Translations under genes and position numbers: made by a program
NCBI GenBank assembly: GCA_951406725.2
Contig: OX597825.1
Location: 48,174,001-48,238,000 of the forward strand
Length of the DNA: 64,000 nucleotides
Source: Octopus vulgaris
Lineage: Eukaryota
Direction: 5' to 3'
Notes under the pieces: generated by a model
Databases searched by the model: none
The model's input: only the letters and a program-made list of their open reading frames with translations
Told to the model about the DNA's origin: nothing
Shown: positions 1-64,000 of the stretch, piece by piece
How the letters are laid out: each line of letters starts with the position of its first letter
Position numbering within the stretch: position 1 is the stretch's first letter

Positions 1-446
1 ATATATATATATATATATGCATACATGTATATGTGTGTGAAAGAGAGAGAGAGAGAGAGAAAGAGTAATACGGTACCCTTCACATATTTCCACTGCTGTC
101 TATGTTCTGTCTTGTTTTATTTTAGTCTTAACTATTTTCGTCTGTTTGTCCATGGTGGTGGTAGTATGATGGTGGTGATGGTGACGTGAGTATTGTGTGG
201 CGATTATAATGATGGCGGTAGTGACACTGTCATGTAGTAATAGTTGTAGTCGTAGTAGTAGTAGTAATAGCAGTGACAAATGTTGCTGATATTGTTTTTG
301 TCTCTAAGTTTATTTTTGTCAGTTATCAGTGAAGACTGACAGCCACAAATACAGCCACATCTTGTACACATTCACTCGCGCACACACACGCACACACACA
401 CACACATACACACACATACACACACACGCGCGCACACACAAACACG

Positions 447-486
<40 letters not shown>

Positions 487-542
487 AAGCGTACGAACAT
501 GGGTATCTATATTTATGCGGTGAACATATATGTATGTATATA

Positions 543-660
543 CCTATTTATTTACTACCCACAAGGGGCTAAACACAGAGAGGACAAACAAGGACAGACA
601 AACGGATTAAGTCGATTATATCGACCCCAGTGTGTAACTGGTACTTATTTAATCGACCTT
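543..660 (-). mobile_element. SINE 3' fragment (family A, stem-loop + AATAAA-like tail)
   Basis: Reverse complement matches the 3' half of the complete SINE at 13873-14108. Confidence 0.8.
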
Positions 661-665
661 GAGCA

Positions 666-703
<38 letters not shown>

Positions 704-714
704 CCTATCTGCGT

Positions 715-799
<85 letters not shown>

Positions 800-1399
800 A
801 ATGTGAGCACATAGCTGCAAAATACGCTGGGGAAAACAATAATCGAAACACCAAACTTACAGTAAAATCTTATTTTATTGAAGCTGAAAAAATTTCACTA
901 ACTGTTACTCAGAGTTTCACTTCACCGCTCGGCAATGTTTCGTCAGTATTCAAACTGATCCAATAATTCATAAATCTTATAAATATTGTATTATACTGAA
1001 TATTGTATTATACTTAATGCTAACGACTGTCTGCGGGAACTGTTACATGAAATTCTGAATAACACTTCGTAAAAGTTACGCTGCCCAGGTGTAACTGTCG
1101 GATCCCTCCTTCTTGCCTCAAGCAGCGGCAATGCTTATTTATCATTGTCGTGAATGTGAGGTAGTCACATATTATAGCACCAAATTTTATGTAGGGGCCA
1201 CAGTCACCCCCGTGAAACAATGTATTTCTCTGCATAGACGCTCCTTCTCCACGCCGAAGAATTAGGCAATAAATGGATTAACAATAAATTGAATTGGTTG
1301 GTATTTGAGCACGTAATATCTTACCGGAGAATTAAGTCACAGTGTGGGTTATGCACAAAGGAACGGTTGGGGATTAATATAGCTAATGGTTATCTCATT

Positions 1400-2055
1400 C
1401 TGACAAGCGAAGCTAAATAAGGATTTACTGCGTACACCGAAAGACAGGGACGTTCCCATGTTACCGGACTAAGAAATGCTTGAGCCACAGAGAGGTACAT
1501 TAGTACACTACATTGCACTACTACTAAATAGGGACTTGGACGTGTGGACCCCACGATCATTGTACCACTTATCCGATATCCTTATACTATTGTAACGCTA
1601 ATCCGATATCTTTATACCCTTACCCTCTATCTGTGCACCCTCCTGCGTACATCCTCACACGAAGCCCACCTCATTTCTTACCATCCCGTGCGTGTATCCA
1701 TACAGCCATGTAACCACATACGCGTTTTTCTCGGACAATACTTTTCCTTCTCTCCGGACTTTTCCTCTTTCTCCTTTCTGACGAAGAACCATGCTCGAAA
1801 CGTCACGCACCCTCTTTTTCCAGCTTAAACTTAGCGTCACCTAATACATTCGTTTTGTTGTTTTTGTTTTTGTTTTTGATTTGCTTGCTATGTTGGACCG
1901 CTGAAATCTACAAGTTTTTTCATTCCCTCTCTGTTTATTTTCTCTTACTCTTTTCTCTTGAAAAGCGTAGGCTGGAAATATTAAAAGACATTCTCATTTT
2001 CCCGAGCGTCAAACTAATACACTTGCTTGTTGTTCATACACCTGTCTTCGTAATT
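1400..2055 (+). mobile_element. Penelope-like element remnant with tandem hammerhead-like 3' motifs
   Basis: CTGACGA-agaaccatgctc-GAAA-cgtc at 1778-1804, then a decayed second unit at ~1955-2050 resembling the 3' end of the element at 19261-19380. Upstream boundary uncertain. Confidence 0.55.
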
Positions 2056-2257
2056 TGTGTGCACGCACGCACACACACACTCACACGCACATACACACAC
2101 AGATTGTGTGCATATGTCGATAGCCTCTTCATGGAGTATCGCCGAATTGTTGGGAATGCAATATCCTGGAGTACAGGACATTAACAGCTCTGGATTTACG
2201 AGGTGTAGATGCAATATTACACACGCACGTACACACACACATACGCATACACACAAA

Positions 2258-2321
<64 letters not shown>

Positions 2322-2627
2322 CACACAGTATACGTTTTCGTGCTCTTTTTATTTTTGAACCGGCAGAAAGTTTCATGAGTGATTCAAAGGCCGAGAGTTG
2401 TGTTCGTGACATTTTTGAAGATGACTTCAAACCTGAGAGCTCGTTATTCTAGAGAAATTGATTCGTTTCTTTTTTTCTTGTAAATTAAATTGAAAAGGAC
2501 TTTTGGAGACTCACGTGAAACTTGGACGTTTCGAATAATCTGCTTATGAAATTGAGGGAAGGGTCGAGAAAACTGCAGTCAATGAAATATAACATACTCA
2601 TGCATACATATAGACACGAATATGCAA

Positions 2628-2673
<46 letters not shown>

Positions 2674-2691
2674 GCGCACACACACATATAC

Positions 2692-2816
<125 letters not shown>

Positions 2817-3759
2817 AGGACACTCAGAGCTACATAAGCATATACTTGTACATACGATCATATATATATTAGTTTCAAATTCTGCTACAAGGCCAGCTAT
2901 CACGGAAGATGGGCTAAGTCGATTACATCGATCCCAGTAGTCAACTGGTTCTTATTTTATCGACCCCGGAAGGATGAATGTCTTTACCTTTTGCTTCCTT
3001 TCGTTGTGCATGTATACATATGTACATATTTTGCACTTCTTACCCAGACTATTTAATGCGTCTAATAGTTTATCCGCATAATTGCCTCTATACCCGCTCA
3101 ACTTGATCCCTCTTGTAGCTTTTCTTTACCTTGTGGAAACGATACTCTGTAAAAAAATCGGAGTCTAAGTTTGAATCTTTTGAGCACTACTAAGTGCCGT
3201 CTATACGGAGAATCTCTGGATCTCATCTATGGACTAATATATATATTAACACATCAATTTGTACAAATATTGCTACACACTCATATATACAATCACGCTA
3301 CAATAGGACTTACATTGGCATACATACATACATACATGCATACATCATACATATATACATACATACATACATATATACATACATACATACATACATACAT
3401 ACATACATACATACATACAAGCATACATACATACATACATACATACATACATACATACATACATACATACATACATACATACATACATACATACACGATG
3501 ATGGCTGTCTGCTTGTGACCAGAAAAAGACATTAATGACCACTAAGAACACTGTGCATTCAGACAAAATTATACTTTACACTTATGGTTCCGCTGGTGAC
3601 TAATGAGATTAGCTTGTAATAGACATAAGCGTACACAAATACTGCAAACGAAACTTCCCCCATTCTCTAAACAGGCGGCGGGCTTTTGAGTCGCTCGCTT
3701 AAGCTCAGCATGCAAAATGAATGGTTTTTTCAAATCAAAAATAACTATTCCTTCCTTTA

Positions 3760-6750
3760 CTCGTTCCCTCTATTGGTACCGATGACACGCATTGATGTCT
3801 CAGCTTGCCTACCATATCACACATGCTTTCACCGAGGATTTTATGCCATCTTTAAACTGTAGCCTTGGTTTCTGCTGAGGGCGCTTTTCACAAACAAGTT
3901 CACAGTGTAGCATCTGCTTAGGGATCCTCCAATAATTCATACAAATAAGGTGTCCAGTTTAATGTAAATGGTGCTTGTGCACCATCGCTTCAAAGCTCAG
4001 GACCAATCAACATTCAGAATGTCTCAGATTTCTCTGATGGAAACGTTTAAGGACCCTTACATGATACCTGTAAAAGGTTCATGTATCACATGAGAAATGT
4101 AGCTACGTCTGGACAAATGCACGGTACGCAGCAATTTTTGTTCTCCTTGTGATGCTATGTTTGAACAAGACTCAGGAACCTTGAAGGAGTCAATTACCTT
4201 TCTGAAGTCAGCGGCTGAGTTTGTTGCCTAGGAGGACAAACTTGTCTATCACTTTCTGTACTGCTCCTCAACTAAAATAGATGGTCTCAGAGATAGGTTT
4301 CCTGGCGAAGGCTGGAACATTACAACAGTCCTATCCAAGCGACTACTGAGTTTAAATGCCTTAGAAGATGCAAAAATATGATTCATGAAAAATTGCATGT
4401 CTTCAGCTGTATGAGCAACTAAGTTGTGATCATTTGCATAAAGGAAGTCATGAATAAGAGACTGAGAATTTTCCGAAGTGACAGTAAATTGATGCAAGTT
4501 GAAGAGACGTTCGGTACCTGACTCATATATCCACATATATCTCAGAGGAGCAAAATCATGAGTGAGAGTAGCAGCAAAATACAAAGAAAAGAGAGTTGGG
4601 GCAAGGATGTAGCTTTGCTTGACACCATTTTCTTCAGAGATAGGTCCCGCCATAGCACTGCCGACACTGACCCATGCCGCCATCCAATCATGAAATGATT
4701 TAATTATCGATACAATGTAACTTGGACAACCAAGTGGAAACTGTATCAAAGTAACTCGGACAACCTGTAGAAACAGTATCGAAAGCTTTGATTAAATCAA
4801 TGAAAATATGGACAAGATCTATATTTTGCTCATAGCACTTCTACCTCTGTCTTGCTGTGAAGATAATTTCCATTGTTCCTTTATCAGAACGGAAGCCACA
4901 TTGAAATTCAGATAGAACGCCAGTTTCAAGGTATTTATTCATGTGGGCAAGAAGGATACTTACCGGCACCTTACCAGCAGCTGACAGTAGCACAATACCG
5001 CTATGGTTGCCACACTTTATTCTGACTCCCTTTCTTTTACAATGAGGAAGGATAATAGCATCCTTCCAGTCCTTGCGAACAGTACCATTCCTCCAGACTA
5101 CACTAATAAGCTCGGAAATAAGCTCGAAAATGCAAGACCTAAGCGCGAATTCCGTCTTTACCAGGTACTTTACCAAGATTCAACTTGCATGTGGCTATTA
5201 CTACCTTATATATTGAGAGTGCAGGGTCCAAGGAGTTGATCATAGGTGTTTGTTGAATAGTATCAACTGCAGCATCATCTATAACTGACTAACAGTTTAG
5301 AAGTTCAGAAAAAATTTAGTAAGCAGGGTAGCATCCTCTTTGAAAAGAATTCTTAGGCCCATAAGCTTGCTTGATAAGATGGTAGATCTTCTTGCTGTCC
5401 TTTGCATTAGCAGCAGCATGAATCTCACGAGCAGGATCTCCCCACCAGATATTCTGCATCTTTCCGAGTGATCGCTGCAGTAGAAATTTGGTATCCTTAT
5501 AATAGGTAAATGTTAGATTCTTCTGTACAACTGATTGCCCTCTGTGAAGAAATACACTGTGGGCATTGCATTTTGTAGACAGGGGTCTCTGAACCTCAGC
5601 ATCATTTTCGTCGAACCAGTCCCCATAATTAGCTGTAGCATATCCAAGTGTTTCAGCTGTGCATTGAAAAATCTAAAATTCTGCTCAAGTTGTAGTATCT
5701 TCGATGCTGGATAAACGATCCCGAAGTTCCTTCCTCACAGTTGGATCATATATCTTACGAACATTTAAACGCCGAAAAACCCCAGCTTACTTTCTTCTAT
5801 CTTTCACTCTGGTTACCGTCAGGGATTTTGCTCGCACCAAGAAGTGGTCTGTCCAACACTCTCAGAGTCCCTGAAAGGACTTGTCATTACAGATATCACG
5901 CTTGCGGTTGATAACATAACCCTGCAAGTGCATCGATGGGCATTGGGTGCATCCATATTGTTGTGTAATCACATTTGTGTGTAAAGTTAGTGCTAGCAAA
6001 GAAAAGGCCATATTCATCGCAAAGCTGTAGGAGCATGAGATCTTCCTACACTGCAACACCCAAGAGACTTCCATGCTTACCAATCTGTTCCAACCCAGCT
6101 ATTGAAATCCCCTAGCAGAATGAATTTGTATGCCTTGGGAATTTTCCTGAGTACAGCTCTCAGCTAGGCATAGAAAGTTGTTTTATCTTTTTGAGAATGA
6201 GTCAGAGAAGGAGCAGCGTCACTAATCAGAGTAGCAAATCGTCCATCTCACAAATACAGGAGCACAGTCATCAAACGGTCGTTTACAGAGATAGGAAGCT
6301 CCTCCAACTTCTTGAGGATTTCAGATCGAACTGCAAAACCAACGCCAGCCTCTCTATACTCCTTTTTTTTTCCCTTCTAGAAAAAAAATGTAACCACCCC
6401 AACCTCATCAAGCTGAGCATCACCTTCCAAACGAATCTCTGAAAGAGCAGCTGATTTATGTTATATCTGTTTATTCGCGAGCAACAAGTGCAGTACGTCT
6501 CTCAAGCCTATATTCACTCTTCTTATCTAATAAAGAACGCACATTCCAACATGAAATATTTATCTTCCAGACAGATTTTTAAAATATTTTCTCTATTTTC
6601 CGCGCGCAAGGTGGACATCCACCAGTCGCGTTAAACTGATCAGACAGAAAAAGACAGGCAACTTTTAGTCCACCTTTTCTGGAGCCACACCGGTCGCCGG
6701 GTGCGAAGTGCCCTCTTCAAACGGAGCTGTTCAGGCACCAACGCAGCAAT
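3760..6750 (-). mobile_element. Degenerate near full-length RTE-clade LINE (APE + RT)
   Basis: Minus-strand pieces WKDAIILPHCKRKG..CGNHSGIVLLSAAGK..EFQCGFRSDKGTMEIIFTARQ and NGVKQSYILAPTLFSLYF..FLYAND (decayed YADD); endonuclease GDFN remnant near 6100; many stops and frameshifts. Confidence 0.88.
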
Positions 6751-6802
6751 ACATCCATCCATCCATCCATCCATATATACATACATACATACATACATAC
6801 AT

Positions 6803-6861
<59 letters not shown>

Positions 6862-7273
6862 TACATATACAGACACGCACACACACCCACGCACACGCAC
6901 ACACATACACGTACACACTCACATACATGTAGGTATATTTGCATAGAAAGAATTCTCTACACTACTTTCCTATGATACAGAAGGGAGAAATCTCATCTAA
7001 GCATGCGCAGTTTTCTGTGAGTAGACACCATTGACGAAGTCCAACGAGGCCGAAATGAATCTGGCGTTCTCGCTAACCGGTGGTAGGAAGATTTTCATCT
7101 CTCTCCAGTATATTCTGTGTTTTTAAACAGAACTCGCCCATAAAAGATGTTACCTCCGGACGAAATTTGCCTTTCAACGATATAATTACATTAAGTACGA
7201 TGCATAGCTATGTTTGTTTAATACATACATACATACATACATACATACATACATGTATGTGTGTGTGTATGTG

Positions 7274-7343
<70 letters not shown>

Positions 7344-8351
7344 CGTGTCCACAGTAGAAAGCATAAGCCTACTCATGATCGACAGTCAGCACCAAAGAAC
7401 GTCTCTTACTAACCAATGCTCAGCTCCAGATCAAAGTAAAGGTACCAAGTTGTGGGAGAGTCCACCATTCGGGAATAAACTATGTTCTTGAAACAAGTGT
7501 TGTGATGCTTTGAGTTATCTATTCGTCTTTGTTTACTATATATAAACACACACGCGCACGCGTTGCGTGCACATATTTGTGCACGTATATGCATATACAC
7601 AATAGCTTACATTGTAGTTATAGGACACTCATATATAATTTCATATATGCAAGGATGTATACAAAGAAGCATGCAAATATAAACCTGAACACATTCATCT
7701 ATGCTGATATATTCAATTTCAAAATCAAATGATAAAAAAATAGTCGTTGAAAAAAATTTTTTTAATGCGAAAGAAATAAAGAAAATAAATTTTTAGAATG
7801 TGTTTTTTTTTAATGTGCAGGAGGGCTTAAATAAATGGATCAGTAACGTATATATATCATTGCCTGTCGAACAGACAAATACTGCTCATGTATACACGCA
7901 CATAGATACGCACATGCTTGCTCGGATATATACATGTACATTACACAATTGGAAGAGAAAATGCAGAACCATAACTGTGTGTGTCTATATGTTCATGTGC
8001 ATGCGTGTGTATGTATATATGTATGTCTCTGTGTGTACGTGCGTATAATTGTGTATGTGTTATGTGTATGTATGTGTATATGTGTACGTGTGTCTGTGTG
8101 TCTGTCTATATGCGCATATGTGTGTATATATGCATGTATGTCTATATTTGTGTATGTATATGTAGATGTGGATGTGTGTATGTATGATTGATGCATTAGT
8201 TCTATATATATATATATATATTCCCAGTTCCATTGCAGTGAAAACCTATAAATATGTTTTATGTTACACATATTACACACACAAACGCGTACGCATGCAC
8301 ATACGCGCACAAACATACACATACACCCACGCCCTCCTCCCCCCACACACA

Positions 8352-8388
<37 letters not shown>

Positions 8389-9756
8389 GAAAGTAGAAGC
8401 AAGTACAACAGCGTTGAGCTATATTCCAAGCTGACAGCTGTTGCTTAGTAAATACCATTTTAGTGCCAAGAGGTCGCCAACCTGGACACACGCCCTCACG
8501 CACACTTACACACAAACATGCCCCCCACACACACACACACAGAGTCTCGTGTGCACCCTCACACACACACATGCTTCTTCCCCTCGTTTTCACTTTCTGT
8601 GTACTAATATCTTTTCTAAAACATTTTCCAATTTTCGAAAAACTCCAAATAGGAAATTCGAGAATCAAGAAAACCTAAATAAGCAATTTACGTTGCTGGA
8701 GAAGGATTACAGCCACTAATACATACGTCAAACTGCCATTCTTGTTATTTCTACTTTGATTAATTTATCGATCGATTGATTAAATGACTTTCAAATTAAT
8801 GAATCTGCTAATTAGTTTACTAATAATCTCCACCTTATTGTAACCTCACTCAATGTCCACCTTATCATTCAAACTTGTTCCGAACTAATCATGATTTGAT
8901 CACTAAAAAGACAGATCAATTAAATCAATTCCTGCTTCTGATTGATATTTTTTATTGACCCAGAGAAAGGAAAAATAAAATAAAGACAATGAGGGTGGTG
9001 GTGGGGGTAGCGGCGGCGTTATTTGTACTTTAGTCCGTAAATAGACCTTTTGTTCGGCATTCTGTTATCCGCCATCTATCATTTATTGCAAATATTTCTT
9101 ACTTTCTAAAAGTCAGCCATGTTGGATAAATTAAGGGGAAACGTCTAGTTAGTGAGATCGATCTCCAACTGGTTCCCAGCTATCGAACATATATCACCGT
9201 TAACTTTTCTCTTATAAGTAACATTTTTCTTGAAAAGTGAGCAGCAAATATCTTCTTTCTATTTTTCACTTTTAATCTTTTAATTTTTCTTTCTCCTATC
9301 TTGTTTTTCTCCCTTTTCTTCCTTCTTTTTCGTTCTTAAAAAAATATTGCTTTACATTCATGGTTTTGGTTTAAAACTTTACATCGTTATTTGCCTATAG
9401 AACTGTATCACACTCAACCTTTATCCGTTACATAGAATATCAAGTAGAGATACCTCTACCCGGAGCCGGGCAGGAACTGGCGTTCGTTGCACCCAGGGTA
9501 AAATCAATATGTGGATCATTTAAGCCTCAGATCTTTCCAATGCTAGCTAATTCCCGTTATGATGCACAAAATATCTTATTTGGAATAATAACTCTAATAT
9601 ATAGTTAAGGATTGTATTTTGTAGCAGATGAAAAATAATTATGATACATACGTAAGTACATATGAGAAATATCTTGCAGATTATATACATACTTATGTAC
9701 ATACGTACGTGTGCATGTATGCATGTATGTGTGTATTATGAATGTATGTATAAATG

Positions 9757-9820
<64 letters not shown>

Positions 9821-9904
9821 TATAAATATATATATGCATGCATAGGTATGTATTCACACACACACACATACACATATATAAATATATAAACAAACATTTC
9901 GATC

Positions 9905-10470
9905 AGTTCAAAAATATTTGGGACATATTTGACCTGTACAAAGGCCGTGCTCTCTGCTGTTTCTATGCAGCGGTCTATTCGTACATTATAAGTCATCCGT
10001 ACCCATCAGAGCTAAGATAGCTTACGTTAGAAGTTAAATACACCGGATACACAATAAATGCAGTGAGACAGGAAATAAAATGACCAACACCATACAATTT
10101 AGAAAAGTATGTAGGAAGAATGACAACCTAAACTCTTTCTCTAAATGCCAGGACATCACCACCAGACCATCGAACAAAAACTTATACATCCAGAGATAAC
10201 GTGTGTTTTTTGAAACTGCCACATTTTAATGAAGAACAACTGCTACAATATGCCTAACGACCTGTAGGAAGGGGTTGAATATACAACTGGTGCATTCCGG
10301 ATCCTCCCTGAGGAAGGACTTAACTAAAAACGGGCTAACACTAAACAATGCCATATCTACACTGCTTAACTTCCCGATCAAAAACGAAAACATACGCCCG
10401 CGAATCCTACGTGGTGCATAAAATCACATGAACGAAATGTAATGAATCTTACATCGGATCTACCATCAGA
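9905..10470 (+). mobile_element. Possible decayed Penelope-like fragment
   Basis: Weak GIY-YIG-like YTGYT at ~10039 and a CCCTGAGGAAGG motif at ~10307 typical of PLE ends; heavily decayed. Confidence 0.3.
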
Positions 10471-10480
10471 CAAGTACATA

Positions 10481-10811
10481 TATTGTGTTGTGTCAAAAGT
10501 TTACAATATTTGCTTTATTCGTCAAACTACAACAAAAGCAGCCTTGCATTCAAAGTAGTGGCCATCGAGTTGCACCGTCCGAAGCCGCCTTTCTGCCAGC
10601 TCTTTGATCCCATGCTGATTCCTGTTTTGTCCGTCGAGACGAAGAACTTCTTCACTGTGTTGCCTTTCTACAAAAGATTTCACTTTCTGTTAACCAATGC
10701 TGGATATTTTTGCTGTTCGATGACATACATCTGCTCCAGCTTTTCAGAGTACAAGTTGGCATTCGATGGTTTGACCGTCCGGAAGGAACTCATACTGAAT
10801 CAATATGTAGA
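10481..10811 (-). mobile_element. Mariner (Tc1/mariner) 3' fragment, internally deleted
   Basis: TIR tattgtgttgtgtcaaaagtttacaatattt; minus strand reads YEFLPDGQTI..NLYSEKLEQM..QQKYPALVNRK, a mariner catalytic-domain remnant. Confidence 0.75.
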
Positions 10812-11174
10812 AGTTTAGAAGTTCAGAAAAAATTTAGTAAGCAGGGTAGCATCCTCTTTGAAAAGTAAAGGAGTCAATGCAGAATTCTTAGGCCCATAAG
10901 CTTGCTTGATAAAATGGTAGATCTTCTTGCTGTCCTTTGCATTAGCAGCAGCATGAATCTCACGAGCAGGATCTCCCCACCAGATGTTCTGCATCTTTCC
11001 GAGTGATCGCTGCAGTAAAAATTTTGTTTTCTTATAATAGGTAAATGTTAGATTCTTCAGTACAACTGATTGCCCTCTGTGAAGAAATACACTGTGGGCA
11101 TTGCATTTTGCAGACAAGGGTCTCTGAACCTCAGCATCATTTTCGTCGAACCAGTTCCCATAATTAGCTGTAGC
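10812..11174 (-). mobile_element. RTE LINE fragment, near-identical copy of 5294-5639
   Basis: Direct sequence match by eye; ORF 10815-11117 has IKQAYGPKNSALTPLLFKEDATLLT (RTE linker). Confidence 0.9.
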
Positions 11175-11199
11175 CTCATAATTCTATCAGACGCAGAGC

Positions 11200-11578
11200 T
11201 TCACCTAGTGTTCGAAACACCCATGTTTGACGACAATTTCTGGAAGCTGGCCACTGATTATAAGCGCTGCACGTCAGGATTCCGGAAAAACATCTCTCTC
11301 AGATCATTACTTGTTCCGATCTATGGCTCGCTTCCTGCGCTCACGACGCTTCATCAACCAAGAAGAGATAGAAACTTCAGTGAAGGAGTTCTTCACCCCA
11401 AAAGACAAGAACTGGTATCAGCGTGGAATCAAAGAGCTAGCGTAAAGGTGATTTCAGACGGTGCAATATGAAGGCGGCCTCTACTTTTGATGCTAGGCTG
11501 CTTTTGTTGTAAATTGATGCATCAAGTTAAAGTAAATATGATACCAAAATATTACAAAACTTTTGACTCGGCACAATA
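11200..11578 (+). mobile_element. Mariner transposase C-terminus plus 3' TIR
   Basis: SDHYLFRSMARFLRSRRFINQEEIETSVKEFFTPKDKNWYQRGIKELA matches the mariner C-terminal SDYHLF..GI..L pattern; ends in aaaacttttgactcggcacaata. Confidence 0.82.
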
Positions 11579-11790
11579 TTAACAACTGAACAGAGTTACA
11601 TGCAGCTGATTAACTGTGGGTGCAAAGAAGCTCTTTTATATATACCACTACAGAACAGAGAAGTCAACTCACAATTCCATATCTCAGAAGATTTCCTGAG
11701 GAAAACTTTTATTAAAATACAATATAAAAGTGATAATCATCGACGTGTATCATTTCTTATGACACACGTTGTTTTGACTTAAAACAAGTG

Positions 11791-11867
<77 letters not shown>

Positions 11868-11899
11868 GTATACTAATTTTCTACGGTTATTGTAGAGCG

Positions 11900-13500
11900 C
11901 TCGATTTTGAGAATCTATATGAGGTGTATGAAAAACTGCTTAGACGACAGGTGGCCGTCACCGGGTAGATGCTGCATAATGCAGTGATTCAGTACTCAGT
12001 CCCCAGGTATTGGTCAATTTTATCGAAAGCTTTAAATAATCAAAATTTATCAGTATTCCATTCAAGACATATCAGGATTTGCCTCTCATGTACATCATAT
12101 GAGATGGTGCTTTCTATAGAATGTCCTATGTGGGGATCTAAGAAGTTTGTCCATGGAACAGGACAATATCTGTAATAAGTGTCAGCTGCTTTTCCATTAC
12201 CATCATCAAAAATCTTTAATTCTGCCTTGTATAGAATTACGAACCTGGAATTTTCCCAAAAATTGTTCATGTCTTCTCAGGGCACTGCCACTTTTCCCAG
12301 ACTGCCACAACAGCCATGTCCCACAGTCTGCTGTCGGTTCCGACAGAGGATCGAACAAATCTGGCGTGTTGCAATAAAGTTCATAGAAAAGACGATTTTG
12401 TCCTAGTGACTTACCTCTCATATACGCGGACATGATGACCGCTATTTCAGAAACAGAAATCAGATTTTTGTATCACTCTACCTCTTCCACCACGATCTCC
12501 AGTAGATAGTCGAAATAGAGATCGAACCCAGCAGTTTCCAATCTGTCACTCATAGCGAACAGTTCGGCAAAGGCCTATCGCAAAGTCACTCACATCCAGT
12601 GGCGGCTCGTGTATAGGAACGGCGGAACTGCTGCACCCCCTATTTCCACTCGATATCATCGATAACATTCAATATAATAAGTCCTTTTTTTTCTTTAATT
12701 CTTTCTTTCTACTTGTACATTATATAATCCTTAAGCTTAATGTCAGTAGCCATCCCTCAGTTTATGCAAAAATCCTTGTGCGCTTTACAGTGCAGTGTTT
12801 GGCTGTTGTGCGCATACTCACATGTCTGAGATAGGAAGCTTCACACTCTGGAGAGAGAGCACTGCGTGAACGACAGTGCCGGATGAAAGGTAGTGATTCT
12901 TTTTGACTCTGCGTGTGTTGTGCTTAAAAACGTGTTTATATTCTTGAATGTGATAAAGTATGCAATTAGATTATTATCCTGCTTCCAGCTTTGGGGTTGC
13001 TGTCAGGATTTGAAAAATAGGGCACAATCTCCCTACTCACCCCACTTTAGTGGGGAGTTTAGAAAAACAAGGGGTAATTCGCAGTAGAGTTCAGGGAACA
13101 AATTAAACTCAATACCCGGTGGTGGCTAAAACGCGAACCGATCAAGTTTATGCATAAATTTTCTTTTTATATGTTTGTTACTTTTTACACAGTTTTAAAA
13201 CAACGGCTAAACATTTTCTGAAGCAGCACCCCCACCCCCTCATTAATTTTATCTACGAGCCGCCACTGCTCACATCCTCTTGGAATCAGATATAACACGC
13301 CCTTCCAAGTCTGTCAAAGACTGTATTGAGCTCACTTACCGAAGCATGCCTCTGCCACTCGGGCCCATTGAATAGTTTTGGTACTCTCCTACCTTAACGA
13401 GCGTGCCTATGTTCGGACAATGCAATCTCCGTGTTTAACGTTGAATAATTGGTCAATCGCTTTTCTAATTTCTAAAACTTTGGGGCCGTAAAGTCCTTTC
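11900..13500 (-). mobile_element. Highly decayed L1/Tx1-like RT fragment interrupted by a MITE
   Basis: Minus strand shows ILYKAELKIF and KAFDKID remnants; boundaries approximate. Confidence 0.45.
12597..13268. mobile_element. hAT-type non-autonomous element (MITE), copy 1
   Basis: TIRs cagtggcggctcgt / acgagccgccactg; exact 8-bp TSD ctcacatc at 12589-12596 and 13269-13276. Confidence 0.92.
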
Positions 13501-13872
13501 TGTTGTGTTACCCTCTAACATAAAACACAGCACATACTCTACGCAGTCACCGCCCAATTCTATAACACAGGTCACACAACATATTACACTCAGTCACATC
13601 TATAGAATAATCCACGCTGCACATATTCTTCGCAACCACCTCACAATACTAAAGTATAAACTATAACATACATATTCTAAATAGTCATCCAAGAATACAG
13701 TAACGCAACCTACACGATATTATATATAACACATATTCTACATAGTCACCTCCAGATACTATAATGCAACACATGACTATGTGCAAGAATGGTTGTGTAT
13801 AGGTATGGCTATGTACATTGGACGTGTGTTTGCAGGACTGTGTTGGATAAGCATATGGTTGTACTTATGGCT

Positions 13873-14108
13873 GAGCTGGTGGCGAGCTGGCAGAAACGTT
13901 AGCACGCCGGGCGAAATGCGTAGCCGTATTTCGTCTGTCGTTACGTTCTGAGTTCAAATTCCGCCGAGGTCGACTTTGCCTTTCATCCTTTCGGAGTCGA
14001 TTAAATAAGTACCAGTTTCGCACTGGGGTCAATGTAATCGACTTAATACCTATGTCTGTCCTTGTTTGTACCCTCTATGTTTAGCCCCTTGTGGGCAATA
14101 AAGAAATA
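13873..14108 (+). mobile_element. Complete tRNA-derived SINE (family A)
   Basis: A-box-like gagctggcagaaacgttag, B-box-like gagttcaaattcc, tail gccccttgtgggcaataaagaaata; exact 16-bp TSD ggttgtacttatggct at 13857-13872 and 14109-14124. Confidence 0.93.
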
Positions 14109-14573
14109 GGTTGTACTTATGGCTATATGTACGTATAGATATGTGTGCGTATGGCTGTGTGTAGCTATAGCAATGTGTGCATGTAGATATAGCAAGGTGT
14201 ATGTGTAGGTATGGTCATGTTTTCGTATGCCAGTGTTTTATGTATTGCTATGTTGATATGGATGCCTGTTATTATATCTGTGTAAAGATAAGTCTGTGTG
14301 TTGGTGTATCTGGCTGCGTGTAGGTATGTATGTAGGTATACCTGTGTTTAGGCGCGAGTGCGATTAGGTATGGCTGTGCGTGTTGGTGACGCAATGTGTA
14401 TACATACGGCTGTATGTAAGAAGGGTTGTGTGAAGGTACGGCTGTGTATGTTGGTTTAAGAGTGCGTAGATATGGATGTTCGTACGTATGGCTGTGTGTG
14501 TATGTAGGTGTGGGTGTGGAACAGGAACGGCTATATCTAGGCATGGCTATGTGTATGTATGAATGCGTGTTGG

Positions 14574-14739
14574 CAAGGCCAGTTTAAGGTACCGGCAACT
14601 CGGACTGTCGACTGGGGAGCCATTTGTTAGGGGGCGCCAAGGAGGGTGTGACAAAGACAAGGAAATTTCCGCGGCCGTCAGCTTGTACACGCCGAAATTC
14701 AACTTGCTCGGGGCGCCAACAACCCTAGGACCGGCCCTG
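14574..14739. mobile_element. Small hAT-type MITE
   Basis: Imperfect TIRs caaggccagtttaagg / cctaggaccggccctg; 8-bp TSD cgtgttgg / cgtgtagg (1 mismatch). Confidence 0.75.
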
Positions 14740-15341
14740 CGTGTAGGTATGGCTATATGAGTAAGTATGGCTTGTGAGAAGGTATGACTGTGTGAGAAGG
14801 TATGGCAGTATGTGTGTGTTGATTTATCGGCGTGCAGGTATGGCGGTGTGTAACTTTTTGGCTATATGTAAGTAGAGCTGTGTATATGTATGGGGGTGTA
14901 TAGGTTTGGCTATGTATGAAGATATAGCTGTGTGAAGGTAAAATAGTGTGTATAGAATGACTTCTGTGAGTAGGTATCACTGTGAGAGTAAGTAAGGTTA
15001 TGTATGTCTGAATGGTTGTGTAGCTATTGATGTGTGGTTAAAACGATCGCTTCCTCTGTATACGATTTCAGGTCCATACATCCCGTGAGGCATCTCGGTC
15101 ATTTTTGTGCCCTCAACGTTTTTTCGAAGCCTTGCGTAATTTGGGAAATAAACTGTTTTTAGGATAGTCTGGTTTTAGGAGAGTCCATTTTGAACCTACC
15201 CACTGTTTGGGCATAACTTTATCCCCTCCCCTTGTAGCAGGCTCTCGTGGATACGGGCCTTCCGCCTTTAAGTGAACTGTTATCCATACGAAGTGTATGT
15301 ACATTCATATATACACACAGATATGCTTTCCTACACACACG

Positions 15342-15413
<72 letters not shown>

Positions 15414-15435
15414 TATATATATGTATGTATGCATG

Positions 15436-15471
<36 letters not shown>

Positions 15472-15566
15472 CATACATATATACATATACATACATGCAT
15501 GTACGTATGAGTTTGTATATGTGTGCATGTATATATATATATATAGTTATTTTGGTACATATGAAA

Positions 15567-15602
<36 letters not shown>

Positions 15603-16533
15603 AAGAGAGAAAGAGAGAGAGGTGTAACGAGAGACGTAGAGATTGAGGGCGAGACAGTGAGAGGGATAGAGATGGAGTGTGAGAGAAAGTTGGAGACGGA
15701 ATCAGAGAAAATAGAAAAATAATGAATCGACAAAACACACCCTTCCCCTTCTCTGCGTGTTTTCATACATACACGCGCGCGCATACACACATGCACACAT
15801 ACTACACACATGCACGCACACATACGTACATATACACATACTCATACGCGCGCGTGTATGAAAAGAATCCACTCCATTCTTGTTCCAATAAAATTGCCCT
15901 TTCAAGGCCAGTAACATTGGCGTTTCAAGAATTCGGTCGATCTTCTATTACTGGGTCTTTTACCCCTCTCTCTCTCTTTCTTTCTTTCTTATTCTCTCTC
16001 TTACTCTTTATCTCTCTCTCCTTCACCTCTCATCCCTCGTGTTATTTCTCCATACACTCCTTGCAATGTTCTGACGCATTCTAAACCTCCTACCTCCTAT
16101 TCTTGTCTTCTACCCCCTCTTACCTCTCCCCTCTCCCTCTCTCTCTACCATTTCCTTTCTCTTTCCCCCTTCCCCGTCTCTCTACACCAATTACTGTACT
16201 TTCCATATATATACACACGTCGGCCTTGATTCTTGTCCCCCCCCTACTCCCACACAACATGCAGTCATCAATCTTATTACAACCTTCACTTTGTCAATAG
16301 GTTGCAGGAATTTCTGACACTGGCTGTTGAATCTCTCCCTTCAGCCTCCTCCCTCTCTCTCACTCTGTCTCTGTCTCTGTCTCTCTCTCCCTCACACACA
16401 CACACACACACACACACACCTTCTCTCCCACTTTCCATCCTCCTCTTCCTCCTCCTGCTCCCCACTCTCTCTGCAAGTTGCCACAGTGATTCTCTCTCTC
16501 TCTCCCTCTCTCCCCGCCCTCTCTCTCTCTCTC

Positions 16534-16566
<33 letters not shown>

Positions 16567-16884
16567 GTTGTGTTGAGATACGTACATACGTCGGAAATGC
16601 ACAACACAGTTACGCATATGTGTATATATGTATGTGTGTGTATGTGTGTGTGTGTGTGTCTGTCTGTCTGCGTGTCTGTATGTGTGTAAGCATGCGCAAT
16701 ATCGTCACTACACTAATAAACTTACATACACAGACGGTCACCCACACCTTCGCAGATACATACACACACACACGCGCCCACAGACAGATGCTTGCCTAGT
16801 AGCATACGCGCGCACAAACACACATACACATTACACAGACTTTTTATGCAGTTTCTCATTCCAATGTATGTATGTATGTATGTA

Positions 16885-16920
<36 letters not shown>

Positions 16921-17199
16921 CTTCCACCCACTCCCCTGTGTGTACTTTCATAAGAGACACACCCACACAGAACATACATCTCACCCATACACACTGTATA
17001 GCGCCTTGTATGTCTATGTGTGCGTGTGTACACAGTTTGTTATATGCACTCATATACCGCACACAAAGACAGCCGCATGGATACACCATCAGACAGTGTA
17101 AATACCCGTTCGTATACACAGTGATGATGGCGGTATATACGGTGGTATGTATAGTGATGAGGGAGGTGATGGCGATATTGTTTGTGGCGGTGGTACTGG

Positions 17200-17350
<151 letters not shown>

Positions 17351-18519
17351 TTGACGATAATGGTAGCAGTGCAGATGTTGGTGGTAATGGTGATGAGGAA
17401 AATAGTGTCGGTGATGCTGGAGGTAGAAATGGTAGTGATGATGATATTCAGAACAAGGTTAGTCGGTTTAGACTGGGATATATTATTGTCTGTGGAACTG
17501 AACAACAGCAGCAGCAGCAGCGGCGATGATGATGATGATGATGATGACGATTTCTTATTATTATTTCACAGGAAGCAGGCATAACACAGATTCTCTCCTT
17601 CACTCCTCTTTTTCACACTCTCTTTCTGACTCATTTTCTCTCTCCTCTCTTTCCCTATCATTCTCTTCTCTCTCTCTCTCATTCGCTTTGCTCTCTCTCC
17701 TCTAATTTTCTTTCCTTTTCATTTTCTCTTTCACACATTCTCTTACTCTTTTCTCATCTCACTTCCTTCCTCCTCCTCCGCTCTTCTTCCTCTCCCTCTC
17801 TCATTTCAGAAAAGCAGACATCATTTCAATGTCTCAACCCCTCTCTATTACTTTATTCCTCTTCACATCGCTATGTTTATACTTGTCTTTTTCTTCCTTC
17901 CACCCTCCTCCGCTCTCACTAAATCTTTCTCTCCTAACTCTGTGCGCGCATGTGTGTGCATATATGTATACACATATGTATGTCTAACGATGTATGCGCC
18001 TATATGCATGTTTGTATATTTGAACGCATATATGTATGTATGTATGAATGAATGAATGAGTGAATGAATGAATGAATGAATGAATGAATGTATATTCGTA
18101 GATACGTATATGCATGCGTGCATTTATCTAAGCATATTTACTTATATATCAATTTTTCTGTCTCTCTAAGTGTACATATGTTCTTTTATTCTTTTACGTG
18201 TTTTAGTCATTTTGACTGAGACCATGCTGGAGCACCGCCTTCTAGTCGAAGAAATCGACCTCTGGACTTATTTTTTGTAAGTCTGGTACTTATTTTATCG
18301 GTCTCCGAACTATGTGGTTGGGAAGCAAGCTTTCTTACCACACAGCCAAACCTGTGTGTGACTGGGGAGCGGTCCCACGAGCGCTTGACAATCGGTCTTG
18401 GTGTGTAACTTAGCAGTTCGGCAAAAAAAGCCGATAGAATATACTACCAGGCTCTAAAACCAGTACTGAAGTCAATTAAAAATTCTTCAATGTAGTGCCC
18501 TAGCATGTGGCCGCAACTA

Positions 18520-19378
18520 GGTCATTCTACCGGATATTCTCTACAACACGTGTCTGTGTTCGGATTGTCTTTGCACAGGGGCCATCCGGACTCCCGCCTT
18601 CGCCGTGAACAGAAATTAATATTCTCTCTTCGCTCCTTTGCGCCATACGGGCTCAACTCCACTTCTCTCTTCATCTAACTCTGCTCCTCTCCTCTCTTCA
18701 TCTGAGACCTACTTCATCTCTTCACTCCTACCCACCTTCTCTTTTTATTTGAACCCTTCCACCCACACCCCACATCCACACACCCAACTTCCACATACCC
18801 CACCGCTACCCCACACCTCCACCCCTCATTCCCACTCACACCACCACACCACCACACCACATCACACCACCCCACACCACTTCACACACACTAGTACTGA
18901 CCACTTCCCAGTACCCACACTATACACCATCATCTACATACCCAAACACCATCATCCACGCACACACACACCACTATCCACTCACCCATACATTACAGAT
19001 GCACTCACACACGCACACATCCATACGTCGAAGTCACTAGCTTCTATCCACACACACAAACTTTCTCACATTCTCACATACACATATACATTCTCACATA
19101 TACGCATACAAACGTGCACCTTTGTTTTGGGATCACCAATTCATTATTATCTCCTTTTCTTTCTACCTCTCCTGTTAAACCCTTTTTCCCCAACCAATCG
19201 CCATGCTTGATCACTGAATCCACTAGTCTTTTTATTATCTCTCTGTTTATTTTCTCATATCCCTTTCTGTTGAAGAGCGTAGGCTCGAAACATAAAAGAC
19301 TTTCTTACTTCCCCAAACCAATAAACCTGCTTGTTGTTCATATACCTTTCTTTGTCTTTTGTTTTTCTTGTAAATTTC

Positions 19379-19380
<2 letters not shown>
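18520..19380 (+). mobile_element. 5'-truncated Penelope-like element (GIY-YIG C-terminus, low-complexity 3' region, hammerhead-like motif)
   Basis: 18520-18678 translates GHSTGYSLQHVSVFGLSLHRGHPDSRLRREQKLIFSLRSFAPYGLNSTSLFI*, matching the PLE endonuclease R..E...I..L....P.GLN end; hammerhead-like motif at 19267-19295. Confidence 0.8.
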
Positions 19381-19418
<38 letters not shown>

Positions 19419-19611
19419 TTTATTCTTTTTAGTCTGCGGCCATGCCGGAGTACCACCTTTAGTCGAATAAATCGACCCCAGGACGTATTCTTTGTAAGCC
19501 CAGTACTCATTCAATCGGTCTCTTTTACTAAGTGACAGGGATGTAAACACACCAACATCGGTAGTCAAGCGATGGTGGGGGACAAACACAGACACAAACA
19601 ACATACACACA

Positions 19612-19653
<42 letters not shown>

Positions 19654-19654
<1 letters not shown>

Positions 19655-20995
19655 CTCTATATATATAAAACTGAGAATGTGTGTCTGTCTGTCTGTGTAT
19701 TTCCCTAAAACTTGAGGACTACACAACCAATTTCATTCAAATTTTACACATGCCTTACTTGGGGTCCGGGGAGTGTCATCGGCAAAAAAATGTTCAACTT
19801 CTTGCCTAGGGCGAGCCCATAGCAATATCATATCTTCTCCACTATTTCAGTATTACGTGTTAAAAGTGAAACAAAAACATACCGTTTACCACAGCTTTTA
19901 CATTAGATTATCTGCTAATTAGCTAGCATTAAGTATCTATATGAAGTTTGGCTGTATGTAATGTCTGTTTTCTCGAACAGCCGCTTCTACTGAGTACTGC
20001 TGTTGGTTTATTTCTTATACATAAAGGACTATAGCTTCAACTGCGAACTGCTTTTTGATTCACCATAAGGTTTGTTGCTATTATTATTACTGTTTAACTA
20101 TTGTTATCACATTTGTTGGTTCCTCGTAAGGGAAACGTTGTTGTGTTGCATTTGTTAAATAATTGTAAACTGTAACCCTCCCTCTTTGGGAGAAGGAGCT
20201 TTGGTTATTATTTAAAAATTGAATTGTGTTCCTGTTTGGGGAAATTGACAATATTTTCACCGTTTACACGGAAGCATTTTTGTTAGAATGCCTTCGATAG
20301 AAGAAAGTCCAAAAATGAATTTCGCTGCAGCCGTCGGCGGGCGCGAACTCATTAAAATTAAAATGGAAGAAATACAAACCTATTTCGGATTGATCACCGA
20401 CAAAGACGGTGACTCTAGGATAATACCACCAAACGAAATAAAAAATTAAATTAAAGAAAAGACTATTGTCTATAAAGTATACAATGTAGAGTAAAAAAAA
20501 AGATTTGAACACCTGGAGGAAAGCACCATCGAAAAGTATCTTGGTGCGACTATGAAAGATATCTAACCAGAGGCGGTAAATTCGCCACAATAGAAGCAAA
20601 GTTCGAGTCAACGGAGCGTGCAAGGAAGTACTCGACTCGAACCTTGCAAAGTGGAAATATTTTATTTTTACCTTTATATCTGGGACGTAGGACGTGCTGA
20701 ATAAAAATTTAAAATGTCACCCACAGAAGTAGAGGTAGGCTGGATTGTAGCCACACTTCTATACAAGAGGGGGGACAAAATACAATTGATCTAAATTGCA
20801 AGAGACGGGCCTACAATTCCAGTCTGTTATATATTTTGAGTATTCTTATCACTAGCGATATCAAGATATAACTTTGTATTTTGTATTTTATGTGTAGATG
20901 TATATATATAGATGTACGTGTAATATGTACACATATATATACACATATGTACATGCACTAGCACTATGGCCCAGTAACGACGGGTCATAATGCTA

Positions 20996-20996
<1 letters not shown>
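19654..20996 (+). mobile_element. Non-autonomous Helitron-like element
   Basis: 5' TCTCTATATATATAAAA followed by (TCTG)n; 3' hairpin then CTAG; sits between host A and T with no TSD. Confidence 0.78.
20000..20830 (+). mobile_element. Tx1 LINE 5'UTR/ORF1 fragment inside the Helitron
   Basis: RGGKFATIEAKFESTERARKYSTRTLQSGNILFLPLYLGRR is homologous to ORF1 at ~35040-35200. Confidence 0.78.
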
Positions 20997-21033
<37 letters not shown>

Positions 21034-21173
21034 GACGGGCTTCTTTCAGCTTCCGTCTACCGAATTCACTAACAAGGCTTCGGTCTGCCCGAGGTTATAG
21101 TAGAAGATAATTGCCCAAGGTGCCACGCAATGGGATTGAACCCGGAACTATGTGGTTGGGAAGCAAGCTTCTT

Positions 21174-22827
21174 TATTTCATTAAATTGGCCATATAGGCC
21201 TTACAGAGAGAAGCTTGTGGGCTGGACATGGACAAGATGAGATGAAATGAAACAAAATGATACGGATGAGAGGGATGAAACCTCACACTGCTCTGTCAGT
21301 GGCACACTTCCCACTGACGGAGCCCTATCCGCAGGTGGCACACATCCCACCTGCGGCTCCGTCGGCGGCCCAGGAACATCCGCCGACCGTCCTCTGCTCC
21401 TCTTTTTCCTGTTTCTTTTTGAGGCTGCGGGAGCAGGGGGCTGCGTCGACAGACGCGAGGGGTCGCTACCCTCCTCCACCGCCTGAACATTTTTGGTGAG
21501 CAGTTGCTCACCTTTCTTTTTCTTTTCGTGGAGGCAACTTCCTCCACGACTTCCACCGTCTCCCCCTCCAATGAGGGGGCGGCGGGCACCTTCTCTTTCT
21601 CATGCTCCAGGGCCCCACCACGGCCCCCTGGACAGTTCTTTTTGATATGGCCAGGCTCCAGGCACAGGTGACACTTGGGGGGGGGGGGCGTCCCTCAAGT
21701 ATCACCAGGTACCTGTACCCGGCCATTTTTAGGAAATCCGGAAACATCATGTCTCCCACGGCCACCGGGGTCCACAGGGTTAAAGTTGCCTTTGACCCCT
21801 CCCAGTCGACCGCGGGAGTAATCTTCACACTCAATAGCCTGGGCCCGCTATCCCCCAGGCCTCGCCGGATGGTCTTCTCGATCCATCCCGCCTCCGTTCC
21901 CGGGGCAGTCCGCACACCCTGGCTCTTCTTATCTTCCTCCCACAATAAGTGTGGAGGAACAAAATTTCTTCTCCCTCAAGGGGCTCGCTGGCAAATCTGC
22001 CAGCTTCCTCAGAGGTACCAAACAGCAACCACACCGTTGCAAATTTGGTCCCCCGTGAAATAAATTTTATAGTTGGCAGGTAGTCTGCCAACTCTTTCTC
22101 TATTACGCTCTTGTCGAAGAGGGCGATGGCACCACACGACCTAGAATAGATCCGTAGTACCACCGTCCTCTTCTCAAGATCTTTAATCCACTGTTTGGGT
22201 CGGACCACCTCCCACTCCAAAGCAGCGGCACCGTTTATTTTTCCCATGTGCAAAAGAAAGTCTTAAGAGTTCCAAAAAAAAGTCCAAAGGTCAATAGAAT
22301 GTAAAAAAGGTTCACAAAAAGTTAAAAAATACAAAAAACAAAAAAAAAAAAGTAAGTCCAAAAATTAATTAGCTGTTCAAAAGGAAAGAAAAAATCAGAA
22401 AGGATAAACGGAAAATAAAAAAACAGTTCACACAGCAAAAATCCAATTGGTCAACAGGTAATCCCGGCCTAATGTGGATAGGTTCCTTGGCATAAATCTT
22501 TTTTGTTGTCCGGTAATTCAAACACAATACAGCCAACAACAGCAACAGGTTCTATTCGGGCGAGGATACGCCCCACCAAAAATGAATCCAATAAATTCTC
22601 AATACACAAAAACAGCGGCCGCCGAGAGCAGGCGAAATTGTCCCAGAGCTGGGCGCAATTTACTGAAAAAGTAATTCGCACGCAATAAATTATGCCCAAC
22701 TCACAACACACAAAATCACCTACCTCGACAACCTTCTCTGTTTTTGTTCTTTTTTCTTTTTAGGACGGAGCTGAAAGCTCACCTCCTCACCGTTCAGTGT
22801 CAAGAAGTCAACTCCACGACCGGAACC
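21174..22827 (-). mobile_element. ORF1-only L1/Tx1 derivative (HAL1-like), TSD-flanked
   Basis: Exact 15-bp TSD ggaagcaagcttctt (21159-21173, 22828-22842); 5'UTR; frameshifted ORF1 from ~22247 with CCHC knuckle CHLCLEPGHIKKNC; short 3' tail with GGCC hairpin; no ORF2 remnant seen. Confidence 0.82.
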
Positions 22828-22874
22828 GGAAGCAAGCTTCTTACCACACAGCCACTCCTGCACTTATACATATA

Positions 22875-22921
<47 letters not shown>

Positions 22922-22949
22922 TATGTATGTGCGCCTATATATATGTATG

Positions 22950-23340
22950 TATTCTTTTATTCATTTACTTGTTTTAGTCATTTGACTGCAACCATGCTGG
23001 AGCACCGCATTTTAATCGAAGAAATCTACCCCAGGAGTTAAATTGTGTAAGCCTAATGCTTATTTTATCGGTCTCTTTTGCCGAACCGCTAATTTACGGG
23101 GACATAAACATACCAACATCGGTAGTCAAGCTATGGGGTAGGGGACAAACACAGACACAAAGACACATATTTTTGCGTATATGACATATTTTTGCGTATA
23201 TTTCAGTTTCTGTTTGCTAAGACCACTCATAAAGCTTTGGTCGGCCCGAGGCTATAGTATACGACACTTGCCCGAGGTGCCTCGCAGTGGAACTGAACTT
23301 CGAATCATGTGGTTGGGAAGCAGGCTTCTTACCACACAGC
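22950..23340 (-). mobile_element. SINE (family B)
   Basis: Collinear with 27813-28210. Confidence 0.88.
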
Positions 23341-23353
23341 GTTAACTACTGTA

Positions 23354-23422
<69 letters not shown>

Positions 23423-23432
<10 letters not shown>

Positions 23433-24117
23433 ATATGTTACATTACTCGATAGTCAAGATAAAACTCTGAGTTTCAGATGCCGAAGTGGGAATCCACAAC
23501 GCCATCTCTTCGGTTATCTGGCTATTTGAAAACGCTATGAAAAAATACCGTTATACAAAGGGAAATTACTGTGTTATAACTCTGCTTGCCTGCGTACTTA
23601 TACATCGCTATGTAAACGTACACATCTTCACTCGCATTTTTCGCCATAAAAAATACATAAAAAATATATAAAAAATATATAAAAAATATATAAAAAATAT
23701 ATAAAAAATATATATAAAGAATATATGATAGAAGGTATGATAAGGTAAAAAAACCTTCTTGGGACATAACATAGAAAGCATGTTCTATCTGTTTTCTTTA
23801 GGGGACCAAAAACGTAACAGAAATTTAGTCATTTGGGCATGATCAGAAAAGTTCTGTCCTTGAGTTTAGACATGTAGTAGGGTCTAAGCTGCTTTTCCAG
23901 ATAAACCATCTCTCTATGTCGCAGTATTTTTTCATAGCGTTTTCAAATAGCCAGATAACCGAAGAGATGGCGTTGTGGATTCCCACTTCGGCATCTGAAA
24001 CTCAGAGTTTTATCTTGACTATCGAGTAATGTAACATATTATTTTATAGATAAATTTCCTCTATTTACATAATATTGAGGTCTCTTTCTTTCTTTCTTTT
24101 GTTATCTTACCGTTTTA

Positions 24118-24121
<4 letters not shown>
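23423..24121. mobile_element. Penelope-like insertion with inverted pseudo-LTR in (AT)n
   Basis: Apparently perfect ~125-bp inverted repeat (23423-23548 vs 23924-24048), hammerhead-like fold in each arm, (AT)n on both flanks. Confidence 0.72.
23953..24015 (+). ncRNA. Variant minimal type I hammerhead-like motif (mirror copy on - strand at 23457-23519)
   Basis: Stem I agataa/ttatct; core CCGAAGA; stem II gatg..catc; (T)GAAA; palindromic stem III actc-a-gagt; GUU triplet. Confidence 0.55.
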
Positions 24122-24209
<88 letters not shown>

Positions 24210-24288
24210 ATTATGAGTGTCTATGCACACATTTTTATATTTTATATTTTTATATTTATATGTAAATTTTTTTCACACTTATATTAAT

Positions 24289-24399
24289 TCTCTGAAGAGG
24301 CCGTGAGACATCCTTGTTAATGTCTCATTTATACCTGCTTTATGTGGCTAATAGATTAAATGAGACATACTTGTCCTCACGGCCGAAACAGCTGTCAGA
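24289..24399 (+). ncRNA. Type I hammerhead ribozyme (PLE-associated minimal type)
   Basis: tct-CTGAAGA-ggccgtgag...ctcacggcc-GAAA-cagctg-TC-aga: canonical core, 9-bp stem II, palindromic stem III, GUC site. Confidence 0.82.
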
Positions 24400-24566
24400 T
24401 ATGATGTAATTGTATTTTATATTTCTATTTCTATGTCTAGCTATATTTACAATATATTATGTATAATGTCTTTGCTGTTATGTAATGGTGTAATAAAGTA
24501 TTGATTGGGTATTATCTGATGGTTGATGATTGATTGATTTAAGTATGTTTCTCCATTTTCTAATTT

Positions 24567-24660
<94 letters not shown>

Positions 24661-25274
24661 TTATGTATGTATATATCTCTACATGTTTGCGCCTTTTTGC
24701 ATGTGTGTGTTTATGTATTTATATTTGTGTGCATATGTAACATTTATCTGTATAAGTCTGTGTTGTGTTTATTTTCTTCACTAGTTTCAGCTCGAGAGCT
24801 ACGGCCATGCTGCGGCCCGTCCATTTTGGTTGCATATGATATGCATGTGACTACATGTTAGTATAACTGTAGGTGTGTGTGTATGTATGTCCAAGTATCT
24901 GCGTGCGTGTGTTTGTGTGTGTAAATGTGTGTGTGAGAATGTAGAAGTTAATGAAAAATGCGGAACGTATCTAGAGAGGAGAATGTATGCGTTAGGAGGA
25001 TATAAGGAGATAGAAGAAGGAGGTTCGAGTGTGTTTGTGTGCGTTTTTGATAAGTAGAATGGGCGTGGTACAGGTGCAGTAGGGGTGGGGATAGAAAAAT
25101 ATAGGTAGAGAGCGATGCTGCTGCTGTAGTGCTGTAGCTGTTGTTACTAATGGTAGAGGTAGTGGTAATGGTATGGTGCTAATGGTAATAGAGGCAGAGG
25201 TGGTGGTACTGGTGGTGGTGGTAGTAGTAGTAGTAGTACCGGTGGTAGACGTGATGATGTCAACTAAATTAACC

Positions 25275-26550
25275 TGATGTACCGACCTAGATGCCTCCTC
25301 ATAATAGAAAGTCAAATACCCAAGAATGCATATTCCCAAGAGGAAGCAATACCTGAAAGGTCGAGCAGGGTTGATGAACGCCTACATCATCTCCATAATC
25401 TAGTACTGCCTGACCGTCCCCGTGCTTTGCCTCTCTTCCCGTCTGACTGGACGAGAGATTGTTTTCCACTTTTTTAAAAGAGATGCGTACTGGTCAGGTG
25501 CACCATTTGCACCTGCGTGAAGGACTGGATGTACCGTGGCTGATGATGCGGAGACCTACGGTGAGGCTGCGACATCGCCAGCATTTCCTTGATGTTGAGG
25601 ACTCCGTTTCCACAACTTGTTTCTATGAGAGAGCTGCAGTTCTGGGTCAAACAAAGATCCAGAAAGGACATCGAGTTCTCACAACTTTTCACCAATCGGA
25701 TAATGTGGTGGGTGGAAGCTCTATGTTAATCCCCTCTAGAAGGTTAGTGCCAAGAAAGAGTGACGAGTTCTGAGTGAAACTCTGGGCATCATTGAAAAGC
25801 ATTGCTTGGTCTGTTCTAGAGGACTTTCTGGATAAGGCCCATGGATAATTTCCAAAAATCTTTGGCCTGACTGCTTTCTGAGGACCTGTCTGAGATGAAC
25901 GCAGGAGAACGAAACCATTTTGCACGCACTCGTCTACTACCCGAGCATTGCTGATTTGTGGAGTTATGTCGAAGAACTATAAGTACATATAAGACAGATC
26001 CGGTTATTAGCTGAGTCCATTGAGAAGCTGTTTCCGCCACCTTACTTTAACCAGAAAGAGCAGGCAATTTTTTTTTTGTTTTTCTGGTGGTCTTCGTGAA
26101 AGAGATTGTGTTGTGGACGCGTCTGAAAGAGCTGTAGACAGAGATCTTTCTCTTTGGCCAAGCTCTCATCAACCTTTCCCTGTTTCACTTGGAAAGAAAA
26201 TGCTCCAGCCAGCAAAATTATTATAAGATGGATGAGAATAGCGAGCATGGTGCGAGTAAATGAAACAGGCTTTATGCATGCACTTCTAGATTGTAAAAGG
26301 CCATCTGGGAAATGGTTGTTCGCTTTAGTAGCCAGAGTGACCGTTGCTTTTATGAGGATTCCATCAGTAAGCCTCAGATTTCTCTTTTAGGATTTTTTCT
26401 TAATTTGAGTTCTTTAAGCTTTATTTTGGTCATTTCTCTCTCTCTCTTTTTTTTTTTTTTTTTTTTTGCTTTTTAATAAAAATCCCACACATCGTCATGT
26501 ACCAACCTCGCTCTTTTTTTTTCTACCATTGTGATTAATAAATAAGGCAT
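25275..26550 (+). mobile_element. 5'-truncated decayed L1/Tx1 LINE (ORF2 C-terminal part and 3'UTR)
   Basis: RKQYLKGRAGLMNAYII, GLDVPWLMMRRPTVRLRH and MDNFQKSLA are homologous to ~38500-39100. Confidence 0.78.
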
Positions 26551-26569
26551 TATCTTTTTTATTATTATT

Positions 26570-26765
26570 AAGGTGGTGAACTGGAAGACCCGTTCGCACG
26601 CCGGTCAAAATGCTTAGTGATATTTCGTTCATCTTTACGTTCTGAGTTCAAATTCCGTCAACTTTGCCTTTTATCCTTTAGGGGTCGATAAAATAAGTAC
26701 CAGTTGAGCACTGGGATCGATGTAATAGATTAGCCTCCTTTCCCAAATTTCAAGAATTGGAAACC
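26570..26765 (+). mobile_element. tRNA-derived SINE (family A head, (ATT)n tail)
   Basis: Matches the 13873 SINE head and body. Confidence 0.8.
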
Positions 26766-27433
26766 ATTATTATTGTTGTTATTATTATTATTATTGATCT
26801 GTATGATTTCATTGAAATTCTCTCACAATATTCTGTCTCAATTATCAATATCTGATAATGCTCAGAGTATATATAAGTAGTAAATTACTTCCGCCTCTTG
26901 CTCTTCTTTTCGTATTTAATCACATTGATGAAACGATACGCTACTTCAATTCCCGTGCAATAGAAAACAAATAGCCTTGCTCCAGCATGGTCGTGGTTAT
27001 GATTCCTAAATAAAAATAAACATGTTATTTCTCGATACTGATAGTTTTTACTGATATTATAAAGAGCAGGACATGAAGGACATGGAGTCTGCCATGAGCT
27101 TGAAATGTAGGAGGGACAATTATCGTGTTTAGTGTGAAATGTGGGAATGAATAATTTCTATAATTTGACCCAGCCTCAGGCACCAAAGCAATGGCCAACA
27201 CGACGACGACGACGACAACCACCATCACTACCACCAACAACAGCAGCAGCAGCAGCAACAACAACAACAACAACAGCAACAACGCGTTCGCCGTGGTTCT
27301 TCTTCGTATCACAGCTTAAGAGGAACACCTTGGATAATAGTCTTGAGTAGGCTACGACTGAATTGTAATATGAGATGGCCGCATTTTGATTGTCTTAGAC
27401 CAGCTGAATGAAGCCTCCAAGAATTATCTATAT

Positions 27434-30320
27434 TAATGTGAGACCGGTGTAAAGATTTCAAGTTACCTCCATTTCAAGCTACCTCCCGGTAATCTGAAGT
27501 CGATTTCAAATTACCGGGGGTAGGGTGGAGGTTTAACCTGAACCTGATTTCAAATTACCCCCGCGCTATTCACATTACCCTGTCAATAATTTTGCTAAAA
27601 TAATAAATTCTAACACTTACCTGATACTTCCATAACATTTAACACAGATGACATTCAAGATTGTAAACTAATCTTAAAATATGAAAATAAGACAAAAATA
27701 TTAGATTTTTTAAAACACTTTTATGATGCACTGAAAAAAAAAACGTCGTGTTTGCAATTGCTTTTAATAAAAACATTTTATTTCTTTGTTTATGAGAAAG
27801 TGATTTGGATTACTCTCTTTTACTCTTTTACTTGTTTCAGTCATTTGACTGCGGCCATGCTGGAGCACCGCCTTTAGTCGAGCAAATCGACCCCGGAACT
27901 TATTCTTTGTAAGCCCAGTACTTATTCTATCAGTCTCTTTTGCCGAACCGCTAAGTGACGGGGACGTAAACACACCAGCATCGGTTGTCAAGCAATGCTA
28001 GGGGGACAAACACAGACACACAAACATATACACACACATATATATATACATATATACGACAGGCTTCTTTCAGTTTCTGTCTACCAAATCCACTCACAAG
28101 GCATTGGTCGGCCCGGGGCTATAGCAGAAGACACTTGCCCAAGATGCCACGCAGTGGGACTGAACCCGGAACCATGTGGTTGGTTAGCAAGCTACTTACC
28201 ACACAGCCACTTTTTTCTATAGATATGTAGCAGATCGATGTTGTTTATAGGGGACTGAGTTGAGATGATAGAATGTAACGATAAGAGCTTGATTTAAAGA
28301 ACAATATGTGTTTTATACACAAAGCGAAATTTATTCATACACTTTAAATCGGTAACGAAATATCTTTATACACATTAAAACATCACGGCAGTTTGTTTGT
28401 TGATTAGTTTGGAGCTTGGGTATCTTAATTTTCGTAATTCGTTTTCCGTTTTTTACTTGCTGGTGGTTGCTCAATATATCGAGTAAAATTGGTAGCATTT
28501 ACTTTATTTTCTGGTACTTTATTGTGATTTGAAAGTGGGTAGGCATTTTGCCGCAAACTTCTGCAATAGTGTAAGGAGCTGTGCTGCGTTCCGTAAAATA
28601 TCCTCCCAGTCTGTCCTCTCGAATTAAGTTTTTGAGCATAATTTTATTTCCAATACTGAACTGCTGTTGTTCGTGTTTTCTATCGAATTGTTCATTTTGA
28701 ACGGACTGAGCTATTCTAATATACTAAAGAACCCATTCTGGATATGCTTCTTTCAAACTTCTTCAGCTTAAGTAACTAAGCGAAAACTCGGTTTTTTCAT
28801 TCGCAAAATATGCATTTTTAAAAGGAAGTAAAAGATCTGAAAATTGGCTATAATAATGTAGCCTTCCAGTCCCTTTGCTTTGAAGGTATGCTGTTGTGGA
28901 GAAAAAAATGGTGGGAGAAAAAAGTTACAGAAGTTTAAAGATCGAGAAAAAAACAGTATTTTTAGCCAATAGTAAGAGAGAAATTTTCTGCGTTTAACGG
29001 AGCGGTGTCAACTTTAAGGTTGTACCATGTGAAATTTATAGTTTAGCATCTGACCTGTTCATTTTAGGTTTCTAAATAAACAGAAATACCTAATAAAATC
29101 AACATGTATCATCTTACTGTTTCTTTTGTCTCTTCATTGATTGTATGCTTTTATCATTTTTCAAAATTTGTTATATTAATATATTTGTCTGTATGTGTTT
29201 ATGCGTACTTCAGTATTATGTATACTTGCCATGTATTTATGTACATCATTAATATATAAGTGCATGAGTGTGTGATGAGTGTGTGTGTGTGTGTGTGTTA
29301 GTGTGTGTGTGTGTGAAAAGGGGGCGTCCGTCTCCAAAACTCCGAAGTTCAGTAACGTTTTCATGCTTGGATTTGTAAACTACGATGACAATAACACTGG
29401 TCAACAAAGAATTTGTCCCAAGGAAAAGAATGCCTGTATCTTATATGTTTTTGCATTCAAAAATAATGTCAAATTATCCGTATCACCCACAGTTTTTCTG
29501 TTCCTGTTACATGGGCTAAATTTCAATTAAGCTGTTGAAATGTGAAGCTAACGGTTTAAGAAATACTCCTAATTAATTTTTTTATGAATAGAATCAACCT
29601 AATGAAATCATAAATACAGCTGTCTGAGACAATGAGTCCCAAAATATATATGAAATGAAAAATATGTAAAAATACTAAGTGTGAAAAATCAACATAGGCA
29701 ACAACGACACAGATAACAGCATTCCACAATACGGCGTGCGGTTGTCATGGTAACAAGCTGCTAATGCCACACTGTCTGTTGATTGGCTAAAATTACCAAA
29801 ATATCCCAACTTTAATTCCAAATAACATCAGATTCTTTAATTTACGAGATAAGGTAAAGCAATCTGAGCAAAATTACGGGTGGGGCACTCATTTTGCGAA
29901 TGAGAAAGACTAGATCCGAAAACTCCAACTAAATGAAAGCTCTGACTTTCATATACAAATGTACATTACGATTTGACATACAATAAACATCAACACATAC
30001 ATTTAATGGGTTTACCCATTATCAACTTGATGCAAACTTGTCTTATTAATTATACTTTTTTTAGTAATTATATTTGTTAGTTAAAGAAGAAAAATGATGA
30101 TGATGACGATGATGATAATATACATAATAATGATTCTCTTATTGACTACCACGGAGACGGTAATCTGAGACGAACATTTGGGCGAGTATTTTAGGTGAGG
30201 GTAATCTGAAATCGTAGGGGGTAACTTGAAATCGATTTCAAATTACCCTCGGGGATAATCTGAAAGCGATTTCAAGTTACCGGGAGGTAATCTGAAATCG
30301 CCATACCGGTTTACACATTA
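27434..30320. mobile_element. DNA transposon relic with modular TIRs (superfamily unassigned)
   Basis: Ends are inverted copies (taatgtgagaccggt.. / ..accggtttacacatta) with repeated gatttcaa(g/a)ttacc subterminal units at 27450-27580 and 30160-30300. Confidence 0.7.
27813..28210 (-). mobile_element. Complete SINE (family B)
   Basis: Head gtggctgtgtggtaag..ggttcagtccc on the minus strand, internal CA/TA tract, (AAAGAGT)-type tail. Confidence 0.9.
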
Positions 30321-30635
30321 CGGAATCTCCTCTCTCGCAATGGTTATGAATATCTCAGTTCATTGACACTTCTAATACTGTAGCGGAACGCCTTCCACAC
30401 CACATCACATAATGTTCATCACAAAGTTACCGAAAACATAGAAATTATGTTGTGTGCGAAGGTCACAGTGTGATAATTCTGCACATTGCAATATATTTAT
30501 CTCAGTGGTATACATGCTGCACAATTTAAGTGCACCACTACCAGTTGCTCCACCTCAGTCACTGCACTAATGACCAAAATATTGTTGCTGTTTATGCAGT
30601 TACTATAGATTGCTGTTAGCTGTGACAGCATTTAT

Positions 30636-30829
<194 letters not shown>

Positions 30830-30830
30830 C

Positions 30831-32660
30831 CTTTCTTTATTGGCCACAAGGGCCGCACACAAAACGTAAAGAATGATACAACACAAAAGACGGTGGGGAT
30901 TTACATACAATGCGTGTAAAGAATAAAAAAAAACAATGACTATGATCAATAAAAAATCCAACAATAAAATTCCCGAGAAGGGGTGGGGCAAGCTCCACCC
31001 AGAGGCAGCCAAGGAACCGCACACATTCTGGACTCTCGGAATGCTATGGGTAACTCGGTAGTATACCCCTCTCCTCTCCATTTCCTCCAGCCAACAGGCG
31101 CATGCTCAGAGTAGGCCCATTCACACAGGCAATCCTTGTTACATTCACCCAGCTTTCAACAAAAATACTGGAAGGCAGTACTTCCCTCTTCACTCTCGTT
31201 TTCCTTTTCAAGCGGAACCTGAAAAAAATCGATGCAGCGTCACCACGCCACGGCTCAGCACTGGGAATTCTTCCGTTCTGCTGCGAGATGTGGTAGACAT
31301 CAGCCGATAGATTATTGAACAGGTCTGGTATATGAAAATAAAGATCGAAGGGCTGGCTATCCAGCCACAGAGAGTTCTCCCTTGCATGACTCATCACCGC
31401 CTACCGTCTTCGGCTGTTATCGGCACCTTGCAGAACTCTATTTGCCTATGAAGGCGGCGAGCTGGCAGAAACGTTAGCACGCCGGGCGAAATGCGTAGCC
31501 GTATTTCGTCTGCCGTTACTTTCTGAGTTCAAATTCCGCCGAGGTCGACGTTGCCTTTCATCCTTTCGAGGTCGATATAATCGACTTAATCCGTTTGTCT
31601 GTCCTTGTTTGTCCTCACTGTGTTTAGACCCTTGTGGGTAGTAAAAAAATAGGTATTTCGTTTGCCGTTGTTCTGAGTTCATATTCCGCCGAGGTCGACT
31701 TTGCCTTTCATCTTTTCGAGGTCGATTAAATAAGTACCAGTTACGCCCTAAGATAGATGTAATCGACTAGACCCGTTTCCCACAAAATTTTCAAGGCATT
31801 GTGCCTAGAGTAGAAATAATTATTTCCGATAGCTGGATCCGTCCTACATGTAAGAGCAGGTGCTTGACATAAACCCACATGTCAACAATGGACGAGAGCA
31901 TGCAGAACAATTTCGTCGCTCTAAGGGCATCTCGGACAAGCCTAGTTGGCAGCACTTCCATACCTGCAAAGTTTATCCCGTACTGCCAATGCAACTCAGT
32001 AGCACTGCCAGGCCAAAGATTTCTGGAAATTATTCACAGGCCGCTGCCCAAATGTTCTTGGGAAGAGACAAGCCAATTGATTCTTTTCGACGCCTAGAGT
32101 CTCCCCGAGAACGTCGTCGCACTTGCCCGCCACTAACACTATAAAAGAGGAACTTTCACTGATCGCATTGCCCTCTAATAGGGGACTGTGAGTGCCTGAC
32201 GATACTCTAGGTGCCGGGCGCCCTGCTTAGGTCTATGCTTGATTCAAGACTATAGCTCAGTGAAAGAGACGAGCTGTGAAAAAGCGAGTCTGACAAACGG
32301 CGACCACACTTGCTCACCGTAGATGGAGATGTAGCTTCAGCGCATGTTTGCGCTTCAGCAGCCAAATGATGCTCAGCTCTCCATTCAACGGGTTTTGACA
32401 GCAAATGGAGCCCCTGACCAGTGAAACGTATCCTTTCCACAGAAAGCAGAGGGGTGTGCACTCTAGCATGGTCAGACGTAAACAGGAGCAAGGCATGACG
32501 GGAAGGCGGTATATATATGATGGAGGCAATGTAAGCATTCGCCACTTCTGCCCGACCTTTCAGGGATAGCTTTCTCTCAGTTCATTTTTGTCGAGATTGG
32601 CACCCTCCTCGTCACTTCGTCCCAGTTCCTTTTTTAAACAAAAACTGAGGGGCGTGTTTG
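30831..32660 (-). mobile_element. Rearranged L1/Tx1 LINE fragments interrupted by SINEs
   Basis: RKLSLKGRAEVANAYIAS (~32570), FQKSLAW (~32020), QQNGRIP joined to FRLKRKTRVKRE..WVNV; 3' end gcccttgtggccaataaagaaag. Confidence 0.78.
31448..31820 (+). mobile_element. Dimeric SINE (family A monomer + second monomer)
   Basis: Two SINE bodies in tandem joined at aaataggtatttcg. Confidence 0.85.
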
Positions 32661-32974
32661 CTAAACAAACCCCGATTTAGTCCCTAAGGGCTACACATGG
32701 AGAAAAACTAACCAGCTTCCTTAGGTTCTGGTTAGAATATCTATATAACGATAAATGTTCAATATATAACTTTGTGTAATACTATAACAACAAACTTACG
32801 GGAGGGATGTGCAAAACGTGTCGATAAACGAACAACAACTACAATCTACTGTAATAAGTCTTATGTAATTCTCCGTCACAACATATGAATGAGAAAGGAA
32901 GGGGTGATAGGTGAATAAGGAAGGAAGGGGTGATGGTAAACTTGGTAGTGGGATGATGGAAGTTCGACGGTGAA

Positions 32975-34240
32975 AAAAATTTGTAGGGGCGTGGGCTAAT
33001 CGATTACAACGACTCCAGTGCGTAACTGGTAGTTATTTCATCGACTCCGAAAGGATGAAAGGCACAGTCAACCTCGGCGGAATTTGAACTCAAAACGCAA
33101 GGACGGACGAAATAACGCTAAGCATTTCACCCACTGTGCTAACGATTCTGCCAGCTCACTGCCTTAACAATAATATTAATGATAATGTTTCCAAATTGTG
33201 CCACAAAGGCAGCAATTTCGGGGGAGGGAAAGTGTCGAATAAATCCACCCCAGTGTTTCACTGGTACTTCATTTATCGAACCTGAAAGGATGAAAGGCAA
33301 AGTCGTCCTCGGCGGAATTTGAACTCAAAACATAAAGACGGACGGAATGCCGCTAAGCATTTTGTCCGGCATGCTAACGATTCTACTAGCACACCGCCTT
33401 TACAATAATAATGATAATTCTTTCTAATATAGGCATAAAGCCTGAAATTCGGGATGAGGGGGATAGTCGATCACATCGACCTCAGCGGAATTTGAACTTA
33501 AAACACGGACGAAATACTGTTAAGCATTTTGTCCGGCGCGCTAACGATTCTAGCCTGCTCGCCGCCTTAACAACAATAATAATAATAATAATGGTTTCAA
33601 ATTTTGCCACAAGGGCAGCCATTTGGGGGGAGGGGATTCGTCGATTACATCGACCCCAGTCTTCAACTGGTACTTAATTTATCGACAGTAGCGTAACTAG
33701 ATGTGGGGGCGGGATGGGGTGGGAGGCGCCCCGGATGCCGATTGAAGCGGGGCGCAGAATTGACCATAATACGATAAACTTGAATTCCATTTATAAAATT
33801 TATAAAAGCAAACATTAAAAAAATATATTTTGAATCACAGACTGTGCCGAGCCGGCAGGTAAGTGAACCCTAGTAAGGTATGTATTCCTAAAATACTGTT
33901 TTAAAACATTAATTACTTGTAAAAAATAAGTACTATATAATATCGTGGATTTTGTAATTAGGTGGTGGGGTGCGCATTTTTGCAGCTTGCCCCGGGTACG
34001 GTTTATTCTAGCTACGCCACTGTTTATCGACCCCTATAGGATGAAAGGCAAAGGCGACCTCGGCGAAATTTGAGGTCGACTTCACCTTTTATCCTTTCGG
34101 GGTCGATTAATTAAGTACCAGTTGAAGACTGGGTCGATGTAGTCGACACATCCCCACCACCAAAAATGGCTGCCTTTATAGCAAAATTTGAAACTATCAT
34201 AATTATTGTTAAGGTGGCGAGCTAGCAGAATCGTTAGTAA
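32975..34240 (-). mobile_element. Cluster of family A-like SINEs (mostly minus strand)
   Basis: Repeated gaaaggatgaaaggc..cggcggaatttgaactc units separated by (AAT)n. Confidence 0.82.
33686..34022. mobile_element. hAT-type MITE inserted in a SINE
   Basis: TIRs cagtagcgtaactag / ctagctacgccactg; exact 8-bp TSD tttatcga. Confidence 0.88.
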
Positions 34241-34879
34241 TAATAACAATGCTCTTTATTATCCCCAAACGGCCCTTGGTGATACAATAAAACTATGTAG
34301 ATAGAAGTATAAATCCATGTACAGTGGAGACACTGAAATGTTAAACAACTGAAAAAAAAATGTTCTTGTTTTTCTCTTGCTATTTAATTATTATATGTAC
34401 TCCTATGGTTATTAGAGCATCATATGATTATGGTTATAGTAACACAGATAAATATTTTACTTTGTATTAGTGTCATAGAACATATGGAGTATAAAGAGTT
34501 ATAAATCGGCTCTTAAACAGACGCATTAGTAACACGCGCGCGCATACCTACCTACCTACCTACATACATCCATCCATACATACATACATACATACCCGCC
34601 TGCCTGTCTATCTGCCTACATACTTACATACACACATACATACATATACATATACATACATAATATACATACATATATGTATGCTCTGAGGTTTCGCCTC
34701 CTTGATTTTACATCAGCAAGGTCATGGATCGAATTTTCAGAACTGTTAATGTTCTTAGAAGAAAATTACTTGCTAACATCCTGCATAGCTTTTGTTAGTC
34801 TTTGTAATGTAGTGACCCCTGGCGGCTACGACGGCAAGCAAAACGGAAAAGGGATTTAACGAGAGTAATCTCCCTCGAG

Positions 34880-34960
34880 CTTCTAGAATGTTCGAGACCT
34901 TTCTGGAAGCTTTAGGTGTACGTGGAAGTCAAGGACTTCCGCTCCATCCCTTACATAAAG
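34880..34960 (+). promoter_or_regulatory. Heat-shock element array plus TATA-like box (probably of LTR origin)
   Basis: TTCtaGAAtgTTCgaGACctTTCtgGAA is six alternating nGAAn units with one mismatch; tacataaa at 34952. Confidence 0.55.
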
Positions 34961-34997
34961 GAAGAAATTCTAAATTCGCGCCACTCCATGTCTGTCT

Positions 34998-37900
34998 TTA
35001 AAATGCCTCGGGCTAGTATTAAAGGAGATTAAATACCTGGCAAGAGGTACCAGTTTCGCAACAATTGAAGCACGGTTCGAGTCGGCTGAGAAGGCCAGGG
35101 ATTTCTCGACTCGAACCGTACAAAGTGGGAATATTCTGCTTCTTCCCTTGTATTTGGGCAGAAGAATCTCCCGGATCAAAATAAAAAAATATACCGCCAG
35201 AGGTAGAGGTGGTGTGGATAGCAGCTACCATTCTCTTCGGTCGGGAGGAGAAGATAAAAATCATCCAAATCACCAGAGACGCCCGCAAAACTGGCGGGGT
35301 CAAACTCTGGAGATCCTGGCCCAGACTTCTTTTGAGGATTTAGAAACCTCCCTGAGACCATACAGATCGGGGAGGAGACGGTCTTGACGGTCAACGTAGA
35401 GGGAAGAAAACCATGTTGCTTTAAATGTGATAAGAAGGGACATATAAGACAGAAATGCCCGCAAAATAAGGATAAAGAAAAGGAGAACAAAGATGAGGCG
35501 ACGCCCCCAGCCAAGGAGGCTGTTACCCAGAGGGCGACAGCCTCCACCAATATAAAAGAAGCACCGATGGCCCCAGCCATGGAGGCTGTTACACAGAGGG
35601 CGTCGGCAAACACCAAAAATTTAACACCAGCGCCCACAACCAAGGAGGCTATTACTCAAAAGGCGTCCGTGAACAACAAGGTATCGCCCCCCCCCCAGCC
35701 ATGGAGGCTGTTACAAGAGTGGAGGCCGCGGTCACCAACATAGAGGAGGAGACGACCCCCGCCAAGGAGGCGGTTACACACAGAGTGTCCACCTCCTCTA
35801 ATACTAACACTAATACAAATGCAGTGGAGACCACAGCCAGGGAGGCTGTGGTAAAGAAGGTGGCCGAGAGTAAAATTATAGAGGAGGAGACGCCCCCCGC
35901 CAGGGAGGAGGTTACACAGAGGGCGTCTACCTCCTCTAAAGCAAATGTAGCGGCACCCCTAGCCATGGAGGCTACTATCAAGAGGGCGTCCGCTAAGGAC
36001 AAAACAGCCGTGATACCGTCGGAATAGGAAATGGAATTCCAGATGGTGTCATGCAAACGTCCAAAAAATGGAGTCGTCCACAAAAAATCAAGAAGCGGCC
36101 CCCAAAAAGTGGTTAGAAAAATTGAGAAAACACAATCGTCCCACACGAAGAGTAAAATGTGTTTAAGATGGGTACAATTACCAAATAAGGAAGAAATCGT
36201 GGTAGCGGCATATAAAAAACATAATAAATACCTGGTTGGAGTTATTAAGCCGCACCATAAAGCACATGTATATAATAACACAATTAATAATAGTGTAAAA
36301 ATTAATAATATAGTAAAACTGCTAAGAGAACTCCTTTTTCGAGTTAAAATATAGATAAAGAAAAGACATTGTGGAAGTGAGGGATCGTCCTAAATTATTC
36401 AACCCACTGATTAAGCCATTTTTAGATGAGAAGAAAGAGGAGGAGGGGATTGTCCCACTAGTACTAAGGTCTATCCCACTCGAAAAAACGAAATGAGGAA
36501 GGTAAGCTCTGAATTTTTCTTTCTTTTTCTCTTTGATATGACATGGCTGCACTACTTATTGGCTGTTTGAATGTGCGTGGCTTAGGGTTGAAGAGGAAGC
36601 AGGCTTGTTTTCTCGACGACCTCATAACACACAGAATAGATGTGATGGTTGCTACAGAGACCAAGTTGGACAAGCTGCATGCTTTCTCACCTCTCCTGAA
36701 CGGCTATGAGAAAATCGTGTCTCCTAGTCAAACCGGGGGGGGGTGTAGTTTTGCTCCGGAAAAACTTGGATCTGCAGACACGTACAATCTTCGTGGACCC
36801 AGAAGGCGAGTCGGTCGTTCTGGATCTGACATACAGTGGTAAGGCCTTCAGGTTGGTTGGTTTTATGCGCCTAACGCGACAGGCAAACGGAATGAGCTCT
36901 ACCAACGTCTCGAGAATTTCTCGGTGACGTCGAAAACACTAGTTGTGTTAGGTGACTTTAATGCTATTCTTGATGCACGCCTGGATAGCGTTGGCTCGAA
37001 CGATAGGAAATGTGACTCACGCCTCGTCGATCTGCTGAAGCGATTTAAGGTTGGCAGATCGATTCAGGCTTGATAATCCGAGCGTGCCAATGTGGACGTA
37101 GACTAATTACGACGGATCAATTAGGTTTATATAGATAGCATCATAGTTAATGCGATAGATAAGTCTAGTGTAAGTTGTCCACAATTTGCCTATGTACCCT
37201 ACACGGATCACAAATTAGTGACGTGTAGGTTGTATATAGATAAGGTTCATAGACAGGGATCTGGCTATTGGAATTTGAACAAATCCTTATTGGATTACAA
37301 AGCTTACCGTAGCCAGATTAAGGTGTTAGTTATGAGGGCACTAACTGGCACTGTATTTAATAACCGATGGTGGGGTACCCTCAAAAGAGCCATTCGCACT
37401 GAATCATTTAGATTTATTAAACAGTTACGTTTAGAGAAGAAGAGAGTAGAAAGGGACTTAGTTAAGGCATTAGAAGAGGCGCTAAGGGTGGGCTCTGCAT
37501 CCCAAGTTTTGGCGGCGAGATCGGCCTTTGACCGACGCCTCAATACCAAACATGAAAGATGCAGAGTTCGGGCTAATGTACGTGCAGTGGGTCGCTAGGT
37601 ATCAACGTTTCCGGGCGGGCTCGCTCGGTAGAAATCCAACGTGCCGTGGATGCTACGATTAGGTCTGTGACAAATGAACATGGACAGGAAATCGAAGGAC
37701 AAGGTCTTTCACGAGCACTTTCCTGCGTTGTTCAGGGGTGGGGAACGTGGGACCATGAGGATGCCCTCAGGATTTCCTGGCCGGCGGCCCGTGTCTTTCG
37801 GCGCGAGATGTTGAGCGCTGTGAAGGGCCGATGACGGCTGAGGCGATCACAAAGGTACTTTCCGAGTGCCCCGGGGACAAGTTGCCGAGACTGGATGGTC

Positions 37901-39833
37901 TACCTTACGAATTTTATAAATATATGCCAGATTTGTTCGAGAACATACTGGCCAGTGTTTATGCGAATTGGTAGCAGAATGGAAGAATTCCCAAATATGT
38001 GAGCCGAGGAGTGGTGACACTGATCAGAATGGACCCGAGCAAGGGAGATAACGTAAGTAATTTTAGGCTCATAACTCTGTTAAACACAGAGCTAAAGATT
38101 TTGGATAAGGTGTTAGCGAGGAGAATGAGGATTGTCGTTGGAGGCCTGGTGGGAGAGGCGCAAACATGCGCCATCCCAGGAAGGACGATGTTCGATAACC
38201 TTCATCTCATTCGCTACACCATAGAGAGGGTTGGAAAAAATTCTGGAAAAGGTGGGGTACTGGTGAATTTGGATCAGTCTAAGGCATTCGATAGGGTTGA
38301 CCATCGATATCTGGCAACGGTTATCCGGGCGGTCGGACAGGGCCCGACCTTCCGAGCCTGGATCGAAGCTTTGTATTGTAACATCGAATCTGCTGTCCGG
38401 GTGAATGGGTTCTTAACGAGCCGTTTGCGATTGAACGTTCGGTTCGTCAGGACTGTCCCTTGTACTCGCCCCTATATGTACTGGCTCTTGAGCCGCTACT
38501 GTGGAGATTGGGAACGTTGCTATGGAGGGCCGAGGTTACACAGGTGTTTATAGCATCTGTGATAACCTAACGCCTAACCGTCGTCCCTTGCCCCAGTTTG
38601 TGGTTGAACAGGTTGGAAAGGATCCTTTTCGCTTTTTATGGAAGGGGAAACCACCGCTTGTGAGGCACTCCATTTGCTGTTAGAAACCGACTTGGCTGAT
38701 GATGCACAAGTATGCGTTGAGGCTGAGGCACCTTCGGCGCTACCTGGATGGTGAGCAGGTGTGGTTACCGCATGTCAAACAGCTTTTTCTTCAATTGGAG
38801 CCCCTTAGGGACTTAGGCACATGAATCAGGCGGAGACCTAAAATGGGGGAATGGCAGAGAGAATGCAGACAAGCACTCAACCTGTTCTCTCGGGCGAGCA
38901 ATGCCGCAGTGAGGTTACGACTGTGGATTTCTATAGAGGGATAGTAGAGTTTAAGTCTGATGACGTCCTGGGGGAGGGCTCTGGGCTTGGATATCGAACA
39001 ACTAGCCAGCCTGTTCGAAGGGACATTCGGGCCGAGGTATCTGGATAATTTCCAAAAATCCTTGGCTTGGTTGTGCTGTCGTTCGGCCTTACCAGTTCTA
39101 GAGAGGTTATCAAGGCACGGTTACAACCCTACCCCCGACATGTCCGAGGTGCGGGCGCGGCAGTGAAACTGTCGCGCACGCCTTCGAACATTGTGTGGAA
39201 TTGAGGGACTGGTGACCCATGTGAAACAACTGATGTCCGATGGGGGAAGAGTACGGCTCTCGACTGAGTCCATAGTTAAGACTGTACCGCCTCCCTCCTT
39301 TAACAAGGAAAGGAAAGCTGCTTTCTTCTGCGTAGTTGCCATAATGAAAGAGACAGTGTGGAGGATGCGCGCAAAAGGAATTGAGACAGGTCACTTCTCT
39401 CCGGACAGGGCTTGTAAAGTTGGCTCAACTTCCACCTCGTGAGGAAAATTCGTCTGGAGAGGAAGTGCCTGCCCCAAAGTGTATATGAGAAAAGATGGAT
39501 AAGCGTGGTAAGAAAATTGAGAATGAATGGGGCCGTGTTGGTGTAGCTGGTCAAGGGAGAAGAAGGAAGGAAGCGACCCCCCTCCCCAGGGAAGTAAAAC
39601 AAAGGTCTAAAACCGGCGGATTGAAATGGAACCCAGAAAAAAATTTTGTAAAAATTCTTAATTATATATCATTAATTTTTGAACCCATAACGTTTCTGTC
39701 ATTTTAACTCTACATTCGTAATCACAGGCGCATGGACCCCAATACCCTGTAATGCATGTCCGTTGTTTGTCCCCGACCCACCTTTGTGTTTATATATCTT
39801 TGTCAGGCCTTTATAGGCAAATAAAGAAATCAT
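34998..39833 (+). mobile_element. L1/Tx1-clade LINE, 5'-truncated in ORF1, decayed ORF2
   Basis: 13-bp TSD tccatgtctgtct (34985-34997, 39834-39846); ORF1 CFKCDKKGHIRQKC; ORF2 from 36543 MAALLIGCLNVRG..ETK..GDFN..TDH; RT NFRLITLLNTELK..DQSKAFDRVDH; YADD region deleted; tail ggcctttataggcaaataaagaaat. Confidence 0.93.
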
Positions 39834-40129
39834 TCCATGTCTGTCTAGTCTTAGGCCGGCATTGAATCAAATCGTCGCATTCTACGCTCGCTCGCGCACA
39901 CGTTCGCCTTTGTTACTTGGAGACATGTGATTGCAAACAGAACATATTCATGTAATGTTATTAGCTTTTCTTCAATTAACCTTGTATATGAACGCATTAG
40001 CTCCAGTAATAAAAGTTATGACTTATTTCAAACGTCTCGCGAATTTCCCTTTTCTTGTTGTTACGTACAAGATGGTGACCCTCTTTCTCTCATACTCATT
40101 AAATTATAGTGTGTCATTAAGTCTGATTT

Positions 40130-41440
40130 ATCACTATAAAAGGAATAACCCTGACATCACTATAGTAAAATCCTTCGATAAATTTCCAATCAGATTTATG
40201 ATACGCTATGATCTATCACAGTACGCTTTCAGCATAGTTGGAAAACTAGGAGAATGGCTATATGATTTCTTAAGAGGTAATAGTGAGATAGTCGAAGGCA
40301 ACGGTGCTCACGGGAAGGAAGCGTTAATTTTGAGTAGATTCCCCCAGAAAAAGGTTTAGAGTAAGTTTTATAGGCAGCTACTCTCGCTGACTGTACTGAT
40401 GATGCGAGAATATCACATGCCAACAAGAATCCCTACAACATAAAAGCAGGTTAAAGAAAACATGCGCTTCTCAATCAACCTACAACGCATTGCAATCAGA
40501 ATGGCCTGGGCCAGGAAGGATGTACATTCCCAGGGTAACACTCAATCAGTGGCAGCTCATGTATAGGAACTGCGGAACTGCAGTACTCCCTATTTCCACT
40601 CGATATCATCGATAACATTCAATGTAATGAGTCCTTTCTTCTTTAATTCTTTCTTTACATTTGTACATTATATAATCCTTAAGCTTAATGTCAGTAGCCA
40701 TCCTCTAGTTTATGAAAAGAATACAAAAATCCTTGTATAGAACTGTGCGGTTCACAGTTCCAGTGACGTGGTGTTTGGCTGTTGTGCGCATGCTCACATG
40801 TCCGAGATAGGAAGCTTCACGCTAGGGAGAGACGGCACTGTCGTTCATGCAGTGCCGATCCCGCTGTGCTGGTGAAAGGTAGTGTTCCTTTTTGACTCCG
40901 CGTGTGTTGTGTCTAAAAACGTGTTTATATTCTTGAATGTGATAAGGTATAGAATAAGATTATTATTCTGCTTCCAGCTTGGATCTGAAAAGTAGGGAAC
41001 ATTTCTTCACCCATATTTTGTGATTTAGTGGGGATTTTTGAGAAACAAGGGGGAATTAAACACACTACCCGGCAGTGGCTAAAACGCAAACCGATCAAGT
41101 TTATGTATAAATTTTCTTTTTATATTTGTTTCCTTTTACACAATATTAAAACAATGGCTTAAAATTTTCTGAAGCAGCACCCCCACTAATTTTATCTACG
41201 AGCCGCCACTGCATTCATTAATTGACATAGAAATCGATTTGAATAATGATGCATCGTTTCAGATGCATATGGCCAAGAAGGCAACGATGCGCAAACAACT
41301 GTTGGATGCATACTGAAAACGTTGAGAACAAGAGAACAAGAAACTATGTTGGTGGGTAAGATTTCTTTTCGGTCGTCTGGAATTTTGCACCCAACTATGA
41401 TGGTCACAACTGCTAGGAGCTGAAATATATCTTAGCCTTA
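40130..41440 (+). mobile_element. Decayed CR1-like LINE RT fragment interrupted by a MITE
   Basis: KSFDK..IVGKLGEWLYDFLRG..NGAH..ILSRFPQ (decayed SGVPQG). Confidence 0.6.
40547..41211. mobile_element. hAT-type MITE, copy 2 of the 12597 family
   Basis: Collinear with 12597-13268; decayed 8-bp TSD cactcaat / cattcatt. Confidence 0.88.
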
Positions 41441-41940
41441 AAAATAAGGGCCAGTTTTTGGGATTCTAAATAGCACAGCTTGGCGAAGCTGCACCAGCAG
41501 AAGTGCCACCTCTTACGAACAGAACAAGATCGCAGAAACACAAAGAAAACACGAACTGCACAAGTCCAGAGCCTTCAGTCCCTGCAGTTCCCGCATGGAT
41601 AAGAGTTATAGAAGCGAAAGCGCGAGAGAATCAGTGCAGAGGTTAGAAAAGGTTCCAGAAAAGATAGACGAATACAGGTTTCATGGTCCCTGCTCGACCT
41701 GTATTTAAAAGAATCTCTTTGTCAACATTGTACGTCTCCAAGCACGTACCACAGACACAATACCCTCACCTCTCGCCGCACCCAAACAGCCAGTTCCTAA
41801 CCAGAGACGCACATAGGTAACACAATCAAGTCCGTAGGAATATAGGTTTCTTGGGCGCTACTCGAACCTGAGTTAAAGGAATCGTCGACTATGTAGAACA
41901 GTATTTTCCCGTCTCTCACACGAAAGCATTCTTACGTATT

Positions 41941-42258
41941 ATGAAGGCGGCCATCGAGGTTGACTTTGCCTTTCATCCTTTCGAGGTCGATTAAATAAGT
42001 ACCAGTTACGCACTAGAGTCGATATAATCGACTTAATCCGTTTGTCTGTCCTTGTTTGTCTCCTCTGAGTGTAGCCCCTTGTGGGCAGTAAAGAAATAGG
42101 TATTTCATTTGTCTTTACGTTCTGGGTTCAAATTCCGCCGAGGTCGACTTTAGTTTATATCCTTTCAGGGTCGATAAATTAAGTGCCAGTTGCATACTGG
42201 GATCGAGCTAATCGACTGGCCTCCTCCCGAAAAACTTTGTGCCTAGAGTAGAAAAGAT
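41941..42258 (+). mobile_element. Dimeric SINE
   Basis: Same two-monomer layout and junction as 31448-31820. Confidence 0.83.
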
Positions 42259-42848
42259 TCTTATATATTATGGACTTCCTGAACTATGAACTTCCTGACC
42301 AGCGTCTGTAAAATTATGTAAACATTGAATGGTTTATATGTATAAAACAAATGTTTATCAGACAGAGTTGGGATCTGGGTTTAATTTGATACACCGCGCT
42401 GCTAAACTTCATACTAATTCATACTAATTGTGTGTGTGTGTGCGCGTTGTTTCAAAAAGCGTGTCATTGGAGTGGGGAGTTCGATAAATGTGAAAAGGTT
42501 AAATAAGTTGGGAACAGAAATAAGTAATGAGATCAATGTAATCGAATAAAACACGGTAATTTCTTTATTCTTAGTTTTAATAATGATTCATCCAAAAACC
42601 TTAAGAGGGTGAGGAAAAATATTCAGTTTTATGAACTAGTAGTTTACTGGTATTTGTACTTATTTTAACAAGCTCAAAAGATTGAAAAACAAAGTCAACT
42701 TCAGAGGAATGCGAACTCAGGAAGGGCCGTCAAGCACTTTGTCCGACGCTCTAATTATTTCGCTAAAAGAATATTTCTATCTTTGTAAAGTTAGCCTTGC
42801 TCTCATTGAAAGGATATATTTATATAACAGTGTGGGCTGTACTGTACA

Positions 42849-42900
<52 letters not shown>

Positions 42901-43393
42901 GTACACTTAGAGATACTGGCATAAACGAAAACACACACACACATGTTGTTTGCGTTTCGTGAATCTATGTGTGTGTGTAGTAGTGGGGGAGTGGAGGTTA
43001 ACAACCTTTAAAATGAAGTTATAATAATGTCAAGGCTAGATGTGTGTGTATATGTATGTGTATATATATATATATATGTGTGTGTGTGTCTGTGTGTGTG
43101 TGTATATTTGAATGTACATGTATATATATATGCGGATGTATGTGAATGTGTTTTAGAACGTGTATTTGTGAGTATACACGTGTATGTGGGGAGCGGGGAG
43201 TGTATGTACGGTGTGCCATAAAGATCAGCAATTTCAACTCTTCCTTCAGACTACCACCTCCTCTCCTTCTTTCTCTCTTTCTCCTTCCTTCTGTATCTCA
43301 CTTTCTCTCTACCTTTATCTCTCTTCCTCTCAGCCTGTCTACATAACACTCCCATCTCTTCCTCTCTCTCTCTCTCTTTTTCTCTCTCTCTTT

Positions 43394-43442
<49 letters not shown>

Positions 43443-43723
43443 TCCCTTATCACTCACTCTCTTATTCTATCACCCACCTTCACTCTTTCTATCATTCACC
43501 TTCAATGTCCCTATCACTCACCTTCACTCTCCCCCTTTCCGTCACATTACTTGTTTCAACTTGCTCTTTCATTTCGTTATTTTGAAATATTTTCATTTAC
43601 TTCTCTTTGTAGATAGGAATTTACCACACGCATGCTGGGAAATGTGTTCCACTATAGACCCAGACCGACCAATTCCTTCTGAGAGAATTTGGGAGATGGA
43701 AACTGACGAAAGCCCATGGCATT

Positions 43724-43901
<178 letters not shown>

Positions 43902-43912
43902 TACATATATAT

Positions 43913-43957
<45 letters not shown>

Positions 43958-44088
43958 AATAGATATATATTAATTAATAAGGGTGAGAGAATTAGATACT
44001 AATTTAATAGTATATTTATTCCACACCAAGTGGCCTTTTGGATTAACTGGTGCTAGAGTGAGCAATATAGTGACCACTCTCTTATATT

Positions 44089-44139
<51 letters not shown>

Positions 44140-44144
<5 letters not shown>

Positions 44145-45286
44145 TACCCCTGCTTATTTGCGGTTCGGTATTCGCGGAAACTACCGTATATTCGCGAAAT
44201 CGTAAATATCGTCATATACATGTGTATGTGTGTGTGTGTGTGTGCATTCCTATATGAGATCCAAACGATGGAATCTGCCTTGGCATTGTGCATCAGTGAC
44301 GCAAGAAGAAAAACATCCCATTGAATGGTAACATCATCCGTGAGAAAGTGCGGAAATCATGCCAGCAGTTCGACAGAGGAGACGGAACAGAAGTCATGGA
44401 AGAACCGCAACCAAGACCATTGACAGCACCAGAACCCGAAGACTTTCAAGCCAGCAAGGGATGGTTTGACCGTTTCCAGAAACGATTTTCTGCATGGAGA
44501 GACAGCGTCAGCCGACAAGGAAGTCGCCGAGAAGTAACCTTCAGGCAGATCAACAAGGACAAGGGATACAAGCCAGAACAACTGGCCTGTTCTGGATGAA
44601 GGTGTCTTCCAGAACGTACATCATAAAGGACGAAGCCAAAACCCCAGGATTTAAGACACAAAAAGACAGAGTGATGCAATGTTGCTGGCTTCATGATGAA
44701 ACCAGGACTTATCAACAAGTCCGCATACTCGCGAGGGCTGTCAAAAATAAAAATAAAAATCTGCTGCCTGTCCACTGGATGTACAACCCCAAGGCCTGGA
44801 TTACCAAAAGTCTAACTTTGAATTGGTTCCACCAATGCGTTATCACCTCAAGCCAAGGAATACCTCCAAAACGTAGGCATGGAATTCAAGGTGTTGCTTG
44901 TTATGGATAATGCTAGTGGTCACTCTTTGGATTTGAATCACGAGAGAGTCCAAATCGAGTACCCCCTGCTAACACCACCTCCCTCATCCAGCCTATGGAT
45001 CAAGGCGTGATCCATGCCTTCAACGCACTTTACACTCGGATCTTCATCCCAACATCTGGTGGACGCAATGGATTCCGACGAGAATTTCAAGTTAAAGGAG
45101 AACCGGCGTAACTTTACGATCGCAATGTACCTCTCAGTCATCCACGCTGCTCTTAAAGACATATAATATTTTACGTTATATTTTGACATTATAGGCATAT
45201 TTATGGACCACGTCCAATATTAGCGGGTTTTCGTTATCCGCGGGTGCTCTAGGAACGTAACACCCGCGAATACCGGCGGACTACTA
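44140..45286 (+). mobile_element. Tigger/pogo DNA transposon, internally deleted and decayed
   Basis: FQASKGWFDRFQKRF (CENP-B-type HTH end), LPVHWMYNPKAWIT..WF, MDNASGH, NTTSLIQPMDQGV (DDE_1); TIR-like ends within TA repeats. Confidence 0.9.
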
Positions 45287-45825
45287 TATATATATAAGTT
45301 TGAAGGGATAGAATCTGAGGATAGTAGAGTCACCATGGCTGGCATTTCTTAACGACGGACAGCAACGTTTTGACAGTTTAACGGCTGGCGTAAAATTTTG
45401 AACTTGATGTAAACGAAAATTCGTAAACACCAAGTTTTGAAGTGATTCTTTCTCACGACAGTAGACTCACCATGGCAAGCATTCAAAACTTCTTCATCAT
45501 GGACGGCAACACATTGACGATTAAAAGGCTGGATCAAATTTTTAAGCTTGATGTAACAGAGAATTCCTAAACACCCGCTCCTTTAAATTTTAATCCCCTT
45601 TCAGCCCCATTTAGACCCCTTTTCACATTTTGGTTAATATAACCCGATTTCATTCGGGTCTACTGGGGCCACATTTTATAAGATGAGGAATTTTGTCCTA
45701 GAGGTCACGCCTTTCATTTGAGGTAAAAAAAAATAGTTGTCATGCAAACTTGCCAGCACTTTTAACATAGATCTGCATATTTTCAGCTCAAGCGACCACA
45801 TAATGCACACATTATATATATATAT

Positions 45826-46210
45826 ATGGCAATCTTACGGTTCTAGTATACTTTTCCGTCGATTTCCGTAACAAACTTTTATTTTTTTACACATGGGCTT
45901 GCGGCAACTTTTGAAGTAATGAGAGCGAAAGAGACTAAGAGAAAGCGATTGTATGACGAGGGAAGTTCTTTTGAAGTTACCGTGCATGGGAGCATTGATG
46001 TACATGTGTGTGTGCGTGCGCGCGTGTGTGTGTGTTTGATGGGGTGTGGGAGACAGAAAGTATGTTGTGTAAGTGAAGTGATGGGCTTGCGGCAACTTTT
46101 GAAGTAATGAGAGCGAAAGAGACTAAGAGAAAGCGATTGTATGACGAGGGAAGTTCTTTTCTGACGTGAATTTGCTACCCGGGTATCGGTTAACCGAATT
46201 ATCCATACTA

Positions 46211-46211
<1 letters not shown>
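45826..46211 (+). mobile_element. Unclassified short element with 80-bp internal direct repeat (possibly Helitron-like)
   Basis: 45893-45972 equals 46081-46160; ends with palindrome tcggttaaccga then CTAG; flanked by (AT)n. Confidence 0.45.
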
Positions 46212-46256
<45 letters not shown>

Positions 46257-46410
46257 CTAACGTATATATATATATATATATATAACGTAGGATAAAAATT
46301 TTTTCGTGAAAAAAATTTTATCAATGGCCAGCATATCAAAAAATACCTTTAAAGGTTAAATTTATCAATAATTATTTTGTAAAATATATATATATATATA
46401 TATATATATA

Positions 46411-46790
46411 CTAGCGGACCCGTGAATATTTCACGGAATTAATGGTAAACCTATTGGGTTATTTCTGAAAACTTTAGAAAGCGTAGCCTGTGTTGTGCCT
46501 GTATCAAAAGGTAGTCACTCATCTGCTATTCATTCATAAGCGAAAGAAATTGGAATGTGATGAATACTTAATGCGCTTTATATATAAACTGTATACACTT
46601 TGTGCACAGTTTTATAGACTTGATACACAGTATATATAAAACAAATATTCACTCTTATTTTTCTATTTTTCCCATAAAAAAACATCCCGTACATATGATA
46701 CAACCTTTAGTTAAATTGTATATATCTACCACATAGATAAACGTGAATATTTCACGGAATTGCATTTATGCGCATGCGTTAACTGATAGG
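46411..46790 (-). mobile_element. Helitron-like non-autonomous element
   Basis: CTAG next to hairpin ccgtgaatatttcacgg (46420-46436); hairpin repeated at ~46742. Confidence 0.55.
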
Positions 46791-47039
46791 TCATATAAAA
46801 AACTTGTTTCAATTTTAAAAAATACAGTTTTCATTATCGAATCACCTCCACCACCACCACCACCACTTCTATCACTGCTACTTCTTTGCGCAAGAACACA
46901 ATTCATCATTCTGTCCAGGAATTGTAAATGCAATCTTGCAATCATGAGTTAGCATTGTTGAACCGCTAAGCAACGTACCTCCCATCTACTCCGCCCGCGC
47001 CCAGAGGAAACAGACTAGTAACTATCTTGCCCCCAAGTC

Positions 47040-47600
47040 TGTGATAATGAAACTAACAACATAAATAGGAGAGCTAATGAGCTTGAGGAGAATGATGAAA
47101 TAAGAACTGATGCATTGGTAAAATCTATTTATCAGAACAACAGAATAAAAATGAACCAATACGCTGGTACAAGCTTATGAAGGCTACATCCATGCAATCT
47201 AAGAACAAGACATCCCCACCAAGTACCTAAATCATAAAATGCCGAAAACGTTCACAGACAACAAATGTAGGCTGTGCAAGACCAAGACTGGAAACATCAA
47301 CCACATTATTGCCAACTGTGAAAGAGTGTCTTCTAGATATTATCATCACATGAGGCGTGATACGATGTCCAGAACGGTCTGCAACATGATGACAAAAAGA
47401 TATTACCTACAGACGAAGTCGACCATATTGAGACCGATGAGTGAAAGGAATTGTGGTAGAACTTCAAAACTGAACCACCAGGTGAAAGTATAACAGGCTA
47501 GATATTGTTCTTTGACGCCACAAAGAAAAGAAATGTTTTGTTTTGGAAATCAGCTGCCCCCTTGTGGTTAGAAAAATGCAAGGGAAAGAGAACATCGATA
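47040..47600 (+). mobile_element. Decayed REL-endonuclease non-LTR fragment (R4/NeSL-like)
   Basis: CRLCKTKTGNINHIIANC..YYHHMRRD (CCHC + RHD-like motif). Confidence 0.7.
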
Positions 47601-48689
47601 CCAGTTCATAGTCAGTTGTACACGGTAGTTGAAGTACTGTATCAAGAAGTTATGGCGATGATGCTGAGCCGGTGCGGTACATGTCGTACGAAGCTGTGGC
47701 TGTAATGCTGCTACCTGGGTCACTTGTACATGAGTTCTTACAGGTTGTATATTCGTTGTTAACCACGGTGAAGTTATTCACGAACAGTGCTATGTTAGAA
47801 TATATACAGTGTTGCTTGAGATGTGTACGTAGAGAGATGATGTCGATGGTGTTAAGTAGATGATGGTAGCGACAAAGACGGAGGTTGCCGTAATGCTGTT
47901 GGACAGGTCGTCTGGCATTGTTGCTGGAACTGGCAGTATCTTGTGTGGTCAGTGGCTAGACCTTAAAAGATCTGGAACCAAAGACCTCGAGACGAGGTGA
48001 AGGTGAATTTTATAAGGAACAGTAGGCTCAAACGGGGTTGAAAACAGGTTGTTTCGCGTGATCTATTTAGGAGCTCCGCTTGGTTATACGCTGCATATTG
48101 GCGCTACAGAGGAAGGGACAAATTGTGCCAATGCCAACCAATCAGAGTAGTGGAGATAACGGGGTCCAAATAGCGACCAAAGGCTAGCTGTTATCTGCTA
48201 CGTTCGAATGCTTGTATATATGATAAAGATGAGAGGAATTTCACTCGAGTGTACGCTACACGTTCACTGAGAATTTTACTTTTTTAGGATCTGCAGTGAG
48301 TACTTGCTTGAGGCCAGAGCTTTATTTTAGGTTGCACAGTGTCTTTCTTTTGCGAAAATTCAAGGTCAGTTTCTGTTGTTTTATTTTTATGGGAGTACTA
48401 TATTTTCGATATGTCTGTCAGTGACCTTATCAATTAGTTGCTTTCTTTTACAGTTTCTTCATGATGTTTTAAGCCACGTGACGATTTTTTTTCGTCTCAT
48501 GAGAATTTTCCTTTGAAAACTACCCAACTTTCTCACTGGAGCCTGTTTAATGTGTATATCTTCCATTGTTATACACAAACGCACACACACACTCATATAT
48601 GTATATGTTTATGTGTGTGTGTGTAGACTCTTTTGTCGAAGACGACGTATGAATGAGCATAAAACGCTTACCGATCTACCTGCATAAAT

Positions 48690-48915
48690 GATTTGTTTAT
48701 AGTGGTCAAATACATATACTGTAGATTAACTCACGCCCTCAATCAAATCGACGTTGTCTGAACAGGTGCACTGTGTAGCACGCTTCAGGTTCGAAGTGAT
48801 CGTAGAATAATATATAGTGAAGAGTTTAGCTCAGGAACGCAAAGCTACACCCAGACCAGGAACTGAAACCACGATCTCGCGATCGTGAGTACAACACCAT
48901 AACCACTAGGACACG
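48690..48915 (-). mobile_element. tRNA-derived SINE (family C), decayed
   Basis: Minus-strand head resembles 61517-61600. Confidence 0.55.
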
Positions 48916-49002
48916 TGACCGATGTTCGGTCAAGCCTGACCTTTCTAAATTATTTTAACATTTTCTGTCTTGACATTTTTTCCATATATATTAACTCGTG
49001 TG

Positions 49003-49086
<84 letters not shown>

Positions 49087-49106
49087 GACACACACACACA
49101 CACACA

Positions 49107-49178
<72 letters not shown>

Positions 49179-49280
49179 AATTTTTGTTGCAAGATTCCTC
49201 ATGTGAAACCGTATGTTGAAAAAGATATTGTTATACTTCGGGATGGTCATTTCTTTTTTTTTTTGCCAAAGAAACATACA

Positions 49281-49332
<52 letters not shown>

Positions 49333-49796
49333 TCATTCTTCACTCGTTTATTATTGTTCATATTTTATCTTATGTCCATTGTCTGGAATAATGATAAACG
49401 ATGCATGTGTTTATTTGGCCAAAAAGAAAAAATATGATCATCTCGAAATAACAATATACATATATAGTTTTGTTGAAAGTGAAAGTTTGTGTTGCGATTC
49501 GAATTTCAACCCACTACGATTTTCAGGCGAGAACTGTTGCAGCTCAGTATTAGCGGTGTATTTATGTCCCTTGATGTGAATCTGTGTGTAAGTGGTTGTG
49601 CTTGTTCGTTGGTTTGTGTGTCGTGTTTAAGTACCGTTTTTCTGGCTTCTTCGTTGATTATTTAGGTTTTATTTTTGTGATATGGTGTTTGTATTTCTTG
49701 TAATTGGTAGCGGGATGGTGTGTTATTACTTTGTTTATGATCCGCTGGAAAGTTGGTGGTGGGCCACTGAATCACAGGTGTGTGCACAGATATATG

Positions 49797-49854
<58 letters not shown>

Positions 49855-49859
49855 CATGT

Positions 49860-49900
<41 letters not shown>

Positions 49901-50336
49901 CATGCACACACACACGTTCATGAAAGAGGGACAAACAAAAAGAAAGAGAGAGATGGGGATATTAGAGGTACACGTGTCCGTGTACATACGCTAGCATCGG
50001 TGTTTATGAGTGAATACCTCCTAATCCTGATTATCCTCCCACTATTACCACCGTTAATCCTTCCTCAATGCTAACTCTGCACCATAGTCATCACTTATTG
50101 CTACGTCTATCAATAACATAAATGATGATGATGGTGATAATGATGATTGCATCTTATTTATATACACAGGTGCTGGGTGTAGAAGGAGATATATCTTCAT
50201 GACCTTGATGCACTAAATAAAATAGTTCCCGCTTGAAACTAAAAAGGAATCGAGCTTCTTATTCGTCAAGAAGTTATCCCGGTCCTTACCACGGCCCCTC
50301 TTCTCTCGTCACAACAATATCACTAATAATAATAAC

Positions 50337-50402
<66 letters not shown>

Positions 50403-50403
<1 letters not shown>

Positions 50404-50934
50404 CCCTGATGCAGTACCAGGTAGTGGCTCTCATGGCTTTTGATCTTAATTGATTGGAAGTGTTATCATGTATTGGTATAAAAGATGGGCTCTGTTCAAT
50501 ACCACAGATTTGCTTGTCAATTGCTTGACCTTAACCAGTTGAGCATACCCCTTGGTGGCTGACGATATGTGCATCTCTGATCATGAGCAGAAGTAGCGGG
50601 GAGAGCATCATAGCCATGTGATGAGAGGAATTCTTTGGGGTTTGGATAATTTACCTTTGGAAACGTGAGTGTCTCGTTCAACATTCGCAAACAACCCTTT
50701 ATTCAGGAACCGTTTTAGCGGGACGAGCCACTCAACCCGAAGAAAATTCTAACTGGGCCCCACCTGCAAGGTCATGCGCTGTTTATCTTGATATGAGATC
50801 GCTGTGTCACGCACATATGGTTGTGATGCATGTGCCTGGTGTACCTTTATCAGACGGGTAGTCATGATGGGTATATTGGGCTTTGTATATTTTATCCCAG
50901 TGTCACTTTGATGGCATGTACTGCTCTCTCATTC
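50403..50934. mobile_element. Unclassified ~530-bp non-coding element embedded in (AAT)n
   Basis: Sharp boundaries with AAT repeats on both sides, higher GC than the flanks, no long ORF. Confidence 0.6.
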
Positions 50935-50949
50935 AATAATAATAATAAA

Positions 50950-51796
50950 ATAGGTGGATAAAGAAAAGAATGCATGAACAATTTCAAAGGGATGTTGAAG
51001 ATAAGACAGGCAGAGAAAAATGATGGCTATGGATGACTAAAAGTGATTTAAAACCGGAAACGGAGACTCTTATCTGTGCTGCCCAAGAGCAAGCATTAAG
51101 ACGGAATTACATCAAATACAGAATAGACAACACATCCGAAAGTGGTAAGTGCAGAATTTGTGGACAAAATGGTGAAACCGTATGGCATATTACTAGTAAA
51201 TGTACGCTGATAGCCCAGAAAGAATATAAGAGATGTCATGACAACATAGTAAGGATTGTCCATTGGACACTTTGCAACAAGTATGGACTTGATAGAGCAA
51301 AAGAGTGGTACGAACATAAACCCGAAGGCATCATTGAAAATGATAATGCAAAGATCCTATGGGATTTTATGATTCAATGCGGCCATAAAATAAGTAATAG
51401 GAAATCAGACATAGAGTTAATTGAGAAAGAAAGCAAACGATGCTGGATCATAGATAAAGCATGCCCAGCTGACAAAAAGGTATGCGATAAGGAAGAAAGA
51501 AAAGTCGATAGATACAACAGGTTAGCTTGGGAAGTTAAACTATTGTGGTCGCTGAAAAAGATGGTAGTAGTACCAATAATTGTCGGAGCTCAGGGAAGAG
51601 TGAGCAGAAATCTTGAGAAGTACATGAAACAAATAGGAGCTGTAATAAGGATGGAGCACTTGCAGAAAATAGCACTGCTTGGAACCGCTCGAATACTCCG
51701 GATGGTAATAAAAAAACAAGGGGTATTACCTTAGTTCACTGGCAGTGAATAGCTGACATCGTAGGACATCTCCAGCGATAGAAGCTGTGCAACGAC
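50950..51796 (+). mobile_element. 5'-truncated R4/Dong-clade LINE (CCHC + restriction-like endonuclease)
   Basis: ORF 51033-51734: ETETLICAAQEQAL..CRICGQNGETVWHITSKC..KRCHD..ILWDF..RKSD..IID.ACP..KVDRY..LLGTARIL; AAT flanks. Confidence 0.9.
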
Positions 51797-51878
<82 letters not shown>

Positions 51879-51879
51879 T

Positions 51880-52252
51880 TAATAAAAACATGTAATGAAA
51901 AGAAATATAACTAGTAACTGCAGAATATGTGGAGATGGACAAGAAACAATAAATCATATTATCTCTGGCTGCCCAGTCCTGGCTAAGAAGGAATATATTC
52001 ACAGACATGACAGAGTTGGAACCTACATACACTGGAAGCTATGCCAACATTATGGAATAACAACAGAAAAAAGATGGTATAGGCACACACCAGAAAAGGT
52101 CACAGAAAACGAGAAAGCAACCATACTCTGGGATATGCAGAACACTTTCCATACAATAATCATCAGAGCATCACAACAAATCACAGCACATACCCAAGGC
52201 ACACAGAGCTGCGCTCGGTAGTAAAGTGAAAGCACGCTATAAAAATATACTA

Positions 52253-52255
<3 letters not shown>
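51880..52255 (+). mobile_element. Second, different R4/Dong-clade fragment (internally deleted)
   Basis: CRICGDGQETINHIISGCPVLAKKEYIHRHDRVG..ILWDM, then a jump to the 3' end; AAT flanks. Confidence 0.85.
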
Positions 52256-52319
<64 letters not shown>

Positions 52320-52341
52320 GTAATAATAATAATAATAATAA

Positions 52342-52705
52342 TCCTTTCTACTAAAGGCACAAGGCCTGAAATTTGTGGAAAGTGGATTACTCGATTACAT
52401 TGACTCCAGTGCGTAACTGGTACTTATTTCATCGACCCCGAAAGCCGACTTCGACGGCATCCGAACGTAAAGACGGACGAAATACCTATTTCTTTATTGC
52501 CCACAAGGGGCTAAACACATACGGGACAAACAAGGACAGACAAACGGATTAAGTCGATTATATCGAGCCCAGTGCGTAACTGGTACTTAATTTATCGACC
52601 CCGAAAGGATGAAAGGCAAAGTCGACGTCGGCGGAATTTGAACTCAGAACGTAACGGCAGACGAAATACGGCTACGCATTTCGCCCGATGTGCTAACGTT
52701 TCTGA
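52342..52705 (-). mobile_element. Dimeric SINE
   Basis: Reverse complement of the 31448 layout with the same junction (cgaaatacctatttctttattgccc). Confidence 0.85.
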
Positions 52706-52760
52706 CAAGCGATAATGACACACACGCACGCAAACGCGTGCAAATACGTACCCCTCCCTG

Positions 52761-52992
<232 letters not shown>

Positions 52993-53213
52993 TCTGTTGT
53001 GTCATATAAAGAACCTTGCAAACCAAATCCCAAACGAAATATATATATATATCTTTGTCAACGAGCGTTTGCCTTTGTGTGTGTGTGTGTGTGTGTTTGT
53101 CTCCCCCACCCCACCTCATCGCTTGACAACCAGTGCTGGTGTGTTTGACTCCTCGTTACCTAGCAGTTCGGCAGATAGGGCCGATAGAATAAATACCAGA
53201 CTTTAAAAATAAG

Positions 53214-53246
<33 letters not shown>

Positions 53247-53502
53247 ACGCATGATAAACAGTTTTCAGTTTTCGTCTCCCAAATCCAATCTCAAGACTTC
53301 GGTCAGTCCGATGCTATAGTAGAAGCCATGAAGTGGGACTGAACCTGAAACAAGTTGATCGGGAAGCAAACTTCTTATTACACGGCCACACCATTATTGT
53401 ATCTGGGAAAGCCATTCTCTTTTAGTGCCTTATTTAACAAGACGCAATGAAAATGCTTGAACACACGTATTCACATAAAAAAATCTTGCAAACCAAACAA
53501 AA

Positions 53503-53551
<49 letters not shown>

Positions 53552-53619
53552 AAATATAAATATGTATATATATATATATGCACATATATATAAATATAAA
53601 TATACATACATATATATGT

Positions 53620-53679
<60 letters not shown>

Positions 53680-53794
53680 TATATATATATATATATATAT
53701 ATATACATGCGCATATACGGGTTTATTTCAATTACCGTCTACCAAATCCATTCACAAGGCTTTGGGCGGTCCAGGACCATAGAGTGTGTGTGTT

Positions 53795-53866
<72 letters not shown>

Positions 53867-54075
53867 TGTGTGTGTAAGTTACAAGGATAATTTATTCACA
53901 AATTCAAACACGAGAAAATCTTCAAAAGTCAAGTAGATCCATGTTGCTACGATTATTGTCAGTATTGTATTCCATACTTCTTAAAGTCTCTCTCTCTCTC
54001 TCTTCGTGTATATGTGTGTGTGTATGTATTCCAAATGCTATAGATAAGTGCAGTTAATATTGTGTGCCTATATAC

Positions 54076-54151
<76 letters not shown>

Positions 54152-54665
54152 GTATGTGTGTACACCCAATGCTATATATATGTATATGGGTGTAGCTAAA
54201 ACATGTGCGTGTATCTCATATGTGCACCTAATTAAATATATATAAATATATCTGTGCGTGTGTGTGTGTGGTATTTATGTATCTAATGTTAAATATATAT
54301 ATATAAATCCGTTATAACCCTTGGGTCCCCGTCTCAGCTGTCCCCTTCTTTCTTGGTCCAGTCAATAATCTCATTGTTGATATTCCTGGTCTCCTTCCTC
54401 CTTCTAAATCTTTCCTCTTACTTTACCTTTTCTTATTTCTCCCACCACTTATACTCTGTTAACCTTCAATCATTGTGTCTGCTTTTTTCACACACAAACA
54501 CGCACACTAACACACTAACACATATACACTGATAAATACACTCACTCACATACACATATCCACAATTGCTTTGTTTCCTCCTCCGTATTACCCTCTCTAT
54601 TTTTGTTTCTCAGCCCTTCTTTCTTTTGTTTTTTTCCCTCACTCACTCTCTCTATTTTTACACGC

Positions 54666-54699
<34 letters not shown>

Positions 54700-55050
54700 T
54701 GTTAAGTAGCTGAACCTTCACAGACACTCTTTCTCTGTCAGCCACCCACACAGACTGTAGGACATAAACACATACACACACACACTCAGTCACGTTAGAG
54801 CCACCGTCACTCCCACCACCATCACCACCACCAAACTGAAGGTGAAGTCTGACGTCAGACACAACAACTGTTGGAGAACATCAACTGCACACGCGAAATG
54901 GGCGGCACGTGATAGACGGTGGCAATGGTATGGTGGAGGTGGTAGTGGTGAGGCGGTACTGGTTGTATGGTAGTGACGAAGGTATTAGCGGTAGTGGTGG
55001 TGGGAACGGCTTTATATGTGTGTATATAAGACAACTCCTCCTACTATTCC
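54700..55050 (+). promoter_or_regulatory. Candidate NR0B core/proximal promoter
   Basis: CRE TGACGTCA inside a 14-bp palindrome (54847-54860), E-box CACGTG (54906-54911), TATATAAG (55023-55030); start of a transposon-poor zone. Confidence 0.5.
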
Positions 55051-55970
55051 TCTTCATCCTGTTCGTTCTTTTACTACTACTACTACTAGTACTACAACAA
55101 CAACTACTATATTCTCTTTGTTCTCTATCTGTCTTTCTCACCCTCTCTCTCATCCTGTCTCTTTCTTTCACCCATTCTCTGTTTCACTCTTTCACTCTCC
55201 CACTGTCTGCAGCGGCTATCATCTCCCACCACTACCACTATCATCATCACTATCACTGCCGTTTACACGTAAACTCCTGTCCAAGAGTTACTTCCACTCT
55301 ATCACTACCTGCCACTATTCCCCTCTCTCCAACAGTTGTAGTAAGTTAAGCTGGATCTGCAAGATCACCACATTCTTACCATTGAACACAACCCAGGCAG
55401 ACGTTTCCATGTGTTGTCAGCTCCAACAACTGACTACATTAAATACACTCTACTACATTTATTATTTTTTAACACAGTCTGGACATATTTGGATTTAAGT
55501 TTTACCTTTTATAAATTTTAGAAAAAGAATCGACAAACATAATTAACTTTTTTTTTTTAACCCAAGTCAGTTTTTCTGAGACAAAGACGAGAAATATATG
55601 ATTAACAAATTAATTTATTTGGAAAGTTAAAAAAAAAAACAAAGCCCTCCAAAAGTAATAATTTCTAATTAATTGATTGAAACCCCAAACAACTTTCTGG
55701 TTTGTTAACAAACTTGTATAAATTGTTTAAACGCAGTCACCTATGAACCTTTACTTCCTCTGTTAATTATATTGAGATATCTAGGTGAAAGATATCGATC
55801 TGTATTAAAGGGGAGGAAAACCAATAGCTAAATGTACCGGCAAGTAAGGTCACAGTTTCTAGCTTCGATTATTCAACTGAATCATTTGTCTGTCGGAGAC
55901 CTCACTTAATTTACCAACAGGAAACAAAGACAACCGTCAGACGGAAAGAAAAGAGAAACATCATTATAAG
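55050..55970 (+). other. Candidate non-coding first exon of NR0B
   Basis: Downstream of the TATA box; possible donor AAG|GTAGTT at 55970/55971. The acceptor at 59603 requires an upstream exon. Not verified. Confidence 0.35.
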
Positions 55971-58900
55971 GTAGTTTTATTATTATTATTATTATTGTTT
56001 CTGAGAGAGACTTCCCCCTCTCTCCCTCTTTTTGCACTCAATAATTATCTTTGTTAAATTTTTTTTCATATCAGTGTCTTTTTTTTATTTGTTTGTGTAT
56101 GGGTTTTACAAACAGCCACTGCACACACACTTTGTTATTTTGCATTTCTTTCCCGGGTTTATTTCTACCTTACGACATAAAAATACCCTTTGGTTGTGAG
56201 CGCAGGGTTAAAGGCCTTAACGACTTCCGAATTTTGCCTCAGGTCCGTTGACGATGAAATACCAGTTATATATTGAAGTTGATTAAGTATGTACTCCGAC
56301 CCTATGCCAGTGTAATTTATTGTTTGAAAGATTATTATTATTATACCTGTAATTGAACAGTAGTTGAACATTGAAAAATTCAGTCAGCTTTAACATTTCT
56401 TAATAAGTATTTTACTGTTGGAAATTCTGTAAATAATAAAGTATAGCTTTTGGTTAAGGCACAGGGCCAGCAATTTTGAGGAGGAAAGGTTCAGTCGATA
56501 ACATTACTCCCAGCTTTTGATTGATGCTTTATTTAATCGACCCCGAAAAGATGAAAGGCTAAGATGACCTTGGCGGGATTTTAATAAAGATGATAATGCT
56601 TTCTTTGTAACAATAATGATGACGATATTTATTAATCGCAAACGTTGATAAAGAGATCGAAAACAGTGGGTTCAGTTTAGGTTCAAATCCAGATGGTATT
56701 TTTTTTCTTCGTGTTCTTTCGTTCGGGTTCACCTGAGGTCGTTCGTATATTTTGCTGCAGTACAAAGAGTTCCGTTTGAAAATACAGGAACGTGCAAGAC
56801 AATGTCCTTCTGCTCCTAGTTTGTGAATGTCTTATCTTCTAATACCAGGGTTAGTGATATGAGTACCTGTAATATTTTGGGATCATTCTAAATACTCTAT
56901 CCTGTCGCTATATAAATTGGTTGTGTGTTATTCAGTTTTGATTGATTGTTAATTATTTCAGTAACAAAGCCCTCAGGTCGGTTTCATTGTCTCCGTAGTC
57001 AGTCCCCGACTGTTTGCGTCCTTTGTTCAGTCTAGGACGACCTACAAGGATTACAGGGCACTACACCCCATTCTTCAACTAATTATCTAAAAATAGAAAT
57101 GCCTGCCTCATACAGGATTACCCTAATCTTGTATCACGTCTTGATTAGTTTAGAGTTAATTCTCTCATTAAGGGTCTCTGTAATTATCATTTACCTAGCA
57201 AATGACACTACACCTTTGTCATAGAGAACAGCAAGTACCCAGGTGTCTGTCGAGTGCGTTCACCTCCCTTCCTCTCTCCCTCATTCCTTACAACAAAGGA
57301 AAGTAAACTCAGGTTTCTAATTTACATGTCTGACTTCCTTGTTCTTTTGGTAAGGTATTTAACTTTCCTCGCCCCGTTAACAGACTTTTCTTACAAAAAA
57401 GATTTTTTTTACATCGATTCAGATAAATTTGATTTTTTTTGGTTTTTTTTGCTAATGTAAGCTGAGATCCAATATTGAAAAAGTTGGTGGTAAGCTAAAT
57501 CTGAGATCCTGGTTAATGTAGATTATGATATACTTACCCTTGAGAAAGGCATGAAAACAACATAATCTTATTATTGCACCCTGTGCGCGCGCGTACGTGC
57601 TTTTGTACCCAAACAGTCCAGTACAAAAATAACTCACCCACAAATGTAGGGCGAAGGTGACTGATTGTTCCTAGGAAAATGGTCCTCGAAAGGGAATTAC
57701 TAACCAAATCTCTGCTGCTATTCGAACTCGCGCACTAAACGGTGTCAGCTAATTTATTCAGGCAACTCGACTGTCAGAAATCAATATTGATCGAAACTTA
57801 CTCAACCGATTGTGTGTGTGTGTGTGGCTGTTTAAAAGCGGCCAGGTGAGGCAGAGTTGATTTTCTTTTTTCTTGTATGAACTCTTTCCATCACTAATAT
57901 TACTGGGGATGGCATGAATATCACATAATTACCGAACAGTTTCATTGTCGTCTGCAGCCCCTCCCCCAATAAAGCTCTTTCCGCCTTATTGGATGTTGCG
58001 ACTAAGAATGTGTTGAACGTCTCTCTCTCTCTCTCTTTCTGTCACACACACACACTCTCTCTCTCTCACGCACACACACACAAAAGAGTGAGGGGACGTT
58101 ATTATTACGTGCTATTTCGGCATCAGTTTACACTCGTATTCAATGGATGTTACTGTCGTTTGTTTGACCCCTGACTACAATTATTAATTGTGTCACACTT
58201 AATGGCTGTAGGGAAAAACTCCAAAGACGAAGTCTTCGTAGACGCGATGTTGCTAAAATTAGCTGCCACGAAAAGTTGGCCAAACTCGTGTCTCTGGAAC
58301 TTGTCACTTCACCTACGTCTTCTTGGCTACCGCCTCCACTGCTACCATGTTACACACATACACAGACTGATAGACGAAGGGAGTGACGGAGAAGCCAGTG
58401 CCTCCCACCCCACGCACACTTACACATAATGCTGTGAATAAATTAACTAGTTTACCACCATTCTGTTTATAAATATTTACTAATTATTATAATTAGTACA
58501 AGCTGTTGCAGTCTGTAACTCATCTCTCTCTCTCTCTCTCTGATACGGAAAAGCAAAATCTGGGAGAACCCAAATCTTTTTGGTGAAGTAGATAAATCCC
58601 GTTTCCTACAGGAATTTTAAATTGGCGAAAACATGAATATTGGTCTACCAAGAGCCATTATTTTAATGTGTGTAGTGTGTGTGTGTGTATTTATGTATGT
58701 GTGTCAATATATGTGTTTATGTATATGTGAGCACACCCATACACCCAGTCTGAATCTTTTCCCATCCCTACTATTTTATTGTTTCTTAGTATATTGATAA
58801 AACCAATGAAGTATTTACTGTTATTTCTCTTTATCCAAGTTGTCCATGATGGTGGCGAGGAGGCTATTCTTAACATTTTCCTGTGTCAGCTTGTTTGATA

Positions 58901-59617
58901 GTCATGATATTATATTATAGTAAAGAGATAACACTTAACCAATGCAGCAAGCACCAAACACCCCATCTCACTACTTCACTACATCTGACCCCACACCACC
59001 ACACTATGCGTTCTATCAGTACTACCCTATATCCCCTACAATACAGCACCACACACCTAACTCCACCATGCTACACCACTTCTCATCACACTAGACCATA
59101 CCAGTTTCTTTACCCTACACCATATACCACCCCATACCCCCCATCATTCTACACTAGACCCCAGTCCAATTTGCCCAAATTATTCTTTTTTTTTAGTTAC
59201 TAAAGATGTTTTTGTTTTTTTTTACTTATTCTTAAATTTTCAATGGTGGAGACGTTTTTAAACTTCTGAGTTGTAAATTTCATCTTCATATTCTGACTTT
59301 AAAATGTTTAACTGCATCTGACTCCCCTGTCTCCTCATATACTTCAATGTCATTGGTTCAGTATCAGCTGGTATTAGTTTTGTTTGTATCAGCAGCCCTT
59401 AAAGTGTGACCTGTCTAAATGCACAAGTCCTTGCAAACAATTAAACACATAAATATTTATTTTATCGCAAATGTTTTGTTGGTAAATATTCAATGCTAGT
59501 ATTATCTCTCTCTCTCTCTCTATCTCTCTCTGTTTCTTCTTTTAAAAATCTAAAATATTTGGCAGTTTAAAAAAATTTTTTTTTTTTTCCTTTTTATCTT
59601 CAGATTACACAATAAGA

Positions 59618-61319
59618 ATGGGGGAAATGCAGTTTTCTATCTCCAATATCCACTATGAACCACTGAAGTGGACAGGTAGTCCAAACCAGAACTCTCCTCA
59701 TCTGACAATGCAGCCCTCTTATCTAAACTGGGAATCTTACCCAGCTACACAGGAAAGGACCACACCTTATGAGAAACGGTATAACACTCTGGAGAGTGTT
59801 CTCTTGGGCCAAGTTCCTGCCAGTTATTCCCATTTAACTACCTCACCTCACCTATCTTCATCACCATCAAATTCTTCATCTTGCTCTACATCACCCTCTC
59901 CAACAGCATTTTCAGATCGTTCTTTCTCAGCCAGTCCTTGCTACTCTACTGGTCAATCATTTTATCATAAATCTGACGTTTCTCGCTCTTCAGCATCAAG
60001 TCCATCAGGTTACCAATCAGAACCAATGGATTTATCTTGTAAAGGCTTTTCTTCATCTGCATCTTCAATTTGTTCGACAGGAAGTAGGAAATCTATTTGT
60101 AGTGACAGCTCTGGCTATGGAGGAGAGGAGCACCAACTAGAAGATGCTACATTTCCATTAACATATCAATATACACATGACAATGGTAGAACAACGGATC
60201 CTTCACTCCTTTCTTCCTGTGGTACCACATACATGTCAGTGGATCAGCAGGCCATGCAAATGGCAAATTCTTCAATAAATCAACCTCTCAGAAGCAGACA
60301 TTCTCCAATCCAGTTTCTTAGTGATACTTCAATTCAACAGCGACAATCTCCTATCGAAAATCACTTATCAACAATCCCCCCATTACATCAGCAGCAGCAG
60401 CAGAAACAACATCAACTATTAGATGTACCACACCATAGTTTACAACAACAGTCTTCAAGTGTCCAGAGCAGTGACATGTCTATGGAAATTCAACACAGCC
60501 TTGCTATGCAGGGTCAGTCTTCACATAAGAAAGACTCATGTAATAACTCACCGAGCAGGCACTGCATCTCTCCAAGATTAGTATTACATCATAATTCATT
60601 GACTGGCCACCAAGATGAGCATCGGTCACCTTGGCAATCTACTTCCCAGCCTCAACTATCCCAGCAGTCTTTGCAGAATAGTGATTCTTATCAAGCTGGT
60701 ATTGATAGCCGTCCATCTCCACCGCTCCAGAACCAATCTTCAACCCAATCAAAAAATGGACATTCACTCTTGCGAGATCTTCTCAGTTGTGGTCGAAATG
60801 ATTCCAAACAAAATAAAATGTCATTATCGTCCTCATCAGACTTTTCTTCCATTTCTTCATCAAATTCTTCCTCAAATGATGACACTATGTCACAAGAAAA
60901 AGAAGCTAAAATAGAATATGATGGTTCGAAAGATTACTTATTGTCTAGCACAGCTCGTGTGACCCTGGCCAAAAAAAACCTTCTGCCAATCAGCGCCCGT
61001 GTCACTGAATGGCTTTACAAAATGGTCAAGTTTGCTAAAGAAATTCCTCAATTTATGAAGCTTCCCAACAACGACCGCCTAACGCTCATCTTGAACTCAT
61101 GGACTCGTATGCTGTTAATGCATATGGCTGAGAATAACTTCCAGTTTGCTGTCACGCCTCTTCCATCATCTCCAGCCCGTGACCACGAGGTTCCAGCGTC
61201 TGATGAACCAACCATGAAGTCTGTTGAAAGTATACAGAGCATCATACGCAAATGTCAGTGTATGAACTTGGATAGTTCTGAATACAAATACTTAAGAATG
61301 TTGGTGCTTTTCAATGCTG
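59618..61319 (+). CDS. NR0B: NR0B (DAX1/SHP-like) orphan nuclear receptor without DNA-binding domain, first coding exon (3' partial)
   Basis: 567-codon uninterrupted frame; acceptor polyT-cag at 59603, donor G|GTTAGT at 61319/61320; LBD signature VKFAKEIPQFMKLPNNDRLTLILNSW and PTMKSVESIQ..KC..EYKYLRMLVLFNA like DAX1/SHP; no C4 zinc fingers; LxxLL motif. Confidence 0.9.
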
Positions 61320-61516
61320 GTTAGTACCATTTACTTTTAAATAGCTGTGTGCATGTACACTTAGGTGCATCTATACTTGAATGCATGTGTTTGTCTAAGG
61401 ATGCATGTGTGTGTTCTCAGGCAATACTCTCAATGAGAAACAAACTAGGCCGTATCTGTGTATATGCTCTCTTTCTCTCTCTCTCATGTGTATATATATA
61501 CACACACACACACACA

Positions 61517-61850
61517 CGTAGCTGAGTGGTTAGAGCACTGATCTTACGATCATGAGATTGTGAGTTCGAATCCCAGGCCGGGCTGCGTGTTGTGTTCTTG
61601 AGCAAGACACTTTATTTCACTTTGCTCCAGTTCACTCAGCTGTAAAAATGAGTTGCAGTATCCATCACAGGTACCAAGCTATATCAGCCTTTGCCTTTAC
61701 CTTGGATAACACTGTTGGCATGGAGAGGGGAGGCCAGTATGCATGGGCGACTGCTGGTCTTCCATAAACAACCTTGCTCAGACTTCTGCCTGGGAGGGTA
61801 ACTTTCTAGGTGCAATTCCATGGTCAGTCATAATAGAAGGGGGTCTCAGA
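61517..61850 (+). mobile_element. tRNA-derived SINE (family C) in the NR0B intron
   Basis: A box tagctgagtgg, B box gttcgaatcc, body ttgagcaagacactt. Confidence 0.85.
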
Positions 61851-62609
61851 AACATGCGCACACACATACTATATATGTAATATATTTGTTAATGTGTGCC
61901 ATTTAGGGTGTCTTCTACTACAGCCCTAGACCAACAAATGCCATGTAAGGGAATTTGATGAATGGAAACTGCATGAAGCCAGTTGAAAGCATGCTAGTAT
62001 ACAAAGCAACATGCTGTTCTCAATTATTTAGTGGTGCTGTTGCTAAAAAGCATTCAGTACACCATGTATGTAGCTGGTAATAATAAATAAAATTGAGTAG
62101 TGACAATCTAGGATATGAGAGGGCCCTTTACTCTTGAAAACAGCAAGACAGCCTCTACAGTGATGGGCACTTTCTTTAATGGTTAGTGTTAGAAAGGGTA
62201 GAAATCGTGTCAAAACTGAGACACTGGAGCAAAACGTCCTCTAAACTGTTGGATCCTATTGAAATGTTCAATGGACATTATAACTGGTTACTCTGTGCTT
62301 TTAGGTATGTGCATTATAAAGAGAATCTTTACTTCAAGACAAGTATGAGTTGGCAACAGAAAAAAGCATCTGGCAATAAAGTCCAGTTTCAAATAACTCC
62401 AGTCTGAACAATTCTAATCTAGAAAAACAAATGTTAAATCCACAATATATGTGTGTAAATGTGTGTGTGTGTATGTATATATATATATGTATGTGTGTGT
62501 ATGTGCATATTTATATTCATATATATATATTTATACTTGAATATATATATCATTTAACGTCTACTTTCCATGCTGGCATGGGTTATATATATATATATCT
62601 ATATATATG

Positions 62610-62760
62610 ACCATATAGTAAGAAGCATGCTTCCTAACTGCATGGTTCTGGCTTCAGTCTCACTGCATGGCACCTTGGGCAAGAGTCTTCTTCTATAGAC
62701 TCAGGCTGCCCAAAGCTTTGCGAGTGGATTTGGTAAGCAGAAACTGAAAGAAACTCGTCA
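62610..62760 (+). mobile_element. SINE (family B) 5' part
   Basis: Matches the family B head (ccttgggcaag..gagtggatttggta..aaactgaaagaa). Confidence 0.78.
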
Positions 62761-62814
62761 TATATACATATACATGAGTGTGTGTGTATATATATGTGTG
62801 TGTGTGTGTATATA

Positions 62815-62898
<84 letters not shown>

Positions 62899-63038
62899 TG
62901 TGTATATATATATTCATTTTGTATATATGTGTGTCTATTTTGTATATCTGTGTGTGTGTATATATATATATGTATATATATATTTCTAATTTGGATATAT
63001 ACATATGTATTTGTGTATATATTTATATATATATATGC

Positions 63039-63111
<73 letters not shown>

Positions 63112-63149
63112 TTTATTTATATATGTGTGTGTTGTGTGTGTACATTACT

Positions 63150-64000
63150 GTTACAGAACAGATGGTGGAGGTCTCTCTGGTAAGAATATAATTAGAAATG
63201 TCTCAATGCTTAGATGTAAGTTGCTTTGCAGATATCTTTTTATTGAGAGAAAATGTTGCTCACAACTAACTTAAACTCAGTGCATAATTGGAGATGGCCA
63301 TTGATGTTCATCTTGCCCTTTTGCCCATACTATAATGTCCTAAAGCACTCCAGGTGTTGTGATCACATTTGCATTGAAATCTCCAAGGAGCAACGCTTTA
63401 TGTGCTCATGGAACAGATGTTCCACACTCTTACAAATTGTGTGTAAAACATCATGTGATTGGTTTCTGAGTGCTATCTCTAGTAGGACCATGTACTGAAA
63501 TGTCAGTCATGAATCATCCCTATGATAGAGGACTCCTCAGGTGCATAATTTACAGGGAACTGACCAGAGGGAAAAGGTAAGATCACAAACCAAGAAGTGA
63601 TTTAAAGATGTTACAAAAGACAATTTTAAAAGCTTTTATGTTAGATATGGATAACATTGGGAAAGGTTGTGGAAGTCTTACTTAAAGATCTTCTTCAAGA
63701 CCTGTGAATGCAATGTTGCATGCTGCCTAGACTTGGTTTGATGTGAAATAATCATGCAAAGGGCTGCGGAAGTCCTTTGCATGAACTGAAACTAATAGAT
63801 GTGATGTCTTTGAGTGAACGCTTCAATGCAGCATACTTCTCTGTGCAATCACTCCACAAGCAAGACTCAAGAGCAGTGCCTGCGGAGCTCCAGCTGGAAT
63901 TGAAGTGCAATGTGTGTGGATGATTTCTTCTCAAGAGCTGGATTAATCACACATTCACATGGGCTAGGGAGAAATCAAGCAGCTTGCATGGTGGTTTTGC
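63150..64000 (-). mobile_element. Decayed RTE-like LINE endonuclease region
   Basis: Minus strand LLGDFNANV at ~63365-63393 in RTE-like context. Confidence 0.6.

Follow-up and report, generated by a model that had tools for sequence, protein, structure and literature searches.

The SINE copy and the LINEs of the window

The window, by which the whole stretch of 64,000 nucleotides of Octopus vulgaris DNA is meant, contains a 236-bp SINE copy at 13873..14108 (+), composed of a tRNA-like head, a central domain, and a Tx1-type tail. Its 16-bp TSD lies at 13857..13872 (+) on the 5' side and at 14109..14124 (+) on the 3' side, where it begins with GGT, as in most copies. The head folds better than shuffled sequences (z -3.4) and has A and B box-like motifs by eye; ARAGORN and Rfam gave no tRNA match for it. 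The tip of a head hairpin at 13916..13940 (+) is the insertion site for LINE family S and for further SINE copies, and it is present here as the C variant, which is the variant held by young S copies. The central domain presumably resembles the Meta domain, and we take OK to be the family label of the SINE. No match for the SINE was found in the two supplements of the MetaSINE paper that were searched, and the 66-bp Meta consensus is printed as a figure.

The tail starts with a U-rich block at 14050..14083 (+), which is common to Tx1-like 3' UTRs; for the final portion of this block, pairing with AAUAAAGA is predicted. It continues with the stem-loop GCCC-CTTGT-GGGC at 14084..14096 (+), having a 4-bp stem and a 5-nt loop, and ends with the fixed terminus AATAAAGAAATA at 14097..14108 (+), without poly(A). 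SINE dimers are also present. In the dimer at 41955..42262 (+), the tail is directly followed by a second unit beginning at head position 49, and the dimer at 52345..52707 (-) ends with a second tail type and then ATT repeats. A stem with a CTTGT loop is found in this second type too, which occurs in the window at 31795, 52366 (-), 33442 (-), and 56468 (-), and in 18 cases among other loci (L203-L285). Some of its copies end like LINE family D, and an ATT run follows 5 of the 18, which suggests a second borrowed tail.

Three LINE-derived elements of the window also end without poly(A). A decayed two-ORF Tx1-like LINE, family W, lies at 34998..39830 (+); its hairpin at 39807-39818 has the stem GCCT/AGGC, and its 16-bp TSD has one mismatch. 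A 5'-truncated Tx1-like LINE of family D occupies 30828..32600 (-), with an approximate 5' limit and a SINE dimer lodged within it at 31453-31820. Its end near 30828 comprises the stem GGCC/GGCC and the same CTTGT loop as the SINE, and the ends of its family D relatives lie on ATT runs. The third element, an ORF1-only derivative at 21174..22827 (-), has a hairpin tail with the stem GGCC/GGCC and a 15-bp TSD, and lies within the head of another SINE, at the site that family B uses.

The original prediction had quoted the 3' ends of the SINE, of the LINEs at ~39830 and 30831, and of the ORF1-only element, and all four are present in the sequence. Its statement that they have no poly(A) was upheld, and its range of 13-16 bp covers the TSD lengths of the SINE, the 39830 LINE, and the ORF1-only element given above. 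The resemblance that it saw between the SINE tail and the local LINEs is a weak one: compared to shuffled sequences, the SINE tail gives z 5.8 on the 39830 end and z 10.6 on the 30831 end, but z 0.8 on the ORF1-only end. The alignment scores on the three elements are 37, 26, and 14. Better partners occur elsewhere in the genome, where other Tx1-like families reach z 17-27. The window LINEs are relatives of the partner and not likely drivers of the SINE.

Relatives of the window LINE (L051-L061) have ~300 bp of downstream flank in common, pointing to another fixed target repeat. The window further contains a 592-codon frame at 59546-61324 (+) that terminates in the ligand-binding domain of a nuclear hormone receptor (PF00104, E 1e-8), a DDE_1 transposase fragment at 44470-44910 (+), a decayed RTE-like fragment at 4267-5146 (-), and a ZIP transporter match below the cutoff at 48903-49391 (+).

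The Tx1-like clade and its 3' end

A genome search with the RT of the window yielded 150 scored copies, and 60 such loci, in addition to further sets, were fetched. Young LINE copies comprise an ORF1 with a CCHC zinc knuckle (PF00098, present in families A, B, C, and S) and an ORF2 with APE endonuclease, RT, and zf-RVT. Two ORFs, these ORF2 domains, and a long TSD, all present in these LINEs, are the features of the L1 group. Among solved relatives, human L1 ORF2 ranks best, at 222 bits; for nine fish proteins with the names TX1 or pol-like, the values are 254-317 bits in seven cases and 226 and 172 in the other two. For the LINE protein, the nearest named homologue is from Argonauta; neither the protein atlas nor the first homologue search gave Tx1-named matches. 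In the RT tree, 17 tail-bearing copies with enough RT and the Argonauta protein form one clade (100/100). Together with fish Tx1 this clade makes up a 100/99 group, apart from CR1, RTE, and R4, and it is a separate lineage within that group. The family D and N rows were left out of the tree for their short RT coverage, and the clade is labelled "Tx1-like" because no vertebrate L1 was included.

Several families of the clade target repeats or microsatellites: the main SINE is the target of S, a second SINE that of B, and runs of ATT (D), CT (E), or ATCT (F and G) those of four further families (L142-L170, L324-L328, L333-L340). Family B (L040-L043, L050) and the ORF1-only element lie at the same base in the head of this second SINE, and family B has a 26-nt block in common with the tail of the main SINE. 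Family C (L034, L044-L046) occupies one site of a repeat, with a 17-bp TSD. Copies of the young families A and C are lined up head to tail in arrays, where the TSD recurs as a spacer (G000:C9:59.207-59.249 Mb, C5:29.18-29.21 Mb, C2:73.04-73.07 Mb; L031-L036); the C9 array contains 8 LINE units of ~5,277 bp each.

The type of end found on the SINE, in which a U-rich block precedes a short stem-loop and a poly(A)-less terminus of the AATAAA type, is present on ~15 families of this one L1-group clade, and in every family of the clade whose 3' end was reached. One 40-locus set used for LINE ends included five loci without a C-terminus and a few truncated or misplaced ones. The SINE tail is identical in 48/54 alignment columns to family H, in 31/34 to family S (its last 34 nt), and in 26/28 to family I. 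Its score is 74 on H; families S, K, M, and O give 53-58, and family C gives 16. Family H, the best overall match, is represented by one decayed copy with a different flank.

The control ends comprised one CR1, four RTE, and one R4/Dong, and the RTs fetched included no L2 copy. The R4/Dong-like control (L287:3900-6650) lies inside a Tx1-like copy and ends on AAT repeats. On these controls the SINE tail scores 10-15, with z between -1.2 and 1.6 over the terminal ~72 nt and at most 2.7 over 300 nt, so that the better fit to RTE or CR1 by which the original prediction could be judged was looked for and not found, nor was one to R4/Dong. It is very improbable that the SINE is moved by CR1, RTE, R4/Dong, or L2 and that its Tx1 likeness is due to chance or an AT-rich artefact. 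CR1 does account for 24 of the best 30 RT loci, and Table 1 of PMC13282606, in the portion of that source available, gives more recent CR1 and Dong-R4 insertions than L1-Tx1 insertions in the octopus annotation. However, the CR1, RTE, and R4 ends score at background and terminate in ATT, ATAG, or AAT repeats, the identity to a Tx1-like end extends to the 48 of 54 columns above, and the insertion base is common to S and the SINE. For the six control ends tested, movement by another LINE is largely refuted.

The hairpin was checked on 21 hand-chosen representative LINE-type ends. Of these, 16/21 have a stem with 4 or more Watson-Crick pairs no farther than 3 nt from the terminus, against 0.96 expected; without three rows anchored by eye the count is 13/18, against 0.77 expected. 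These counts are not independent because the representatives are kin. The remaining ends comprise four with 3 pairs and one mutated copy with none. The stems vary in sequence, with GCCC/GGGC, GGCC/GGCC, GATT/AATC, AACC/GGTT, TGCC/GGCA, CGCC/GGCG, AGCC/GGCT, and TACCT/AGGTA, and the close relatives B and B2 are one compensatory pair apart. Two common SINE variants retain G-U pairs in the predicted fold. A kept stem with a varying loop had been noted; the pairing is indeed kept, but the stem sequence differs and the loop is at times identical (CTTGT).

The covariation check that had been proposed gave a mixed outcome. In a structure-blind MAFFT alignment, 9 cells are changed on both sides, compared to 4.3 expected, a number reached by 1/500 shuffles, and 76% of cells pair at the stem positions, compared to at most 53% when slid. 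The covariation score on the same alignment was matched by 50/500 shuffles, and RNAalifold gave no consensus structure for it. Taken singly, the tails are no more stable than their shuffled versions (z 0.04 to -1.6), and the hairpin is absent from the minimum-energy fold in 3/9 tails. As the pairing counts are positive while the folding tests are null, the hairpin is backed by position and compensation and not by energy.

These weak folding statistics are in line with a different role of the tail, in which the SINE is Tx1-driven but not via the hairpin. The tail would be a passive template-switch relic, AATAAA a polyadenylation signal, and target and start would be set by the endonuclease and short RNA-DNA pairing. 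AATAAA, the best-kept motif of the tails, may owe its conservation to use as a polyadenylation signal, and an A-run is present at the end of 1/30 close SINE copies (L091). The covarying stems across LINE families speak against this role, as do the copies that stop a few bases past AATAAA without poly(A), and the stem retained in family B and the ORF1-only element, in which AATAAA is shifted. Taken together, a tail without a working hairpin appears unlikely.

Insertion of family S and of the SINE

Family S is a two-ORF LINE of 5.35 kb. It was picked up by a pattern allowing a different last base. Two earlier types of pattern, which required a LINE with the exact SINE ending followed by GGTA or AGAAACG, gave no same-strand ORF2 upstream in 60 loci, and instead retrieved SINE variants and tiny truncated inserts. 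ORF2 similarity is present upstream at 28/30 S loci. A count by eye places 79 of the 96 exact S-type tails at one base of the SINE, with the SINE site after the tail; the C variant is present in 52 of the 79 and the G variant in 25. Among background SINE heads, 12/52 have the C variant, and the C-variant site follows only 2/129 SINE tails.

At C-flanked S loci the 5' end of the LINE is visible in 17/20, behind SINE head positions up to 63, and all 17 have a 16-nt TSD. Most of these copies are ~5.35 kb, and one has a 1101-codon ORF2 frame. The TSD routine for LINE rows gave array or same-locus matches in several rows, and the clean rows alone were used. The S copies are 99% alike but the flanking SINE parts, which have different tails and their own TSDs, are 87-89% alike, so the insertions are independent; the same values led to the rejection of a composite in which S is carried along by a single SINE. 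Older S copies (88-94% to the query) use the G site, as does the main class of the SINE. Young S has moved to the C site, which is seldom used by SINE copies.

The SINE is very abundant in the 2.8-Gb genome, where a 20-nt tail pattern matches exactly at least 69,004 times and its reversed control once. From loci around the first 100 among the matches listed, 129 distinct SINE tails were obtained. Directly after 64 of these comes SINE-internal sequence, mostly from head position 49, and this stacking gives arrays with a 184-bp unit. The other 65 copies are terminal, and their flanks start with GGT (23), TAT (16), or AGA (6). Among 61 terminal copies with non-simple flanks, a TSD was detected in 27, with a median of 16 bp and some spanning whole arrays, and none was found for 34. 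SINE insertion is far less site-specific than that of family S. The comparison of TSD length and target called for by the original prediction gave agreement: the median of 16 and the insertion base are shared by the SINE and family S.

The flank class of the SINE tracks its tail variant: an AGA flank follows 9/22 CAA tails and 1/79 TAG tails (Fisher p 2e-6). Mismatches within TSDs include a few cases each way, with the first flank bases either RNA-templated or target-derived. Four very short inserts (L175, L177, L191, L196) consist of hardly more than the terminus between TSDs.

The direction of the likeness between S and the SINE has to be considered as well. It is rather unlikely, if a little less so than the hairpin-free tail, that S took up its SINE-like terminus through recombination or template switching with the SINE that it targets, or that the direction is mixed, in which case the S match would be no guide to the driver. 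Two S copies carry a SINE-type terminus (L384, L388; probably one duplicated event), and older S copies often lie directly behind a SINE tail. On the other hand, the sister family of S, family I, is located outside the SINE and has the stem-loop of the SINE. The LINE origin of the tail holds either way, because the whole clade has this tail.

The tail in common and the insertion of S at one spot of the SINE make it likely that Tx1-like elements copy the SINE. The preferred reading, to which we assign a probability of about 0.8 from sequence comparison, is that the SINE has the hairpin end of the Tx1-like clade and is copied by the proteins of this clade via the folded tail, with reverse transcription starting just after AAUAAAGAAAU. 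A Tx1-like partner appears well supported at the clade level, and a family-level partner likely. The prediction that a Tx1 system drives the SINE is supported; that this system is stringent is what we infer in addition.

The SINE tail would have been acquired from a Tx1-like 3' UTR. The ORF2 protein would bind the tail hairpin, nick the target, and begin reverse transcription at a fixed point. The main GGTA-flanked SINE class may have been driven by older S copies, and sister families of S are the probable drivers of the TATA- and AGAA-flanked classes. RNA read through a few bases past the tail could pair with the nicked target, and such pairing would explain the subfamily-linked flanks, the self-stacking of the SINE, and the LINE arrays with a TSD spacer. 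Several drivers with different endonucleases would account for the flank classes equally well.

A wider picture is more tentative, and we place it somewhat short of even odds. It describes an animal L1-group lineage without poly(A), in which a 35-nt hairpin would set the start of reverse transcription and read-through bases would pair with the target and so help to choose it. A major SINE would have captured the tail and become the landing site of its carrier, and the target of each family would be inherited from the place of its master copy.

Comparison with known SINE and LINE systems

The OK SINE of octopus was reportedly described by Ohshima and Okada in 1994. MetaSINEs and the OK SINE are presumably similar to the present SINE in having a tRNA-like head, a Meta-like central domain, and variable tails, of which the octopus SINE has two types. 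The partner LINEs of MetaSINEs are stated to be unknown in the available part of the MetaSINE paper (Nishihara 2016, PMC4824008).

Stringent pairs of other LINE clades, such as UnaSINE1 with UnaL2 and the bivalve SINEs with CR1-14_CGi and L2, resemble the octopus system in their common tail, stem-loop, and compensatory changes, according to the accessible portions of PMC3747384 and PMC4824008. In contrast, the L2, CR1, and RTE pairs in these portions have a different LINE clade and short tandem repeat ends, whereas the octopus SINE has a fixed base and then a 16-bp TSD. Within the L1 clade, ZmSINE2/3 of maize and sorghum are paired with LINE1-1_ZM, and SINEX-3_CR of Chlamydomonas with L1-1_CR (Ohshima 2013, PMC3747384, in the part available). 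These pairs have a 3' end in common with a covarying hairpin, which is taken there as stringent recognition. They are neither Tx1 nor animal, and their ends are A or T runs; no other L1-clade pairs with a shared tail are listed in the part available. The SINE/LINE pair table, as contained in that part of the paper, lists neither a Tx1 partner nor a cephalopod SINE.

Crocodilian SINEU has been assigned to Tx1-Mar LINEs by their common target (Kojima 2015, PMC4494074; accessible portion). As in octopus, the Tx1 families of that account target other repeats or microsatellites, tandem insertions sandwich the TSD, and the SINE is less specific than the LINE. SINEU differs in its snRNA heads, its poly(A), and its Mariner target, and no LINE with its 3' end is reported in the same portion. 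The octopus SINE has a tail in common with the LINE, lacks poly(A), and is itself the target. The element at 21174-22827, with ORF1 remnants, a LINE tail, and no ORF2, is similar to HAL1-type ORF1-only LINEs as characterized in the part of PMC5786205 at hand, but it is Tx1-like and site-specific for a SINE head.

The literature searched (including the available parts of PMC4758252, PMC5804259, PMC10294476, and PMC8967140) contains no SINE with the 3' end of a Tx1 LINE and no partner LINE for the octopus SINE. Repbase, Dfam, SINEBase, the 1994 octopus paper, and one MetaSINE supplement may hold an earlier description.

Octopus-like genomes are dominated by SINE expansions, and for one of these the system points to a likely driver. 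As an animal L1-group example of structure-based RNA choice, it bears on whether poly(A) recognition by mammalian L1 is a derived relaxation, a question raised in the accessible text of PMC3747384. The young near-intact families with different stems and targets comprise a panel for how LINE target specificity changes. Stringent L1-clade pairs are already known from plants and algae, as are Tx1-driven SINEs from crocodilians; within the literature searched, and as far as its available parts extend, a Tx1 pair with a shared tail is apparently new.

Follow-up and report, generated by a model that had tools for sequence, protein, structure and literature searches.

The minus strand of a 64,000-nucleotide stretch of the Octopus vulgaris genome (hereafter the window) holds an insert in which an ORF1 leads into a short 3′ tail, with no ORF2 in the element. 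Such a structure raises the question of whether the element was retrotransposed as an ORF1-only unit, as the initial annotation of the locus proposed by comparison with the HAL1 elements of mammals, or is the remainder of an ordinary LINE. The analysis described here makes it highly probable that the insert is a dead, deleted copy of an old ORF1-only family occupying a fixed position in a SINE. An autonomous LINE with the same insertion site likely supplies, in trans, the endonuclease and reverse transcriptase by which the family is copied.

The window copy and its private deletion

The features of the window copy are collected in Table 1. The insert and both exact copies of the 15-bp repeat around it are present as first described, the true target duplication being probably shorter than 15 bp, and the flanks rebuild a single SINE in the same orientation as the element. 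The 5′ UTR, the CCHC knuckle (with a match under the Pfam curated cut-off), the short 3′ tail with its terminal hairpin and the lack of ORF2 were likewise confirmed. ORF1 starts with an ATG at 22247 and is broken by indels at about 21897, 21688, 21579 and 21491, and an RRM-like region is predicted in the remnant from features only. A repeat finder run on the whole window was swamped by microsatellites. Elsewhere in the window, a 592-aa stop-free frame lies on the plus strand (59546–61324); its end looks by eye like a nuclear-receptor ligand-binding domain, and the frame is presumably a host exon.

Table 1. Features of the window copy, its host SINE and the LINE also present in the window.
Feature	Position	Strand	Remarks
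Host SINE 5′ head, A-box-like motif	22843..22863	-	
5′ copy of the 15-bp flanking repeat	22828..22842	-	
ORF1-only retroelement, internally deleted copy of a ~2.0-kb family	21174..22827	-	1654 bp
5′ UTR	22248..22827	-	580 nt
ORF1 remnant (family residues 1–328 of 418)	21280..22247	-	several frame-breaking indels
CCHC zinc knuckle	21629..21676	-	PF00098 zf-CCHC, E 0.0015, 18.9 bits; Pfam curated cut-off 20.8
Deletion junction private to the window copy	21277..21280	-	loss of about 340 bp, from the ORF1 C-terminus through its stop codon into the 3′ UTR
Remaining 3′ UTR	21174..21277	-	104 nt; 97–99% identity to closest relatives
9-nt tail motif, reverse complement of the target core	21209..21217	-	co-varies with target variant
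Terminal hairpin ahead of the AATAAAG end	21188..21200	-	4-bp stem, 5-nt loop; common to the SINE-targeting LINE
3′ copy of the 15-bp flanking repeat, target site in the SINE	21159..21173	-	
Host SINE 3′ half, B-box-like motif, then TA repeat	21033..21158	-	
Decayed two-ORF LINE, repeats in ORF1 C-terminus, ends in hairpin + AATAAAG	about 34700-39830	+	not in SINE target

A DNA search of the genome yielded 2203 candidates, and 12 other near-full-length copies were found among the 40 of these that were scored. One family copy (L002) is 95.6% identical to the window copy over 1642 aligned nt; between 21280 and 21277 it has about 340 bp that the assembled window copy does not, comprising the last ~90 ORF1 codons and part of the 3′ UTR. 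The same break was observed in 11 of the 29 other fetched loci, where 291–361 extra bases separate a match ending near element position 1548 from one starting at 1551. These bases carry ORF1 on to its stop codon and then into the start of the 3′ UTR; one more of the 29 has a larger deletion. Close relatives are about 2.0 kb long, and the deletion junction matches the 2.8-Gb genome once, in the window itself. The 1.65-kb unit, with ORF1 joined directly to the tail, is thus not the form in which the family occurs, since that junction exists in a single copy. Nor is the ORF1 of the window copy apparently full, as had been thought: it covers only residues 1–328 of an intact 418-aa protein, and its "basic tail" is therefore internal. 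The 340-bp loss would have arisen at or after insertion and would never have spread. The window copy is a dead, damaged member of its family and adds little alone.

An old ORF1-only family under purifying selection

A pattern joining the family tail to the target has 826 exact matches in the genome, against 0 for a control pattern, so at least 826 family 3′ ends are present; the counting patterns contain part of the target, and off-target copies are therefore under-counted. In the first 30 of these loci, the SINE 3′ half follows in all 30 (the pattern itself containing the first bases of the target), ORF1 lies within 1.5 kb upstream in 26, and ORF2 was found in none; twenty further loci picked for tail variety likewise gave no ORF2 joined to the family tail. 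Among all fetched loci, 94 ORF1s are well covered, and 80 have a tail within 2.6 kb, at 1181–1671 nt from the ORF1 start; the ORF2 test covered these 80, the other 14 having no tail at that distance. No ORF2 match was found between ORF1 and tail in any of the 80 elements, a few of which are possibly the same place fetched twice. A length of 1.8–2.3 kb was measured for 28 of 52 two-ended single insertions. An intact member encodes a 418-aa ORF1, and stop-free frames of 416 aa or more were found, by our own count, in about 30 of the best 150 ORF1 matches.

The family ORF1 is under purifying selection. Between five subfamilies of 4–26 copies each, dN/dS is 0.08–0.23 (10 pairs; 45 copies outside the five clusters and 2 duplicates were left out), with dS up to 2.3. 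Changes specific to single copies have a pN/pS of 0.36–0.60 rather than 1, indicating that the method is biased downwards; the contrast between both sets of values is consequently smaller than it appears, yet it holds. The family is thus old and large, and the central claim of the initial annotation, that an ORF1-only, non-autonomous, retrotransposed family exists, was borne out by the number of 3′ ends, the intact ORF1s, the dN/dS values and the empty ORF2 search. Of the genome-wide copies that it expected, with duplications, an intact ORF1 and dN/dS below 1, everything was recovered except the length of ~1.65 kb.

N-terminal regions of 48 ORF1s were placed in a quick tree, from which the ORF1 of the LINE in the window was left out as too broken. 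All 18 family members sampled fall into a single clade there, set on a long branch (SH-aLRT 100). The single database homologue is an Octopus sinensis protein with 57% identity, and in the Atlas the N-terminal 215 aa of the family ORF1 lie near CCHC and ZCCHC3-type RNA-binding clusters (scores 0.90–0.92). Coverage of the copy L002 by contigs from four runs, presumed to be RNA, is patchy and of low depth, which has no bearing on transcription. DNA sequencing runs under four organism labels contained 39–45% of the sampled words, no RNA run being listed with them. Outside the family clade, ORF1s that are not followed by ORF2 were also observed beside other LINE lineages (L139, L140, L141, L143 and the C22 region, L134). 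ORF1-only elements have probably arisen independently at least once more in this genome.

A landing site shared with an autonomous LINE

The family inserts at one position inside the head of an abundant SINE, the uninterrupted site having 58,747 exact matches in the genome, and stacks there head-to-tail. The flanking SINE halves differ from copy to copy, and 5′-truncated stubs of 71–369 nt sit at the same base. The SINE may be tRNA-derived, judging from A- and B-box-like motifs read by eye; ARAGORN found no tRNA gene in the host SINE, and Rfam gave no tRNA match on the interrupted copy. Stacking is seen in a cluster on C7 (G000:C7:13,440,001-13,530,000, L061-L069), where about 85 kb consist nearly entirely of minus-strand LINE and ORF1-only elements; they include a chain in which over ten members of the family follow one another at the rebuilt SINE site, interrupted by other LINEs that have inserted within it. 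A close relative of another element of the window, a 5′ UTR plus truncated ORF1 of a different lineage lying just past the SINE (19900-20760, plus strand), is found at C7:13.524 Mb. The C7 cluster also repeats the window sequence at about 20815–20845, directly after the 3′ end of another LINE; this sequence is a candidate for an additional target.

An autonomous LINE of 5.45 kb also has both ends in this SINE, and occurs three in tandem at C9. Its ORF2 holds Exo_endo_phos, RVT_1 and zf-RVT domains and its ORF1 a CCHC knuckle; we take it to belong to the L1/Tx1 group, and its two-ORF layout is that of the Tx1 clade, of which it is a candidate member. A junction pattern without the family tail has 584 matches in the genome, and 30 of these loci were examined: an ORF2 end was found in 6, ORF1 in 16 and neither in 8, the 6 ORF2-bearing insertions all carrying the LINE-type tail. 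The tail pattern of this LINE, which did not include the target, has 169 matches; the target then follows in 19 of 20 loci and the SINE 3′ half in 17 of 20. The former value exceeds the criterion for target preference, over 20% of flanks, given in the available text of PMC4494074. Internally deleted copies of this LINE, 1.0–2.0 kb long and with both ends at the target, were also observed (L213, L218, L220, L223 and L227).

The 3′ ends link the family to this LINE. When the terminal 53 nt of the window element were aligned to two ends of the SINE-targeting LINE, the scores were 58 and 55, values that none of 500 shuffles attained. The two types of element have the final ~30 nt in common, as well as the motif complementary to the target, their tails differing upstream. 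Their ORF1s are only 26% identical and are not joined in the quick tree, so the family is probably not a recent deletion product of the SINE-targeting LINE; an AU test does not reject the grouping (p 0.17). This LINE, rather than the one in the window, is the likely driver of the family. Other lineages were considered as partners and rejected: for one that is present in a chain at the site, only 1 of 30 loci had the 3′ half of the SINE on the same strand and no more than 1.5 kb away, and none end at the target as the family does. Other LINE lineages, in part tandem, were examined in sixteen more regions and use different targets. Two additional patterns were observed among young LINEs: tandem elements with an ORF2 of 1130–1132 aa and a spacing of about 5.2 kb, in non-SINE targets (C22:14.224-14.245 Mb and C30:10.430-10.451 Mb, L132-L137), and a LINE with a 1132-aa ORF2 that ends at the same position inside the ORF1 of another element in 5 of 5 loci (within L138-L143; L144 differs).

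The boundaries of the insertions carry further traces of the target. A comparison of both flanks across the 52 two-ended single insertions shows agreement of 85% or more at positions 1–9, falling to 54–73% at positions 10–15, and the last ~6 nt of the 15-bp repeat may therefore be an element-encoded copy of the target. The repeat around the window copy would then probably consist of a 9–10-bp true duplication plus ~6 nt of this encoded copy. Several subfamilies have their own copy of the target at their start, and in some copies 14–16 matching bases follow the target variant. At the 3′ end, the terminal hairpin (a 4-bp stem with a 5-nt loop) could be scored in 139 of 160 distinct tails and is fully paired in 119, one stem pair being built into the search. 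Changes on both sides of the stem were seen in 11 and in 7 copies, and it is on these paired changes that the hairpin rests, as the tail folded alone gave a weak alternative structure (-10.2 kcal/mol, with no shuffle control).

The 9-nt tail motif follows the target in a similar way. Of 127 family tails, 104 could be scored, and in all 104 the variable base of the motif matches that of the target, as it does in 33 of 33 LINE tails, copies of one subfamily not being independent in these counts; outside the fetched loci, at least two clear exceptions occur among the listed tail-plus-target matches. Both target variants are used by the SINE-targeting LINE as well as by the family. This co-variation can stem from pairing of RNA with DNA, from pairing within an RNA that has read through into the target, or from a history in common. 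A more far-reaching and rather doubtful idea is that the motif acts as an RNA guide, pairing with the displaced target strand and helping to choose between the two SINE variants, and that the ORF1-only lineage is a long-term helper giving packaging protein for the enzyme of the LINE. If this were true, target choice in an APE-type LINE system would be partly RNA-programmed.

Proposed mechanism, alternatives and known systems

Target-primed reverse transcription is established for non-LTR elements. From the ~2-kb ORF1-only structure, the shared site, the common terminal ~30 nt with their hairpin, the stacking and the selection on ORF1, which are observed, we infer the remaining steps as follows. 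The element would make its own RNA and ORF1 protein, the ORF1 probably being kept for packaging this RNA. The ORF2 protein of the SINE-targeting LINE would bind the shared 3′ end, nick the SINE at the target and reverse-transcribe the RNA there, and the ends of the RNA, which match the target over short stretches, may aid priming and 5′ joining in this way, and rebuild the site. As insertion restores the site, later copies can stack in it and chains grow.

The driver could instead be another autonomous LINE, unseen or extinct, whose ORF1 and whole tail would match those of the family, which would still be ORF1-only and site-specific. The low ORF1 identity to the SINE-targeting LINE, the upstream differences between both tails and the many related LINE lineages in the genome are in keeping with such a source. 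However, ORF2 is joined to the family tail in 0 of 50 loci, all 6 ORF2-bearing insertions among the 30 junctions end in the LINE-type tail, and both target variants are used by LINE and family alike, making another driver unlikely. Very unlikely is the arrangement originally envisaged, in which a 1.65-kb family would be driven by the LINE in the window, one hairpin being common to LINE and SINE in a three-tier system. This LINE does end in a similar short hairpin followed by AATAAAG (score 32 against the element, reached by 1 of 500 shuffles), and its ORF1 is 40% identical over 55 aa. Against this, the 1.65-kb form was found once, the LINE lies outside the SINE target, its tail score falls below the 55 and 58 of the SINE-targeting LINE, and many LINE lineages of this genome that insert elsewhere than in the SINE also end in a hairpin followed by AATAAAG. 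The SINE tier is not supported either: the tail of the SINE at about 31.6 kb of the window, the one other SINE tail tested, aligns with the last 53 nt of the element with a score of 17, which is chance level (212 of 500 shuffles).

Movement of SINE and element together as one composite unit is highly improbable. It would explain why a SINE half lies on either side of almost every copy, but these halves vary between copies, and it is largely refuted by the existence of subfamilies with different 5′ ends, of the short truncated stubs, of a separate LINE at the same base and of duplications belonging to each insertion. As for the reading of the window copy as an ordinary LINE that lost its ORF2 after insertion, without any family behind it, its probability is close to nil. 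A unique junction together with relatives containing ORF2 was to have been its mark, and the junction is indeed unique; however, the relatives have no ORF2 (0 of 80), and the segment lost from the window copy is the C-terminus of ORF1 plus 3′ UTR, present as the 291–361 extra bases in 11 relatives. The evidence thus favours a trans-mobilized ORF1-only family with the SINE-targeting LINE as its driver.

HAL1 of mammals is described in the available text of PMC5753468 as non-autonomous and encoding only ORF1p, two properties that the octopus family shares. The available text of PMC5786205 places HeT-A (Jockey clade) and Ag-Sponge (CR1 clade) beside HAL1 as non-autonomous LINEs in which ORF1 is present, so that ORF1-only derivatives are not mainly mammalian as had been assumed, and reports the proposal that their ORF1p multimerises with the proteins of the partner. 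With ORF1 only, a multi-copy unit with duplications and an ORF1 under selection, the octopus family fits this class in these respects; for the class, Jockey, L1 and CR1 origins are given in that text, and not Tx1. Its target is a dispersed SINE, whereas that in the HeT-A/Ag-Sponge comparison is the chromosome end. Unlike HAL1, the octopus family is found in an invertebrate, holds a CCHC knuckle in its ORF1, keeps strictly to a single SINE position and has a structured 3′ end without a long poly(A). The ORF1 of mammalian L1 is not known to contain a knuckle, and L1 ends in poly(A). The single O. sinensis homologue and the proximity to CCHC/ZCCHC3-type clusters in the Atlas indicate that the family is not a HAL1 derived from mammalian L1. 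HeT-A and TART likewise form head-to-tail arrays of a non-autonomous element with its autonomous partner.

Tx1 families targeting transposons are also known, and the available text of PMC4494074 lists Xenopus Tx1 in Tx1D, crocodilian Tx1-Mar with its SINEU passengers, Tx1-9_AMi and Tx1-8_Crp. The octopus LINE resembles them in preferring a site within another transposon and in having non-autonomous passengers that share the target. However, the Tx1 targets given there are DNA transposons, LTR elements, snRNA genes and microsatellites rather than a SINE, and the passengers described there are non-coding, whereas those in octopus encode a conserved ORF1. L1-Tx1 families are counted in the available text of an O. 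vulgaris repeat paper (PMC13282606), in whose main text, supplements aside, the words ORF1, nested, target and non-autonomous are absent. A literature search found neither an ORF1-only Tx1-group family nor a SINE-targeting LINE in octopus, although Repbase and Dfam may hold both. ORF1-only LINEs and transposon-targeting Tx1 elements are thus each known, and it is their combination that was not found in print.

With the octopus family, non-autonomous LINEs that encode ORF1 alone are extended to a mollusc and its L1/Tx1 group, where such a lineage has lasted to near saturation at synonymous sites with its protein kept. As the SINE serves here as the landing pad, the usual relation between SINE and LINE is reversed. 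A young site-specific APE-type LINE, together with its natural passengers and two target variants, offers a system for the study of target specificity, trans-mobilisation and any part that the RNA tail may play in target choice.
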